From: Vermamoeba vermiformis
Lineage: Eukaryota
Assembly: GCA_045837725.1 (NCBI GenBank)
Contig: JBEWZL010000191.1
Location: 1 to 64,000, forward strand
Reading direction: 5' to 3'
DNA: 64,000 bases
Part shown: positions 1 through 64,000 of the stretch, one piece after another
How the letters are laid out: each line of letters opens with the position of its first letter
Position numbering within the stretch: the first letter of the stretch is position 1
Made by a program: the position numbers and the translations under genes
Notes under the pieces: model-generated
Database searches by the model: none
What the model saw: only the letters and a program-made list of their open reading frames with translations
What the model was told of the DNA's origin: nothing

Positions 1-97
1 GCGATATAAATAATAACCTTTTTAAGAGCGAAACTTTATCGCAAAACAGTTATTTAATACATTAGCCTGCAGTGTACAACATATAATACGCTATGCC

Positions 98-2213
98 ATG
101 TTACGAATAGCGTTAGTATTGTTGGTAAGTAATAGGGATTTGATACGAAGCTCTTCTTATTGGATCCGATAAGACTAGCAAATTACGCACTGATTTAATA
201 TTTATTTTGTTGCCAATTTTTTGATAATTAATTTAACGCAATAGCGCCTTAAAATGTTGCGATTTGATTTTTGCAATTGCCGTCAATAATTTAGGCTAAC
301 CGTCGTTTACGCAGACGCTGGCTTACCTTTGCAATGCCGATATGCGAATAGTAAAATTAATAGACCGAGCCAACGGAACTGTTTATACAAAAGGAGAAGT
401 AGCGAAAATTCTTTCTGGGATGGGACACGGTCGAGGATCAAATCTGCCTTGGGGCCGCATGTACATCATTGGCTCGCTGACAAAAATTAGAACAGTATCG
501 GGGAAATTGGAAATGGGATTACCCTCTAATGGGTGTGGCCTAACCAACTTTCAAGCCGGTGGATTCGATCCCGACAACACGATCTTAATGTTACAGTTCT
601 GGAAGGACGATTATAGGGACCCCGAATATTATGACAATAAATGCAGCATGCCAACAGCGTCCCTAGAACTACAGAAGATGGGATGGAAGGTAAGCCCGAA
701 AATTTTCCTAATTTGGCAAGTTTTCTTACTGACAGATCTTGCTTTCAGAATCTTATGTTCTCCTGCCCTGGCCACGACTGCTCTATAGTATTCAACTTAG
801 ACTATTCTATGATTAGCTATGACCGGCAATTGCAAGGCATGCAAATTTTTCTCTTTTATGAACGGGTAAGGCCTGGATGCGTTACCCGACAAACTCTTAA
901 CTTTTATTTTTTAGATATTTAACGTTACTAAGGAAATATATGAAAATTATGAGATTTACGTCACGTTAAAAGGTAACGCCGAAGAAAAAAAATTGATGCG
1001 ATCCGCTAACTTTTTGCCACAGCCGATAGCGAAGGCTTAATGACCTCCGAACCGATATACCTTGCCATATATATACTCGCAACCCTTGGTTGTTTGATAG
1101 TACTCGGGTACCTTATATTCAAATTTGTGGTCTACATGCGCAGTGCCAAGAAGACCCTTCACATGACCATCACGTACATTTGCAATCTCGTTGCAATCTG
1201 CTGTAAGTCCCTAACATTACCATATTTAGTCAATACACCCTGCACATGATCTAACGATGTCTTTGCGATTAGGTTTTATTGCCTTTTTTGTACTGCTATG
1301 GTGCTGGTTGTACACTCGTAGCGTGTTTTACATCATTTTCGGACTTTTAGCGATTGGTTTTTCGTTCTTAGGATCAGCTAATTTTTCATTAGCCATGTGG
1401 TGGTACGCACACACTTTTGAACTCTTATCACGATGCCTTTTAATACTAAAGTCATGGTTGATTAGGTCCGGCTTTTTGTTCCCTCAACACCAAAGAGGAT
1501 TTCATTCAAGAATATTAGTCGGCGTTGTTATTCCGTTCTTTGTGGTAAGAATGCAATTGGATTTATTTTTTTGGATCTGCCACGGGTGAACTGACCTCAG
1601 CTGAACATTAGGCAATTGGATTCGGCAAGTTAGCCGTTGAACGAACACAACGCGAAAGTATTATGAATACTATTCTCACTGGTCCTGGACTCTTATTGTT
1701 ATTCGTAAGCCTGGTCCCGTGACACCTGTCAACAAAAGTTTTCTAACTCAAGTTACATTACAAGGTCGTGTCCATTCATATGGTCGTTATTGGCCTCATC
1801 ATGACGCGCAAGTTCTTCTATTCAAAAGCCAATACGACCAACTTGCATATTAAAAGTTTGAAGAAATCTGATGCCAAAAAAGTACATCCGACAAAGGGAT
1901 CATTATATTAACTACAATTAATTAACAATTGATTTTTTAGATTATTATCTTGCTCACAACAACTGGAGCAGTCGTCATAGCCCTATTATACATGTCAGTC
2001 ATATTCCACTTCACGGTGAATGTGGACACGAATATCGTTAACTGGCAATATCAATGGATCATCCCCGCATTATTAGGTGCAGTGAATATATTCTTAGTGA
2101 CCTATTTGCACAACATTGATGACCCTAAGAGAGGTAATACGATCAATTCTTCGTCGATGATGGGCTACAGTTCTGGATCTGCCATGGAAAGTACTTCATC
2201 CACGACACGATAA
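98..2213 (+). CDS. Multi-exon membrane protein with an extracellular N-terminal (possibly PA-like) domain and about 7 TM helices, GPCR-like
   Basis: GT-AG-linked exons give ...CSMPTASLELQKMGW, SCFQNLMFSCPGHDCSIVFNLD, then hydrophobic segments (IYLAIYILATLGCLIVLGYLIF ... WIIPALLGAVNIFLVTYL) and a Ser/Thr-rich tail ending TAA at 2213. The 5' exon phases are not resolved, so the start is approximate. Confidence 0.6.
1720..1731. repeat. Intronic palindrome TGACACCTGTCA
   Basis: Read directly; lies in the intron starting GTAAG at about 1705. Confidence 0.6.
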
Positions 2214-2464
2214 TTGCGAATGTGAATAAACTACTGTAAATACCTGGCATATTAATATTTACTTAATATGTGAGTATTATTAGTTATTTTAAGCGGGTAA
2301 AAAAGATCCGGATCCAGATCGAGAGCCCATGTTTAACCAACTTTTTTAATACTGTATGCATTATATTGGCGATAATAATAGTACAATTCGATGTGCCCTG
2401 TCGGCCTTCGAATATTCAAGTGCATTTGACTCGTGTTTCATAGCTTGGGTCTGAGCACTATGAT

Positions 2465-5295
2465 TCAATTCTTGTTGTTGGTGTTCGATTCGAGCGAGTT
2501 GGGTCTCGGACTCAAATGAATTTTTCCGCTAGCCAATCGCTTAGGGTGCGCTAACATCTTGGCTTGATTGTGATGCGACACGGTCAATGTGCACGGCGGT
2601 TGGTCCCACGGCTCTCCGTCAATTTGGAACGGAATATTTTCATTCGTCAACCACGTGATCTTAACTTTGCTGCCCTGCGAGATTTTGACAGTACTCGCCG
2701 TGCCTGTTTTGACTTGGCCCTATTTTTAGAACACAAATGAGAATTCCAGTCAAATCTTTGCAAGAATTTTTTTCACGTACCAAATGCAGCGAGCCTTTAA
2801 TTGCAACAATTTCAAGCAATCTATCGTCAATCGCAGCAGGTTCGTAATGAGCCTATTTATGGCAAAAAAAATGAGGTTAGCATATCTCCCGATGATCTCA
2901 CGTATACTTTTGTGTACTTGCCTTGTTGCCCTTGCCACTCGAGTTCGACCACAAATCAACACCGCCCATGTAGCTCTGCAAATTCGTGCACATAACTCCT
3001 TGCACGTCATCGGGGAGCACGATCTCTTTGTCATCGACCTACAGCAACGTGAGTATTTCCAAATAAGGAAATAGTTTGGGTATAGCGAGTAGGACGCACC
3101 TCCAATTTGATCTTTTTAGGCAAGTCATCGCAGCTTCCAGCGTCAAAAATAGCATCGGCTCCAAACTTGGCGTACCACACTTTGTTAATTGTTCTGCTCT
3201 TAAATTTCTTCGGCGATTCTTCGCGCTTAGTGTGGAACGACAACGCAATCTTTGCATCAATTCCGATACTGAAATAATTGTTGATGATTTTACGCGGCTT
3301 TTCAAGCGTAAATTCTCCGCTGTTCAAATCTTTTTCGGTCATGTGCAAGATCCATCTGCGGAACAACCCGTTAAAATCATACGTTATACAAACGACACAT
3401 ATAAAATAATTGCAATGTCATTGACGCTTAATTTGGCGTTTGGTGAATGTTGCAGGAAATTTTAGCAAAGATTCGTACCTGTCCATGAGCACTATTTGAG
3501 CCCTCTCCAAGTCCTTCAAAATATCTTTCACGGGCTCGCCTTCATACCCACCGCCCCAGCCCAGTGTGCGCGACAAATCATTGGCCGTGCCAAGTGGAAG
3601 TGGCGCGACTGGCGGGACGTACGGCAACTCCAACTTGTCGAGCACATCGAGCACCCACGCGACAGTACCGTCACCTCCACATGCGAGCACTTTGAAGTTG
3701 GGCACGTCTTTGAACATCTTCAGGCTGAAATTATCGCAAAGATTAGTCTAGGGACATAACTATAAAAGGCAAAAGATTTATGCTGGTGCCTGAAAATGAC
3801 ACGTGTCATCATTAAAGCAGATGCTGCTTGATTAGTGGTTCGCGTGTCGAAGTGTCAAAAGTGTCATTTACTCACCCTGGCGCGGGACCTCCACCAGCGA
3901 GATCCAAGATCTGGTTCGGATTGATGTGCATGCAAAATCGACGAATGACACCGGGGCCTTGCTGACCACCACTCTTTTTGTTGATGAACACGACGAGTGG
4001 CGAGCTGCCAGGCGGTGCTTTAACTGACCAATCAGCAACCGTCTTGGACCCGCCCGTAATGAACCCTGTGGGCGGAATTTTCAACGCTCTTAAGCGACCC
4101 AAATCACATGGATTTTCATGAACTTTCGTGTGGCAAGAGTTGCAGAACTATAAATGGAAATTGATCTATATTTAGAATCGATCTCGTAGAATACTTGCAA
4201 AGATTAAAGTACGCACCTTCTCTTCGCACCAATAACATCTGTAGCCATATAAGCAGTTAATAGTGCTCAAATTCTTTTGACAAATTGAACAATCGCCCTT
4301 CAAGTTGCCCTCGATCCAGTAATGTCTAAACGCGAGCGGTTTGGACAAGCCAAATTTAGTAATTGGGCAGGTGTGAGGAGATTTGTCTTGGCACTTGAAA
4401 TGCGCCACGTAACGGCATTCTAAGAAATAAAATTAATAAATAATCACTTTAATATTAAAAATGAAGGCGTAAAAACAATTCAGTGAAAAGACGCGAATCC
4501 GAAAAATGTCTAGCAAATTAAACAGAATGGTACTAAATATGATATTATATAGTCAGTAATACTTACGTGAACAGGCGCTGCCTTGCTCGCCAACGACACC
4601 GACCAATAAAGTTCTGCAAACGTTACAAAACGTCGGACTCTTGAAATATCTTTTGTAGAACGTGTGTTGGGTCTCTTTATTCGCCTATAATAATTTTAAT
4701 ATTAATATAAATGCATTCTAAATTTAAAAAAGCTCCAAGGACTCACCGAATCCAGCAATTCAATGTCACCCTCGTGTTCCTTCTTCAATACTGGTTGACA
4801 GTTCTTGGGAACGTGCTGCGCGCATTTTTTATGGCATGTGAAGTGACATGCTATTTGAGAAAGAATTATGAGTCGAAATAAGAGAATTACCGGATTAAGT
4901 TCAAACTCGAAAATAAATTCTAAAAATAATACCTTTGCATTGAGCTCCTTGTTTCCATTCCAGAGCAAAAATTAAATCTGAACAATATTCGCCTAAAAAT
5001 AATAATAAGCCAAATTATTCGTAAAAATGAAATTAACGGCTGGATTTGTCTTACAAAACGTTGGTTTGTTGAAGTGCGCGTCTAAGAAGCTATGTTCATG
5101 CTCATTGTTCCAATGCACCGCACCATCATCACCTAATAACACCTTCTGGATCGCTTCATTGACCGACGTAAGCGCTATGTTCGGGATGGAAGGATTAGCG
5201 GATTTGCCGGACGAATGCAAGTCCTCTTGAGAAGATTCATCTTCAAATGAGCTCTCATCGGTGCTAGTACTAACAGAATCCTTCTCCTCGGACAT
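2465..5295 (-). CDS. Diacylglycerol kinase with three C1 domains (DGK-theta / Dictyostelium DgkA-like architecture)
   Basis: C1 motifs ([46 protein letters not shown]); catalytic [20 protein letters not shown] and PLGTANDL; accessory [10 protein letters not shown] and PFQIDGEPW. Confidence 0.93.
3797..3808. repeat. Intronic palindrome TGACACGTGTCA
   Basis: Read directly in a DGK intron; extra GTGTCA half-sites follow at about 3852-3866. Confidence 0.6.
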
Positions 5296-5795
5296 TTTCG
5301 AATCAGTTGTGTACTTCACTGGCTGATTTTTGTAATTATGAAACGCGTGCCAAGATGAGCAACACAACGCTTAGCCAACACCTCTCAACCTTATTTTTAC
5401 GCATTTAGATACCACACTATCATTGTGAACATAGTCAAATGTCAAATACTCGTGACAAAGTCCAGTTTAGCGACCCAAAGCTACATCGAGCTCGAATTCA
5501 GGATGAGCCGTTGTGTGGTGTATTTACGCATTCTAACGGTTTTATCGTAATACCAAGGTAACAGTACTCGACGAGAATTATCGTAAAATATCTCAGACAC
5601 CTTTTCAAGCCTTTTTTCGTATTTTTTACCGTTACTTGAAAATTTGATCGGTCTTTACTTGAAAACAAAAAATATTTAAGCAACAGAATGCGCCTATTGT
5701 CATATTCATTCAATCAAGTAACAACAAGAACAAGTAAGGCAAAGTAGCCTAGCTTTTCAACGCTTTCAGAAATAACACAAAGCAACACCAAGTCG

Positions 5796-6218
5796 ATGAG
5801 CCGTCGAATCTTGTCTACCTCTACCGTCGCTCTTATCGACGCTGAGGAGCCTTCTTATGGCAACACTCAAACTCAAATGTATCAATCTGCCCAACAAGTC
5901 TCTTTCAAGAGCGAGCGCGAGTTCATCCAATACATGATGCAGAATCGAGCTCAAGAAGTTCGCGAATTGTTGGCCCAGCAAATCACCTTGCAAGAATTGT
6001 TCGTCCAATTGTCTCAAATCACTCACGAGCAAGCTTATATGATCGATAACATCGAAACCAACATTGAAGTCGCCGTATCTGAAGTCAAGAAGGCCAAGAC
6101 CGAGTTTAAGAAGGCCAAGGAGTCTAAGGATAGCGAGCGTGCTTGCGCTTGCTACATGGCAAGTGCTGGTGCCGTCTTGGCTGGTATCGTCACCGTCTTG
6201 TTGGCCATCAAGTTGTAA
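5796..6218 (+). CDS. Short syntaxin-like Qa-SNARE (SNARE motif plus C-terminal TM anchor)
   Basis: LQELFVQLSQITHEQAYMIDNIETNI matches the syntaxin SNARE consensus with the zero-layer Gln; C-terminal hydrophobic anchor; intronless. Confidence 0.82.
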   Translation: MSRRILSTSTVALIDAEEPSYGNTQTQMYQSAQQVSFKSEREFIQYMMQNRAQEVRELLAQQITLQELFVQLSQITHEQAYMIDNIETNIEVAVSEVKKAKTEFKKAKESKDSERACACYMASAGAVLAGIVTVLLAIKL

Positions 6219-6543
6219 ATAGAAAAAGAATTAGCCGAGCGGATCTTCCGAACCAATTTTGACGACTTCTAACTGTAAATAACTCGACACCAATGTAAAA
6301 TAAATCGCGAAATTACACTGAAACACTAGTTTTTATTCAAAAGAGTCTTATTCCCTTAGAGCGAACCGAAATGGAATAGCAAAGCTGGATTTGACGAAGT
6401 AGGTTGCCTTCGCAAGCTACTTATTGATTGTCTTTCGACACAAATTACTTCAAATAGACGAGGCATTGAATGCTATGATAATTAAGGGTTTATTTACAAA
6501 AGTATTGACAAAAAAGCTCAGTCGAGGGAGATCGAGCTTGGGC

Positions 6544-9500
6544 TTAGCAAGCAAAGACGCTCAAGGGAGCACCTTTCATTTGCACAATGTTCTTGGCCGC
6601 AGAGTCATCGCGGTTAGAAGTGTCTTCGGACTTGCCAAAAATAGCTTCTTGAGCTTGAGCTTCACGCATGAATCCGTCCAACTTCTCGCCTTGCTTGATA
6701 AAGTTGATATACGCGCGTTGTTGATCTCGACGCTTCATGCCACGTTGCAACATGCGTTGATGCGAGATCAAATTAATACGAGCGTTTTGATAGTCACCGT
6801 GTTGAGCAATTTTAGCGCTTTCTTGCACGGCTTTCAACGCGACAATTGAAGCGTTCATGCTCACTTCGGACTCCTCGCGCTTGTTCGTGACACGTTGAGT
6901 CTTGGTAATGACGCGCAAGTAACGACCGCCATCGAGACGCGAGTAGATGATCTGAGCTTGAATAGTGACGTCGTCAGTCTTAAGTGGCACTGACGGATCC
7001 AGCGTGAAACCAAACGTCAGATCAATGTCTTCAGTGACGTTACCCATCTCACGTAAGGCCTTGTTGGAGCTCGAGTCAAGGAATTTCACTATGAAAAAGA
7101 CAACGTAAGCATTTGCACACGAATAATTTTGATAAAAGATTTGACTTACCTCCGTGAGATCCACGAACATTGACGGTGACACCAGTGCCCAAAACAGGCT
7201 TGCTCATGACCTTGGCGATTTGTTTGCTCAAGTCCAAGGGATCGACGATATCAACACTGCCAGCAGTGATATCAGCAACAGCGGCCAATTGCTCCAAGGC
7301 ACAGTCATCGCCACGAATGGTCAAGACGTTGATGGTGGTGCCGTTCTCTTTGGCCATGTTGGCAATGCGCTTGTAGAGGGCAGCGACATTCTCCTTGGCA
7401 GCACCAGTTGTGCCTTCAATAGAGCCGAAACCAACATTGGCGAGACCGTCAGTGCAGATCATAATCTTCGAGCCAGGGCGCTTAGAAGCCATACCAACTG
7501 CATAGGTCAAAGCAGGACCCAATGCAGTGCTGCCTTCGGTGTCCAATGAGTCAACACGATCAATCAACTTTTGGTGGCACTCTTTAGCAGATTTCTTGGC
7601 GCCAGGGAAGGCTTGACCGCGTTGGTAGCACATGTCGAAGTTGTTCAAGGTGCTGTTGTCAGTCAGCTTGACAGGAGCGTCGTAACCATCGCCGTAGACA
7701 GTGACGGTCTCACTGAAAGTAATCAAGACGGGGTGTTGGTTAGGGAAGTCCTTGGCCATTGATTGCAAGTGCGTGTGAACGGCAGCTTGCACGCATTGCA
7801 AACGGTTGATGCGAGTACGAGAGGGCATGCGACGTTGCAAAGCCTCAGGGAAGTTGACTTCACCAGTGACAGGAGTGTTGGTGCTCATAGAACCAGAGAT
7901 ATCAACACAGAAAATGACCATTGACTCATCGTTCTTTCTGTTTTGCTCGGAGATTTCGTGAAGGAGAGCGCTGTTGTCCATTTGCACGTTGGGCTTTTCA
8001 ATAATGAACTCAGTGTTGCTCTTCTCGGGCTTCTCGAAGTCTTCGAGTTGCACGCTGTTGGCGTGATCGCAGAACTCGCAAGTCCAGGTGTTATTGATGA
8101 CAACGCTCTTCTCGTTGAAAATGGCGCGGCAGCCCTCACAGTAGACGGCTTCACCGGTCATCAACTGTTCGGTGGGTTTGGCGAGACCAGCCATAGAAAC
8201 GCAGACGACGTTGGGGGTAGGAACTTCGTGCTTGAATGAAGTAGGGGAGCTTAACTTCAGCAGGCTTGACCTCTTCAGGCTTCTTCTCTTCAACGACAGG
8301 CTTGACTTCTTCAACGGGCTCTTCTTCGCTCTCAGACTCGCTTTCAACGTCTTCAACTTGGTTGCAGTTAGCAGGAGCGGGAGGAGCAGGCGCGTAGATT
8401 GATTTTGAGGATCCAGGCACATAGCTCGAGGAAGAGGCAGAGTAACACTTGCGGTGGACAATGGCGGGGCCGACTTCATCATAGTCTTCCTTGGTAACCC
8501 ACATATTTTGGAACGTGCTCAATGAGCCGAGGATAGAACCACCGATCCATGCAGAGTACTAATTATACTGGTTTAGTAAAAGCTAATGAAAGCAAATTAA
8601 GAGTGACTTACTTTGCGCTCAGGAGGAGCAACAACACGGATTCTGCAAGTCGAAGGAGCGAGAGCGGTCAATTCTTTTTGAATTCTGTCTGCAATGCCAG
8701 GGAACATGCTAGAACCACCGGACAAGACGATGTTGTGGTACAAGTCCTTGCGAATATCAATGTCGCACTTCATGATGGCGTTGTAAGCGAGTTCGTGAAT
8801 GCCGGCTGCTTCCATGCCCAAGAAAGAGGGCTGGAAGAGCACTTCAGCGCAGCGGAAACGCTCGTTACCAATGGTGATGACTTGGCCGTCGGGCAATTCG
8901 TAGCTCTTTTCCAATCGAGAGGACGAGTAAGCAGTTTGCATTTCTTGTTCAAAGTCCAAAGCAGTGTAGCAAAGTTTTTCCTTAATGTCACGGACAATTT
9001 CACGCTCGGCAGTCGTAGTGAAAGCGTAACCACGTTCAGTCAAAACTTTCATCAAGTAGTCGGTCAAATCACGACCGGCAATGTCGAGTCTCATAGCTGC
9101 GTGGCAAACTTCTAAGCCTTCGTAGATAGGAACGGCGTGAGTGACACCATCACCAATGTCGAGGACGAGACCAGTGGTTCTGCCTGAGGCGTAGAGCGAC
9201 AACGCTGATTGTGAGGCAGTGAAGAAGGCAGGAGCGTTGAATGACTCGAAGAGAATTTGAGTCATCTTTTCGCGGTTGGCCTTAGGGTTCCAAACATTCT
9301 CGGTCATCAAGATTGGGTGTTCTTCGGGCGCGACACGAAGCTCATTGTAGAAGGTGTGATGCCACAATTTTTCCATATCATCCCAGTTAGTAACAATGCC
9401 TACAAAGTTAGAGTTAGCTATGTCAAGTCACCTACTCAAGAAGGTCTAACGTACCGTGTTCGACGGGGTACTTGAGCGTCAAGATACCACGCTTGCTTTG

Positions 9501-10277
9501 GGCTTCATCACCGACGTAGCTGTCTTTTTGACCCATGCCGACCATGACACCAGTGTGACGAGGGCGGCCAATGAGTGAGGGGAATACAGCGCGTGGGGCA
9601 TCGTCACCAGCAAAACCAGCTTTGACGAACCACGAGCCGTTGTCGACCACGAGTGTTTGAATCTCATCGGAGAGAGAGTTAGCGCCGTACATTTGCGACA
9701 ACGATTGTTCTTGTGTAGTGAATGCCTTGTTTCCGGCAATGCGATCAAACTCTTCGTTTTGTTGCTTAGTCGCGTCCATAATCTTTTGTTGTCTGGCTTT
9801 CTGTTTCTCGACCTCTTCTTTGGTTCGTTGTTTTGAGACTGCGTCGTACTTGGCAGCCTTGCCCTTTTGATATCTTGGTTGCAAGCGGCGAGACGACGAG
9901 AAGACACCGTAGTTAGTGGCTTCAGCGTCGTTGTGGTTCATATTCGCTTGATTTTGCTTGGCTTGGCTTTGTTCTTGACCCATGCGGATCAACTCGTTCA
10001 AAAACTCTTTATCGAAGCCTTCGACGTCCTTGGCGGCATCGGCCCAAATTTTAGCTTGTTGCTGAGCTCCCGAGGACAGACCATCTTCAATTTCATCTAA
10101 GGCGAGATCCGTCAGAAATCAGATTCGAAGGAATAAGAACTTGGGCGAGTCATTCAACAATTGATGCTCGTTGTAAGAATGTAAGTATTGTTCTATAGTT
10201 CAATAGTTACCTTGATAGATCTCTTCCTCTTCGGCGGGATTCAGACCAACTAAAAATGCGGTAGTACCGAATTCCAT
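6544..10277 (-). CDS. Actin fusion protein: N-terminal extension, complete actin domain, acidic/Pro linker, Sec23/24-type Zn finger and vWA domain (CPRAS1-like body)
   Basis: Spliced actin runs from [25 protein letters not shown] to [10 protein letters not shown] with no stop, then a linker, then [10 protein letters not shown]...[24 protein letters not shown] and [10 protein letters not shown]. One +1 frameshift or a short intron near 8244-8247 is needed to join the two halves. Confidence 0.8.
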
Positions 10278-10712
10278 TGTGTATTTGCTTGTTATCAACC
10301 CTTTTGAATTTGAAAATAATTAAGGTGGCAGGAAGATATTTAAAGGACCTCTTGTGAGTCACATGGCCAGCATCTCTGCTCACCCAATTATTTGAATTTA
10401 GTGGAAATTAATTTTGAAGCTATAATTTCGCGGCATTGCTAATAAAAACGGCCACAACGAGTCTCATCGTGCCACGGTGAGCTATGGGTTGATATCGTTC
10501 GTGAATGTTGCGGAGCTGTTTGGTTTCTTCCGACGTCAAATCTGGCCTCAAGCGACCGTTATTCAATTGACTGGCAATCATTGTTTAAATTAGTGTTCGA
10601 TATGGTGCATACACAGTGTTTCATGAGCAACAGCATTGGTGGTTGCTGTGTTGTCACAAGAGGTCCGTTTGATTTTTACGATTTTTTGATCAAGAGCACG
10701 AACCTCTGTAAC

Positions 10713-12399
10713 ATGGCTGATCGCAAGCTACGACGAGTTGGCTTAGATGAAAATATATTACAGCTACTCGAGAGCAAGCATTATCGCCTATGCAAGGTGA
10801 GATCCGCAAAAACAGCCAAAATTTTTAATTCCAATAAAAATTTTAAATATTTTAGCTCAAATGTTAGCAGGATCGAGCTTGAAAATACAAGATATATATG
10901 AAAAAATTAATATAAAAATTAACAGGACGTATTGTCGAAAACAAGTTTGGAACTTTTAGCCGATCTCGACTTGCCGTACGAGCTCATTCTCGATATTCAA
11001 CAAAAAGTCAGTCAAAAAATTATGCCAGCTCATAAGACCGTACGTGCCATTATTTCACTTAGTACCAAAGTTTTAACTTTGCCGTCGTCAGATCACGAAC
11101 CTTATTAACGAACCTGCGGACGTCCTTGTCACTAATTTACCAGGACTCGATGATTATTTACGAGGAGGTTTGCCTGTTGGCTCAATTACAGAGGTAGATC
11201 CAGCTCTTTAGCGTAACTGAAATTCATTTCTAACTTTGGCGTTAGATTGTCGGTCCCGCTGGTGTCGGAAAAACACAATTTTGTCATCAAATGGTGGTAC
11301 TGGCGTTATTGCAATCGAAGTATAAGTTAGTAGCTGAAGAACAGCAGATGCAGATCGACGAAAACAATCTACCCGTGCGCCCAGACTTTGGCAAAGTATT
11401 CTACTATGATACTGAAAACTCGTTCTCAACGCAGAGGTTATACGAAATTGCTGCGGCAACGGATCCAGAATATTTTAGCAGCGAAGAAAATATGATCGAT
11501 TTCACTGAACGATGCATGATCTACAAGATCCGAAGTACTGATACTTTTTTGACTGCGTAAGTATACCCATAGTATAACATACCAGTAATTAATATCGAGG
11601 TGCAGCCTGCAAACTATAGAAGAAAAAATCATCGAGGAAAATGTCAAGTTGATTATTGTGGACTCGATAGCTTCACTCGTGCGCAAAGAGTTCGATCCGA
11701 ACAATTTAGTCAAGCGGCAGAATATTTTATCGAAGACGGCGGCCTTGCTCAAGTTCTACTCGATGGAGTTCAAAATTCCTATTTTGGTAGTCAATCAAGT
11801 CACTTCAACTGCGGGCAGTTACGTCGCACCGGCTTTAGGTCCGTTGTGGTCTCACGCGGTCAATACTCGTTTAGTATTAGAATATTATAAGGATCATCCT
11901 TATAATCTCGTTCAAGTAAGTTTTTTATCATTGTCTTGTAGGGACGTACTGACTTTTTTTAGCCGCTGGATCTGCGTCGATTAATTATCGCAAAGTCACC
12001 TGTTTCGCCAGTAGTCAAGTTCCCATACTTTATAGACAATAAGGGCATTCATATACTAGCGGCTACTGATGTAAATGATGACTCAGGTACGTATCCAGAT
12101 CTATGCTATTAGTACTTCGGCAACTAATTCGAATTACAGCGAGAGAAGAGGGCGTTAATTATGTTCGTGAAGTTGAGCCTGGTAATTATTGGTCACAAAC
12201 TATACAAGGAAAGGCTCAAGGTCACTTCGGTACGTACAAAGCAAATCCGCTTACTATGTCTTGTACAAGTTGTTGGGTGACATACTTATATGTAATATAA
12301 TTAGGTACTTCCGTGGATCACCAACATGCGTTAATTACGCGCAAACAGTTCTCGATCTACAACGTAGAACAGCCGGATCAACCAATGTCGGACATGTAA
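10713..12399 (+). CDS. RAD51B: RAD51 paralog, RAD51B-like
   Basis: LRGGLPVGSITE, Walker A GPAGVGKTQFC, YYDTENSFS, Walker B IIVDSIASLVRKEF, VVNQV, ALGPLWSHAVNTRL and IAKSP. Confidence 0.85.
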
Positions 12400-12778
12400 A
12401 TGCGCTAGGTGTTGTTGCCGTGCTATGTAAATATGAAGATGATTGTAAGTTTGATAATAATAGCAACTACAATACTATTTCCGTACGTCACGTTCGCTAG
12501 CGAATCCAATTTTCCTTTTAAGGTTAATCGCCGGACGCAACGGAATTCTTTAAATAGCATTTTTATTGCCGCGTGATAAAAGTATAATCGTATAATCGTT
12601 CCGTAGTATCCTTCGTTCTTACGAGGTTTGGATGTGGTTCTAAAAATTTTAAGAGAAAACTCGTCGAAAAAGAGCGTAAAAGAGCGATGATTTATTGCGT
12701 TTATTAATGATTCAAAAGATTTTATCATTTATTTTACAATTACACTATAAAGCAGAACAACTATTTAGTAAGGAAATA

Positions 12779-15700
12779 ATGGCTGAAGTCGAACAAGATG
12801 CGCGAGTTGAAGATTGTAAAGAGCCGGATGTGAAGCCAAAGAAAGATAATGTTAAGCTTCCTTGCTTTACTGAAAAGCACAAAGAGCAAGAAAAAGAATT
12901 GGAGAAGATAAGAGGCCTTAAAGCAAGCCATTGTCTTCAATGGTCAGGGCTGGTACACGACGAACAAAACTACTTAGAGATCAGCGAGCATGGACTCATT
13001 GGAAACCTTCATTCATGCGCTCTCGTAGGCGTAAGTACCATTTGACTCACTATTGTCCTTACTAAATTATTCTAAAAAGAAAAAATTTTTGCTTCTGGAT
13101 CCCCGTCGCATCCGCTCACCACTGATTTTCTTTTCTTTCAGACAAATGGTACCATCGACTACATGTGCTTACCAGATTTCGATTCTCCCACCATTTTCGG
13201 CTGTATTTTGGGTAAGTACTAAATTCGCTTTCAATCTCGAGATTTCCGAGTCCCGTCTCACGCGCTATATCTTCTAGATTCATCTAAGGGCGGATTTTTC
13301 GGTATTCAACCTCAAGAGGAAAAAGGATCATTCAATTATCACCAAGTAAGTCCTAATTGGAGTTCGATAAAGATCTGCATCTAATTTACTTTTTCAGGCG
13401 TATTGGCCAGATACGAATATCATTATGACTCGTACTCTCGGCGACAGAGGAGTTGCCCAGATCATCGATTACATGCCTGTTAAGGTGCGTAAATCGACAC
13501 TTTGACGAAAAGTGTTTGTGGATCTGATTTCCTTTTTAGTCAGAGTCTCCTGTGCCCGAAATTTGGTGTCCTGGCTTGACTCGTATAGTCGAAGGTGTTC
13601 GTGGTACTATCAAGTACCATATGAAGTGTTATCCTGCGTTTAACTACGCTAAATCCAAGCACAGCGTGGTCGCGTACAAAGGAGGCGCGATCTTCTGCTG
13701 TACCGACAAACGCACTGGATTTAAGATGCATTGCGTATTAAACACTAATGTAAGCACAATACATTATATTTTATGTATACGATGTCGTATTAATCCTTGC
13801 TAAGGTCAAATTGGATATTAAAGAACATGGAGTCGAAGCAATTTTTGAAGTGAAAGGCGGAGACAGGTAAAAAAAGCTTATAATATAATTATAGTATTAA
13901 TATTTTAATATTAGAGTCGGCTTCGATTTCTTTATGTTGAACGAGGGTCAAGCGGAAGAACTGCTCGATCGATCCAACGGCACTTTGAAACACCTCGATA
14001 AAATTGGCGCGCTCGGTCAAAAGATTGACGGAAATTTCAAGAAAAAAATGAATATAAAGAAGATGATGCAGCCCAAGGACGGTGACGAGTACTACGAGTG
14101 CTTCAAAAAGAACGTTGATTACTGGCGTCGTGTAAGTCCTTTTAAGAATAGCTAATATTATATTATATGCTCATATGTAATGTATTAGTGGTTATCTCAA
14201 TGCACGTACAAAGGTCGCTGGCAAGAAATGGTTCATAGATCTGCTTTGGCACTTAAACTGGTAAGTCTGCAACAAAAATGCATGCCGAGAATTCAATTCT
14301 CATAATTTTATATAGTTGACTTTCAAAGAGACTGGTGCTATTGTTGCAGCCGGTAAGCGGATTTGATCTGGATCCGGATCTTTGTAACGCGAATCTGAAC
14401 TTCGTTTTTTTAGCTACAACGTCTCTGCCCGAACAATTAGGAGGTCCTCGTAACTGGGACTACAGATACACGTGGATCAGAGATGCCTCGTTCACTGGTA
14501 CGTACATGAAGTTTGACACTTTTGACAAGTGACACCTGTCAAATTTTGACACTTCTCTTAGTCTACGCACTGTTGAGAATTGGATTCAAACAAGAAGCCG
14601 CGGAGTTTATGAACTGGCTTGAGGCCCGTTGCCACGAACTGAACGAGGACGGGTCATTGCAGATCATGTACGGCATCAGAGGTGAACATCAACTGAACGA
14701 AGAGATCCTCGATCATCTCGAGGGCTACAAGGGCTCGTGTCCTGTGCGTATCGGCAACAACGCCTATAATCAATTACAACTTGACATCTACGGCGAAATG
14801 ATGGACGGAATTTACCTCTTCAACAAGTGGGGTGCACCACTGTCTTACGGTAAGTCCAGCATAGACACGTGGTATTACGAGCCTATTCTAATCCATGCTA
14901 TAGATATGTGGTCTTATGTACGTCGTTTGGTCGCCTATGTCTGCAAGAACTGGCGCACACCCGATGAGGGAATTTGGGAGGCACGTGCTGCTCGACAACA
15001 CTACACTTACTCGAAAATGTACGTAGCTTTCAACCACTTCATAATGCAACCCTAACTAACAATAACATTGGTTTAGTATGTGTTGGGTAGCTATTGATCG
15101 TGCCATAAGACTTTCGGAGAGAAGGTAATGACTGATGAAAATAGGACGATTAGAACGAGGTACTAATAATCGATTGTTCGTCTAGATCGTTCCCTGCTGA
15201 CCGTGAGTTGTGGATCAAGACACGTGACGAGATCTACGAGGAGATCATGGAAAGAGGGTTCTGTGAAGAGCGCAAAGTCTTCACGCAGTACTACGACAGC
15301 AACACACTTGACGCGTCCACGTTGATCATGCCACTAGTTTTCTTCACTTCGCCAACTGACCCTCGATTCCTTAGCACTGTTGACCTCATTGTCAAGTAAG
15401 TCCTGTCAGCTACACTAATACTAGGCCTTGTTTATTAATCTTTGTGAACAGGTCTCCTGACGAAGGTGGTCTGACTAACGGAGGTCTCGTGTATCGCTAT
15501 GACTTTGAAAAGTTCAAGGACGGTCTCGATAGCGATGAGGTACGCTAAGTGTCACTTAAAAATTCTAACTAGGATAGTCTCTAATCATTCTTAATATCTA
15601 GGGCACGTTCAACATTTGCACTTTCTGGTTGATCGAAGCACTGGCTCGTAGCGGCGAATTACACAAAGATCGCATTTCGAATGCACGTCTTTTGTTCGAA

Positions 15701-15859
15701 CAAATGCTGACATTTGCAAATCACGTGGGACTGTTCGCGGAAGAGACCGACAAGAAAGGCTTGCAGTTTGGAAATTTCCCTCAAGCGTTCACTCATTTGG
15801 CCTTAATCAGCGCTGCCTATAATCTCGATAGAAGTCTTTCGGGCTCAAATTTGAAGTAG
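12779..15859 (+). CDS. Glycoside hydrolase family 15 (trehalase/glucoamylase-like, bacterial-type architecture)
   Basis: [79 protein letters not shown] and GNFPQAFTH; many short introns. Confidence 0.92.
14530..14541. repeat. Intronic palindrome TGACACCTGTCA with flanking TTTGACA half-sites
   Basis: Read directly in the GH15 intron at about 14498-14560. Confidence 0.6.
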
Positions 15860-15914
15860 TCCCATTTTAATCTGTTTCAGCTGTGAATAAAATTTTTAAT
15901 TTTATTTTATTCCG

Positions 15915-17502
15915 TTAAAATTTTGTGTCCACGTGCGACATGAAAAAACGATGGATGCCTTTAGCTCCGATCTCATTGTAATCGTCTATAGTCATAGCCA
16001 TACTATCATGCACAAACAGCGACCCTATTATACTGCCGCCGACCCAAGCCGAAAGCTGCGGATAAAATCAGCATTACTTTACCTAATTAGGAAAACAAAG
16101 TTTGGCTTACCTGCGCCTCAGGCAGTTTGACAACTTTAACGTCTTTATAATTGGTTGAAGCCAGTAATGCTTTCAAATCTTGCCTCAATCTCTCGCCTAC
16201 GCCAGACATTTGGCCAACAGCTCCACCAATCACAATATTCCGCAACAGTTCTTGGCGTAATTCTTCGGGACATTTTTCTATGCTTTGAAACACCAGATCC
16301 GCGAGACCAGGCGAGCTTATGTTAAGCACTGAAGGATTAAACAATGCCTCGCCTACTTTGCACCTCTCGGGGCCTATCATAAAATATAGTCATTATAGAT
16401 ATCTAGTACTGTCCAACTTCAGTAAGAAGTGTCAAAGTGTCAGAATTTGACACGTGTCAAAAATCGTGAAATTTTGTTATTGCATCGGACAAAGGTTTCA
16501 ATCATAGTGTACATATTATTATACATACCATAATTAATATATTCTCCGCCCGGTAATTCCCAGCCAGACCAATACCGATCGTAATTACAGGTAATTTCTG
16601 TGTTGCAATCCAAAGTAACATAACTGTGGCGTTCAGTAATCAAACGAAGACAATGTTTTTTTGCTGGTGAATCGAAATAATATCCGCCTTCATTAAGCAA
16701 TTTTTCAAAATACGAAGTCAGTTCTTTCCCGCCAAAATCGGCTACCGTAATTCCGTGAATAATTGGCAAACCCTCGTAAATAGGCACTACTCTTATTGAT
16801 TGATAGCCTAGTGCTACTGATAAGCCAGTTAATCTACCACTGCAATATAAGGACCAAAGTGATTGAGGTTGCATGACAATCGTCTTGAAGTTGAAAGTCT
16901 CGAAACACATCTCGGTCTTTTTTTCTCGATTTGAAGCGGGAATGAGCTCATGTTCGGAGACTAATAGGCTAAGGCCAGAGGGGTCCATTTTAATGTCCTC
17001 GTATATAATCCTATTCCATATTTTTTCAACGGTAGTCACATCCGAAAAAACTCCTATAGGCATCCATAAAACCAATTAAAATCATTCAATAGTAACTATG
17101 AAATATAAATATTCATTTGAAGAATTAAAATTAAGTGTTTTTTTTGGCTGGATGTCGAAAAAAAATTAAGACTTACCTCGTACAACAGGGAAAAATAGTT
17201 GTGGATCTTCAGGGACCATATTATTAACTTTAGCATCTTCATTAGTAGACACTGCAGTTGTTGAGTCAATTACTGGGAAATCTTCGCCGGCTATTCCAGC
17301 TTTCGTTTTGAAGGATCCCATGTCAATCACCACTGTACAATTTTTAAAAATTATAAATAAGTATACGAACGATATTTTAGGTAAAATAGTGCTTAAAAAA
17401 TAATTACTACTCCATTACAAATTTTCGTAACGGATTTAGAATTTGGAATTCAATTTCGCTGCAGTTCAGTTTAAACGTACATTTTATCGAGTCTTCAGCC
17501 AT
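15915..17502 (-). CDS. Divergent actin-like / actin-related protein
   Basis: Spliced MAEDSIKLVIDMGSFKTKAG, NREKKTEMCFETF, SGRLTGL, VVPIYEG, ELPGGEYI, NIVIGG and SAWVGGSIIGSL; stop TAA at 15915-15917. Confidence 0.88.
16448..16459. repeat. Intronic palindrome TGACACGTGTCA
   Basis: Read directly; preceded by two GTGTCA half-sites; lies in an intron of the actin-like gene. Confidence 0.6.
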
Positions 17503-17708
17503 GATTAATATGATATATTATTGACTGTTAACTGAGTATCTTTAAAGTCTGGAGCTGTGGTGTTGGAAACGGATGTAGTAAATGAAGTAAAAATAAATTC
17601 TGAGACTTTGCGAGCTTAATGCCTGGTCTAAACATGTTTATGACTAGCACTACGAGCTACAACTCTTATCCCAACGAAACTAAGGTTTGAGGCATTATAT
17701 TGGAATTC

Positions 17709-18480
17709 CTAAACGGTGCATCTAGTCCAGTGACGGCAATCACCTTCAGACCAAGTCTGCCAAGCATTGAGACCCTAATTACGATCAATTAGTTATATGG
17801 GCACAGTAGGGATATTATGGATGCCGTACTTGAGTTGAAAGGATTCTGTTAGCACATCTGGCGTTCGCATCAGAGTTGTAAAGCTCATCAACGCTCTTAG
17901 GGCAATCGGGTTCTCCTCTAATTATAGACATGTTAATAGAGTATCGTATTATGGTATCTTCGCCGCTTGGCAAAGATCACACAGCGACATTTTGATGACG
18001 AACTAATGCGGATTTGACTTACAAATGGTTGCGATTGATTTGGAAGAGTCCGTAGCAGCAAATTCCATTGTAGACATGCGGGCAATAAGACGATTCATAA
18101 AACGCAATGCAAAGCATTGCATTGTGATACCTACCAAGCGTTTCAGTTTGAGGTCTCGAGATCATCTCTTTCGAAGGGACTTACTTGGCTGGAAAATGCT
18201 TCTTAACGAGCGTTTTCATATAGTCGCACGATACTTGGCTGCAGGGTTCTCGGTTGGTGGCGTTGAATCCATCGATCTATCGAAAAAGAAATCAGCTCCA
18301 ATTAACGTTGCTTCAAACGTCCTCAAATAATGAATTTGCAATATTTATTTCCAAATATACCAAAATTATTAATAATTATTCAATTTTTCGTACCTCGGTG
18401 ATTTCTTGTTCGTTGGCACTGGCAAATCCCACAAAACAGAAGGTCAAAACGACCAACGAAAGGATAAATAAGACTTTCAT
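17709..18480 (-). CDS. Secreted lysozyme-fold muramidase (c-type lysozyme / lytic transglycosylase-like); absent from the ORF track
   Basis: Five spliced exons give signal peptide MKVFILSLVVLTFCFVGFASA, then ...AMLCIAFYESSYCPHVYNGICCYGLFQINRNH...NARCANRILSTQGLNAWQTW...CTV*. The ES, GLFQIN and NAW motifs are typical of the lysozyme-like superfamily. Confidence 0.82.
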
Positions 18481-18743
18481 CGTGTAGAACTTGTTATTTA
18501 TAGATTGGTAATTAATAAAATGGGTTCTATAAAGGTTTTGGAGTCGATAGACATGACCTAAAAAAAGTTTGACAGCTCAACTGACCAACCACAGGCAAGT
18601 ATGACCCTAAAATTCGTTCAATAATGATTGTTCTGCTTAATTTTCGCCAATTTTCCAAATTGAAAGCTACAACAGAATCATTTAATCAATTTACGTTTGA
18701 TTAGTGGTTGCACATCTAGTTTAGCTAATCGACGTATCATTAA

Positions 18744-20268
18744 ATGCAGTCAAAATTGATTCAAATAGTATGTGCTATTGCACTCGTAGCTGTTGTACTG
18801 GCTGCTGACCCTCCTAAACCCACTTGGCCGTCCGCATTCGTTACCGGAGTGGATGAGATCAGAGAGCACTCAGGCGAAGTCAGAACAGTAAGAATTAATT
18901 ATGAAATAGCTCAATTAATGCAATGATAGCTAATCAGATCATTTAGGGCTTGTGGTTCTACGATCAGACCCAAGAAGCTGAACGGTTTGATGTAGAAACC
19001 GAAAGACTTCGCGCTATTGAAATTTTTGAATATAAAGAGGTAAATTTAAATACAATAATACCGTAGTATATCAAATTTATCGATAAACCTAAAAATATTA
19101 ATTTGTGTCATGACATCCGCGTCAAAAATTTATCGACAACGGTCAAATGGATCTTAAACTATTATCAAAATGCTTAATGTCATATTATTAACTTACCTAT
19201 TTAGGGCAAAGCTTACTTGGCCGAGTACAAGCACCATGAAAAGCCAACTTGCAAAATCCACGAATTGCCTAACCACATGCCTGCTCACGACTTCAGCAAC
19301 TACCAGTTTGCCGGCAAAGAATCTATTAGAGGTACATGGAGTTAATACAAGAATATATTCAAATGCTAAGAAGCTGAAATTTCTTTAATGGATCGCGTAC
19401 TGACCGACCACTTCAGGCCACAATACTTACAAGTGGGTCAGAAATACTACTAACGCCGAGTTCGTCTATTGGGCCGACGAGATCACCGAGGACCCTATCC
19501 AATTCGCTCGCGAGATTAAAGGCGAGATCAAGGAATCCGTTCACTTCTTCGCTTTCGACCGAACTCCTCAAGATCCTTATATCTTCAACGCCACTTATGA
19601 GTTGCCCGTCTGTCATGGTCAATTCAAGCAAGGTATTCCTAAGCCTATCGGTGGTAAGTAGACCTTAAAAAATTCGGCCCAAAAAAAAACCGGCCAAAAA
19701 TTTCTTCGCAAAAAATCGCGTACTGACTCAATGCACTCCAGAATCGATGTTCTACTTGCCCTCTGATACTTGCCATAAGGCCGCTGAACATGCTAAGCAC
19801 TATGCTAGCTGCGGCTGTCCTTATGTCTGGGGTGGTACTTCTTGCGGATGTGGCGGTAGCGGAGGCATGGACTGCTCTGGCTTAGTCTACACGAGCTATA
19901 GTAAGTGGCGTAGGATCGACGTATTGTTAATTTAAACTAACCGTATTTTAATAGGACAAGCGGGCTGGAACGGTATTGCTCGTACCACATCTGGTCAAGT
20001 CAAACAAGTACCTTAGTTTAATTATTTAAGCAGTAGCATAGTATTAATTACCGTATATTAGGGCTCTAGTTGCGGTTCTTGCAGCCCTCACAACACTGCT
20101 AGCTGCCATGTTGGAGATCTGTTCTTCTACTCCTTCGGTGGTCACGACGATCACGTGCTCATGTACATTGGTGGCAATTACGTGGCTGAGTGCCCTCACA
20201 CTGGTCTCAACTGTCGTGTCATCCATCCTTATACTGAGAACTACAGCACTTGCAGACGATTCTGTTAA
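18744..20268 (+). CDS. Secreted protein with an ependymin-related (EPDR/LolA-fold)-like N-terminal domain and a C-terminal NlpC/P60 peptidoglycan endopeptidase
   Basis: Signal peptide; PPKPTWPSAF..GLWFYD..ERFD..PQDPYIF; then CPYVWGG..GMDCSGLV..ARTT..GDLFFY..DHVLMYIGGNYVAECP, giving a Cys-His-Glu triad. All junctions are GT-AG and in frame. The NlpC/P60 call is stronger than the EPDR call. Confidence 0.85.
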
Positions 20269-20374
20269 GCTTTGGCGAACTTAGCTTTGAGCTGTTTTTT
20301 TCCTTATTTAGCCATAAAGATGATTTATTTAGTCCTAATAAATGTAGTTAACATGGATTCGACTGTTACTTGGC

Positions 20375-23300
20375 TTATAATGGAATTGGAGCTCCAGGCA
20401 CTGCCTCACTTTGGAGGGTAGATCCACTTTGGTCCAACCGTTTGAGGTATCCGTCCAGATCTGGAATAAATGTTTCTGCACCGGGTAATTGCACTGTAAT
20501 TTCTTGACCGGTAATGACGTTCTTCAAGTGCACTGTAATTATACCGTTGACATCCATCTCAATTGTCAATTCTCCGATCTTGGTTCCTCTGTAAACCGAA
20601 CAATATTAATAAGACAATTCCTTATTAATTAGAATACGTACTGTTTTACACCATCCAATCCGTCCAATTTCAAGTTTTGGATCAAGAAATTTTCGGCCGT
20701 TACACTTGACTCGCCGTAATACAACTGCGATATAACAATGAATAGGGATATGTATATAATGACGTCAATATACTTACATTAACTTCAACTTGCTGCGTGT
20801 TATCATTGGCCAAAATAATCTCGCGGATCTTCTTGGTTGGCATAGCAGTGTTTCGTTCGAGTATTCTAACGAACTCTCCGTTGTGATTGGTCATTAGAAC
20901 GCTGGTAGCTACCACATCGAGTAAGAGAATGCTATCGCTTTCATCGAGGGCTGCAGTTGGAGCCGGTCGCATCACTATAAAACAAACAATTATATTAAAA
21001 CCTTTTCTTAATACTAGATAATAGTGCCTGGCTGCCGGTCGCATCGAAAATATAACTATTTATTACAAGAAAGGATCGTTTAAACCATTACGTCAAAAAA
21101 AAATAGTGCATATTTTTTTCAGGAATAAAAGATGATAGTAATAATTAATATGAACAACGCAGTAATGTACGAGTGACGTTCACTAAATAATCCCGTAGCG
21201 GAACTTCGTTTGCGACCGGCAGAAGCATCGTAATAAGGATCGACTGAGGCAGTTTTGACCGCCAATATTGTGTTGGACAGACTTACTCTTGGCACTCGCG
21301 AACCCTCCTGCGCCAAAAGCTCTATGATGGTGCATTGCTTCTTCGCGCACAGTCTGAATAGGCACGATGACCTGTTGTGTCTTGCTCGGATCATTTTCTT
21401 GCGACTTGTCTACGGCAATGAACGAGGTCTCACGCGACATTAAGTTGTACCGTTGAGCCAAATCAATAATTAAGTTCTTCACTTTCGAGGCACTCTCTTC
21501 GTCCAGCTCGGGTCGGTGGTATCGGAGATTTCCGGAACGGTCTTCTTGGACCTTAGCTTCGTGTGCGAGGTGGATCTCGCTGCGAGATTCTTCTAAGTCG
21601 CGAATTCTTGAACGAGCTGCAAGTTTGTGAATGGTGTCGCCGTTGACGTGACGCACGGCTGTTTTTTCAAGGATGATGTCACCTTTGGCAGTTTTGACGA
21701 TGAATTTGTCGGGGACTGGGCCAGTCACCATGGCATAAGCCAATAGACGAGATCCTTCATAGAGGGTGGGCAGAGTGTAAGGCGTTTGGAACTGAACTTT
21801 GGCTTCATCGGAGTTAGTCCAGCTGACACTCTTGACCTCTTGCGAGTTACTGCCCAATGCTCGTTGCATTTGACGGTTAATCTAAGATGCAAAATAGAAT
21901 AAGATCGAGTCCTAGTGTGCATTAAACTTGACGTACCTTTTCAATGACTTCTTCGCCAGGAATTACAAACTCGGCAATACCATCACCCGCACGAGCCAAT
22001 CCGTTGACCAACTGACATTGCAAAGGTTAGAACGAAGTAGATAGACTATAAAACCTAGTCATACCAAGTGACTGACGCCGTAGCCAATGCCGACAGCGAA
22101 CACGCGATTGAATTTCTTATGCTTTTCTTCGCCAACCATGGCAATAGTGCGGTCTAGTAAGAGGTTAGGAAGGAGTTACAGGAATATAGATCAACGTACC
22201 TGTGTCGGAGATCTCGCCGTCAGTGATGACAATGACATTTTGCTTCGTTTTGTCGTTGACACTTCGTTCCAAGACGTACTTGAGAGGCTCGTACAATTCA
22301 GTGCCGCCGTTAGCCTGCAATGTTTCAACGAACTTCATGGCCGTATCGTAGTTTGCTGCATCGGCTAAGACAGGTGCGTCGAAGAGTTTGTTGTAGCCCG
22401 AAGAGAAGGCAATAATATTGAAGTAAAAATTACTTCGTTCAAACTTCTTCATGGCGTTGTCCGAGCGGCGCTTAATGTCGTTAAGACTAACGCGCAAAGC
22501 TTCTTTAACATTTTGCATCTTTTCGCCGAACATGCTGCCCGAGACATCGACGATAAAAACGACCACTTTGTCGTCGCCAATGGTCTCTTCTTTGACTTCC
22601 AAATCGGGATAAAGAGCAACGAGCACAGCCTTGTCCGGTAATCCAGCTTCATGAACGCGTTAGATAAGGTATACCAAGCTAAGAGTGGCATGGACTTACG
22701 TGTAGTTTCAATCCAAGCACGTGGCTCGTGAGGGGCTTGCAAGTTGACAGTCATCACAAAATCACTGTCCATTGGCTTAGCGCCACTAAGCTTAACGGTG
22801 CCTTTAAGTCCATTAAGTTCAACTGACACGGGGTGCGAGGGCGACGAGACTTTAACGATACGAGAAGGCATTTGCAAGTCAATGTTGAGACCGAACTTAT
22901 ATGGCACGACGTCTTGGCTTGGCGGATTCAATACCGAGTCTGTGCTGCGATGGTCCCTAAAAACGTCCCATATTAATACGCAATACGAAGCGAAGTTAAA
23001 TACCAAATGTTTTCTTGAAAAGTTTGAGATCGGATCTGTTCATGAAACAAAAGCTTACTTTGTAGTGGCGTCAATGGCTGGGACGTATCTTGGCGCGATA
23101 GTAGTCGGCAAGATGAATCTTAAATCATCACCTTCGAGCGTGAGTTCGGTCAAATAAGTCACTGTAATCTTCGCTTCTTTACGAGCGGGAAGGTTTCCGA
23201 CATTAACTGTAAATATGTCTGCTCGCTCTTCTTCCATCAAATATGCAGTGTGGCCTTGTTCGAGTGCCTCGTTGTATTCTTTGAGTGCTTGTTGTCTGCG

Positions 23301-23736
23301 CAGAAAGTTAGTTTTGGTTGATCGGATCACGAGGTAGAACTTACTTTGGCTTTGAAAGCGCGACGACAACATTGCCTTCTATTTCAGCCTTGAATTCGGT
23401 GATGGCTGATTTTTCATCGAGAGGGAATTTGTAAATACATTCAAGCGGGTGCTCTTCTTCATTTTTGTAGACTTGAGTAATTTGTACTTTCGCTAGAAAA
23501 TCAATAACATCGACTTGGACCTATAATATGAATTTTTAATAAGATCAAAATAATTCAAGAATATTTGTAGAACAACTTACGTCAAAAGTTTGAAGAGGGA
23601 TCTTGGATGCTGCGAACTTCGGGTCTCGTACATATAAAGAGGCTCTAAAGCCATCTTTAGTATCTGATGTCGAGAATTTAGGCAAAATTATTGCGACAAG
23701 CACAATAATAAACAAGGATGTGGCAAGTCTCTGCAT
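20375..23736 (-). CDS. Secreted VIT + vWA protein (vWA5A/ITIH-like), probably fused to a C-terminal Hsp70 substrate-binding-domain-like module
   Basis: Signal peptide; VIT (YKNEEEHPLECIYKFPLDEKSAITEF, DIFTVNVGNLP); MIDAS residues DVSGSM, ANGGT and ITDG; downstream exons read LLLDVVATS..ILERNTAMPTKK..MDVNGII. The link between 21183 and 20976 is inferred. Confidence 0.78.
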
Positions 23737-24156
23737 GTTCTCTTCTATATGACAATAATAACGCTATCTTATTCTAAATTGGTATTATTGTGACTTTGTT
23801 TCTGATGAGACTTTCTTAAATAATGAAATCAGCTGGTTTATGAAAAGTTTTACTTTTTTGTAAAGAGAACACGTCAGCAGATTGCTGACTCAGCAAATAT
23901 TTTAGTAACTGTTGTGTCATTGCTTGGATATCATCGTTTGGATGATAATTTTGAATCGATCTGCCGACATGTATTGCAGCAGTGGATGAGATCAGAAAAC
24001 ACGATCGGCTTTAGCAAGAACCGTAAGAATAAATTATAATAAAATACCTCAATTAATAAGAGAAATCGACAACCCTCTTCGCGGTTTTTTTATTGGATCT
24101 TGCTTTTTATTTATTTACGTGAATCAATAAATAATAGCCGTAGTGTCGTAGCGCGT

Positions 24157-25717
24157 TTAGTGGCAAGTACTGATGTCAGCGAACCCATAGAGTCCCCGTA
24201 CCGGATCGAACGCAAAATTGAAGCGTTGAAGGAAAGCGGTGCCAAGTACCGGTTTCTTTCCAGGAGCTGCCGCTTTAACACCAAGACAATACTGCTTGTT
24301 GGCAGTAGGCATCAAATAATCAGAGCCTGATAAAACCATTGGCTGGAGCCGACTGATGTAGAAGGTCATGTCGGGAAACGCGGCAACTTCTTTGTCGGTC
24401 ATTGAGTAGCACTCGCCGTCCAACAAGCCCTTGCCCTTTGGAACATCGCACACTCCGACCAAATTCACTCGGTCACACATGGCGTATAGAGCTTGAGCGA
24501 AGTTGTTGAAGACGGACGGGTAAAACGAGATCGAGGCACTGGCAGTAGAAACGAGGGTGTTTGAGTAATTTTGCTTTGACGAGCCAATAGAAGTTTCGTT
24601 GATAAAAACATTTCGGATGGCAACTGCAAAGTATTAGTGAGAGGCTAAGCCTTTAAAATTAAGCTAAAAAGTCGTACAGGAAGAAGTCCATCGGAACGGG
24701 TACGTCGAGTAAGTCAGATCCTCTCCGACAGTAATGTGTGGGCCTTTGGACGTCAAGCATAAACCCAATGTACTTGGAAGATCATTGATATACGCCCAAG
24801 CGTAGAAGGGCGAGATTCCTGCACATTTTAAGAATTAGAAAGGTAAGAGGATCTCGATTTAGTTTATTAAGAGCGATTAAACGTCATACCGTTCCACAAG
24901 CTATCAAAATAATAGCTGGTGCCAATCCAACCATCCATACCCTCCTGCAGAAATCGTTATTCGATGTGGATCGGAAACGTTCAAGTCGGTCACTTACAGG
25001 TACAAAATTAGGATAGGCCGTTGTTAATGCACCCACTGAAACATTATAAACCGAATAGCCAAGCCAATACAGAGAGTCCTTATATATGGTACCATTCGCA
25101 GGTCCTGGAGCGTTCTAATCCGTCTTAAATTAGGAATCGTTTCGAAATGAGTGCATAGGCCTTACAGACTTGAAGGCGAAGTAGCAGGTTTTTGTTATTG
25201 AACTACAAGGGCAGCTATCATACCGATTAACACGCAGTGTTCGGATTTAAGATCGTACTTACTAAAACGTGTTACTGGGGCACTGTATTTCCGGAGCTGT
25301 TGAAATAGCCAATAGTTATTAAAGATTTCTCAAACTCAAATCTTACAATAATTTATCATCGGCAGCTAACCGCAGTAAACTTACTAGTTGGTGTGTAGCG
25401 AGTACTTTGTTGACAACCGTTGCAAGTCTTGTTGAACAAGATTAAATCAGCTGAAAGGGTGTTCAACAGCAACTTGTACGTAACAGGAGGATTGCCAACT
25501 TCAATTAAATTAGTAATAATTTTTCAAATCCGGATCCACGAAAGTCCTTACTCTGAACAGGAAGGTAGAATAATCCCAGAGCATCTTCGTATAAGGGAAG
25601 ATCGGATCGCTTGTTGAATTCTGAGGCATTCAGCTCTCGTTTTAAGAGAGGAACTCGTACACTGAAAACAACGTTGCTAAGTACGATCAAACAAAAGACG
25701 ATGCAGGTGTGCTTCAT
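24157..25717 (-). CDS. Secreted pepsin-family (A1) aspartic protease homolog, predicted catalytically inactive
   Basis: Signal/pro region VRVPLLKR, YLPVQIGNPP, FPDMTF, YCLGV and VLGTAFLQRFNFAFD..YGFA. The catalytic DTGS and DSGT positions read NTLS and STAS. Confidence 0.82.
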
Positions 25718-26632
25718 ATCTAAAGATGGAAAAGCGAAGGCTTAATTAACAAGCAACGTTTTTTACCGAACCTTCAATTTCCTATTTTATTCCAAAGCGT
25801 TTCCGATCCGCACAAATCTGGAGTTTTCCCTTACAACGTCTCTTACTATTAATCTCAAATAATCTGATTATTAAATCTTAACGATTAGACTTATAGCAAC
25901 GTTGCGTGGCGTGCTACCCGTGCCTAGATCTTGGTGATTTCAGAAGTAACGTAGATCTGTCCTATTCTCACGAATTCAATAGGATTTCCTCGCGTTCTAT
26001 ATTGACCTAAATGTACTATGCTAGCAGATCCTTGTAAGATTCATAATAATATGCACATAGATAATTCTAACGGATCGAGAGAACAACCACGTTGTATTTT
26101 TAATTAAATAGGGTATAATATTTCAAAACTTAAAGTATGCATAATTACTTAAGCATATTGCTTACCGAGCGAGAATAATAATTAATGTGATATATTTTGT
26201 AAATCCTTCAAAATACGAAAAGGGACATACCAAGATACCAAATATCTGAAAAGTGCATAAATATCTTAGCTAGAGCATTCATGGTTGCGTGCAAGATTGT
26301 TCACGTTTCTATGAGATGTGGTGCTCAGCTGGCGTCACTGACTTTTTATCTGGTTGGCCAAGGGAGTGCCGGTGGTAGTGAGACTTCCATTGAGAGATTT
26401 TTTCAAGTCTGTGATTCACATGAACATAAAATTTGGGGGAGTGAAGTTCAATGTAAGCTCACCCCAAAAAAGTCCCCCGTCTCGTGCCGGAAAATTTCTC
26501 GCCTTTTCCTGTCTTTTTTCGTTTCCGCGCTTGCGTGTCATTTTTATTTTAAATCCTGAACGGACAACACGAAGGCCAATTCTTAAAGTCATTGTGTTGT
26601 ATTAAACCCAAACGAGATCAACAGATGTAACA

Positions 26633-26827
26633 ATGGGCAGAGCACCTCAAGCAGTAATCAACTACTACTCAAATAATCCTAACAAGAAGGCCGTCACGCC
26701 AAGAAAAGTCAATACTACTCCAGTAGAAAGCAATACTAATGTGCAGAAGAGTCCTTCAACTGCTGACGTAGCCAAATCTAATTGCAAGAACCTCAAACGA
26801 ACTTCAAAAAGGCTTATGAAGCCGTAA
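26633..26827 (+). CDS. Small basic hypothetical protein (64 aa)
   Basis: ATG in an AACAATGG context, AATAAA about 75 nt downstream, located in an otherwise gene-free 1.5-kb gap. No recognisable motif. Confidence 0.3.
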   Translation: MGRAPQAVINYYSNNPNKKAVTPRKVNTTPVESNTNVQKSPSTADVAKSNCKNLKRTSKRLMKP

Positions 26828-27197
26828 GAAAACTTCAATCACCTCCAATTTTGCCGTTTTATTTATTACCTTGTAAAATAATGTATTTTAACGAAATTGT
26901 AAAATAAAAAACCACTTCCGCGAATTCTTGCTTCTCCATCTCCAAAGAATATTCTGGTACCTTCGATTATTCTGGGAATAGCACTGATCCCATAGCTAAC
27001 CACTTCTATGCAAGTAAGATCTTGATTTCAAGTCTTTATCTTTAGTAAAGATACTAAGACTTTGACTTGATTCAGAAGGGTGACGCGGCACAATTCTAAT
27101 TTTATAATAGCATTTACATTTTATACAATTGTTTGATTATAATAACAAAATCAGCTCAGATTTGTGGCTATGGGACGACTAAGCCCACAAAAAGGTC

Positions 27198-30100
27198 TTA
27201 ATTTTGTTGGATCGTGAGTTCATCCAAGCTCGATTGTGTCAGCTCGAGGTTCTTCTCATTAGCCAAGTGCAATAAGCAAATGAAATAATACGGAACCGAG
27301 ATTTCCTTCAACGCTGCCTTGTCGACCAGCTTCGGCATCTCGCTCATGACCTCTTGGAACGGTTTGGCCTCGGGAACCTTATCGGCTTGCGAAGAGTTCT
27401 AAACGATTCATATTTAGTATTAGATGTACCAATATAATGCGCTAAAAGTAGCCTCCAAAACGCTTCGGAGACGTCCCGAAGATATTTTAAAGGTGAACTT
27501 CAGATTTGGTAATGAACTTCATATCAAGAATTAGAATTCTTACCGTTGTAGGATCAGTTGATAATTGTCTCCACATGTTCCTCTTAAGCGCTTTAACGTC
27601 CACAATCTTCGCTGTACGAGCGTAGTTGATCGAGATCTTCTCAACCTTTCTCGGCTCAGCTATCGATTGATCAGCTGCATTTTCGAGGATTTGACTCGTG
27701 TTTAGCAATTGGGCTAATTAAGGACGTATCAGTATCAAACTGGGTTCAACTTTCAAGATCACATCCGCGGGATCTGATCTGTCCAGTGGAAGAATATAGT
27801 CCTAGGACTGAATACGTACCGGGTGCCATATCCATATCGTCATCGTCGTTGCCGAGGCCCATGAATTCGTTGCCAATAGCGTTAGCCATGTCATTGCCGA
27901 TCTGCTCTTCATCGCGCCCTTCCATCGGCATGAACGAGTCTTCAACACCACCGCCAACATTCTCGCTGACTATACGACCTTCGACTTTAGTCAGTGTGCG
28001 CATGGCGATTGAAACTGGCTTATTGAACAGCATTCTAAAGTTCTGGAAGTCGTAATGATAGTCCTCGGGCAAGAACAAACCAGCCGGCTGAAAACACGAT
28101 TAAGCAATTAATATGATACGTTATATAATAATTATATAAGGTCCTTACATCTGCTGTTTTGGGTGCTTGCGTCGTGCTATAATTCTTCGTGCCATGGTCA
28201 AAAATTTCACCAAAATCAAACTCCTCCGTAAAATCAATAAGCTCAGCTTTTCTTCGTTTCCTTTTGAATAATTTGGCGTTAAATTGACAAATTAAATTTA
28301 AAATTATTCAGTGAATTTTGCGTACTTTTCTTTTTTAGACATTTCGTCTTCAACTTCCGATGCCTCTTCAGCGTTGGCATTTTTTGGCACTTGTGATTCT
28401 AGAAGTAAAACATTATTATTAGATTACCATAATAATAGAAAATAATTTATTAATATAAATGACTTACTCTTTGTTTTGAATTTCCAATGGTTAGGACCAG
28501 CCCAGTTCAGATTTGACAACGCGTTCTTATCGAAGTAATTATATTCATCTGGCTCGACATCTACGAGTTGATAAACAACATCGTCCTATAATAGAGTTAT
28601 AAGTATAATAAAAATATTAGCGAATATTATTCAGCTGAACGTACGACGTTGTTGGCGGGGAAGATCTGATTTTCAATAACCTGCGCTAATTTCTGTTCTT
28701 GAGCTTCTAAATTATGATCAAAATCGCTAACATCGGGCAAACTAATAATAAAACATGTTAGAATATAAATCAGGTTCAAAAATACAGCCTAACGTACCCC
28801 CATCCAGCTTCAACTTCAGCACCATCGTCACCAGCCTGAATTTCGAGTTCATCGGGCTCGTCTTGCTTAAAATTATCGTTCAATAATATTTCTTCTTCAG
28901 CTGCAACTTGAACGTCTTGCAAATCTTTAACTTCTCCGCCAAAATCGAAATCTGAGTATTGAGGACAGATCTTGTACTTTTTGGCGTTTTTCGCGATGTT
29001 TTTAAATACGGCTATAGATAATACGTTAGAATAGAGCAATTATATATTACTAGTAAGAGGTTGAACCTACCGGCGAGATCGGACAGATCCACTTTCGAGT
29101 TTGAGCTCCGAGTGATGCTTGACTCTTCATCTACCGCATCACTAGAGTCGAATACAATAGTGCAACCATTATGTACATTAAGGTGGTTCAATAATAAACC
29201 CTTTGCGCCTCCTTCGTCGAACGCTGCGGATGTTTTTCTGAACAGCGGATCTACTGAAAATTCAAGGTCGATCTTCTTCGCGTTGAGGTTGTTAATATTT
29301 GTTTCTAATGTATTTACACCACGATAAGCTTTAATCTGTAATTTTAAGATGTTAGTAACAGTCAGTTGGATCGCGTCACGATCTGCTTTTACACGCGATT
29401 TGCAGGTTATGTAAAATACAATAATAGGTTTCAATAATATATATAGATCGTATATATCATATATAGAAAGTATTAAGCCGATCGATGAATTATTATACTA
29501 AGTGGCTAACGCATCTCGCGATCAGATCCGAACACTTACTCGTTTTGCAGTTTCTTTTTCATCTTTCTTTTCGCCTTCAAAAGCCTTATCCTCTTCATCT
29601 CCGCCTTCATCTCCAGCTTTAGCAGCGGTTTCTTCCTCTTCTTCACCACCTTCTGTCCTCGCAAGACCGCCTAGCATTTTATACGCCTCACTATGTACCG
29701 AATCCACTCGGTATGAATAAATTTTAACACTAGCGTCTAATGTGCAACTAGCTACTTGGAAATTGGTGCCTAAGACTTCGGCTGTATCTTTTTCTTGTCG
29801 ATCCAAGACGTCGTCAATATATTCAATCAATTTCAAATTCCAACTGTTCTTCTGATTAACTTTCTGTATTTTTAAAATTATTAGGACTACTATATAATAT
29901 TATTATGCCATTATTTCATCAATTTGCATTGAGAAAACTAACCGAATTAATTTTTCTTTTGATCAAAATAACGAATAAATTGCAAATTTGACTTACGTTC
30001 TCGTTACATAATCGCAAGCACTGTGCATATAAATCAGATAATTGTTGATTCGATAGAGGTTGCGTTGGTTGCGGTGCCTGTGATTTCTGTGATGCAGTAG

Positions 30101-30415
30101 CCTCTTCGTCGGATTTGTCCATCTCCATCCGATCAGGAGCCATGCTAGCTCTCTTTGCTTTTTTAGCTGGTGTTTTAAATTCTCCGGCTTCTTTCGCCTT
30201 TTTTAATTGCAATTTCTCAGCTTCATCGTCATTCTCATCAAAAAATTCAGATGCGTTCTTCGATCCATCTGGGTTTTTAGAAAATCCAACGGCTGATAAT
30301 CGCTTTCGTTGGATCCTTTGGAACTCATGGTGTTGCGTTCCCCTTCGCAGCGAAAATAAAAAAATGAGTTAGGTGTTCGAAGAAAAAATCGGTCGAATTT
30401 GCGCGGGCTTTTCAT
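27198..30415 (-). CDS. NCAPH: Condensin I kleisin subunit (CAP-H / Barren / Brn1)
   Basis: NDDEAEK, KVNQKNSWNLKLIEY, NFQVASCTLDASVKIYSYRVDSVH, VDPLFRKTSAAFDEGGAKGLLLN, WAGPNHWKF, INYARTAKIVDVKALK and FICLLHLANE. The start is approximate. Confidence 0.93.
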
Positions 30416-30849
30416 TGTCTTCGCACACCCTTCTAGAGATGCAGCACTGGATTGTTGTTAGCAAAAATTTTTGTATTATTATCATAAGAGTTACAACCTA
30501 GTAGCTCGTTGAAAGTTCAACACTTCCACAACCACAGAACCGGTCAGATTTACTGAAATTATTAATCGCTCGATGGAAGCCATAAATTCCAATTCGCAAT
30601 TAACAAATAATAATTAATTTCGATTCATTTATTTGCTTAAACATCCGCCAAAACAACTGATCGCTGATCGCAAAAAAATTATCGAGATCATCATATTTTG
30701 CAAGAGCAGGGTTAAGACTACGTTCAACGAAGATAATCTTTGAAGAGTGCAGAGTGGAGGTTATTAATAACCAGGAAGCCGGGCGCCGAGGAATCGCTCG
30801 AGTACTGGCCACAAGGAGCGAAGCTACATTAAAGACCAACCCCCCTTGC

Positions 30850-33800
30850 ATGAAGGTGTTCACCAGATGTCTTTCTCACTGGAAGATCTTCAACGGGAAA
30901 CAATAGAGCAGCCTTGCAGCACCGGACCGGATGTCTAGACCGTGACGTGTCAATCAAGTGACACGTATGCAGAACGCGGTGATTTTTAAGAAAACTTTGT
31001 CCCGTAATGCAACAGATATTTTTTGATCAAATACAAGGTATGTCTAGGCAATAGAAGCAATCTTAAGGAATTATAGGCTCTAATATTAGTTTGTAGGGTT
31101 GTTCACTGAGTGCTCAAGATTATAATATTAGGTATAATATGGAGGATTGGATACCGCGCTCAGTGCTGCTAAGCGAAGATTTTGAGCTGATCCGTTCCGA
31201 AATACTTAAAACCAATTATTCTTATTCTAAGACCCAGAAATCAGCCAGTTATTATTTAAACAAGGTAATTTAACTATTTTTTACTATTATAAAGATCACG
31301 TTGCTAAGCAATTGTTTAAAGGTATTCAAAGGTCCCGATCGAGCAAAGTGCAGCACGAAAGCGTTGTTACTAGCGGTGTATTGTGCCACTACAACCGATG
31401 GAAATGACGTTGATACAATGGTGCCTGATGTAGTACTCAAATATACTGCCACTGATTGGCTAAGTCGTCTGCGTAAGTAGCTACCTCAATCTACCGATCA
31501 GATCCGCTAACTAATCGAAATCCGTACAGGAAAATTCAAAACTGTTACGAGGAAGACGCAGGTGGTTCGCGATTGTGTTTATCAGCTGTTCAGAGTTGGA
31601 AAACTGACGCCCGAGGACTTGATCCAAGACCCGATGTTAGTAGCTGCCTTGGCGCATCGCCTGAGCGTGCACGAACTGATGAGCTATCGATTGTATAGCA
31701 AGAAAAAACACAACCGTATTACACACCTAGTTGACGGTTAGTAATAACTGCTTGTTTTAAAATAATTGGACTCGGCGATCCGCTTGGAATTATTTTTTCT
31801 TGTTCCGGCGTACACCTGACTTAATATAATCTATATATGTAGGTACTTCAATGGTTGCTGAAGTGTTGGCCAAGCACAAAGGACAGATCCGGCTTGATTT
31901 TCTTGAGTCACTCTACAGCGCTTACAAAGACGATTTTCAGTACATAATCTCGCCTGAAATCTCGGAGTTTACAATCATGCTAGAAAAAGGCTTGAAGAGG
32001 TGTTTGAAGTTCTTGCAGAACACTCGTTTAAGATTTCCAACGATCGGTAATTTATTTATTTTAAAATTATGAATAGTTCAATATTAATTTTATCGTATTT
32101 AGATGCTGCGTTTGCCAATTTGCACTGGCCGATTACCACTGGGCTTTTATGGTACAAGATTGAACCGGAAACACAAAAAGACATGAACGGTACAATATTC
32201 AGTAATCTATTAGAAAACTACTAAATTTCAACTTAATTTAGGTTTTAAAAAAGCGATGGCACAAGAGAGCGCCCAAGTTTGGTCCGGAACCAAAGGCAAG
32301 ACGAAAAAACGGCAGATCAAGACGCTCAAACAAATGACGCTTTACATTAAGTTCCTAAACGGTAATAATATAATCAATACTAACCAAATAGCCTTATAAC
32401 TAAAAATAAGTATTTTATTAGAGAAATATAACAAACTGAAGTTGCCAGTGCTTGGAAACTCGACATTTCCTTTTTGGGAACTACCTACGGAAATAGCCGA
32501 AATGATTTATCGATATTCAGACATCGATTCAATCATAGCTCTCAGAATGCTATCTTCGGACATGAAAAGTTTCGTCAATCCTGCGCGTTTGACAAAAATT
32601 CATTTTCCGTTGAAATTTCATATGCTGGAGCAAAGCGGTCAACCGAAAAATGCTAAACTTCCTAGTTGGGAAACGATCTATCATCAACACATATCGTAAG
32701 AGTTATTAACGCAGCTTATTATTAATTAATTTAAAGGTCAAAAAATGACGAAAAATTAAGTTTTTAATTTTTTTTATGGATCAGCTCGCTGAGAAATTGG
32801 AACAAAGGCAAAAGTACCCTATTTTCAATTGAAGGTCGAATCCGGGCTATGGACGACAATTTTTTGATCGGAACACTTTCCAAACCAGGCTACCACAGAT
32901 ACTTTTGGGTCAAATGGAATGACAGTACATTGACGCAGCACCAATTCGATGCGAGTACGCTGCAAGATCGGCGGCATAGCGGTCTGTTACAAGCAGCTTG
33001 TGTCATTGATTCGGCTGAGAATAATAAGCCGCCGACAATAGCCCTGGCTGTACTAAATTCAGTTGAGATTTTTGTTGGTGGCAAGTTACGGCATTCGTTC
33101 AATGGGCCACGTCGAGATTACCTCACGGAAATTACGGCTATTTCCAGGAAAAACAAATTATTTATCGGTAAAAACAAACAAAATTAAAAATTTAATCAGT
33201 ATTTTCGGTATTATTAATACCTTTTGTATTTAGATAATTATGTCTTCCATTTAGACGAGCGATATCGTGCAGAAAAGCTCTTCAAAGAACGAGAATATTT
33301 GCTGGATGTCAATCCACTGAACGGCATGTACCTCTCTACAATAAGCGAATGCAATTATCTGCGCAATGTCGTTTGGCTATATTCACCTAGCAATGAACGC
33401 ATTGGTAACTTATGGGAGAACTGCTTTGGTTCTGTGCGTTACAAATCCGGCAAGTTTTTGGACGAACATCGATTTGCTTGTGTTAGCACTTATGGCGATA
33501 TAGATATTGCTGATATAAGAAAGATGGGCACGCCTTTTCTACGGGTTAGTTTGCCGCTCTTATTATATTAATACGCGGAATTTACAAATAATTGAAAATT
33601 ATGCGATCTGCTCCGCTCAAATTGATTTATTTGTTCAGTGTTAACATTAGAGTATAATGGAGTGTTTATATATATACAAATATTCATTTTCTTATTCCTG
33701 CAGCTTCCTACTACGGAGTTTTCACAGTGCGTGCTGGATCCCGTTAACCGTCGCGCCATAACACTGTCACCAGGACCAAGACCTAATGTCGTGAGTGTAT

Positions 33801-33955
33801 GGGATTTGAGTTCTTATCAATGCAACGGAGGATTTTACTTTGGCAAGCCATTGCAGCATGCAGTATTGGAGCCACAATTGCATGTTAGTACGAATTACTT
33901 GGCGTATCAAAATAACGATAAAATTTCTGTCTATGATTTCAAGAACAAGTACTAA
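30850..33955 (+). CDS. F-box protein with a C-terminal degenerate beta-propeller and an uncharacterised N-terminal region
   Basis: F-box-like FWELPTEIAEMIYRYSDIDSIIALRMLSS at about 32470; beta-rich exons with VSVWDL and ISVYDF. The 5' end is unresolved. Confidence 0.6.
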
Positions 33956-34014
33956 GACATGTTATATGAAAATAAACGACTAATTTCACTCATGAACTTG
34001 AACGTAGTCTATGT

Positions 34015-36494
34015 TTATATCTTAAGTGATCCTAAGTCAGGTACATTCAATACTTCAGGCACAATCACTTCTGGCTCTGGATCTGCCTCGCGTCTGACTG
34101 GCACTGGCTGAACAACTTCAACGGGCTTTTGTTTACCTTGTTTTCTTTCACGATTCGATTGGTGCTTATCACTAAAGTGCAATATTGTTAGTAAGCCATA
34201 ATAATAGTGATCATAGTTAAGTCACTTACGCGAATTTCAGCAGTTTTGGATGAATTGGGGCGTTAGAGCTGTCGTGATCTGACAACGACTGAACTTTTCC
34301 TCCTTTTTTCTTGCCGTGATAAGGATTACGCGAATGATTATTATTACTATCATTGATATTAATATTGGACTCGTTGTTATTATTCTTTCGCGCGGTATTG
34401 TTTTGCTGTTTCGTCGGACTGACATCCGAAGTTCGTGAATTATTTTTGATATCATTATTAGGCTTAGTAACAGTATTCATAATATATTCAATAGCCAAAT
34501 CAGTGTTATATTGATACTCCACTAAGGCTGCGCGGATCAGCTCCAAATTGAAACAGTTTGTCATCTCCATTATCATCCTTTCATCTTCATTACAATCATT
34601 CAGATCGATCATAACTGGTGCTCTAATTGTTCCGCTTGCCGAGCTCGTACTCGGGGTATTACTATTTTTGGAAGTGGTCGCTGGCTCATCGATCGTATTG
34701 ACCTGCAACCTTGGATCTGTGAAAAATTTTAGTACGACCAATGTAAATATTGAAGAGGGCTAGTATTATATTTATAGTAAGTATATTATATGTACCTTCA
34801 GGGTCTAGTAAAAATATGAATTGAACTGCCATTTCAATGTCGTTGTGGTTGTCGCGTAAAGCTTCTCGAATAAACTCGATATTTTTACATCCTAAAAATA
34901 AAACAAACCGTTAAAAACTATATTTCCTTATTTAGTAATAACACTTCTTACCAGTAACCTCGATAACTTTTTGTTCGTTTTCGCTGAGCTTGATCTTCGG
35001 TTTGGATGTGGATGTGATAACAGTGTTGGAATTGTTGTTGGAAGAGGTCTCTGGTAATGCGGGACTATCAACAGAGACTATATTAATCTCGTTGTATTGT
35101 TCCTCTTCCCAATTCATCGCGGAGCCTCCCTTCATGTACTCTTTGATAAAATTTTTGTCTGATACTTTGCGTTAATTTTTTGGACTAAGAATGATTACTA
35201 TATTTGGAAAGTACCTTCAGGATCGATGACAGAGATGAACTCAATAGTAGCGTGCATGTCATAGTAATTATCCTCCATTACTTTTCGAATAAATTCGAGG
35301 TTTTGACAGCCGGTCGCATCGATCACTTGTTTTTCTTCAAAAGTAATTGGTTTCTTTTTCATCTTTGGATCGTTATTCTTAAAATCAAGGCTCTATATAC
35401 TCTATTATTAGAATCTGCAAATATCAATTACGTCGTTCAGTGAAACGTACTTTTGATGAATCGCCAATGACGATTGACTTCGGAGCTGCTCCGTTAACTT
35501 TCATTTCGTCCATTCGTCGTACTGATGCATAATGATCGCCCTAATGATAATTTTATCAATTTTATTCGTTTTCATGAACAATATTTTACGTGACAACAAT
35601 TGATGTGAGAGCCTGATAAAACGTACCTGATGATAACTTAGGTGGATTGTTCGGACGTTGGCTCCGTCAAAATTTGAAATTTCCCATCGGGGTTGTTCTG
35701 TGAACGATCGTTAGAAGTTATGCAATGACCAAATAAGGAAATATAAGTGTCGCAAACGTACCAAGTTGATGAATACAAATATTAATGTTATATACAAGTG
35801 ACGCTGCTTGAATTTCAATATTTCCTCCCCAAGTAGTATTACGTCGCATATTTGCAAGGTACTATAATAATCAAAGTTAATAGTTGCAAATGGATCCGGA
35901 TTTAGATCTGAACTTACTTTGTCAAAAGGTTGATCGTCTTCTATAAATGGTTCAAAGTCTTCTCTGTGTTGTTCGATAAAATTACAAATAGCAGCACGAT
36001 ATTCAGCGTATCTATTCGGATCTCCTTCAAGCTGATCGGCAATAGATCTGAGGTTGAAAAATTTAAGAAAATTGAAGACCAAAATATTTAATATGGATAT
36101 TTTGCCTTACCTAAATAAACAATTACCATCACCAGCTACATCTTTAATTGTTAAGCCCAAGGGAGCGAGTTGCTCAAGGAACTTTTTCCAATCTCGGTTC
36201 CAGTTTTGATCCTGAAGCGCACAAAAAATAAATAAATGCCTCATAATTATTGCTTCGTTTAATTGTCCATAAAACGTTGTAATTTAATAATTTGGAGATT
36301 TTTAGTTCGAATTTGAAATTTAAAATGTTGATTATAATTAGCTAAATTATTAAAACACTTACGCCATATTGAACTCTTTGCCTATTCTTTCTAAATTGTT
36401 GCTTAATTAATCTATCATTTCGTCGTCTGTCTCGTGGATCGACAAATTCACCTTCGCCACCGTGAGGTCCGGCCTTTCGCTTCTGTTTACCCAT
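34015..36494 (-). CDS. OTU-domain deubiquitinase, OTUD3-like, with three UBA-like repeats
   Basis: DVAGDGNCLFRSIADQL, FEPFIEDD, WGGNIEIQA and HLSYHQGDHYASVR; three repeats of the type VIxxTGCxNxEFIRxxL. Confidence 0.9.
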
Positions 36495-36689
36495 ATTATG
36501 GTATATATATTACACAGCTATATTACAAGTGTTGTGGACTGTAACGCCCAGTGATTCAAATAAATATATCAAATTTTCATCACTTTTTCTCAGAGGTTCA
36601 AAATTTTATCAACTTTAGCCAGGTCAAGCAGATCGCAACTTATTCGCAAAATTGTTGGTTTTTATTTTATTCTTGTTGGCCGTATTATA

Positions 36690-39600
36690 TTACTTTCCAT
36701 CAGGAGACATTTCAGATTGCTTTCGCTTGCTTCCCCGTTTTCCTGAATCTGGTACTGGAGTCGCTGCCTTGCTCTTAGGAGTTCTCGATTTAGGAGTATT
36801 AGTATTGCTCTTATCAGCACCATCCATAGACTTTCGCCTTGACTTCGCTTTAGGAGTTGAAGTCGTTTCTGCATCCTGATCCATCGCTAGCGAATCGTAC
36901 TCGTGAACGTTATTATCCTTCTTAGTATTATTGCTATTTTCTTCTTTTTCTGCGCTCTTGCTCGATTTTTTAGCGGGCGTAGCATTTTCTTTTTTCTTTT
37001 GCGATCTGCTGCTCTTAGCAGGCGTATCAGCGGCTAAATAAATTGATTAGCATTCTGTCTACTATAGATGTTAATAAACAGATCCTTACGAGTCGTAGGA
37101 ATAACAGCTGGCGCTTGCTTGAAAACTGGATTCTCAAAGAAGTCTCCTCCCAAAAAGTCGTATTGCGGCAAAATGAACTTAGCAGTGCTTGAAACGTTAA
37201 TCTCTTGATCAAGCAACTTAGGTTCGTTGATTCTTGAAAGAAGTTTGTTCATGCTCTGTTCGAAATCCAACGCAAGATCCGCATCCAAATCTCGATTGTA
37301 GTTCTGGCTATCATAATCCTCGCCACTCTTATCCAAATGAGTCTCTTCAGCGCCATTCATGCCATGGTCCTCTTTCTTAGGCAGCAATCGTTCCACGAAT
37401 TTACCGTAAACGATGCTTGGTGTCGGGATCGTGTGCGAAGGTCCCTCGAAGAAGTTGGACAGCTTAGAGTGAGCAACGGCTGAGAATACGACAGGCAAGC
37501 CAACAGGCGGCTTAGTCACAGGAGCCTGATCGATGACCATGGGATCTTCATCACCCACCATCATCAGATCTGAGTAGTCACTCGGGTCTTTAGGAGCACT
37601 GGCCGCAGCAACCGGAGCTACCTCCGGTGAGGGCTCGGCAGTCTGGAACATAGCCTTGCGTCGCAAGTAATCGTCGATTTCTTCGTCGCCGTACAATTGC
37701 TTGTAAATAGTGTCACCTTCAGCCAATGGTTTTTTGTTCTAAAAACAGATCCGTTAGTACGCGCATGAATAAAAAGTTGAGCGATATTACGTACCAAAGT
37801 CAACTGGTAGTTATCAGCTTCAGTTTGAATGTTGCGCAAGCGAGCCTCGTAATCTTCACGACTGAGCTCACGAACAAACTTGAACTCTTGGTTGCCAGTC
37901 AAGTAAATGATCGAGCAAGGGTCAGCCATGAGCTTCGACTTGGTGCTGCTGGCTCTGTCCGCCTTGTGAGGCACGAATCCGATTCCCTTCATGGGCGTGT
38001 TGATGGTCAGCACTGAGACAGGCTTAGGCGAGGCACCTTCGAACAAAAACAATCGGTTTTGATCGTGTTTGTCGTAACCCTTCTCCGAGTCTTCTTCAAC
38101 AAATCCTTTGCTCACTGCAACGAACTTGGGCTTTGTCGGGTGAACAGCGAACAAATCAGTGTCGATGACGTATGACCACCACAAAGACATGCTCAACAGC
38201 TCCCAGACGAAGATTCGTTCAGTCGAGACGGCCACCAAGTACGTGCTCGAGGGCAAGAAGTGGACTTCCTTGATGTACTCGAAGGTCGCAGGGTACACCA
38301 ATGTGTTCAACAACGTGGTTGTTTGAGGGTTCCACAAAGTAATGATCTAAAGAGTATTGTTAGACTTGGTTAGTCAAAAGCGTAGATGTTCGTACGTTTT
38401 CAAAAGCAATGGCCAAGAGAGATCCATCTTGAGAAAAGCTGCAAGCACGCGTGGGCATTTTAGTGCCATCGCGGTTGTTGCGGTAAAAACCGACTGATCG
38501 GCAGTACCACTCCTTAGTGTGACGAGGACCTTTGCCTTCATTAGCGGCAGGGACTTCAGTTCTGTCACGTGCAGCCCAGATCTTGAACTTGCCGTCCCAA
38601 GATGTCGTCACGCACATATCGTGAGCTGGGCTGTAGGCAAGGTGGCTGACTTTTTGTTCGTGAGGGTTGTTGACTTGCGAGTTCAAGTAATATCTGTGAC
38701 ACGTGTCAGAAACTTGATTCATCACAAGTACTCTATTTCACTTACTGTTGTCGCTTAGCATCGTGCACCCAAAATTTGAGCGTTTGTTCTTTAGTCTCAG
38801 GTCGGAAATCAACCTAAAAAGTACCGTGTCAGCGAGGGTATTCGTGAGTATAATACTACGTACAGTGACCATCCATTGACCGCTCGTACTAAAGCACAAA
38901 TTGCTGACGTAAGGGTCCATAATGCTCTTGCTACCAAAGTTTCGAATGGGGTTAGGAGGCAAGATCTCCATGTGTGCAACATGACGGTCTTCAAAAACTT
39001 CAAAGAACTGAAGGTGACCGCCGCTGCCGTTGAATACGAGCTGGTTGCTCATTGGTTCTCGGACCAATCCTGTTCGCAAATATTCTCCCTCTGAACGAAT
39101 AACAAGGATTAGTGATCTGATCGCGGATCGATCATCCAAAATATAAATCAGATAGGTACTGTATATTTAATATTTAACGACGGAATATAATATGTACGTA
39201 CCGTATTTGATTCCTTCAATAGAAACTAGGAGATTTCTGGATCGAGTGCTGATCAGTCGGATCGTGTTATCAGCGCAGCTAACAGCGTAGATGGAGTGAT
39301 CGGGCGTGGTATGAATACCAACGAGACATGATCCAATTCGAGGAATAAAATCTTTCTTTTGTGTAGCCAATTGCCAAATGACGAATACCATCTAGAAAAT
39401 TCAGGGTCAGTAAACAGACCACACAAAAACAATCTTAAAATATACTAGGTAGTATATATAATATGTTAAATATAATCAAGGTAATATATATATATATTAA
39501 GCAATTGTAAAGGAAACAAAAAATGAAGCATCGGATGCGGATCGCTTACTTCTTTACCACCAGAGAACAAGTAGTGGCCTTCAGCATCGAAGGAGAGGGC

Positions 39601-41055
39601 AGTAACGTATTGAGAGTGCCAGTGCAACACGACTGTCTTCGGATCTGACTTGATCATCTTCGTGTTCTCGTCAGACGGATCCTTTACAAAGCAGTACCAA
39701 AGCTTGATCTGACCAAGTTCATCACCGGTAACTACAAAATCTTGCTTCGGGTGCAAAGCAATCGACGTAATTCTGCTACTATTTTTGAAGCTAAATATTG
39801 AAAGAAAATTAGTTAGTTCAAGATCTGAAAAAAATTGGATCGCGCGATCTTACTTGAAGAAACTTTGTGTCTTGGTATCCCAAATGGTAATGCTCTTGCC
39901 GGTTCTAATGACAAAGTGACGGCTATCAGGGGTCACCATGAAGCCCTTGCAGCTCTTAGGTCTGCAAACAGGTTTCAAGCCAACTGGCGGTTCCTTCAAG
40001 TAATTCCAGCAGTACACTCTGAACACAGTGCGCTCGACAAACTCGTCTGATTTAACTTTTTCTGTTTTTCCAGTAAAATAATCCTCGTATTGCGGCAATG
40101 GCAAGCCCTTTGCTGTTGCCTTTCTCATCGCAGAGAAGTACGCGTTCTTTTGCTTCGTGTAATTGGCTTTTCGTTCGTCGTATCTTACAAATTCTAATAA
40201 TACGTTAGATATAACGCTCATAATTAAAATTTTCCTATTCTTACTCTTCAATGTAGTAACCAAGTAGAGTTTGTTCGATTGTTGTGGATCGAAAGCAAAA
40301 TCGATAATAGGGAACGAGAAGTTGAAAGACTATGATAACATGTCGTTAATAATACGTCCTTATTTAGAAATAACTTCAAAAATGCTATTTTCTGAATAAT
40401 GATGGCTTGACAGATCCCGATCGTGCCAAGATCTGGTTTAAAACACTTACTCGAACCAATACGGCATCGTTATAGTCCCATACTTTTACAGTTCCATCGA
40501 GAGAGAATGAAAATAACTATGAATAAAAATAAATTAGCGCGTTGATAGCGATCGAGGTGGATCAGCGCGATAGATCGCTGCCAAAAATTTGCTTATAGCT
40601 AAATCGCCAAGCTCACGACATACAATCGCGTAATAATTCAATGTAAGGCAGTTTCTTACGTAAATAAAATTTTCTGAGGTCGCGATAAAAACGTTCGATC
40701 TGGATTTGCTATCTAAAGCTTTATGAACTTACCTGAAACTGGTTCATAGGATTAATAGCAACACCAACCACTTTGTCAGTGTGTCCTTTCAAAAATCTCA
40801 TTTGTTCGCCTGTAGTAACGCTGAACATCTTCACCACCGATCCGCAGCACGAGAACAAGTACCTAAAATAATATATTTTGATCAATATCGAGTAATACGT
40901 GCATATGCCAATCGTATATAATGCATATGGAAGTATAGGGCATTGCTGTAATTTTAATAATTTTTTGGAGATCGTTATTACTTTGAATCCTTGGTGAAAA
41001 CGATCGGCTTGGTCGTTAAAAATCCTCCTGTAGTCTTTGTTTCCCTCCACTCCAT
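36690..41055 (-). CDS. WDR75: WD-repeat SSU processome t-UTP subunit (WDR75/UTP17/NAN1)
   Basis: MEWRETKTTGG..PIVFTKDSKYLF, LHWHSQYV..SGGKE, KKDFIPRIG, GHLQFF, FSQDGSLLAIAF and VWELLSMSLWWS; Lys/Ser-rich tail ending at 36690. Confidence 0.9.
38697..38708. repeat. Intronic palindrome TGACACGTGTCA
   Basis: Read directly; abuts the 3' splice site of a WDR75 intron. Confidence 0.6.
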
Positions 41056-41698
41056 TTTTTACATGAAATATAAACAAATTGGTGGCTAATCTGAATCTGA
41101 TCGACGATGGGATTCGGTCGTTCACACAACTTTCCCAAAAAGAACAAAATGAATAAGCCTTCGAAGTGCGTTTGTGGTCGCTCTTATCCAAACAGTTGTG
41201 CAGATCGCCTGGTTCGCTTGACAGGCCTAGTTTTGCCTATCAAATTTTTTTGGTCCGACCAAAACGGCAAAAAAATACAGTCAAATTTTCCATCTTATCT
41301 CAGCGGGCTTTTTCTATTCGAAAACGGTCACCCAGCCAAGTTTTATTGACCCTATTTTTTTGGTGGCTGTACCTTGCACAATTTTTTCGGAGTTGGCCAA
41401 TTGATAGTCCTGTGTTAAATGGCTGAAGGTAAGTCAGTGTGACGGATCTATCATGAGGGGCACGAGCCAGATCTCTGCTGTGTAAAATGTTTCGGGTCTA
41501 CAACTACCGGATCCGATACGGCACAGTACGATAAAAAATACTAAAAATACATACAAATGTATAGCTGCTCTGCATGTTATTAAATACGACTAGATCCGCA
41601 TCTATCTGGTTGATCGACTACAACACGTCACTAACTATGCATTTAATCTCGATATAGTTATCAACGAGAGAAACCACCATCTATTAAACAACAACGGA

Positions 41699-44131
41699 AT
41701 GAATATAGCGCACCTTCAACACGTTGACGCGATCAGCAATGGATACAATAATGCTCACTTCGTGCAAATGTCGTATGATAACCAAGCGGCTTATGAAGAT
41801 AGTGGTGATGTAGAGCAAGACGGAAACGTGCCATTATCATCCAAGGGCGAGCCAAAAGGCCCTCCACAAGCTTGTTTATTCGTTGCCTCTTTGGCCCCTG
41901 AAACAGATGAAGATAAATTAAAAGATCAATTCGCTGCTTTCGGTCAGGTATGCACGATTATAACAATTCTAACGCGATTGATGGATATAGAAATTATAAC
42001 ACAATTTTTTCAACAATACATCCAGCTCAAATTTTTTCCGCTCGATCAGCGACTAATCTCATATTGTTTGCGCTTTCCTATGCACCGCATTGGTTTATGG
42101 TGCAATTTATATTGTTAACTGCATGCATTAATTGCAAAAAGATATTTTGCAACGGACTTTCCCTATTTGTCGTCAGTTTGATAAATATCGATCTCCATTT
42201 ATTTTTACGTGCAATAGTATTATTTGAATGTAACAAGAACTTTTTTCTCGCGCTAAACAGATTTTGTGCCTCTTTTTAATATTATTGACTTTTTCATTAA
42301 TTTCTTGGCTTGTAGGTTCTCAAAGTCAAGCTATTGAAGGACAAGTCTTCAAGACCTTATGCTTTTGTACAATTTCAGGTATTTTTCTCGTATTTTTTTG
42401 CGATGTACACTAATTTTTTGCGATCGGATCTAGAACATTGAGGACGCTGACAGTGCGCTACAAGCTCCCAATGGACACATAGTAGATGGTAGAAAGCTTA
42501 GAGTTGAGAGGGCTAAGGTGAACAGAACTCTATTCTTGGCCAAGCTTAGCAGGACAATGTCTAACCAAGTACGTAAAATGACGGATCTGATCTGAGTCGA
42601 GTTTGCTCACAAAGTTTAGGAACTGAGGAATGTTACCGAGGAATATGGACCAGTAGAAAATGTTACAATTATTAAGAATCACCAAACAAATAAGAGCAAA
42701 GGATGCGGCTTCGTCAAGTTTGTGTTCCGAGAGGATGCGATGGATGCTTTCAACGTACGAGAATCAAAGAGAATTTATATATATCTAGCGGCATATCATG
42801 CCTAATATTTTTTTATAGGGCCTCAAGAGCAAGATGAAGAAGTGGGTTGTTGAATGGGCAACATCTGCCAACGATCCCGACATGCTCGGCGTCGACAAAT
42901 GCTCTGTGTTTGTTGGTGGGCTTAATCCAAACTCCGTTACAAGGTACGCGTTTTTGAACCTTCGAAATATGTTGATGATATAGAAAGAGCGGCGGCTGAT
43001 TACCCATATTAGGGAAAACCTGGAACAAAAGTTTGCGCAATATGGCAAGCTTGAAACTGTCACTTTAATCAATCCTTTGTCCGCTACCGGAAAAAGTGAC
43101 GTAGTCTCGGAAGATCCCGTGCAAGAGAAGGCCGATCCAAAATCAGAAGCCACTGACAGCCCCATCCAACCTGCCACCGAAGAATCCAATGAAGCTACCG
43201 ATAAAGCCACCACCGAAAACTCCACTAAGACTAAGAAGACGACAGGTACGTAGCATAAAATAACGCCTATTACAGCACTGACACGAGATCCAGCTGAACG
43301 AACCGCTTTTGCCTTTTTACGGTTTATTGACCCTGTCGCAGCTGCTACTGCCATCGAAAACGAAGTAAGTATATTCTTTTACGACATAAATAATACTAAC
43401 AACTTAATAGAACGGATCTGAATGGTTAGAGAGACGCATCCGAGTCCAATACTGCGAGACCCCCGAAATGAAGTACCGCAAGCGAATGAACAAATATTTG
43501 ATGAATTATGTTGGCCCCATGAACCAGCCTTATTATGTTTACAATCCACAAATGCCCAATGCGATGTATATGGTACGTACAATGATCACGTGCTCGACTT
43601 CCTTATTTGGAAATCAGGTCCCTGCTGTTAACTTCGCGTACAATCCTCCTACTCCAGCGTTCCCCGCGCCACAAAATGCTGGCCCAGCTGTTCCTCCTCA
43701 AGCTCCGAGTGTACCTACCCCTGCTCCTGCAGCTTACAAATTCCCAACTTATCCCAGTACGTCGTTACACAATCCGCATCCGCGACTTCAAAGTATTAAC
43801 AGAGTTTGTTTAGCTACTCCTTACACAAATACTTACAACACTCAAGTCGGTTGGCAATATCCCTATTGGATGTACCAACAATACTACGCTTACGCTGCCC
43901 TTCAAGCGCAGGTACGGATCCGATCCGAAACACGTGTCTTTCCGACGCTTACATTAACTTATTTATTATTAGGCTGCCGAGGGATCGCCCGATGCTACTC
44001 CTATGCCCCTTGATCACCACCAACAAATGAATTATTTTGCTCAAGCCAATGGCGCTGATGAAAGACAAATGAACACATTGACTGAAGCTTTAAACAATGT
44101 TAACATCAATGCACAGCCGAGAACGTTCTAA
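41699..44131 (+). CDS. Multi-RRM RNA-binding protein, Rim4/Msa1-like, with a Tyr/Asn/Gln/Pro-rich C-terminal low-complexity region
   Basis: Spliced PQACLFVASL..VKLLKDKSSRPYAFVQF..LRVERAKVNRTLF, KGCGFVKF..VEWA and DKCSVFVGGL..AFAFLRF. Confidence 0.82.
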
Positions 44132-44813
44132 CAAAAGCGAAATACTAAAATAAATAACTAATCTCAAAAAGAGATTAGTTTGCGGAACGAGACGTCTGAT
44201 CTACTACGGAAAAAACCACGAAGATCACAAAGATTGAAAATTGCTGATGTCAGGTTAATCTCCGTAGCTATGTACTTTCATACCGCCGCGGCAAGGCAGA
44301 TGTGGATCGGGTCTTTTCCTGATATGGAAAAAACAATTTTGAAGCAGGAAATCACTTTACAGTATTTTAAGAGCATCTATAATACGTTTTTTCGTTCTCA
44401 CGAGGGAATTGAATTCGGTACAAATTCCAGCTCTGATCCCGCTATTTTTAGACAAATTTATGAAATTGCGAAGTATGAGGATCAAACGAGTCACTCATAT
44501 TATAATCATGTATGCTTAGGTGATCATTGTTGTTGGTGAGTCAGTTCAGAATTCGTCACGTGGTTTTCGTCTGAACGTCAAAAACTTATTTTTATTTTAT
44601 GCGCTATTGTGCGTTATTTTATCCACGAATTCGTACTGTCCATCAAACAAATATCGAGGATAATTATTAAAATTTATTTATTTGTTTTCAGAGGACCTGC
44701 CCACAAATCTGGTCTTTTGGACTACCATTAATTTGATTCTTAGAGATCCAAAAGAATAAATCACGAGCATAATAGCATAAATGTCATTTTATTGCTAGTA
44801 TTGGATAATTATT

Positions 44814-47800
44814 ATGGATACACAAGTGGAGATTTTAGACCATTCAAAATCTACAAAACGAGATGAAGTAAATCCGTTTGCTAATGGAGAATCAAAAAAT
44901 ACCAAGTAAGAATAACATATTTACACTAATTTAACAAATAATATTACCGAGCCGGATTTATTATAATTCAATTAAATTGGATCGGTTCGAGATCTTTTAC
45001 TACAAGATCGGCAAAATTTGTTAACGCAATATACAACATTAATAGCATAAAAATCGATCCATATTCACGATCATTAATAGTTTTATCATGATGCGCATAT
45101 TATAAAGCGAATCGTTTGCAGTTTTTAAAGTTATGAAATTTCAAACCGATTAATACGTTTTACGGTAGCCTTTAATCAATTAAATATTTATATATTACTA
45201 TACGTATTCTTTAAGATCGATACCGGGTATTAAAGGCTATTTTTTTTAAAATAAAATGAATTGCAATTCAATACACGAAAATTTCAGTTCCAATAATGAT
45301 TACAATTTTTAAATTCGGCATTACGATATGTAATTTTATAATACTATATTTGCCCTATAATATACTAACCGAATCATTAATACAGAAAATCCTCCAAGAC
45401 AACAACGAAAAAACGGAACACAAAAAAATCAGATGCGGAGACTACGGACAACGGAAATTCAGAACATTCCCCTCAAGCAACTACAAGCAGCAGTTCTAAA
45501 AAAAGGAAAGGCAGTACAGTAGAAAACCACGTGGTCAAAAAGCAAAAGACCAAAAATGGAAATGACCATTCAGTGAACGAGTCGGGAGATGACGACGTGA
45601 TCACAAATGGTGACAGCAATGCGCCTTCATCTCCTAGAGCATCGGAACGTGAAGCTGCATCAGAAATTGATGAAAGTTCTACAGTTTCGGTTAACGAGAA
45701 AAAGAAATCCACATCCAAAACCAAGTCGAGCTCCAAGCAGGCAGAGAATCATCGTATCGTCGATGAAAGTTCAAATATGACCAATCACACGGAAGATGAA
45801 GAAGCAATCGATATTGAGGGGACAGATCCGCCTGTCAAACCCTCGTCCAAGAAAAAGAAGCCGGCGACTACTTCCTCTTCGAAGAAAAAGTCAACAACAA
45901 CGGCCAAATCGTCCTCTTCGTCCTCAAAGAAGAAGAAATCGAGCTCAAGCAAGACTAAGAACGAAGAAGAACGTATTGATATTGATGAAGTGTCAAAATC
46001 TGAAACGGATCTAAATTCAAGTCCGTTGAAGGAAGAGCCGAAACATAGCGATAAATCGACCAATCACGTCAAAGACGAGCCGAGCACTAACGGCAATGAT
46101 GAAGCAGATGCCAAGAGCGAGCGAGACGACAAGTCAGACATCATTGAAGTGAAGCTGAACGACGAGCCAATTACCGTTGATGAAGCGGAGAAAGACGTTA
46201 AAGCCGAAGACGAGGACAGTAGCAAAAGAATTGTCATTAACGACGGATCCACTGATGATAACAGCAATGCCAATGAAGCCAAGAATAGCGACGATGATAT
46301 TGCGTTAATGGAAATTGATGACCCTGAACCGACCAATCACAGCTGCAATGCAAATCACGTGGATGAGAAAGACAGCGCGATAGATGATATTAAAAGTAAT
46401 TCTGATAGTAATAATCATGTTCTTACCGTTCCAGTCAGTATCCGATCTGAAGAACAAAAACAAAAAGAAGTATACTACGAAGACTAAGACGAAAAAAGCA
46501 TCGACAAAGAAGAATTCAAAATCTGGCGGAAGAAACTCCGACGAACATAAGAGTGAAGGGTATCTTGTGGATTCCGATTTGGACTCAGAGTATTTAGTAC
46601 CTTTTAAAACGTTTTAATTCCTTACCTTTTTGTAGATCCTCTCCTGAACGAATCGAACAAAAGCAACAAGAGCTTGAAAAGTTGAAAAAATACAAAGAAG
46701 CAATGCACAATTTTAATGACCAGGCCAAGACGAATCCGTTTTGTGTCACAGTTTTATCCGTTTTTGTGGAAGTTATGGATGAACTGTGCTTAGAGATTTG
46801 TCAAGAATTACACCGAAAAATCAAAACAGGCAACTTTTGTGTCAATTGCGATGGTAATGGTGGTACGTATACTTTTATGGAAATTTTGAAAATGAAGCAC
46901 GGAGTTTACTGATTTGACTATGATTTAGATTCGAAGGTAGAGTCTAGTGATGGTGAAAAACGACTGAAAGATAAAATTCCGTTCGTTAAATGCGATGCTG
47001 GATGTGGTCGAACAGTCGCTGCTACACGTTACGCGCCGCATCTGGAAAAATGTTTGGGACTTGGCAAGTCACGTAACAGGCGGTAAGTATTCTCATAATA
47101 CATGATATATTATCTATACTTATGTTATAATAGGCGGCCTGTTGCATTGGAAGTTGGTGTTCCGATAAAGCCGACGCGTAAGTTAGCGGATCTGGAACGA
47201 AGTTTAGTGCAGCTTGCTAACGGTTAAAATTATAGAATACTTCGATGATGAGGAGCTAGATGATGGTCAAGATGGAAATTACGAAGGTTTTGGTATGTGT
47301 TCAGATCTGAAGTGCTCGCAAACTCACTTGTCACAGGTACTCCGGATCCCAAGAAAAACAAAGTTAAGCCTCCAAGCAAGAGCAATACCAAGGCAGTCAG
47401 TTCATCGCCCCCAGCCCCAGTCACTGTAAAATCAACAGACTTGCCTCTCAACACTGTACGTAGTTTGAATGTCCTAGATCTGCTTGATCAGGATCTAACT
47501 TTATTTCAGAATCCTAAGAAGCCTTTGCCTAAGATGAAGCAAGTACGTATCATCATATAAATATGTAACGATAGACATTAATAATCGGCTTTTTGCAGAT
47601 GAATATTCAAGCGTACATGGATTCACTACGAAGGAAACCGCGTGGTCATTTAGAAAAGATACTAAAAACAGTACGTACATGTAGTGGTGTATAATATGCG
47701 TATTTAATATAGGAGCTAACAATTATATGATTATAGAAATGCGGCGTTATCTCTGTAAAAACTGGCAAAATGTGCACGAAGAGTCTACGGTGCCCGCAGC

Positions 47801-48023
47801 ATAATGATGAAATGCGCGCTCAAATCCGTTCTGTGCTGTTAGGTAGGATATTTTTTATCAATTTTATTTCGTTTGTCGGAGCTAACATGCCCCATCTACC
47901 GTAGATCCGGACTTCGCAACGGGATCTGATGTTAACTCGTCTGATATGGACATGATGGACATAACTAATGAAAATTCAAATGATAACGATGATGTAGATG
48001 ATGTAGAGTTCACGGACGATTAA
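44814..48023 (+). CDS. SAGA DUB-module subunit Sgf11/ATXN7L3-like with a long charged N-terminal extension
   Basis: Sgf11 zinc finger CDAGCGRTVAATRYAPHLEKCLGLG; SCA7-type CGVISVKTGKMCTKSLRCPQH; helix EVMDELCLEICQELHRKIK. Confidence 0.85.
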
Positions 48024-48338
48024 CAAGTAATGTAACGCGGATGTGATGAAAAACACTAATGAAACAAAAAATGAAATAAAGCTTTGTACATAGTTTCGAA
48101 CTACATATTGATCTTATATGGTCATATTTCAGCTATTTATTCCTTTGTCCTCCCATTTTCAAGTTCTCGGAGGTAAAAGAAGATCCTTTCGAATTTTCGT
48201 GCTTTCGTTACGAAAAAAAACCACGCAAGAAGTTGGTTTCTTATTTTTATTCTGTATATAAAGCACAACATACGTGCGATTTTGTTTATATTTGTATTTC
48301 GAGCGGAGATGAGCCAGTAGACGAAAAGAATAGTGTAA

Positions 48339-49863
48339 ATGATAGATCGGATTAAGAAGTTAGTCAAATCCAAAAATGTTGGCATCAGCGCAGCTTTATT
48401 TTTATCAGCAGCCTTAGTATTAGTAGTATTCCCTCGATCGGAATTATTCAGCAAAGTGTTAGCTTTGATAGTGGATTTAGGACCAGTATGGGGCTCTCTG
48501 CTTTACATTGTATTATATATTTTCTTTATGGTCTGTTTATTGCCTGTAGCATTATTATGCATTGTTGGAGGCTTTATGAATGGAATTCTTGTTGGAACGT
48601 TACTTTCGTGGATCGGCGCTTCGGTTGGTGCAGTCTGCTGTTTCTTTTTAGGCCGAAAAGGTAATAGTAGCAATATATATATTATTTACTCTAATATGCC
48701 GAATTAATTAATTTACTTAAATAATTACAATTTAGACAATCTTTTTTTGATCAAGATTTTTACATTGCTCTTTAGGTAAAATCTGCATTATATAGTGCCC
48801 TATAATATTATTCGATGCGTATTGATTAATAAGTTGATCGTATTAATTAAATTTGCTTAGTGATTGCGAGATCAACGATCGAAACTTTTGCTTCGGCTTA
48901 TCCAATTTTGGCTGCGACATTAAGCGCGATCTCAAATCATGATGGATGGAAAATGGTAATTATAAATATATTATACCGAGCATTACTTTATCGATCGTAT
49001 CAAAACCTCGTGCGATCGAAAAATTATTTAACGAGACACATCCGTCAAACCATTTTTCGTGCATAATATATATTAATATTACCATATTAGGTATTGCTAT
49101 TAAGGTTATCGCCTTTGACGCCGTATGCTGTCTTGAGTTATTTATTATCGACAACCAAAATACGTAAGTTACCAAGCGCCCCCTGATTTACTAAACAATT
49201 TTATCAATTTTATTCTTAGAATAATTTATTATAATTTTTTTATTCGTTTAGAGCGTACTGGATAGTTCAGATCCTAATTTTTTATTTTTAGAGTTTAAGA
49301 CGTACATCACGTGGTCGTCATTAGGAGTCATTCCTGGATTATTTTTATATGCCTATTTAGGCACTGCCGCAAAGAGCTTTTCAGGTACGCAATTTTTTTC
49401 TTGGCCAGATCCAGCAAACTTTAAAAAAGATAATATCTCCTTTTTTGTTCCTATTATCCTAATCGCTTATTTAATACGATTAATATCACTACGGAGATAT
49501 TATATGCAATTTAAATATTAAATGGATTTATTAGATTATTTTTGTTAATTTTTTCTGACGGATCTGTTCTTTTTAGAAATTTTCTCTGGCAAGAACGATG
49601 ATGCAACGAAGACAGTAGTATTATCAGTATCATTAGTGATTACTATAGCCGTAGTCGTAGTGTTGAGTGTAGTCGCATCACGTGCTATTAAGAAGGAAAT
49701 GAAAAAGCCGAAAGAGACTGGCGGAATTTTGTTGGATCCGAGCGTAGAATTGAATCAATTGGCTGAATCGAAGTTAGGCGATAGTAATAGCGAGAGTGGT
49801 ATCGATAATGAAAGGCAGTATAATAACGACAAACCTCTGTTAATAGATCCGCAACAAGTGTGA
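48339..49863 (+). CDS. TVP38/TMEM64 (VTT/DedA, SNARE_assoc) family membrane protein
   Basis: GGFMNGILVG..GASVGAVCCFFLGR, GWKMVLLLRLSPLTPYAVLSY and IPGLFLYAYLG. Confidence 0.9.
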
Positions 49864-50097
49864 AAAAAAATTTGTTCAATAAAATATCAAACAATAACCA
49901 ACGTTCGTATGAGAGGACAATACACGTATCGACCTGCTTAAGATCATTACCAAATAAGGACGTTATTGCCTTTTATGGTAGATTGAAAAATGCTCGTGAA
50001 AATTAGAGGTCGAACAAATGAAATTTATTTTTCTTTCTACACGAACGATTCTACACTAATAGCACCAATAGTTATATAATAGTATATTTAATTAATT

Positions 50098-50631
50098 ATG
50101 GAGCTATTTGTTAAGACGCAAACGGGCAAGACTTTGTATGTTGAATTGGAACCTAATAGTACTCTCGTCGATCTCAAAGAAAAGGTACGTAAAATAACGA
50201 AAAAAAGTATTAAAATTATTCATACAATAGCGAGCTTATTGCTAATGTTTTAACCGTAGATCTTGGACAAAGAAGGTGTTCCAATGTACCAACAGACTTA
50301 TATGTTCGCAGGACGACAATTATTTGCAGGAAAAACACTTGCCGAACAAGGAGTTCAAAACGGATCCAATTTACAAATTGTTCATCGGTTAAGATCTGAC
50401 GAGCCGGTAGCGATTAGGCTAAAAAAAGAAGAGGGAAGCTTGACTGACGAATATAAAGCTCAATTTTCTCTTACTATACCAGAATTTAAGAAGATGATTG
50501 GAGAAAAAGAAGGAGTTTCCTCGGATAAAGTAATTTTGAAATTGCAAGACCGCGTGATCTTGGATGAAAGTTTTGTAGGCGATTATTATCCGAATACTGT
50601 AGGCTATTTAAGTTTATTGATAGATAAGTAA
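50098..50631 (+). CDS. Tandem ubiquitin-like domain protein without a C-terminal diglycine
   Basis: MELFVKTQTGKTLYVELEP..ILDKEGVP..FAGRQL..GKTLAE..LQIVHRLR, followed by a second degenerate Ubl (FKKMIGEKEGV..IL..VGDY). Confidence 0.8.
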
Positions 50632-50797
50632 ACTGTTCTGCTATTAATAGAGATTCAACTCGAGATTTATTCGGTCTTTTCAACGACCAAAAATTACACG
50701 TCCTTCTCGGTCTTTAAAAAATTATTATTAAGCATAAACACGATACAATAAGTATATGTAGTAGGCATTCGCTGAACCAAGTTGTAAATAATCGCAG

Positions 50798-52552
50798 ATG
50801 GAGAAGACAAAGAAAGTTTATCCAACTAAAATAAGCGCTATTGTTATTGGACCCCGAAAAAGCGGGAAAAGAACACTAATTAATCGGATATTTAAATTAT
50901 TCGTTGAATCTAAGCGAGGTACATTTTAAAACAGATCTGCTAAGTTTTTAAATTTAATTATTTAATTGGTACGCGCATTTGTTATTTAATTATTAAATAA
51001 TTACACTACACTCGATATTAACATATTTTAAAATAATAGCGGCTGCTAAACCCGAGCCCGAATATGGCTACGACAGGCTATTAACAGATCTTGATAAAGA
51101 CCAAGGCGTTGATCCAGCACACGTTACAATCTATACAAAACGATATTATATATCTATCAATCACTTAGTTGGACATCGAAGATTCATTCGCTCGTTGGCA
51201 AAACAAGCTCCGGATGTGAGTTTTTCTTCAAAGTTTTTACCTCCTGGAGGGCCTTTAATTATTATAATCCTAATTTTAATTATTTAATATGATATTATGT
51301 GCCATTTTAGTCAGCCCAGCGATAGATTATCAGCCAACAAAATTAATTAATATTTTTTTTTATCGAAGGTTGCTTTTCTTGTTGTATCAGCTGTAGCAGA
51401 AGAATTCGAAGAAAATCGAAAAGATATGATCGACCAATTAAGTATTAACAGCTATTTTGGCATTAAGAGCGTGATAGTACTTGTCACAAAAACGGATCTG
51501 ATCCAGCAAGATCCGGTTCGATTTTCTGAGATTGAAACATTTATTGACCATGAAATAACATCGAAAAAGTATGTGCTTGCCGAGTACTATATACTGTATA
51601 TAATTAATTATATTTCATGCAATACAGAATGAAATTCAAGTTCGTCAAGTACGTGCCTGTCAGTGGTACCGCTTCAGGTCTGAATCTGGCTTCAAAAACA
51701 CATTTAACAGAGTGGTACACTGGTCCTGCATTTATAGACCTTCTCGATGATATTCCGCCGAGAATTAATCGCGACGAGGATCTGCCAACTCGATTTTCCG
51801 TCGAAGAAATGTACAAGATTGGTATAGAATTTTATCAATTTTATGATGTTCAGTGAACCAGAATTTAACGTGCATTTGCAGAAGGCATCGGCTACATTGG
51901 CACGGGCAGACTTTTAACGGGAAGATTGACGTCAGGGTGACCAAATTATAGTCTCGCCTGGGCAGTGGTTAACGACCCTCAAAGCGATTGAAAATCATCA
52001 CGATGAGTTGTCAGTGACTGCAGGCACGTCTATCGGTGTATATATAGCGCATTATGGCAAAGATTTGAGAAAAGGACACGTGATTGGACATCCTTATGAT
52101 TGCCCGCCAAAGTCTGTCAAAGATTTTACGGTCTTGTTATGTACGTTCATGAATTCTGAATGATATTTCCTTTTATGGTAACCTTACATCTCGCTCTTGC
52201 TAACCCTATCTTTGCAGATGTAAATAAGTTGCCTAATTTGTTCGTCGTGGATCAAGTGCTCGAGGTCAAATGTCACAATGCGCTGGTCAAATGTAAAATC
52301 GCAGAATTGATTGGCAAAGTTGATATAATGTACGGCACGACGAGCACTTTGAACGATCAAAAAGTGGAAAGCAACGGATATATCCTAGTCAAGTTTGAGG
52401 TGGTAGATCCGGTGTCCTTGGAGCTGTACGCCGATTTCAAAGATTTAGGAAAAGTCGTTATTCAAGACGGCGATGGATTGATTGCCAGTGCCATAGTCAT
52501 TAGTGTAACGAACGAAGACAAACCATTTCAAAAACAACCACCTGGAAAATAA
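50798..52552 (+). CDS. Highly divergent eEF1A/HBS1/eRF3-family translational GTPase homolog (one apparent frameshift)
   Basis: IVIGPRKSGKRTL, GHRRFI, VAFLVVSA, YVPVSG..GLNL..WYTGP, DLPTRFSVEEMYKIEGIG..GR, KAIENHH, and domain III FKDLGKVVIQD. There is an extra G at 51935-51937. Confidence 0.78.
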
Positions 52553-52885
52553 CCCAGACCGTCGCAGTTATTGTAAAGCAGATTCGCTTCTAACCCACAC
52601 AAACTCTATGACTTACTCGTATTATTCTAACTACGCGGCCGTAAGAATGTCTTAGACGAGAAGCCCTTTCAGAGTTGCAAAAAAGGCATCGGAGGTTTTC
52701 GGACCTGCCTACAAGTGAGGGACATAAATTTCGTTTATTTGAAGAATAAAACCCTCTTGTAACGCTTATGTACACAAAGCAATATAACCTCACATCATGA
52801 GCAACATATCACCTGATCTCTTGTTGGTTGCATAAGACTTTTTTATGTACAATAAACATCTACAAATCGATATTGCCAATTCGTT

Positions 52886-55288
52886 TTACACATCATATTC
52901 CTTTTCTTCTTTCTCTGGTTGACCTTTATCGTGCAACGAGACCTTAATCAACTTATTCAAGAACTCTTGCATAATTTTCATATTCTTCTCGAGCTTGTCA
53001 TCCATAATCTTTTTCTCGCGTTCAGTTGTAGCGTAACCCTGCGCCTTCGCGGATGACCATTTCAGTCTCTAACTGGCCCTCGACAAAGTGCGTGATGAAT
53101 TGGACGGGTGTCAAGTCCATGTCAGGGAACTGCGTCTTGATGAGGTTAACGCCTGTGTCAATGGCGTACTTGAGTCCACCGTTCTCTTTCACTTCAATGT
53201 ACAGCTCATTGGTGCAATTCCAAACGATATTCTTCAACAACTTTTCATTGTCTAAATATCAACGGTTAATCTTATGTTTCTAAAAGCAAGAATTCGGGTT
53301 ATTTTTACGTACTAAAGATGACGCTGACGGAAGTACTGTTGTCAACTTGCATCGTGAAGATTGGCACGGACACGTTCAATGTGACGTTGGTGCATTCAAT
53401 CATCTCCAAAGTGCTCGTCAAGATACCGGCATTGATGTTCAACACGAGGTTGTCGCATCGCTCTGTGAAATTGATCAAGTTAATAAAAGTTCATCAGATC
53501 CGCCTCAAAAAAGTGACACGTGTCAAAGTGACGATTGCACGAGACTTACCAATGATGACTTTAGTGCACTTGTTGTTGATATCAAACACGGAGTTGTTGC
53601 TGTGCTTAATGTACAACAAGTCCTTGATGGTGTATCCGTCCAGCTTGATGTTTTGACCGCTCTGTTGGTCCACCAAGAACATTCCTCGGCCTGCAATCTT
53701 GTTGACAGGCACTGGAAGGGGTTGACTTGGCGCTGAAGCATTGACGGGCTTTGGAGCCACGGTCTCTTTCTTCGGTTGTTCGCGACTCTTTTTGATGTCT
53801 TCGATCTTCTGCAAGTGCATCTTTTCGATCTGTTCTTTAGTCCGCAGTTGATAGACCATGCCTGTAGGTGTGCTGACTAAGTGCTCGACATTCAGCTCTT
53901 GCAACAACAAGGTCATAAAATCATCGGTCGTGCATCGGACCAACATGGCAGCTTCAGAGTCGTCTAAGATAGGACAGTATATTAGTATATGTATTGTATT
54001 ATTATTAAGGGTCGTAGTGTCACTTACAAGGTGTCTTCTGAAGGTTCACAATGACCATTTTACCACCGTTTTTCTTGCCGTAAGTTGGCAACTCGCACGC
54101 AGGTCTGACGCGCATAGAAGTACCCATTACAATCGACAAATCAGCTGCTTTTGATTGGTTGACGGCGTTGGTGAGTTCTTTTTCGGGTAAATTCTCGCCA
54201 AAGTTAATAATGCTGTCCACTAAAATAAAAAAAGTTTAGATCAGATCCGACCCAAAATGTTAAGTAGTATAACATCGATTGCGTCAATAATATGCTTAAG
54301 TTATATTAAAAGAGTTATACATACTCAAATCACCATCGCATCCAGGCTGGGTGCATTTATTGCCAGTCACGTGATCGTGGCCATGACCTGGTCTGCAGAC
54401 ATCGTGGTCACGCAAGTACTCAGTTTTGCACTTTCTGCATCGCTCTAAGTAAGCATTGCCGTGAAGCTCTGCCAACTATAATACCAATGAGTCACATTGT
54501 TTGATTTGTAATAGCGGATCTGACATACTTTTTCACGAGGGAAGCCGGATCTCATGTGTAAGCCGTCAACGTTTGTGCTAACGATGTATTTAAGCAGACC
54601 TTGCTTTTCAAGTTGAACAAGGCTCATATGGCAGATCTGCGTATTATTAGAAATGAACTAAGCGTTTAACGGAATTTTACTTACGGTTGGATGGATTTCT
54701 TCAAGACTTTTAGTAAAATGCGGTTTAAGACCTTGTGCAGCCAATGTCCATACTCCATTAGGACCTCTATAATCAGGCAAGCTCGTGGATGTTGAAACAC
54801 CAGCGCCTGTGTAAACTACAACGTGTTTGGCCGCGCGGATCAGCTCAGCAAGTTCTTTGACCTAATAAAAATTTGCAAAAATCAGATTATGGCTCTATTA
54901 TACTTAGTGATGCTAAAATGTCATTCGAATGCGAATTAACAATATTTCTCCATTTTTGTACGATTTTTCAATTTCGCTCGTAAATTCAATCTGCCCAAGA
55001 CGCACCTTTTTATAAAGAACAGAAGGCTCATCGAAATATTCTGTAATATCTTCATCAGGGCCAATTGCATATCGGCCGCCAGGAGCTGGAGGAGTTACGG
55101 ATACGCTGTGTCGCACGACCTAACAGAATTCGGTTAGTGTGCAGCTTAAACATTACAACCAATAATCAACAGTACTTCAAAGTGAATAAATTATGAATGT
55201 TTAAATTGCGATATCTTACTGTCTGGGTTGGCTTCAGCTTGTCTTTCTGAAATCCAACAAGCTCGCTAAACAAACCGTCTTTTTCCAT
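52886..55288 (-). CDS. Fusion of a WH2/thymosin-like motif, a class IV (SIRT6/7-like) sirtuin and a C-CAP (cyclase-associated protein C-terminal) beta-helix
   Basis: Exon 1 [23 protein letters not shown]; sirtuin [31 protein letters not shown], Zn Cys pairs, FGENLP, GTS and VNLQKT; then [38 protein letters not shown]. Removing an extra base at 53037-53039 restores GYATTEREK...DV*. Confidence 0.86.
53514..53525. repeat. Intronic palindrome TGACACGTGTCA
   Basis: Read directly in the intron interrupting the C-CAP domain. Confidence 0.6.
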
Positions 55289-55578
55289 TTTTTATTGTTG
55301 TGTGGTTATCTTATGGTAGTGAATGTTGAATAGTAAAGATCTTCGTAATTTTAAATAGAGGTAAAAAAAGCTTTTTTCGATTAATTTCTGCGAAATTCAC
55401 TTTTGTACAGGCTACGCAAATGGGAGCCGTTAGCCTTATTTCATTGAAACTATGATGACAGCACATCTAGCGAAACAGAAATTGTGAACGGGCGGTCTCA
55501 AGGTAGAATTTTCTTTTACTTACAGATCTTCCCTGATCTTTGTCTGCTAATTACAAAATTGACAATAGTACTACCAAA

Positions 55579-58415
55579 CTACTCTCTTGAATATATATTC
55601 ACAAATTTTTCTTTGGATGCGCCTAAGCTGACGATCGCTAAGTATTTGCCATCACCGCTCAACGCAATGCTATCGACTTTACGACCAGCGTCGATAGTAG
55701 ACGATGCCTATAATAAGTTGAATATAGTGAGGTACAAAGACTTAAAAAAACGCAACTCTGTTCCGTAGCCGGCAGCAGATTAGAAACGTACCGTGGATTC
55801 AGTGCTCCAAAATTTGACGTTGTAGGCGCCATTACTGACTATGAATCGGTTATTAACATTTAATTGCGTTGACGCGGTAGCAGGCAAGCCGTGGAACCTT
55901 CGCATGATTGTTCCCTGAACGTAATCCAGTTCAACAACGGTATTTTCGCCTTGAGAACAAGCAAATAATCGCCCTCCAGCAAATGCTATCGACTGACACC
56001 TATTAGATATGAGAATATTAGCCGTTATGTCGTTGGCAAAAGAAAACTGCAGATCCAAGTAAGCGCAGATGTGGATGTTGGACGTACACAAAAGGTGCCT
56101 TGAAGCAAGCGAATTTGTTGATAATGACAGGATTTGTTATGGGATCGTAGACAGGGAACATCCACACGTAGAGGAACTCGTTGGATACTGAGAGAAGTAC
56201 CGGCAAGTGCTCGTAGTTCATCATGCACAATTGTGTCGCGGACTTCTGAGGAGGAAAATTAGGCTATATATTCTACCTATATTATAAATCATACCGAGCG
56301 ATACTTACAGTGTGACCCTCGAACTTCCAAACCAAATCTTGAGTATCAATATCATAGCCATGAATAGAATTATCGGCTGAAACTATCAAGTACGATTTTG
56401 TTCGTTCATTGAACCTGAAACGAAAAATAATTGGTCAATTTTTTGGACCACGAAATAAGCGGCTTTTAATTGACTTACGGTAACATCGCAATGACAGCAC
56501 TGCCAATCTTTGCGTTAATTTTAACAGAGTTGTATTTTTGTATCGAAAATTTGGCTTGCGTAATGTCCTCGTTCTCGTCAAAATTATCTCCGACATTACT
56601 GTGGAACTCATATATCACTACTTCATTATGATTCGACGGTATTAACGCTGTAAACAAGACATTAGCAAGACGTACCATAGGCCGTTTCAAGCTTACCAAA
56701 AAATCTTCCGTCATTGGACCAAACGATAGATTTGCTATTGTACATTGTTCCATCGCTATCACCGATTTGATCGTCGATCAATATTTGCTTCGTTCTATAT
56801 AAGTTCACACACGACAGTCCGTGATCTTTCGAGTATCCTAGCAACACGCCAGAAAACTTCGGGTGGAATGAAATCACATCGGGAATGACGTTGTTAGGCC
56901 ACGTGATATCTGCACGCAATAAATGCTCGGGGAAACTCGACCTTGTCTTCCTCTTTTTGACAGGTGGTTCGTATTCGTTGGCTTGACTCGTCTCACTCTC
57001 ACGCGTTCGTTTTACACTGGTAGTCGGGGGCATCATTGTTAATCCTGGGGGTGACGCAGGGCCTCGTCCTTGATTTTTGTACGCCTAGCGATCACGTGAC
57101 CGTTAGTACCATTCACTGAACGAAATCCACGCTCACAAGGCGCGACTAAACAGCTCAATTTAGTCTCGAAGAAACACGCTCGATAAGTATTACTTACACT
57201 GTTACCATTGCTAGTAGTGTTGGTATTGGTACCATTGCTATTATTGTTATTAGTATTGTTGGGAGTTGAAGGCACCGAGAGCTTCTTGGGCAGCGAAGGT
57301 TCAAAGCAGTAGTTGCCATAAGCGGGATTGGGCTCGTTGCATTTGTGATCGACAAACAACGTGTTGACGACTGTCGGCTTGTTCTTTGAAACACAACACG
57401 TGACTTGAAACGAGATTGCCTGATTTAGAAGTGTTCGTAGTCTCTTTGGATCGGGAATGTGTGGTTTGGTTATTTTAGAACTGAGCTGCGGGATTTTTTC
57501 TTTGAGATATTTTTCTAAGGTTGGAAACGCTTCAATTCTCATTTCTTTTGCTGAACTATGCCATTTGATTGTAGGATGTTTCCTAATATGGTAAAAAATG
57601 TTTATTCGATTGGATTCTTTGAAAGATAAATATGGTAAGTAATTACCGAAAATCGTCAAAGTGGAGTAAGGTCGACCATTCATTGAACGACTGCGCGCCA
57701 CTTGAAGTAGGCTCATAATTATTTTCATCGAGTTCGTAAAATGTCCAAAACTCTTCTTTTAATATTTTAGCCGCTATTGCTTTATCTCCTCTATAATTAA
57801 ATAATTCGTTATTAAACCGGAATTTGTGTAGCAATTTTCTGACTCTGATTAGTAGTCGTACTTACTTATCTAGCGCGTCGAAGAATTTATGACGTAATAT
57901 TTCGAAATAAAATCGCGTATTTTCTTCTTTCGTTAAAAAGCATTTAAGATAGTTTACGAGCTCGATCCATTCGCCATCAATAAACAATTGCTTCAAATAT
58001 TTCAGATCGAAATAATATTTAGCATCTTTTTCCAACCTATTACGATAAATTAATAATTAAATATTGATTGTAGGTGTTTAGTTCTAATTTCCAGATTCGT
58101 CGTATCGAAATAAATTAAATTAATTTGAACTCTAAGTGGTAATTTGTTATTGCAATATATATGCTAAATATTAATTTTTCGTAATTAAATGAATTTTGTA
58201 ACTGGATGTCCGCGCTGTATCCGTACAAAGCCAACTTACGCGTGAACTGCATCTTTGTAGCCTGCATTATCCAAATATTGCAAGATCAGCCCTATAATAT
58301 CCTTTTCCAAAGCCTCTACAGGAAGATTTTTAACTGGAGACGCCTTCGGTTTGTCTGATCTACGAGATGTGGAAGCGTCTCGTTCGTAGCTATCGCTTTC
58401 ATATTCGCTCTCCAT
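55579..58415 (-). CDS. TOPLESS-like LisH-CTLH-CRA plus WD40 protein
   Basis: DIIGLILQYLD..YKDAVHALEKDAKYYFDLKY..GEW..YL..FEILRHKFFDALD..RLRTLLNQAISFQ..TLFVDHKC parallels the TPL N-terminal domain; WD40-like exons follow. Confidence 0.8.
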
Positions 58416-58506
58416 TGTTGCTCATAGTTAATACATTCATAAAATTAAATTAACACCAACTTTCTGCGGCAAGCTTTTAAATTAAATAAATTTTATTATT
58501 TACATT

Positions 58507-60954
58507 TTACAGGTGGTTATCTTCCTTCCACAACAAAATAGCCTCTTTCAAGCCATAGGAAAGTTCGTCTAACGAATCATTTTGATACAATTTGATCTCT
58601 TCTGAGATATCCGTTGCCAAATTGTTCCTCAAAGTCGCAGCTTCTCCGTCATCCCGACTAACAACACCAGTCAAGTTGTAAGTCTGCAACAACTCCATCA
58701 TCTTCGCGTATATTTGACCTTCTTTAGTGGCACTCATATCAACGCCAGCTAATTTAATCGCTCTCTTCAACATGTGACGAGCAGGATCTGACGATGATTC
58801 TTGTTCAGACATGTACTTTGAAGGGTTCTGGTACACGTCCAGTGGCGAAGGAGACGAGAATGCACCGCCATCCTTTGGTGGGGGCGGCGCGTCTGTAGCA
58901 TTGCCATAGTACATAGGCTGTGGGTCAATTACGTGGGACTGTGGCTGGGGTTGAATCACGTGCTCTTCAGGTGGTACGATCACGTGACTTGGCTGCACGA
59001 CGTGTTGAGGCTGAGGGTTGATATCGATCACGTGATTGTTGTAGATATTGGGCTGAGCAGGGGGTGGAATCACGTGAACAGGATCGACCACCACGTGGCT
59101 TGGCTGCGGATCCACATTGATCACATGAGGCATCTCGGTCTTAGTCTCCGCAGGCTTCTTAGTTGACGACGATGATGAGCTGCCCGATGATGACGTACTC
59201 GATGCTCGTTCGCGATTTCGCATTTCTTGGACCTCGAGGGGGACTTCTGGTTGAAGTCCAATCTCAGCACGTGCTCCAAAGTCTTCTCGTGGTTTTCTCT
59301 CTTTGACAGGCCTCTCAGGCACCTTCCATAACAAGGCTACTAAAGTGATCATGAAGAACAATCCCGCGAGCAACATGAAAACAAACGAGGCAATGCCCCA
59401 CCAAAACTGCACTTCCCACAAGTACCATTCATTGGCAGCTGCACCAATCACTCCAATGCAAAATTGTTGCGGCAAGCAAATGATAGTGAAGGCTTTGTAC
59501 GAGCGCTGAAAATGTCCATAACTTGTGCTAAGCAAGTCATCGGCCAGGAACCACGTCACAGCGAGAATAGCGATGTTAAACGCCACGGAGATGAACATGA
59601 GGCCAGTGAATGGATAGACGAAGCCGAGAATATGGGTGTTGAGCACAAAGAGGATCCAACCAAGGAACAAAAGAATGTAGGCTCGCACATCCAATCGTCT
59701 TGATTCCTTTCGGCATTGGACGAGCAACGCAAGGCAAAATACGAAGAGCATCAAGCCAGTGCTTACAACAGTCAACACTACTGGCATGGCAACTTCACGA
59801 GCTAGATCCGCCAGTTGATTAGTAAGTTTTATCGATCGGAAGTCCTTATAAGACGCACCTTCGATTGTTCCAAAGTTGTCAGAATCAGACAGTGCATTGA
59901 CTCTAGCAAATGATATTGATGCGTCGAGCGCTGCAAGGCCCAAATTGGCCGTGTTATTAGAGTTATCGAGATCGTACTGACAACCTAAAAAAAAATTAAT
60001 TAATTATAATTATTAAGCAATAGGTATTATACGTCTAATTATTATCAGTGCTTTGGTACACAATAATAGAATTCTAATTTCAATTTTCCGATTTTTAGTT
60101 CTAATTTAACCTACCCAACTGGAATTCTTCGGGTAATTTGCTGCAAGCTGAATAAGAAACGATCGATGGATAGCCAGGTACTGATACTTCAGCGGTGCAA
60201 GTGTTATTCTGGGTGCAAATTCCTTGGCTGACATCCGCCAATCCGGTTCGAATTGAAACCGACATGTATCTTCCGGATTTTCTTATAATTAAGTCCGTAT
60301 TGACTGCCAATAAGTTGATTGCTGCTTCCGTCGTATTTTGAGTAATAGTAATCAAATGGGGGAACCATCCTTGGGCCGGGATTCGTCGCGCATCCCAGTC
60401 ATCCTTTGAATACCAGGTTCTGGAATAAACAGCGCATCCATGATAATCAAATCTAATACCAGTAATTCCAGGATATAATATGCCGGCAGTAACGCGGTCG
60501 TCGACGGTGGTGTTGGTGAGCGCCGTAATGGTAAAGTATTCGTTGGTTAATAATATCGTTGAATTTTGTTGAGGGCAAAGCAGCACAGTACTATTAAAAT
60601 CAATAGTATGATAAATGCCCCATACTGAGCATGTTTGTCTTGCTTCTGCTACTTGCGTGGGAACCGTTGAGCAAATCGGGCACGATCCTGGTCGAAATAG
60701 CTTCGGAACGAAAGTATGAATAGCATCCCTGTATTTCGTATCCAAGACATGAGGCATCTAAGCATTGAGATAAGCCATAAGCGTTGGAACAAAAATCGGA
60801 ATTCGAAGGATCCACATTAAACTCGGCAAGGCAATCACTATTTACGGTGTTAACTGCCTCGGAGCAGCCTGTATGTGCCTGTGTCTACCGCGTCTTGCTG
60901 GTACGAAAGGCCAAATAAAATAAATATGAAAAAGACTGCTGTTGTTGTGCCCAT
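58507..60954 (-). CDS. RGM/vWD-like ectodomain multipass membrane protein, paralog A (two apparent frameshifts in exon 1)
   Basis: Signal peptide MGTTTAVFF..QQDA, CSVWGIYH and FQLGCQYDL, about 5-6 TM segments, HVI-repeat Pro/Gln region, C-terminal LSYGLKEAILLWK. Collinear with paralog B. Confidence 0.75.
58925..59125 (-). repeat. Coding tandem repeats (H-V-I/V-x-P-Q-P)
   Basis: Repeated CACGTG codon pairs encoding HVINVDPQPS, HVVVDP, HVIPP, HVIDINPQPQ and HVIQPQPQS. Confidence 0.7.
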
Positions 60955-61287
60955 CTTCGCAGTGCGTAATAAATAACCAAACAAATTCAATTCAAGAAGA
61001 ACACAACTTACTCACTGTGCACCGTAAATTACGCTGACTATTAAGCAGACTACGGTTCGTTCAAACGATGCCTTCTTGAGGAATCAAATAAAGGTAACGT
61101 CACGCCATCCAAAAAATCATTAAATTCAAATTTAATCAAATATGAGGCACGCAATCTCTCGTGCACGTATATTCGTACTCGTATTTTCAAAAACATGTCA
61201 ATTTTAAAATTGCTGATGTAATTTGCAACGGTCTTCTAATTGATTAAGTTTCCTTTATTTTACAACGTCTTTATTAAGACAACTATG

Positions 61288-63796
61288 TTACAATTGATGT
61301 TCATCTTTCCACAACAATACAGCTTCTTTCAATCCATAAGCCAGATCTTCAGCCGAGTCGTTTCTGTACATTTTCAATTCCTCCGCTAAATGCTTCGCGA
61401 GATCATTCCTTAATGAAGCTGCCTTAGTATCTTCACCATATAATGCTCCGACTAAGTTTTGAGCTTGCAAGAGCTCTTGAACCTTGGCACAGATCAGACC
61501 TTCGCGTACTGGATCAACTTCGATGCCGGCGATCTTAATAGCTCGCTTAGCCACTTGTCGTGACGTATCTAAACTGTTATTTGGCATTGGATTTGACATC
61601 ATAAATTGAGTTGGATCCGGTGCTGCCATGTACTTTGCGGGGTTTTGGTACACGTCCATAGGCGAAGGAGCGTTGAAAGCTCCAGCACCATTAGGAGGTG
61701 GCGGGGCCTCTAATGGATTGCCATAATAGATTGGCTGAGCTTCGATCACGTGACTTTGTGGTCGAGGTTGAATCACGTGGTCTTGCGGTGGTGGTACTAC
61801 AGGGCCTTGTTGCGGTTGAATCACGTGACTCTGTGGCTGCGGCACAACAGGGCCTTGTTGTGGCTGCATCATAATTGGTTGTGCTTGTGGCATAGGTTCG
61901 ACTGCTACTACACGCATTGGTGGTGGCAAGATACCCTGTTGCACTTGGATCACGTGCTGTTGTTGGACTTGCACGGGTTGAGGCTGTTGCTGTTGTTCAG
62001 CACGAGCGACTTCCATAGCGACCATGAGGTCATTGAGCACTTGCATAGGCTCTTGATGTACAGGCGCAGGGCCGTTGAGAATCTTCGCAGCCCAGCTCAT
62101 GTCCAAGCACAAGAAGCACATGAAGATGCCTCCCGCGAGCAACAAGCCGAGGACGCCAATGCCCCACCAGAACTGCACCTCGATGAGATAATACTCGCCA
62201 GCAGCGGCGCCGATAATTCCTATAGCTGCTTGCTGCGGTAGAGCAAAGCCTAAGAGGGCTTTAGTGATGTGAATTGACTGTTGCGTGAATTTGCTCGATC
62301 CAAAGGTGATACATTTGTGATTGGTTCCAACCCAAGCAAGGATCCATATGCCACAGAAAGCTGATAGTATTGTCATGCCCGTGAATGGGAATAATAAGCC
62401 AATCGCATGAGGGTTCAAGCAAAAGATGATCCAGCACCAGATCGCTCTGATCGGAGCAGATTCGAGATTTCTGTGACGAGCCGCAGGTGTGTATGCGTTT
62501 GCAGAAAAACAACAACAGCAACCCGTATTAGCGTTACAACATCCTTCATAGGCCGAAAACTCCATTGTTTCAGCTGCGCGCTTCATTGCTTTTCGGCGCC
62601 AAAAATAGGCTCCAATATAAACTCCAACCATGACTGCCGTCGGTCCTAATGTCAAGACAATAGGCAAACCAGTCTTCTGAACTGTAAGTAAATTAAACAC
62701 GATTAGATCCGCAACGAAAATGAAAAGACAGTCTGAAAACTCGAAAATTGAATCAAACTTGATATTTACTGAATGGTACTTACATTCTACTTCGCCAAGG
62801 CTCGATGAATTGGATAGACTCTTTAAATAGGTATCAATTGTGACGGCATCCGAGATCAAAGCAGTGGGTTGATCTGTGAGTGAGTCGTACGAGCACGCTG
62901 AGAACCAAATTAATTAGCTTACTATTAAATAATATATCTCCTAATTAGAGTATCAATTTACCTCTCTGGAATTCGGTTGGGTAAGATGCACAAGACGGGA
63001 TCGAAGCGAATACAGAGCTATCTAACGTGCAATAATTGCTCATGCAAACCCCACCAAGTGAGATGGTATTAGTACTATATCGAACACCAGTAGTAATGCT
63101 AACTGCCAATAAATTTGAACCAGATGGCGCTGATATAATAATCTCCGTATTTAACGCTGGCAATTCTATTAATACTTGTGTAGTATTTTGAGTAATATGA
63201 ATGGTATGTGGGAACCATCCTTGCGTTGCAACTCTTTCTGCTCTCCATCCATCTGCTCTTCGCCACGTTCTTGAAAATATTGCGCAATAATGATATTCAA
63301 ATTTAATTCCAGTAATTCCAGGAGTAGCTGCATATATTGTGGAATTGGATTCGGCCGTAAGCGTGAAGTGAAGGTTGGAAAAAATAACAAATGAGGAGTT
63401 TGTTGCAATGCCACAGGTCTCTGGTTGTCTAGTAAATGGTACTACGTGGCCTGTTCCCCATACGGTGCATGTTTGTTTCAAATCTGTCACGACTTTGGGC
63501 TCATCGTAACAATCTGGACAGATGTTCGGTCTATTCAATGCAGGAACGACTAACTGAGCCGCTGATACTACTGTCTGCGACATACATGATGCGTCTATAC
63601 ATTGCGTGAACGCTAAACCATAGGCGCAAAAGCCAAAGTTGGTAATATCATCCGGCGACGCGTAACTAAATCCAGTAGCGCTCAAACAATAGTCGTTAAT
63701 GCTTTGCACGAGTGGATCGCATTGACCAGTTATAGCATCTTGCTGAAGTGAATAGCCGACTAAAATAAATAAAAGTACGGCTGTCGTTGTGCTCAT
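61288..63796 (-). CDS. RGM/vWD-like ectodomain multipass membrane protein, paralog B (intact)
   Basis: Signal peptide MSTTTAVLLF..QQDA, Cys-rich helical part, CTVWGTGHVVPF and EFQRACSYDSLT, TM block with LPQQ..GIIGAAA..EVQFWWG, Q/P repeats, C-terminal LAYGLKEAVLLWK. Confidence 0.8.
61745..61960 (-). repeat. Coding tandem repeats (QPQQGPVVP / SHVIQP)
   Basis: Near-duplicated units QPQQGPVVPQPQSHVI and QPQQGPVVPPPQDHVI. Confidence 0.7.
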
Positions 63797-64000
63797 CTTG
63801 AAAAACAAGACAAAAAAATGAAGGAAAATCTCTAACCGAAAGCTGTCAAATTCGTAAGCGCTGACAAAACCCCCAACATTCCGTAGCTGGTACAACTAGT
63901 ACTAACCTAACTCAGAATGGTCTGCTTCTTCAGATTCAGCTAGATCTGACACAACAAATAATTCAATTGAGATAGTGGCCTATCTTTGCATTTCTATGAG

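Follow-up and report, generated by a model that had tools for sequence, protein, structure and literature searches.

Actin is almost always a free-standing subunit, and this locus raises the question of whether an actin can be an internal domain of a larger protein and, if so, what such a protein would do. The window, that is the whole 64,000-nucleotide stretch of DNA that was analysed, carries on its minus strand (10277..6544) one eukaryotic gene in which actin is joined to a Sec23/24-like body. Its product is about 1149 aa, a length obtained with one extra base set aside (X in the model). The gene model comprises five exons and four GT-AG introns (114, 55, 53 and 61 nt), starting with the ATG at 10277 and ending with the TAA at 6546-6544. 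Neither the four introns nor a break of the reading frame in exon 4 had been mentioned in the preliminary description of this DNA, which was made from the sequence alone. The features are listed below in the direction of transcription; a slash marks a splice junction.

10211..10277, minus strand: exon 1 (67 nt), with the ATG and the start of the N-terminal extension with its MEFG motif
10226-10032, minus strand: motif 1 of the N-terminal extension, interrupted by intron 1
10097..10210, minus strand: intron 1 (114 nt, GTAACT..TTAG); splicing rebuilds the conserved motif EEIYQ/DEIEDG
9455..10096, minus strand: exon 2, with the remaining N-terminal extension and, from 9665, the N-terminal part of actin (Actin, 58.3 bits)
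9893-9843, minus strand: motif 3 of the N-terminal extension (11 residues), in exon 2
9644-9621, minus strand: P1 loop of actin, in exon 2
9557-9522, minus strand: D-loop of actin, in exon 2
9400..9454, minus strand: intron 2 (55 nt, GTACGT..CTAAC..TGTAG)
8612..9399, minus strand: exon 3, the actin core, corresponding to residues ~74-336 of conventional actin (Pfam Actin, 308 bits)
8559..8611, minus strand: intron 3 (53 nt, GTAAGT..TACTAA..TTAG); splicing yields PPERK/YSAWIGG
7150..8558, minus strand: exon 4, with the actin C-terminus, linker, pre-finger motif, zinc finger, vWA domain and start of the beta-sandwich
8456-8442, minus strand: end of actin, HRKCY, in exon 4
8441-8234, minus strand: linker, in exon 4
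8244..8247, minus strand: frame break, four consecutive C, one base longer than in the uninterrupted reading of P0053 and relatives
8233-8183, minus strand: pre-finger motif, in exon 4
8140-8069, minus strand: zinc finger, in exon 4
7921-7229, minus strand: vWA domain, with the MIDAS residues DISGS (7903-7889), T (within 7534-7508) and TDG (within 7456-7436)
7089..7149, minus strand: intron 4 (61 nt, GTAAGT..CATAG)
6544..7088, minus strand: exon 5, with the remainder of the beta-sandwich (to 6895), the helical domain (6885-6547) and the TAA (6546-6544)
6489..6494, minus strand: AATAAA, ~50 nt past the stop, a possible polyadenylation signal judging from its sequence

The start of the protein (MEFG..EEIY) is kept in P0044, P0133, P0134 and P0276 and at the loci L001 and L005. 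L001 harbours the gene in full, and aa 499-970 share one frame there; it lacks intron 2, and aa 20-501 can be read there in a single ungapped frame. The 5' half of the gene is present at L005, and the neighbouring genes of the window are retained at both loci. Intron 4 is spliced out in P0129, P0130 and P0131 (..RGSHG/VKF..), and P0127 and P0128 continue into it. P0129 (631 aa) lies on a transcript-like contig of 2037 nt without intron 4 and covers the protein between the C-terminus of actin and the last residue. Prokaryote-style gene calls fragment the fusion gene in every record examined, so the architecture is easily missed.

The N-terminal extension, described earlier as about 160 aa, measures 166 aa, the actin module occupies aa 167-538, and 611 aa follow it. 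Pfam Actin matched three exon pieces (58.3, 308 and 59.3 bits; profile positions 2-409 covered), and the domain is 80% identical (298/371) to the conventional-actin representative P0144, in agreement with the claim of a fold near conventional actin. The best PDB sequence match of the actin core (exon 3) was 4efh_A, Actin-1 (478.8 bits; 207/256 residues identical, counted from the alignment). Reading of the minus strand confirmed that there is no stop after HRKCY, so this is not a stand-alone actin of ~375 aa ending in ..HRKCF. The other elements of the preliminary description were also found: an acidic, Pro-rich linker (aa 539-607, 69 aa), a CxxC..CxxC finger (zf-Sec23_Sec24, 28.5 bits; Pfam cut-off 25), a vWA domain (VWA_2, 32.2 bits; Pfam cut-off 27) harbouring DISGS, the T in GSTALGP and the D in CTDG, and a C-terminal tail of 113 aa past the beta-sandwich that contains helices only. 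The Pfam scores of Sec23_trunk (25.8 bits) and Sec23_BS (24.1 bits) were both under the cut-off. Pfam gave no Gelsolin match on the last exon at E <= 0.1, where the model ends in a helical domain, and no Ras-family match on any piece of the window.

The reading of the fusion as one product stands on the ORFs of relatives and on a spliced contig, but not on the window as given, in which the linker lies in frame A, with a stop at 8151, while the finger and vWA domain lie in frame B. A codon-usage scan placed the required +1 shift from frame A to frame B between ~8258 and 8243, and DNA alignment against L001 revealed exactly one extra base in the window, in or beside the C run 8247-8244. P0053, an NCBI-sourced ORF that is 100% identical over the body, is unbroken across the junction, as are P0054, P0127, P0128, P0129 and P0132; in P0053, P0054, P0127, P0128 and P0132 a single ORF leads from the actin C-terminus through the linker and finger into the vWA domain. 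Four relatives that are 85-93% identical read through the break site, and one of the four comes from a contig that has no intron and looks like a transcript. Most probably, the extra C does not belong to the gene as such but comes from an assembly error or a private allele. Two putative introns were rejected as explanations for the change of frame. The larger one (64 nt, GTGCCT..CTAAC..CAAG, 8420-8357) disagrees with codon usage, which favours frame A to ~8258, and its residues are encoded by P0053 and the relatives. The other is a mini-intron of 25 nt (8255-8231), compared to 53-114 nt in the other introns, and P0053 and the relatives translate this stretch in frame.

As the window sequence is frame-broken, the product could be truncated in this genome copy. 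A gene that is truly frameshifted in this genome, as a pseudogene or a null allele, would yield the N-terminal extension, actin, the linker and a short out-of-frame tail to 8151, while the vWA body would not be made or would be made separately from an ATG at 8194-8192. The presence of the extra base in the window, the end of frame A at 8151 and the availability of this ATG in frame are consistent with such a gene. We consider it unlikely, however, given that 1635 nt of coding sequence past the break are still open and gene-like in codon usage, that intron 4 is intact, that P0053 encodes the same body protein without the break, and that a homopolymer run would be the usual site of an assembly error. 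The ATG at 8194-8192 also sits in a motif conserved in the family (the pre-finger strands), and a start there would therefore truncate the fold. The frame break is likewise the only support for neighbouring actin and vWA genes misread as one, or for a chimeric assembly. Both are extremely improbable and were rejected, being contradicted by the continuous ORFs and by the spliced contig that spans the junction: the junction is unbroken in six or more independent records that come from four sources (NCBI, JGI, ENA-derived and Logan), fusions of full length (1077-1427 aa) exist in distant lineages (including the transcriptome ORF P0045), and an actin with a 95-aa tail past HRKCY would itself be anomalous.

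A structure prediction, which the preliminary description had proposed, agreed with its Sec23/24-like body. The AF2 model of the body (pLDDT 88.3, pTM 0.83) had Sec24/Sec23 as all of its top Foldseek matches (E down to 3e-24, prob 1.00, TM ~0.55, ~620-640 columns). About 30 Sec23/24 chains matched the model (prob 1.00, E 3e-24 to 5e-19), with 13-16% sequence identity in the structural alignments; they share the zinc finger, the vWA-like trunk, the beta-sandwich and the helical domain with it, in common order and fold. Unlike Sec23/24, the window protein has no gelsolin-like C-terminal domain, has a complete MIDAS and is fused to actin. The MIDAS residues D, S, S, T and D are invariant in 86/86 aligned homologues, in which the four Cys of the finger are at least 90% conserved. 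When PDB chains were searched with the body sequence, only its 21-42 initial actin residues were matched and the body gave no match at E <= 1. Lower-ranked structural matches included 8s05_A ('ArnAB complex an archaeal ortholog of the Sec23/24 core motif', E 2e-13), and the look-alike clusters in the Atlas were mostly from Thorarchaeota and Promethearchaeota. Compared to the window protein, ArnA/ArnB and the Asgard proteins are prokaryotic, contain neither actin nor Ras and gave shorter alignments (TMq 0.35-0.41).

By sequence, proteins named cpRAS1-like matched the window body with E values of 1e-51 to 1e-39 and 33-37% identity; the match at 1e-51 is named 'circularly permutated Ras protein 1-like', in line with the likeness to Dictyostelium cpRAS1 recognised earlier. 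[quoted passage not shown] The C-terminal half of the window protein is organised like that of this Dictyostelium CPRas1 type. The same paper states, as of 2008, that the cpRAS-vWA family has no defined function, and it contains 0 occurrences of the word 'actin'. The two types differ in the head, which is a circularly permuted Ras in cpRAS-vWA proteins and actin with its own conserved 166-aa extension in the window protein.

Actin and the Sec23/24-like body are combined in 29 database proteins. A precomputed Actin domain was present in 7/47 matches of one homology search and in 2/74 of another, and both actin and body were matched by 15 of the 150 best representatives at 50% identity. In the body tree (a quick LG+G4 search, unrooted), all 23 usable actin-linked bodies, meaning those past the coverage filter, fell in one clade of 26 rows (SH-aLRT 100); the remaining three rows were N-terminally truncated fragments. 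This clade adjoins the main cpRAS-vWA clade (17 Ras-bearing rows and one fragment, support 99). With the Ras part of P0018 as query, phmmer matched 23 proteins, none of them among the 23 actin-clade rows (Ras absent from 23/23). The motif R.QPR[FYL] of the N-terminal extension occurred in 19 of the 281 proteins collected, and all 19 were fusions, truncated fusion pieces or the window itself. In an actin-only tree, the fused actins were not resolved as one clade (5 changes needed) and fell within a cluster of 24 rows (support only 85), a result that speaks neither for nor against their single origin. The fused family is apparently a conserved, single-origin, actin-bearing counterpart of the cpRAS-vWA proteins, as far as the sequences tell. 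The combination had not been recognised in the preliminary description; it is indeed nameless in all matches seen, but it is not unique, as it belongs to a conserved monophyletic family. A search of the main text of open-access papers and preprints found no paper on actin joined to a Sec23/24-like or cpRAS-type vWA body; an apparent VWA match in PMC9187236 proved to be the word 'vwall'.

Next to the body, the fused actin was compared with conventional actin in 15 fusions, using 10,000 random residue sets as a control and sets of residues that we take to represent the faces of the actin filament. Mean identity to conventional actin was 0.63. It rose to 0.85 in the pointed-face set, a value reached by 0/10,000 random sets, and fell to 0.46 in the nucleotide set, where 5/10,000 random sets were as low; this control takes no account of the clustering of conserved positions. 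The barbed-face (0.68) and lateral (0.63) sets were both about average. Among the nucleotide elements, identity across the family was 0.36 in P1 and 0.38 in P2, and Q137 is kept in 2/15 fused actins (0.13). On this comparison of sequences, the ATPase loops have degenerated throughout the family, and conservation is highest at the pointed-end face of the actin, a pattern that fits docking on filament ends. The preliminary description had suggested that the protein could co-polymerise with, cap or nucleate filaments at a membrane coat; no observation made here points to membranes, to a coat or to a known MIDAS ligand. The window actin equals conventional actin at 31/32 pointed-face positions and retains D11, N12, S14, K18, Q137, D154 and H161, with the changes G15W, M16F, C17V and S155I in P1 (residues 11-18) and P2 (154-161). 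The Trp at the Gly15 position of the P1 loop is also present in L001, indicating that it is not an error. The W-loop of the window actin is altered as well (IYEGLEVC vs. IYEGYALP). Either the Trp in the P1 loop or the change in the W-loop might weaken the binding of nucleotide or the contacts between subunits.

The best explanation as a whole, to which we assign a probability of roughly 0.6, is that the window encodes a fusion protein working as an adaptor that docks on filament ends or co-assembles with filaments. Contact surfaces, rather than ATP turnover, would be the reason why the actin module is retained. By its pointed-end face (D-loop, tips of subdomains 2/4), the module would dock on the barbed-end face of ordinary actin, and the protein would consequently join or cap barbed ends or enter filaments. 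The flexible tether of ~70 aa would present the Sec23/24-like body, whose MIDAS metal site and finger would engage an acidic determinant on a partner. More tentatively, it is possible that this is an ancient, single-origin protist family in which the ATPase-decayed actin is a filament-end handle: the pointed face would plug onto barbed ends, the N- and C-terminal appendages at subdomain 1 would hinder growth, and the barbed ends would be anchored to a Sec23/24-like MIDAS adaptor.

A non-polymerising actin might, on the other hand, have taken over the cpRAS GTPase's position on a shared scaffold as a regulatory or docking module: it could be a pseudo-NTPase switch that packs against the body, or a decoy platform to which actin-binding proteins attach (profilin, cofilin or formins, for example). 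The actin- and Ras-bearing bodies lie in neighbouring clades, so one NTPase-fold module would have replaced another on one scaffold, and the decayed ATPase loops agree with this role. When AF2 modelled P0139 at full length, residues 1-40 of its N-terminal extension formed strands and helices with a pLDDT of 78-87, which hints that they may pack on another domain. We regard this role as rather doubtful, since the most conserved surface of the fused actin is the pointed face, an actin-actin contact surface, and since the window actin is so close to conventional actin and keeps D11, Q137, D154 and H161. Moreover, the pTM of the full-length P0139 model was 0.55 and therefore supports no fixed arrangement between domains. 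Complex predictions for P0139 without alignments (actin 155-528, body 600-1117, N-terminal extension 1-100 as partner) scored 0.07 and 0.08 (mark 0.34) and speak neither for nor against such packing. A divergent COPII inner-coat paralogue, which would partner a Sar1-type GTPase at the exit sites of the ER and carry actin as an add-on, would explain the best fold match and the zf-Sec23_Sec24 and near-threshold Sec23_trunk matches in Pfam. It is very unlikely in view of the helical domain that ends the model in place of a gelsolin-like one, the lack of any PDB chain matching the body by sequence at E <= 1, the closest sequence relatives, which are cpRAS1-like and not Sec23/24, and the invariant MIDAS, a site that is not known to be kept in Sec23/24.

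If the filament-end adaptor exists as proposed, a conserved family with actin as an internal domain would be a new way to couple filaments to other machinery, and coat-type adaptors would be linked directly to the actin cytoskeleton. The family offers a natural experiment in which an actin can do without ATP turnover, to learn which of its surfaces still count. As an actin-bearing counterpart, it adds to the cpRAS-vWA family, which is poorly understood, and suggests that the N-terminal head of the Sec23/24-like scaffold is interchangeable. Taken together with cpRAS-vWA, an ancestral scaffold of this kind would have exchanged its nucleotide-binding head more than once, between a Sar1-like partner, a fused Ras and a fused actin.

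Conventional-looking actin inside a larger polypeptide is also a feature of filactin from Dictyostelium, which has extra domains N-terminal to actin and ends with it. In contrast to filactin, the window actin is internal and its C-terminus runs into a body of ~610 aa. Many other representatives in the searches have a different architecture, with actin at the extreme C-terminus of proteins of 1000-1800 aa. The window contains another actin-family ORF at 16443-17075, which gave no match at E <= 1e-20 in a homology search, and has ~40% GC.

Stop-to-stop ORFs on the minus strand from 10277 to 6544 encoded, in this order, an N-terminal extension with the start of actin, the actin core, the end of actin with a long tail, the zinc finger with the vWA domain, and the tail. 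The gene model (product of 1149 aa) consists of the following exons:

Exons of the fusion gene
10277-10211, minus strand, exon 1
10096-9455, minus strand, exon 2
9399-8612, minus strand, exon 3
8558-7150, minus strand, exon 4
7088-6544, minus strand, exon 5

The four introns (114, 55, 53 and 61 nt) are GT-AG, with CTAAC- or TACTAA-like branch sites. Pfam analysis of the exon translations detected Actin (58.3, 308 and 59.3 bits), zf-Sec23_Sec24 (28.5 bits, cut-off 25) and VWA_2 (32.2 bits, cut-off 27); Sec23_trunk was just under its cut-off (25.8 bits vs. 27) and Sec23_BS was also under it (24.1 bits vs. 33.5). All of the parts listed in the preliminary description (N-extension, actin, read-through after HRKCY, acidic/Pro-rich linker, finger, vWA and tail) were present according to ORFs, Pfam and feature coordinates.

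The actin frame continues through the linker to a stop at 8151, and the finger and vWA are in a different frame in the window sequence. A codon-usage log-odds scan, trained on the remainder of the fusion gene, preferred the actin frame down to approximately 8258 and the vWA frame from approximately 8245. A 64-nt candidate intron further upstream was considered as the cause of the frame change and excluded, because the scan still preferred the actin frame to approximately 8258. The database protein P0053 (an NCBI-sourced ORF of 475 aa, body 100% identical to that of the window) is unbroken from the last 21 actin residues via the linker into the finger, and its difference from the window is precisely what three C rather than four in the run at 8247-8244 would produce. 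The linker/finger junction is also unbroken in P0054 (87% identical) and in P0127, P0128, P0129 and P0132 (same 90% cluster). Alignment with the DNA of L001, a 4735-nt metagenome contig from a relative, showed a single-base gap at the same C run. Judged from these database records, which read continuously across the break, the frame question can be considered settled; the break was kept as X in the model and left unmended.

The contigs that carry P0127 and P0128 are 535 and 558 kb long, and both ORFs run into intron 4. P0129, P0130 and P0131 are the same upstream, but skip intron 4 precisely and go on to the C-terminus. P0129 (631 aa, 2037-nt contig) covers the actin end, linker, finger, vWA, sandwich and tail, and its contig is probably spliced and RNA-derived, since intron 4 is missing. 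L001 carries the entire fusion gene, keeps aa 499-970 in a single frame and is, depending on the segment, 76-94% identical to the model; the 5' half of the gene is on a second relative's contig (L005). The window's SNARE gene downstream and Rad51-like gene upstream are kept in both contigs, and the fusion-gene locus is therefore stable:

Neighbours of the fusion gene
5748-6215, plus strand, SNARE-domain gene
11246-11981, plus strand, Rad51-like gene

Using the body as query, a precomputed Actin domain was found in 7 of the 47 longer matches; these seven are 774-1340 aa long and include P0045, which comes from a transcriptome assembly. PF00397 (the WW domain) was present in four of these seven and absent in the window lineage. 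Many other matches harboured Ras domains or were named "circularly permutated Ras protein 1-like", in agreement with the likeness to this protein proposed in the preliminary description. P0045 was searched against 1.84 billion representatives, and actin and body were scored by HMM and phmmer; both were present in 15 of the 150 best representatives, and Actin plus vWA, trunk or finger in 11 of the 22 scanned with Pfam. A total of 29 database proteins combine actin and body. The architecture, previously described as unfamiliar, is thus not restricted to a single genome, while no actin-bearing match carries a source name. The combination is a family and not a one-off. Three N-extension motifs are common to the family and the window (MEFG..EEIY.DE..DG.A, F..L...T and R.QPR[FY]QKG....YD); the last one was found in 19 of the 281 proteins gathered, all 19 being fusions, truncated fusion pieces or the window.

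The body tree had 105 rows (quick IQ-TREE, LG+G4, SH-aLRT support only). Rows were dropped if they were one of the two exon pieces from the window or one of five near-duplicates in its lineage, or if their HMM match failed to reach from model position <=110 to >=515. All 23 actin-linked bodies came together in a single clade (support 100) that numbers 26 rows; its remaining three members begin within the body, so that their N-termini are unseen. A larger cluster of 48 rows (support 94) unites this clade with the main Ras-bearing one (17 Ras rows and one fragment, support 99); four further Ras-bearing rows form a second, distant group. In the actin-domain tree (107 rows), the 16 fused actins and eight other rows formed one cluster apart from conventional actins, with weak support (85); the fused actins were not recovered as one clade.

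In an alignment of 86 homologues of the body, the MIDAS residues D, S, S, T and D were invariant and the four finger cysteines at least 90% conserved. The AF2 model of P0129 (pLDDT 88.3, pTM 0.83) comprises a disordered linker, pre-finger strands, finger, alpha/beta domain, sandwich and four long helices. Its top Foldseek matches against the PDB were Sec24 and Sec23 chains only (E 3e-24 to 5e-19, probability 1.00, TM about 0.52-0.57, 13-16% identity), after which came a vWA protein of bacterial origin and archaeal ArnAB ("Sec23/24 core"); the body sequence matched no PDB chain at E <= 1. Protein-atlas look-alikes were cpRAS1-like, ciliate and Asgard vWA/Sec23-trunk clusters. Sec23/24 proteins have a gelsolin-like domain, whereas the body has none according to Pfam and the AF2 model.

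As the preliminary description indicated, the window actin is close to conventional actin (80% identity to a conventional representative; the core exon is approximately 81% identical to Acanthamoeba actin by hand count on the alignment). It retains D11, Q137, D154 and H161, and has Trp at the Gly15 position, as in L001. Among 15 fused actins, mean per-position identity to conventional actin was 0.63, distributed as follows:

Mean identity of 15 fused actins to conventional actin
P1 loop, 0.36
Q137, 0.13
P2 loop, 0.38
Adenine pocket, 0.42
D-loop, 0.77
Residues 53-72, 0.89
Residues 195-204, 0.92

The filament faces were scored with residue sets based on the F-actin literature. In the same 15 actins, the pointed-face set scored 0.85, a value reached by 0 of 10,000 random sets, and the nucleotide set scored 0.46, with 5 of 10,000 random sets equally low; the barbed-face (0.68) and lateral-contact (0.63) sets were about average. 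This pattern suggests that the family retains the actin face that lands on the barbed end, and that ATP turnover may have been let go. The N- and C-terminal appendages would both exit subdomain 1, on the barbed side. In the simplest reading, the fused actin would be a protomer joining or capping barbed ends, or built into filaments, thereby tethering a Sec23/24-like MIDAS adaptor via a flexible linker of approximately 70 aa. The main alternative would be that a regulatory head which does not polymerise took the place of the Ras domain. The full-length AF2 model of P0139 (pLDDT 75.6, pTM 0.55) is confident for residues 1-40 of the N-extension and does not fix how the domains are arranged. A membrane-coat role of the fusion protein is not supported. 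One top Foldseek match (9ya0_GF) is Toxoplasma SEC23; according to PMC12819142, Toxoplasma SEC23 and SEC24 help to build the preconoidal P2 ring, where formin 1 and a myosin are also located. This sets a precedent for a Sec23/24 module at an actin-assembly site.

Neither the scaffold nor the notion of actin fusions is new. The cpRAS paper describes the same linker-finger-vWA half under a Ras head, where the window family has actin, plus head-less paralogues; it states that no function has been defined, and never mentions actin (PMC2430557). In the accessible part of a 2026 paper, the sole role given to CPRas is that of a possible ancestral gene of the Ras family (PMC13393502). Full-text searches of open-access papers yielded no account of this scaffold with an actin head and, as the actin-bearing matches also lack source names, the conserved combination of actin and body, which has an N-extension of its own and a decayed ATPase site, appears to be undescribed.

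Two more of the 22 representatives scanned with Pfam have an extra domain (WWE or U-box) inserted in the body (P0134, residues 1031-1088; P0168, residues 1086-1159). A RING finger is noted on Naegleria CPRas in the available text of PMC2430557, and ubiquitin-ligase-type domains therefore recur on the scaffold. Intron 2 (55 nt, window 9400-9454, within the actin domain) is absent in L001 (303-1745, an 86%-identical relative), which means that an intron has been gained or lost between two close relatives.

Besides the SNARE-domain and Rad51-like genes, the surroundings include a GH15 gene, an actin-family ORF 6 kb off and an unrelated vWA ORF, with no sign of a functional cluster among the genes around the fusion gene in the window. 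The actin-family ORF (16443-17075, minus strand; Pfam Actin 98.6 bits, profile positions 68-190) had no homology match at E <= 1e-20 and may be an Arp or a divergent actin. The vWA ORF (22168-22659, minus strand; VWA_2 46.5 bits, VWA_3 44.6 bits) lies beside a 232-aa ORF lacking a Pfam match (21186-21881, minus strand); the two probably belong, as exons, to a single larger vWA protein. Two tandem paralogous ORFs lacking Pfam matches (58510-60003 and 61291-62913, both minus strand; 498 and 541 aa) share similar C-terminal ends, and have hydrophobic segments and a Q/P-rich stretch with repeated "SHVI"-like units.

Follow-up and report, generated by a model that had tools for sequence, protein, structure and literature searches.

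Two adjacent genes occupy positions 17709 to 20268 of the window—the whole 64,000-nucleotide stretch of Vermamoeba vermiformis DNA analysed here—and diverge from a short common spacer. In the reading that we favour and consider probable, a bacterivorous amoeba carries and expresses both genes, each as a single copy, and their products are secretory-pathway enzymes acting on prey peptidoglycan, most likely in the food vacuole; both belong to a protist family built around a shared leader domain, and the two genes are probably expressed together. The leader, an ependymin/LolA-fold domain separate from the catalytic part and covering residues ~22-190 of the plus-strand product, is the most informative part of the locus and was missing from the original prediction, which had proposed a co-regulated pair of a glycan cutter and a peptide cutter. 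The enzymes themselves are of known kinds. The architecture that joins a leader to a catalytic warhead, together with its tie to the neighbouring gene, appears to be undescribed; no report of ependymin-NlpC fusions or of the gene pair was found in the literature searched, which left subscription papers largely outside, and such cases may be listed in the supplements to PMC6363788 and to PMC6280359.

The gene pair is real as described. The two start codons, ATG 18480 on the minus strand and ATG 18744 on the plus strand, lie head to head, with 263 bp from ATG to ATG (18481..18743) that form a candidate bidirectional promoter. The minus-strand lysozyme-fold gene (17709..18480) has five exons (18480-18394, 18276-18185, 18130-18023, 17917-17830 and 17774-17709, with the stop codon ending at 17709) and encodes 146 aa, comprising a signal peptide, a short linker and a Cys-rich SLT/c-type-like domain. 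It is absent from the open reading frame track, as had been noted, because its largest exon has only 36 codons. The plus-strand gene (18744..20268) has seven exons (18744-18887, 18947-19039, 19205-19331, 19417-19653, 19742-19900, 19955-20007 and 20062-20268, with the stop codon ending at 20268) and encodes 339 aa: a signal peptide of ~21 aa predicted from hydropathy (18744..18806, plus strand), the predicted EPDR/LolA-fold leader in exons 1-4 (18807..19620, plus strand) and a Cys-rich NlpC/P60 (C40) peptidase domain in exons 5-7 (19742..20268, plus strand). Neither reading frame contains an internal stop, and all 10 introns of the two genes are of the GT..AG type; the window as a whole is eukaryotic and rich in introns. 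Gene models, spliced joints and database proteins all agree with the coordinates and layout originally given, with proteins P0161 (92% identity, labelled V. vermiformis), P0001 (91%) and P0004 (89%) among those that span the full length of the models with 89-93% identity. Each gene was found at a single locus in the 43-Mb genome in searches that are insensitive to split genes. Both products carry a hydrophobic, signal-like N-terminus, N-glycosylation sequons and paired-looking cysteines, and neither has a later membrane segment. Of the earlier description of the products as secreted, it is entry into the secretory pathway that the signal peptides support, and nothing beyond that step.

All 10 intron joints were present in spliced contigs of run X1, and all but one in those of X5 (9 of 10); the two runs come from different studies, their contigs lack introns, and their status as RNA is a guess, no RNA record being attached to either. 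A few further reads at three joints came from the raw RNA runs X11 and X13, which yielded only 15 and 30 reads and derive from a more distant relative at 90-95% identity. Both genes were spliced in the same runs, and since the downstream vWA gene occurs in those runs too, contig depth—which is no measure of expression—cannot tell co-regulation from co-presence. The spliced contigs extend to 18498 and 18667, and therefore at most 168 bp of the spacer are uncovered.

The catalytic domain of the plus-strand protein is an NlpC/P60 domain, as first proposed. Pfam PF00877 was matched at 43.6 bits on the genomic locus and at 54.1 bits on P0001, against a cut-off of 23; the triad is intact when aligned to RipA (Cys245 of the DCSG motif, His302 and Glu314); and the fold of the P0001 model aligned with 8er5 over 118 residues (Z 17.7, rmsd 2.2). 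The best sequence matches in the PDB were RipA and other peptidoglycan endopeptidases, at E ~1e-7. In a domain tree that took in no Trichomonas sequence, 23 Cys-rich NlpC domains, including those of Dictyostelium, were set apart at 99 support from the 40 best domains of the Cys-poor kind. The tree excluded near-duplicates, three fragments and another 59 rows of the Cys-poor kind; its root was placed arbitrarily, and most of its rows are without a taxonomic label. The domain is also matched by a protein from Tieghemostelium. The parallel that had been drawn with the bacterial acquisitions of Trichomonas holds loosely: phmmer matched T. vaginalis 8ev4 at no better than E=0.063, compared with 1e-7 for RipA from mycobacteria, and the Cys-rich type is common to the dictyostelids. 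Because of this weak match and this shared type, the Cys-rich NlpC domain looks like an old acquisition, separate from that of Trichomonas; a recent or Trichomonas-like transfer as the main story was rejected in view of the 10 introns and the 99-support split between Cys-rich and Cys-poor domains. A scan of GTDB confirmed 8 of 25 candidates, all distant, with no clear donor among them, and among 32 and 106 pattern matches in viral contigs no relative of either gene family was confirmed.

The N-terminal half of the same protein lacks an SH3b accessory domain in a Pfam search of P0001, in which no family matched residues 22-190, and has a LolA-type fold instead. In the model of P0001 (91% identical, pLDDT 76.6), the leader matched mouse, human and frog EPDR1 by Foldseek at E 2e-8 to 7e-8, with mouse at 2e-8. 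A wide structure search placed it close to VioE (Z 17.7), sponge EPD-BCP1 (8i34, 17.5) and mouse EPDR (6jla, 16.4), with LolA at ~13, matches that give it a LolA-type beta-clam fold. Its language-model neighbours were DUF8395 and ependymin clusters, at 0.91-0.95. The Pfam Ependymin model PF00811 did not match P0001, and relatives gave E values of 1e-4 to 4e-3, below the cut-off; as modelled, the leader is best placed in an EPDR-fold subfamily outside PF00811. It contains two cysteines (95 and 187), candidate counterparts of the conserved EPDR1 disulfide C113/C210, and more distant EPDR-like genes occur elsewhere in the same genome.

Joint expression of the two genes is likely, because they share a short divergent promoter region. 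It is unlikely, in our estimate, that both are real wall cutters placed side by side incidentally in a gene-dense genome and regulated independently. Short divergent spacers are common in the window: other divergent pairs of unrelated genes, picked by eye, have 143 bp and 435 bp between their candidate starts. A metagenome scan yielded five loci from 163 candidates, one of which (L010) is a genomic contig with 71% DNA identity over the pair, the same head-to-head layout, a 251-bp spacer and eight introns kept over the covered part, which ends before the NlpC domain; the other four, two of them intronless and eukaryote-type and two phage-like, are uninformative on linkage. The synteny in relatives to which the original prediction had looked is thus present, in one close relative only, and since it extends to a neighbouring GH15 gene, it may reflect plain colinearity at the genus level. 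Conservation of the spacer is modest. Its identity runs with L010 measure 12, 11 and 10 bp, and its core is 58% identical as against 46-71% for the introns, which also hold identical runs of 10-16 bp; the spacer motif GGCGAAAATT occurs at chance frequency in the window (7 matches against 7.9 expected). The short spacers elsewhere, the synteny with GH15, the modest conservation and the chance frequency of the motif would suit incidental adjacency. Against it stand the single locus of each gene in the whole genome and the odds of the arrangement: the ~25-28 genes that can be made out by eye in the window extrapolate to ~17-19 thousand in the genome, at which number any given pair would be adjacent with a probability of ~1e-4, and ~0.05 adjacent pairs would be expected among ~30 assumed bacteriolytic genes. 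The leader provides a further argument against coincidence, in that it ties the two gene families together. Codon differences from L010 are mostly synonymous, with 39 synonymous and 10 replacement differences in the mature lysozyme and 44 and 17 in leader exons 2-4, which at the level of sequence demonstrates purifying selection on both. As a separate observation, the longest contigs of P0004 and of P0157 both measure 2464 bases, which hints at another case of linkage.

The tie through the leader emerged from the matches to P0001. Among the best 150 of 4149 matches, 28 covered the leader only, of which 19 stand alone, four are fusions to a domain of the same lysozyme family as the minus-strand product, two are fusions to DPBB_1 (above the Pfam cut-off) and three continue into a Cys-rich tail that is saposin-like by eye, with no Pfam match; four of the top seven leader-only matches in this set were lysozyme fusions. 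The lysozyme search added two more leader-lysozyme fusions, and 11 non-redundant leader-NlpC fusions, retrieved partly via the NlpC domain, passed the leader profile. Leader-DPBB members come from Gefionella and Physarum and leader-Cys-rich members from Anaeramoeba, Soliformovum has a stand-alone leader as well as stand-alone lysozymes, and most other leader relatives are environmental proteins. When the leader-lysozyme fusion P0006 was searched against the V. vermiformis genome, all five matches fell at this locus, the lysozyme half on the minus gene and the leader half on the plus gene. In a leader tree of 43 domains, built by a quick method after 15 near-duplicates had been dropped and without five NlpC proteins whose leader, seen by eye, lies under the profile threshold, the leader of the window falls inside a 99-supported group in which NlpC and lysozyme leaders are intermixed and sister groups are not separated. 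The best reading of these sequences is an old protist family, in which a shared type of leader has been joined to different wall-attacking domains and of which the lysozyme of the window would be a leaderless member. The leader is dispensable, since 19 of the 28 leader-only relatives among these best matches stand alone and since the dictyostelid NlpC proteins and the Soliformovum lysozymes lack it.

These data also bear on whether the linkage is an evolutionary relic, left by a leader gene that was duplicated in inverted orientation or swapped its catalytic domains, with subsequent loss of the leader from the lysozyme copy, so that proximity would reflect origin and not regulation. The best non-orthologous BLAST matches of the leader were indeed lysozyme fusions (the P0006 cluster at 122 bits and P0014/P0184 at 120), ahead of NlpC fusions at 105, 92 and 92; P0184 is also the best non-orthologous match of the lysozyme of the window (68%), and in the lysozyme tree the rows closest to that lysozyme belong to leader fusions. 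However, the gaps between scores are small and the leader and lysozyme trees lack resolution, the intron phases ahead of the two catalytic domains differ (1 versus 0), the longest inverted repeat across the pair is 31 nt at 71%, and leaderless lysozymes occur in Soliformovum too. We regard a relic as quite unlikely. An exchange of leaders by one inversion with its ends in introns finds no support, given the differing phases and the lack of a long inverted repeat. A relic origin would, for its part, be compatible with the explanation that we prefer, an old leader family whose two members here are expressed together.

The minus-strand product keeps one half of the catalytic apparatus expected of a lysozyme. 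In P0004, Pfam Lys PF00062 scored 29.2 against a cut-off of 27, a narrow pass, and SLT PF01464 scored 27.2 against 21.3; SLT_3 PF18896, at 19.9, remained under its cut-off of 27, and P0006 fell below that of PF00062. The best PDB matches of P0004 were insect digestive lysozymes (E 7.5e-5), and the nearest language-model clusters of the gene product were SLT_3/SLT. The structure model (pLDDT 55.6) gave no Foldseek match at E<=0.001, the top rows being c-type lysozymes at E 0.4-1.7, with the hen enzyme best. Exon 3 (18023..18130, minus strand) holds the catalytic Glu, in FYESS, and the NGICCYGLFQIN motif. In line with the original assignment to the lysozyme fold, Glu35 is retained as Glu72, whereas the second catalytic acid, Asp52, is replaced by Cys85, which lines up with the Asp in the DYGIFQIN stretch of four lysozymes from the PDB. 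The catalytic Glu is present in all 20 tabulated relatives, as are ES and GL[FW]Q; a single Glu with a GxxQ motif is what we take to be the mark of the SLT/SLT_3 family. A CC pair at the Asp52 site was found in 15 of 15 eukaryote-type rows (14 besides the window's own), in two phage-like contigs and in one Ilumatobacteraceae protein, while three other prokaryote-type rows keep Asp; in one of the phage-like loci, L012, the SLT_3 gene adjoins an M23 peptidase gene. Judged by these residues, the product is not a classical c-type muramidase, since the Cys-at-Asp52 motif is common to phage-like and actinobacterial SLT-like proteins, and we infer a one-Glu mechanism, transglycosylase-like or inverting. 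Searches of the same genome for GH25, Lys and Amidase_2 were blank, a result that is uninformative because PF00062 missed even the lysozyme gene of the window.

Loss of Asp52 could mean low or absent hydrolase activity. Lytic transglycosylases are active lysozyme-fold enzymes with a single Glu, and membrane-active lysozymes are cationic, whereas the present protein is acidic (pI 5.9). That it is no hydrolase at all—binding peptidoglycan or chitin-like glycans, permeabilising membranes or serving encystment, with NlpC/P60 as the sole cutter—would fit the Cys at the Asp52 site and the killing without catalysis of which amoebal lysozymes are capable, as with AlyL (PMC13399256, accessible text), but the invariant Glu, the activity of one-Glu enzymes elsewhere, the acidic charge and the same CC motif, seen both in an actinobacterial protein and in phage-like SLT_3 proteins encoded beside an M23 peptidase, make it very unlikely.

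In the favoured reading of two wall-cutting enzymes, the signal peptides would direct both proteins into the ER and from there probably to the phagolysosome. The plus-strand protein would cut stem peptides as a cysteine D,L-endopeptidase of the NlpC/P60 type, and the target of the minus-strand protein would be the glycan strand, cleaved or opened with a single Glu through a transglycosylase-like or inverting mechanism and not through the two-acid route of c-type enzymes. Stem-peptide cutting by NlpC/P60 enzymes and glycan cutting by lysozymes mutually loosen the peptidoglycan mesh, and the two products may each do so for the other. The leader may attach to lipids or membranes under acid conditions, or may steer the enzyme to its destination; by analogy with EPDR1, it could gather the peptidase on surfaces of anionic lipid or interact with lipoprotein anchors. 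Substrate, compartment, role of the leader, co-regulation and synergy are thus what we infer for the locus. Human EPDR1 is described as lysosomal, as binding anionic liposomes at acid pH and as modulating other hydrolases (PMC6363788, accessible text), and purified Trichomonas NlpC/P60 alone did not lyse E. coli, partners being thought necessary, according to the accessible text of 10.1101/320382 and PMC12612818.

A wider proposal, which we put forward tentatively and consider less likely than not, is that protists digesting their prey use this ependymin/LolA-fold subfamily as a general means of engaging the envelope. By binding lipids or lipoprotein anchors of the bacteria in the acidic food vacuole, or by extracting them, the domain would bring interchangeable warheads to the wall, be they NlpC/P60, a one-Glu lysozyme, an RlpA-like DPBB domain or saposin-like helices; the locus would be a co-regulated two-enzyme unit with one leader serving both. 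If so, the EPDR fold would gain an ancestral antibacterial role. The way in which free-living amoebae gain access to peptidoglycan and dismantle it is understood only in part, and no molecular function has been agreed for EPDR proteins; an EPDR leader repeatedly joined to wall cutters offers a direct test of both questions, and the locus adds a short spacer that is a candidate bidirectional promoter, as well as a lysozyme with a Cys substitution. Should the leader prove inert and expression independent, the genes would merely add two members to lytic families already known from amoebae.

Several known systems resemble the pair. One is the antibacterial toolkit of Trichomonas—NlpC/P60 A and B, GH19/GH25 lysozymes and AMP—in which, as proposed here, protist NlpC/P60 endopeptidases with signal peptides act with glycan cutters against bacterial walls. 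There, however, a bacterial SH3b (A1/A2 type) takes the place that the ependymin/LolA domain, a eukaryotic one, has here; the glycan cutters belong to different families, the sequences match weakly (the 8ev4 match cited above), and gene linkage is not described in the accessible text (10.1101/320382, PMC12612818). The secreted NlpC/P60 hydrolase CwhA of Aspergillus fumigatus, which lyses Gram-positives and was inactive on the Gram-negatives tested, is a eukaryotic parallel as well, but is fungal and has an SH3b domain (PMC12332128, accessible text); SH3b is the accessory domain in both of these eukaryotic cases, Trichomonas and Aspergillus, as far as these sources extend.

On the side of the glycan cutter, phage and actinobacterial SLT_3/SLT proteins share the ES...NG.CCYGL[FW]Q motif (L011, L012 and L027), and phage matches, including a Lactococcus phage 'transglycosylase', were obtained at E 2e-3; these proteins differ in having no introns, fewer cysteines and long branches, and the tree does not pin a donor. 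Counterparts on the peptidase side are the stand-alone NLP/P60 proteins of dictyostelids (XP_629164.1 and relatives), which are of the same Cys-rich type, with ~62% domain identity and a place on the same side of the 99-support split, but lack the leader; no functional study of them was found in the literature searched. NlpC/P60 wall hydrolases have reportedly been described in mites (PMC4600878). Dictyostelium, with at least 22 lysozymes including C-type ones and the two-module AlyL, resembles V. vermiformis as a phagocytic amoeba with many wall enzymes, and AlyL likewise combines a catalytic domain with a separate envelope-acting module; in AlyL that module consists of amphipathic helices on an Aly fold (PMC13399256, accessible text). 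Finally, the one EPDR fusion described in the accessible text of PMC6363788 and PMC10380794 is that with cathepsin (and its propeptide domain), and in the main text of the EPDR survey PMC6280359 the terms 'peptidase' and 'lyso' do not occur. The 26/29-kDa peptidase and Dictyostelium CfaD, as presented in those accessible texts, have the same order of parts as the plus-strand protein—signal peptide, EPDR/LolA leader and then a papain-fold cysteine peptidase—whereas the leader here precedes a peptidoglycan peptidase of the C40 type and, in related proteins, a lysozyme, DPBB or Cys-rich domain.

Two actin-related genes lie on the minus strand of the window. The gene at 6544-10277 matches an actin domain followed by zf-Sec23, vWA, Sec23 trunk and beta-sandwich domains, apparently within a single gene, and would represent an unusual actin fusion if the predicted splicing holds. 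The second, a divergent actin-like gene (16087-17400), sits between the GH15 and lysozyme genes and is missing from the syntenic position in L010, a related contig with the same head-to-head layout; coverage over 16600-17400 was near zero in four runs (X1, X5, X11 and X13). This gene is possibly a lineage-specific insertion. On the other side of the pair, a spliced vWA-domain gene (20340-23500, minus strand) converges with the NlpC gene, and its transcript contig stops at 20340—72 bp beyond the NlpC stop codon. Further along, two similar tandem genes on the minus strand (58507-60757 and 61288-63895) encode hydrophobic products with Pro/Gln-rich tails, which are probably membrane proteins; scanning three frames returned no Pfam match.

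Variants of the NlpC architecture were found among the database proteins. P0018, P0033 and P0048 are fusions of the ependymin/LolA-fold (EPDR) leader to NlpC in which the catalytic Cys motif is apparently lost, with the leader present twice in P0033. P0021 carries a WSC domain fused to the same Cys-rich NlpC. The organism's own genome contains further EPDR-like genes, at L014 1426-3168 (contig C123, where two such genes are apparently in tandem) and L013 975-1725 (contig C166).

Relatives of the lysozyme domain also occur in other settings. Locus L009 (1-1095) encodes the same domain as the window gene, followed by a long Ser/Gly/Thr tail; on visual inspection, the stretch ahead of the domain resembles a portion of a papain-type protease. 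The lipoprotein-like P0183, bacterial by appearance, shares 37% identity with the lysozyme orthologue P0004 and retains Asp at the Asp52 site. Finally, on two phage-like contigs, an SLT_3 protein adjoins an M23 peptidase (L011 674-2216; L012 5932-7513), and both SLT_3 proteins carry the same VYNGICCYGL motif as the lysozyme. These neighbours are a pair of glycan and peptide cutters in a prokaryotic setting.

Follow-up and report, generated by a model that had tools for sequence, protein, structure and literature searches.

The sirtuin/CARP gene described here, which consists of nine exons on the minus strand (55288..52886) of the window (i.e., the whole stretch of 64,000 nucleotides that was analysed), is genuine and spliced, and it specifies a protein of three-part architecture, whose constituents follow one another in the order beta-thymosin/WH2-like motif, SIRT6-type core, linker, CAP_C (CARP) beta-helix and helical tail. 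We regard it as an evenly balanced matter whether this protein represents a class IV NAD-dependent sirtuin which is embedded in the half of CAP that binds actin monomers, and which clamps G-actin and acts on a lysine of the clamped monomer. The WH2 and CARP modules would, according to this proposal, together clamp G-actin, with the catalytic core being held beside it on short flexible tethers, where it would most likely deacylate a lysine residue, either in the clamped actin itself or in something bound to that monomer; ADP-ribosylation may represent an alternative chemistry of the core. Both the identity of actin as the substrate and the reaction carried out are points that we infer. In this manner, the fusion may connect the actin cytoskeleton with NAD metabolism and, should the proposal be correct, the actin monomer pool, in both its size and its polymerisability, would be tied to the supply of NAD+.

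Gene structure, splicing and reading frame

The gene model contains eight introns, all bounded by GT..AG and measuring 100, 144, 48, 53, 105, 64, 87 and 61 nt, and is read in one frame. Its exons, the joints recovered from sequencing runs and the features of its 3' end are as follows.

Exon 1: 55220..55288, minus strand; start codon and beta-thymosin/WH2-like motif, amino acids 1-23; GTAAGA donor
Exon 2: 55006..55119, minus strand; spacer between motif and core, and beginning of the sirtuin N-terminal helix, amino acids 24-61
Joint 54861/55006: X4 contig, there as 54859/55004 with the cut at +2
Exon 3: 54685..54861, minus strand; start of the NAD-binding Rossmann fold (YTGAGVST)
Joint 54636/54685: X4 contig
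Exon 4: 54529..54636, minus strand; sirtuin core (STNVDGLH)
Joint 54476/54530: X4 contig, together with five RNA reads in X21 and six in X23
Exon 5: 54325..54475, minus strand; catalytic His (ELHGN, codon 54463-54461) and four Zn cysteines; CTQPGC
Exon 6: 54028..54219, minus strand; second half of the Rossmann fold; this piece alone matches Pfam SIR2 with 28 bits
Joints 54219/54325 and 53963/54028: X4
Exon 7: 53550..53963, minus strand; C-terminal helix of the sirtuin; linker, partly helical and partly disordered; initial strands of the CARP beta-helix
Exon 8: 53313..53462, minus strand; turns of the CARP beta-helix; Pfam CAP_C profile positions 56-104, E 0.0038
Joints 53462/53550 and 53251/53313: X4
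Exon 9 as in the window: 53022..53251, minus strand; end of the CARP beta-helix, 'REGAG' tail, LRYN, TGA (53024-53022)
Extra base: 53037..53040; GGG run on the minus strand; shifts the frame
Conserved tail: 52886..53036, minus strand; YATTEREKK... helix, stop codon TAA at 52888-52886; joins the frame solely when the extra base is omitted

Seven of the eight predicted joints occur at the coordinates of the model in transcript contigs of run X4, intron 1 being the one uncovered, and one X4 record ends exactly at the acceptor at 55119 with seven letters unplaced. The raw RNA reads of X21 and X23, which carry the same species label, number 23 and 17, respectively, none of them being 99% alike, and support one joint only, with no bearing on exon 1. 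The point at which sirtuin and CARP are fused had been placed by the earlier note within a single exon, and it does fall inside exon 7 (53963-53550), which record 9 of X4 covers as one unbroken piece (53550-53963); in the orthologues, this exon is 77-88% identical over 100% of its length. The full-length orthologues P0001, P0002 and P0004 are located on intron-less contigs of 1.8-3.4 kb, in which all parts are present and the same N-terminal motif is found, and the window protein model shares 91.9% identity with P0001 over 519 amino acids.

When read literally, the window sequence terminates at TGA 53024-53022, which results in a product of 534 amino acids from which the tail has been cut off. 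The extra base at 53040 is absent from the two read-derived contigs which cover positions 53037-53040, these being one DNA contig of X1 (741.1 of 741.1 depth, one contig) and one contig of X4 (9.97 of 9.97), and the orthologues read through the frameshift site as REGAGYATT. The last open reading frame pointed out earlier (52886-53068, 60 codons) corresponds to the conserved tail, being identical to residues 528-568 of P0001 at 37 of 41 positions, but in the window it lies off frame through one extra base at 53037-53040. A tiny intron that would restore the 3' frame was considered and rejected, as no GT..AG pair does so and the reads point to one extra base. A search of the window against Rfam returned no match. 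Small shares in metagenome runs from water, biofilm and aquifers are not taken to indicate a habitat, and a search with actin listed mostly animal names, actin being too conserved for placement.

Protein parts and the predicted complex with actin

To judge by its sequence, the core is a class IV (SIRT6/7-type) sirtuin with intact catalytic residues. GAGVS is encoded by the exons of the window, as are the His of the active site (in ELHGN) and the four cysteines of the Zn ribbon, the last two features having been recognised from the DNA at the outset, and the corresponding residues G80, A81, G82, S84, H161, C169, C172, C197 and C202 are invariant in all ten rows of alignment A1, as are GAG and STN.D in the ten aligned members. 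The full-length orthologues match Pfam SIR2 with E-values of 2.5e-24 to 3.4e-25 (86-89 bits), while the PDB matches of the core are headed by SIRT6 (3.8e-73), followed by SIRT7 (2.5e-55) and then Sir2Tm (3.1e-36), with SIRT3, SIRT5 and SIRT1 chains at 1e-16 to 1e-19. Human SIRT6, whose catalytic His and Zn ribbon are retained in the window protein, is also the closest core by Foldseek (E 3.8e-26, 44-46% identity).

The N-terminal motif looks like an actin-monomer binder. Exon 1 of the window, taken alone, matches Pfam Thymosin below the cut-off (E 0.011; 15.9 bits versus 24.8). A profile of 15 motif segments bore out the earlier view of this exon as beta-thymosin/WH2-like, in that thymosin beta-4, thymosin beta-9 or ciboulot chains accounted for seven of its nine matches in a PDB set of 177,635 sequences, the best of which were 4pl8_H (6.6e-7) and thymosin beta-9 (5.3e-5). 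Pfam, when applied to single motif segments, detected Thymosin in 9 of 15 (best 1.6e-5) and WH2 in 2 of 15, and the motif HMM was positive in 13 additional relatives outside its training set. The motif is separated from (Y/F)TGAG by 52-68 residues (median 56) in 25 of the 26 motif-bearing relatives measured, a spacing which holds whether CARP is N-terminal or C-terminal.

The CARP part, too, resembles an actin-monomer binder on comparison with known families. Pfam CAP_C scores above its cut-off of 23.8 bits in orthologues P0001, P0002 and P0004 (41.3, 45.1 and 56.6 bits, respectively) and in 12 of the 20 additional relatives scanned, whereas the two exon pieces of the window remain below it (17.5 and 17.3 bits) because introns split the domain. 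Against the PDB (E up to 1), six of ten matches of the CARP part were CAP C-terminal domains (best E 3.3e-4), among them CAP1 CARP structures including 6fm2_B, a chain solved with actin. The AF2 model of P0002 contains a beta-helix of approximately 20 short strands at 365-535 (block pLDDT mostly 80-94), in keeping with the right-handed beta-helix fold of CARP domains, and, in the tail, a predicted helix at 536-570; the 50 Foldseek matches listed were all sirtuins and none was CAP. The actin contacts of mouse CAP1 (K347/Y351/Y353, K365/N367/D372, Y418/F447 and D446/E449) were mapped by hand onto P0004, in which K347, Y351 and K365 are kept while Y353, N367 and D372 are replaced by K, T and E, respectively; the secondary-interface residues 446-449 fall outside the alignment to this protein. 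In the tail, 'REGxGYxTTxREK' is conserved irrespective of domain order.

The fusion protein is predicted to bind actin. Modelling of such a complex had been suggested in the earlier note, in which both flanking modules were taken for actin-monomer binders, and the thymosin and CAP1 CARP matches, together with the predicted complex, are in keeping with that assignment. For actin P0241 and P0002, an ipSAE of 0.77 was obtained (runs 0.74, 0.78 and 0.77), compared with 0.01 for the best of three controls, and since solved CARP-actin and thymosin-actin complexes exist, this pass may amount to recall and is to be read as likeness, not binding; the mark applied is reached by 51 of 78 solved complexes versus 2 of 108 mismatched pairs. 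Partner pLDDT was at least 74, at least 58% of contacts were common to the runs, and the modelled stoichiometry was 1:1, whereas the CARP of CAP acts as a dimer. The confident interface of P0002 is formed by residues 5-27 (WH2; 5-13 and 15-27), the CARP face, tail residues 525-534 and the helix at 542-561, and includes K384, Y388, K390, K402, T404 and E409, which are the hand-mapped equivalents of the CAP1 primary interface. On the side of actin, positions 144-149 and 338-356 are contacted in the prediction with the WH2 motif in the interface, while predicted contacts at 167-176, 285-290, 369-376 and 109-116 fit the primary interface of CAP, which, as set out in the text of PMC5951797, is located on actin subdomains 1 and 3, in overlap with the profilin site. 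The predicted interface list does not include actin 40-62 (D-loop, K50/K61). None of the sirtuin-core residues (28-362) belongs to the confident predicted actin interface, and hence no actin lysine is placed at the active site.

Alternative readings of the fusion

It is conceivable, albeit rather unlikely, that G-actin is a regulator of this sirtuin and not its substrate, with WH2 and CARP sensing the monomer pool and steering the location or activity of an enzyme directed at chromatin or at some other target. Actin-binding motifs are used as regulators or sensors of the monomer pool in MRTF and JMY. The constant spacing of 52-68 residues between this motif and the NAD-binding one, with the former seated directly on the core's N-terminal extension, would suit such a role, as would the exclusion of the catalytic core from the predicted actin interface, the status of animal class IV sirtuins as chromatin enzymes and the addition of PBD/CRIB, zf-UBP or a C-terminal hydrophobic segment in some relatives. 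In SIRT6, however, the loop 167-TVAKARGLRA-176, with its arginine anchor R175, is needed for binding to the nucleosome acidic patch (PMC10104460), and this loop is missing from the window protein, in which four residues are left (CTQPGC), none of them basic. The alignment to SIRT6 chain 8g57_K accordingly contains a six-residue gap at the acidic-patch loop, which measures 2-4 residues in all ten rows of A1. As SIRT7 is likewise devoid of the SIRT6 loop and yet binds nucleosomes (structure listing), the loss of the loop does not exclude chromatin as a target. A clear nuclear localisation signal was not recognised by eye in this protein, and two separate modules which copy the CAP clamp exceed the needs of a sensor; the predicted actin-binding modules of the window protein have no counterpart in SIRT6.

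We consider it improbable that the beta-helix provides a CARP-fold scaffold for some other purpose, such as dimerisation or the binding of tubulin or a small GTPase as a partner in the manner of TBCC/RP2, and that the motif is lineage-specific and unrelated to actin. Weak TBCC matches below the cut-off (13.4-23.4 bits) were given by seven of 24 scanned proteins, but the CAP_C score exceeded that of TBCC in every protein for which both were listed, and PDB matches at E up to 1 comprised CAP chains in six of ten cases and RP2/TBCC chains in none. The CAP1 contact set is kept only in part, and yet all ten invariant CARP columns of A1 (K405, T424, E428, I430, T445, D449, Q510, R527, G531 and T534) coincide with the predicted actin face. 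While the motif is not detectable in 12 of the 21 relatives in which CARP comes first, its profile finds thymosin/ciboulot chains almost exclusively.

That the architecture reflects an annotation or assembly artefact, with two adjacent genes being read as one or exon 1 lying outside the transcript, is barely credible: intron 1 (55120-55219) is bridged by no record and the window contains a frameshift near its 3' end, but the sirtuin-CARP junction lies within one exon and one transcript contig piece, the full-length orthologues, on contigs too short for introns, begin with the same motif, motif, core and CARP occur in a single protein in 16 of 38 CARP-bearing relatives, and the frameshift is absent from read-derived contigs.

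Relatives and comparison with known proteins

Among 153 relatives examined, 38 bear a CARP domain, which is positioned upstream of the sirtuin core in 21, and both domain orders are represented among the relatives found. Eight relatives have an organism name, seven of these being amoebozoans and one an apusomonad. In a FastTree phylogeny, 30 of 31 CARP-bearing cores are grouped on one side, with an SH-like support of 88 that is not starred; no order of events is drawn from this tree, since it is poorly resolved, with 56 of 139 inner branches open.

The statement of the earlier note that no protein of such architecture had been described does not hold. As reported in the text of Gold and Sinclair 2022 (PMC9486876), class IV 'SIR8' sirtuins of sponges, corals and jellyfish/cnidarians carry CAP-C, which the authors refer to as an actin-binding domain while leaving the role of the fusion open. 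According to the same text, CAP-C is located upstream of Sir2 and is present in about half of the members, the family is dated to about the animal/choanoflagellate split, and its members share a SIR8-specific motif of approximately nine residues (supplementary fig. S3). The window protein resembles SIR8 in the fusion of a class IV sirtuin core to Pfam CAP_C (PF08603), but differs in that CAP_C is downstream of the core and in that the named relatives recovered here are amoebozoans and an apusomonad, SIR8 being found in animals. The combination of a sirtuin with CAP actin-monomer modules spans amoebae to sponges, and the range of the CAP-C/sirtuin fusion is thereby extended from early animals to Amoebozoa and apusomonads. 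While the fusion itself had already been described, the terms WH2 and thymosin each occur zero times in the main text of the SIR8 paper, and no published description of a WH2-like motif in CAP-C-bearing sirtuins, or of the domain order seen here, was found among the papers listed on sirtuins and WH2, thymosin, CARP, CAP-C or cyclase-associated protein. The present analysis adds this second, apparently unreported motif, putatively actin-binding, whose spacing from the active site is constant. It is possible, though doubtful, that the fusion represents an ancient actin-directed NAD enzyme, shared from amoebae to early animals, which is dedicated to capturing actin with a CAP-like clamp and then deacylating or ADP-ribosylating it.

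A further known counterpart is the C-terminal half of CAP1/Srv2 (WH2 - PP2 - CARP), as presented by Kotila et al. 2018 (PMC5951797), with which the fusion shares a WH2-type motif and CARP in the same N-to-C order, 'EGAG' of the window-protein tail matching 'EIAG' of CAP1. In place of the short PP2 linker of CAP, the fusion harbors some 300 sirtuin residues, and its CARP matches that of CAP1 only distantly (best PDB E as given above). SIR2 and CAP_C were the only domains detected by Pfam in P0001, P0002 and P0004; CAP_N was not, nor was the N-terminal half of CAP/Srv2 (oligomerisation, helical folded domain). The motif of the fusion is nearer to beta-thymosin (LKPTQT) than to the WH2 of CAP (LKHV). 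The text of PMC5951797 describes a strand-swapped CARP homodimer in which the free C-terminal tail reaches the part of actin that senses the nucleotide, whereas the tail of the fusion is not C-terminal, approximately 50 more residues following EGAG in the orthologues and A1.

In mammals, a complex of CAP and lysine-acetylated actin is linked to INF2, as the background given in the earlier note had it and as the text of PMC11589041 agrees; there, actin lysine acetylation and the associated control of a formin via CAP are a recent finding, for which the enzymes are not settled, HDAC6 being a candidate deacetylase. The mammalian axis ties CAP-bound G-actin to lysine deacetylation through separate proteins and a zinc HDAC, two elements which the fusion would join in one polypeptide. 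If the proposed action on clamped actin is correct, the fusion would become the first actin-modifying eraser in which substrate capture is built in, and it would offer a natural 'Rosetta stone' to the CAP/acetyl-actin deacetylase question, which the pairing of a lysine deacylase-type core with the two monomer-binding modules of CAP may make directly testable. The view of class IV sirtuins as enzymes of chromatin is likewise altered by the fusion. The NCBI entries for relatives recovered here label them as ordinary sirtuins.

Structure and expression of the sirtuin gene

The analysis showed an intact class IV sirtuin that is permanently joined to a CAP-type CARP beta-helix (CAP_C or C-CAP) and, at a fixed short distance, to a beta-thymosin/WH2-type motif. 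The gene comprises nine exons on the minus strand, from 55288 to 52886 of the window, separated by introns of 100, 144, 48, 53, 105, 64, 87 and 61 nt. All eight introns possess GT..AG ends, and seven carry a GTAAG, GTATG, GTACG or GTGCG donor.

Exons of the sirtuin gene
55288-55220, minus: exon 1, encoding [23 protein letters not shown]
55119-55006, minus: exon 2, sirtuin core (exons 2-6 and the start of exon 7)
54861-54685, minus: exon 3, part of the core
54636-54529, minus: exon 4, part of the core
54475-54325, minus: exon 5, part of the core
54219-54028, minus: exon 6, part of the core
53963-53550, minus: exon 7, end of the core, linker and first strands of the CAP_C-like beta-helix, uninterrupted
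53462-53313, minus: exon 8, beta-helix continued
53251 onward, minus: exon 9, beta-helix completed

Seven of the eight predicted introns are precisely skipped by transcript-like contigs (X4), which are 95-99% alike to the window, are labelled as another organism and are RNA by the guess of the tool; none of the seven joints is present in the DNA contigs (X1). Raw RNA reads of the same species label were few, 23 in run X21 and 17 in run X23, all of them less than 99% alike to the window, and the one joint that they confirm is 54476/54530.

Joints seen in the X4 contigs
53251/53313, minus
53462/53550, minus
53963/54028, minus
54219/54325, minus
54476/54530, minus: also in 5 and 6 raw RNA reads (X21, X23)
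54636/54685, minus
54861/55006, minus: given with the cut +2

Within 54633-54686, a variant of the 54636/54685 joint occurs in the X21/X23 reads and in a single X4 contig: 54633 is connected to 54685/54686 through three to four other letters (AAT/AATA). The variant may stem from an allele or species that has diverged, or from use of another acceptor at a distance of three bases.

One X4 record spans all of exon 7 without a break, as does the window, and the fusion of sirtuin and C-CAP inside a single exon, as claimed in the earlier note, is thus upheld. The exon 1 string quoted there matches the encoded residues exactly, and its membership of the transcript is borne out in part. Intron 1 is bridged by no record aligned to the window (X1, X4, X21 and X23), while one X4 record ends exactly at 55119 with seven letters unplaced, the behaviour expected of a spliced read and weak evidence of one. 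The full-length orthologues P0001 (580 aa), P0002 (583 aa) and P0004 (575 aa) open on the motif of exon 1, followed directly by the sequence of exon 2, and their contigs, at 1.8-3.4 kb, are too short to hold introns; at the sequence level, these orthologues lend independent support to the presence of exon 1 in the message.

As read, the window closes the frame with ...[13 protein letters not shown] at 53024-53022, yielding 534 aa, and the orthologues have ...[18 protein letters not shown]... in this position. Because of this orthologue reading, the match of the out-of-frame last ORF to P0001 residues 528-568 (37 of 41 identical), and the omission of one letter at 53040 by the only X1 contig and the only X4 contig there, the GGG run at 53037-53039 of the window is concluded to carry one surplus base. 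The base is an error of the consensus or else a lesion confined to one allele. Owing to this base, the last ORF proposed previously (52886-53068) lies in another frame of the window. The X1 contig near 53040 also carries 3- and 4-base indels relative to the window and may, for this reason, derive from the other haplotype. The X1 contigs occur in two versions at 52872, 52904, 53272, 53301, 53507, 55330-55345 and ~30 single-base sites, for example with depths of 412.6 versus 560.1 over 53395-53568, and diverge by a few percent plus small indels; the sample seems to hold a pair of haplotypes or of almost identical copies.

Domain composition and distribution of the family

Exons 2-6 and the beginning of exon 7 specify a complete sirtuin core, in agreement with the earlier note, and a Pfam scan of separate ORF pieces detected SIR2 in three pieces of the window. 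P0002 matched human SIRT6 (E 3.8e-73) and SIRT7 (E 2.5e-55) in the PDB, SIRT6 also being the top Foldseek match (E 3.8e-26; identity 44-46%). An alignment of 10 members with the same domain order shows no variation in the GAG motif, S84, STN.D, catalytic H161 or the four Zn cysteines. Human SIRT6 harbors the loop 167-TVAKARGLRA-176, whose R175 is described in the accessible part of PMC10104460 as an anchor on the nucleosome acidic patch, whereas in 10 of 10 members of the above alignment this SIRT6-specific loop is reduced to 2-4 residues.

Exon 1 alone scored below the cut-off of Pfam Thymosin (E 0.011, 15.9 bits). A profile of exon 1 and 14 segments of relatives, searched against 177,635 PDB sequences, returned nine matches at E up to 10, of which seven are beta-thymosin or ciboulot chains (E 6.6e-7, 5.3e-5, 3.1e-4, 1.1e-3, 5.3e-3, 0.13 and 0.64). 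Among the 15 single segments, Thymosin was detected in nine (best E 1.6e-5) and WH2 in two; the motif was matched in 13 proteins outside the motif-HMM training set. In 25 of the 26 proteins measured, the last T of LKxTxT lies 52-68 residues from (Y/F)TGAG, with a median of 56; the pattern used mis-registers two rows, and one protein has a C-terminal motif. Since this spacing is kept in both domain orders, the constant unit is motif plus core, with the CARP on either side.

Pfam CAP_C was detected in two window pieces (E 0.0034 and 0.0038) at consecutive profile positions (9-60 and 56-104), in P0001, P0002 and P0004 (41-57 bits), and in 12 of 20 more distant relatives above the cut-off (15 of 20 listed). 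Searched against the PDB, the CARP part of P0004 gave 10 matches with E values no higher than 1. Six are CAP C-terminal domains, namely, 1k8f (E 3.3e-4), 6fm2_B (a chain solved with actin; E 7.6e-4), 9q7o, 2b0r, 1kq5 and 1k4z; the other four are three chemoreceptor coiled coils, which match the helical tail, and one integrase, and no RP2 or TBCC chain is among the 10. An AlphaFold2 model of P0002 (10-row alignment; mean pLDDT 74.1, pTM 0.48) displays a confident beta-helix at 365-535 and a helix at 536-570, with 335-363 disordered and a disordered N-terminus bearing a short helix at 6-11. The sequence REGxGYxTTxREK and a helix are kept after the CARP in both domain orders.

A scan of P0002 against 1.84 billion representatives gave 12,278 matches at E up to 1e-3, mostly sirtuins. 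Architectures were called with our own HMMs of core, CARP part and motif in 153 proteins: P0001-P0004 and 149 of the 150 matches listed, among which P0001 also appears.

Architectures among the 153 proteins examined
WH2-SIR-CARP (order of the window gene): 7
SIR-CARP: 10, of which 7 are fragments, as they start inside the core
CARP-WH2-SIR: 9
CARP-SIR: 12
WH2-SIR: 10
SIR-WH2: 1
Core only: 104

Additional Pfam domains in CARP-first proteins are PBD/CRIB (Cdc42/Rac-binding) in P0045, which is another tie to actin regulation, and zf-UBP in another protein. P0045, P0090 and P0110 form a CARP-first sub-group devoid of the WH2-like motif, with a C-terminal hydrophobic segment that is probably membrane-spanning.

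A FastTree tree of 142 cores leaves 56 of its 139 inner branches open. One of its splits, with an SH-like value of 88, not starred, sets 64 rows to one side, and among these are 30 of the 31 CARP-bearing rows and 8 of the 10 motif-only rows; the domain-order label switches at least twice among the CARP rows. This is taken as showing, from core sequences, that CARP-bearing and motif-bearing cores constitute one subfamily, and the tree bears nothing finer. Organism names accompany 8 of the 20 relatives looked up.

Named hosts
Flabellula baltica, Tubulinea
Pyxidicula operculata, Tubulinea
Amoeba proteus, Tubulinea
Balamuthia mandrillaris, Discosea; deposited as 'sirtuin-7'
Pelomyxa schiedti, Archamoebae; two relatives
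Planoprotostelium fungivorum, Variosea
Thecamonas trahens, Apusomonadida; deposited as 'transcriptional regulator'

The nearest Atlas cluster (SIR2 100%, CAP_C 24%) has Discosea as its commonest phylum, with the phylum known for 11 of 68 members, and is a lead only. The named relatives, together with the short introns, point to a free-living protist, probably an amoebozoan, as the source of the window.

Predicted actin complex and proposed function

A complex with actin, whose modelling the earlier note had suggested, was predicted 1:1 for P0002 and the conventional actin P0241 by a tool that does not use supplied alignments. The score was 0.77 (runs 0.74, 0.78 and 0.77) versus 0.01 for the best of three controls, and the mark set by the tool is one that 51 of 78 solved complexes attained, against 2 of 108 mismatched pairs; since like complexes have already been solved, the good score may reflect recall, and the model shows likeness rather than binding. 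Partner pLDDT was at least 74, and at least 58% of contacts were common to the runs. The confident predicted interface on P0002 comprises the motif (5-13 and 15-27), one face of the beta-helix (363, 383-390, 402-410, 421-431, 442-450, 465-471 and 507-510), the tail (525-534) and the helix at 542-561, with no residue of the catalytic core. On actin, it comprises the cleft (144-149 and 338-356) and the profilin-side surface (109-116, 167-176, 285-290 and 369-376), with no residue of 40-62. All 10 invariant CARP-part columns of our alignment, and none of the six nearly invariant ones, lie in the predicted interface, as do all P0002 positions hand-mapped onto CAP1 K347/Y351/Y353 and K365/N367/D372. 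The prediction fits the CAP1 primary interface as described in the accessible part of PMC5951797, although the CARP of CAP acts as a dimer and the present complex was modelled as 1:1.

The two flanking modules are predicted to clamp one actin monomer in the CAP manner, and the tethered core is proposed to act on the captured monomer or on one of its partners, most likely through lysine deacylation and possibly through ADP-ribosylation. This logic has a precedent in the mammalian CAP/acetyl-actin (K50, K61)/INF2 axis, for which PMC11589041 does not settle the deacetylase. The main rival is that G-actin regulates the sirtuin instead of serving as its substrate, and the data fit both. Of the NAD+-dependent actin deacylase proposed earlier, the observation is confirmed and the interpretation stands in part, as a predicted actin clamp; that actin is the substrate is what we infer.

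The belief that no protein of this architecture had been described did not hold, as CAP-C-bearing class IV 'SIR8' sirtuins were named in sponges, corals and jellyfish by Gold and Sinclair (2022; PMC9486876), and the sirtuin-CAP_C fusion as such is already in print. The accessible text of that paper places CAP-C ahead of Sir2 in roughly half of its sequences, whereas the CARP lies downstream of the core in the window gene; it also reports a motif of ~9 residues, leaves function open and dates the family to about the origin of animals. The words 'WH2' and 'thymosin' are absent from its main text, and its supplementary Fig. S3 may show the same motif. Our literature search retrieved no further paper on SIR8 sirtuins and nothing relevant joining a sirtuin with CARP, CAP or WH2. 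Not found in this literature, the SIR8 main text included, were a CARP downstream of the core, a WH2-type motif at constant spacing from it, the conservation of the tail that follows the CARP, members in amoebozoans and apusomonads, and the predicted actin clamp.

Other genes of the window

An actin gene of at least three exons (8151-10118, minus) specifies an N-terminal extension of ~140 residues before the actin fold, its middle exon being ~80% identical to conventional actins and 89% to the actin fragment P0179. Another actin-like ORF (16440-17075, minus; 211 aa) has diverged further and looks, by eye, like an actin-related protein. A tandem pair of similar genes (58507-60757 and 61288-63895, both minus) combines, in each copy, an extracellular part rich in Cys with several hydrophobic segments and with a tail rich in Pro and Gln, in which SHVI(Q/D)PQP units recur. 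Pfam RGM_C is matched by the extracellular part in the first copy (E 3.7e-7), and the other pieces of the pair gave no Pfam match. A translational GTPase whose C-terminal domain is of the eEF1A type (Pfam GTP-eEF1A_C, E 6.6e-12) has its last exon at 52160-52552 (plus), and this exon is convergent with the 3' end of the sirtuin gene, with ~330 bases between the stop codons. Finally, a large single ORF (7076-8518, minus) harbors Sec23/Sec24 zinc finger, trunk domain and VWA-like matches, preceded by a low-complexity Ser/Lys/Leu-rich stretch.
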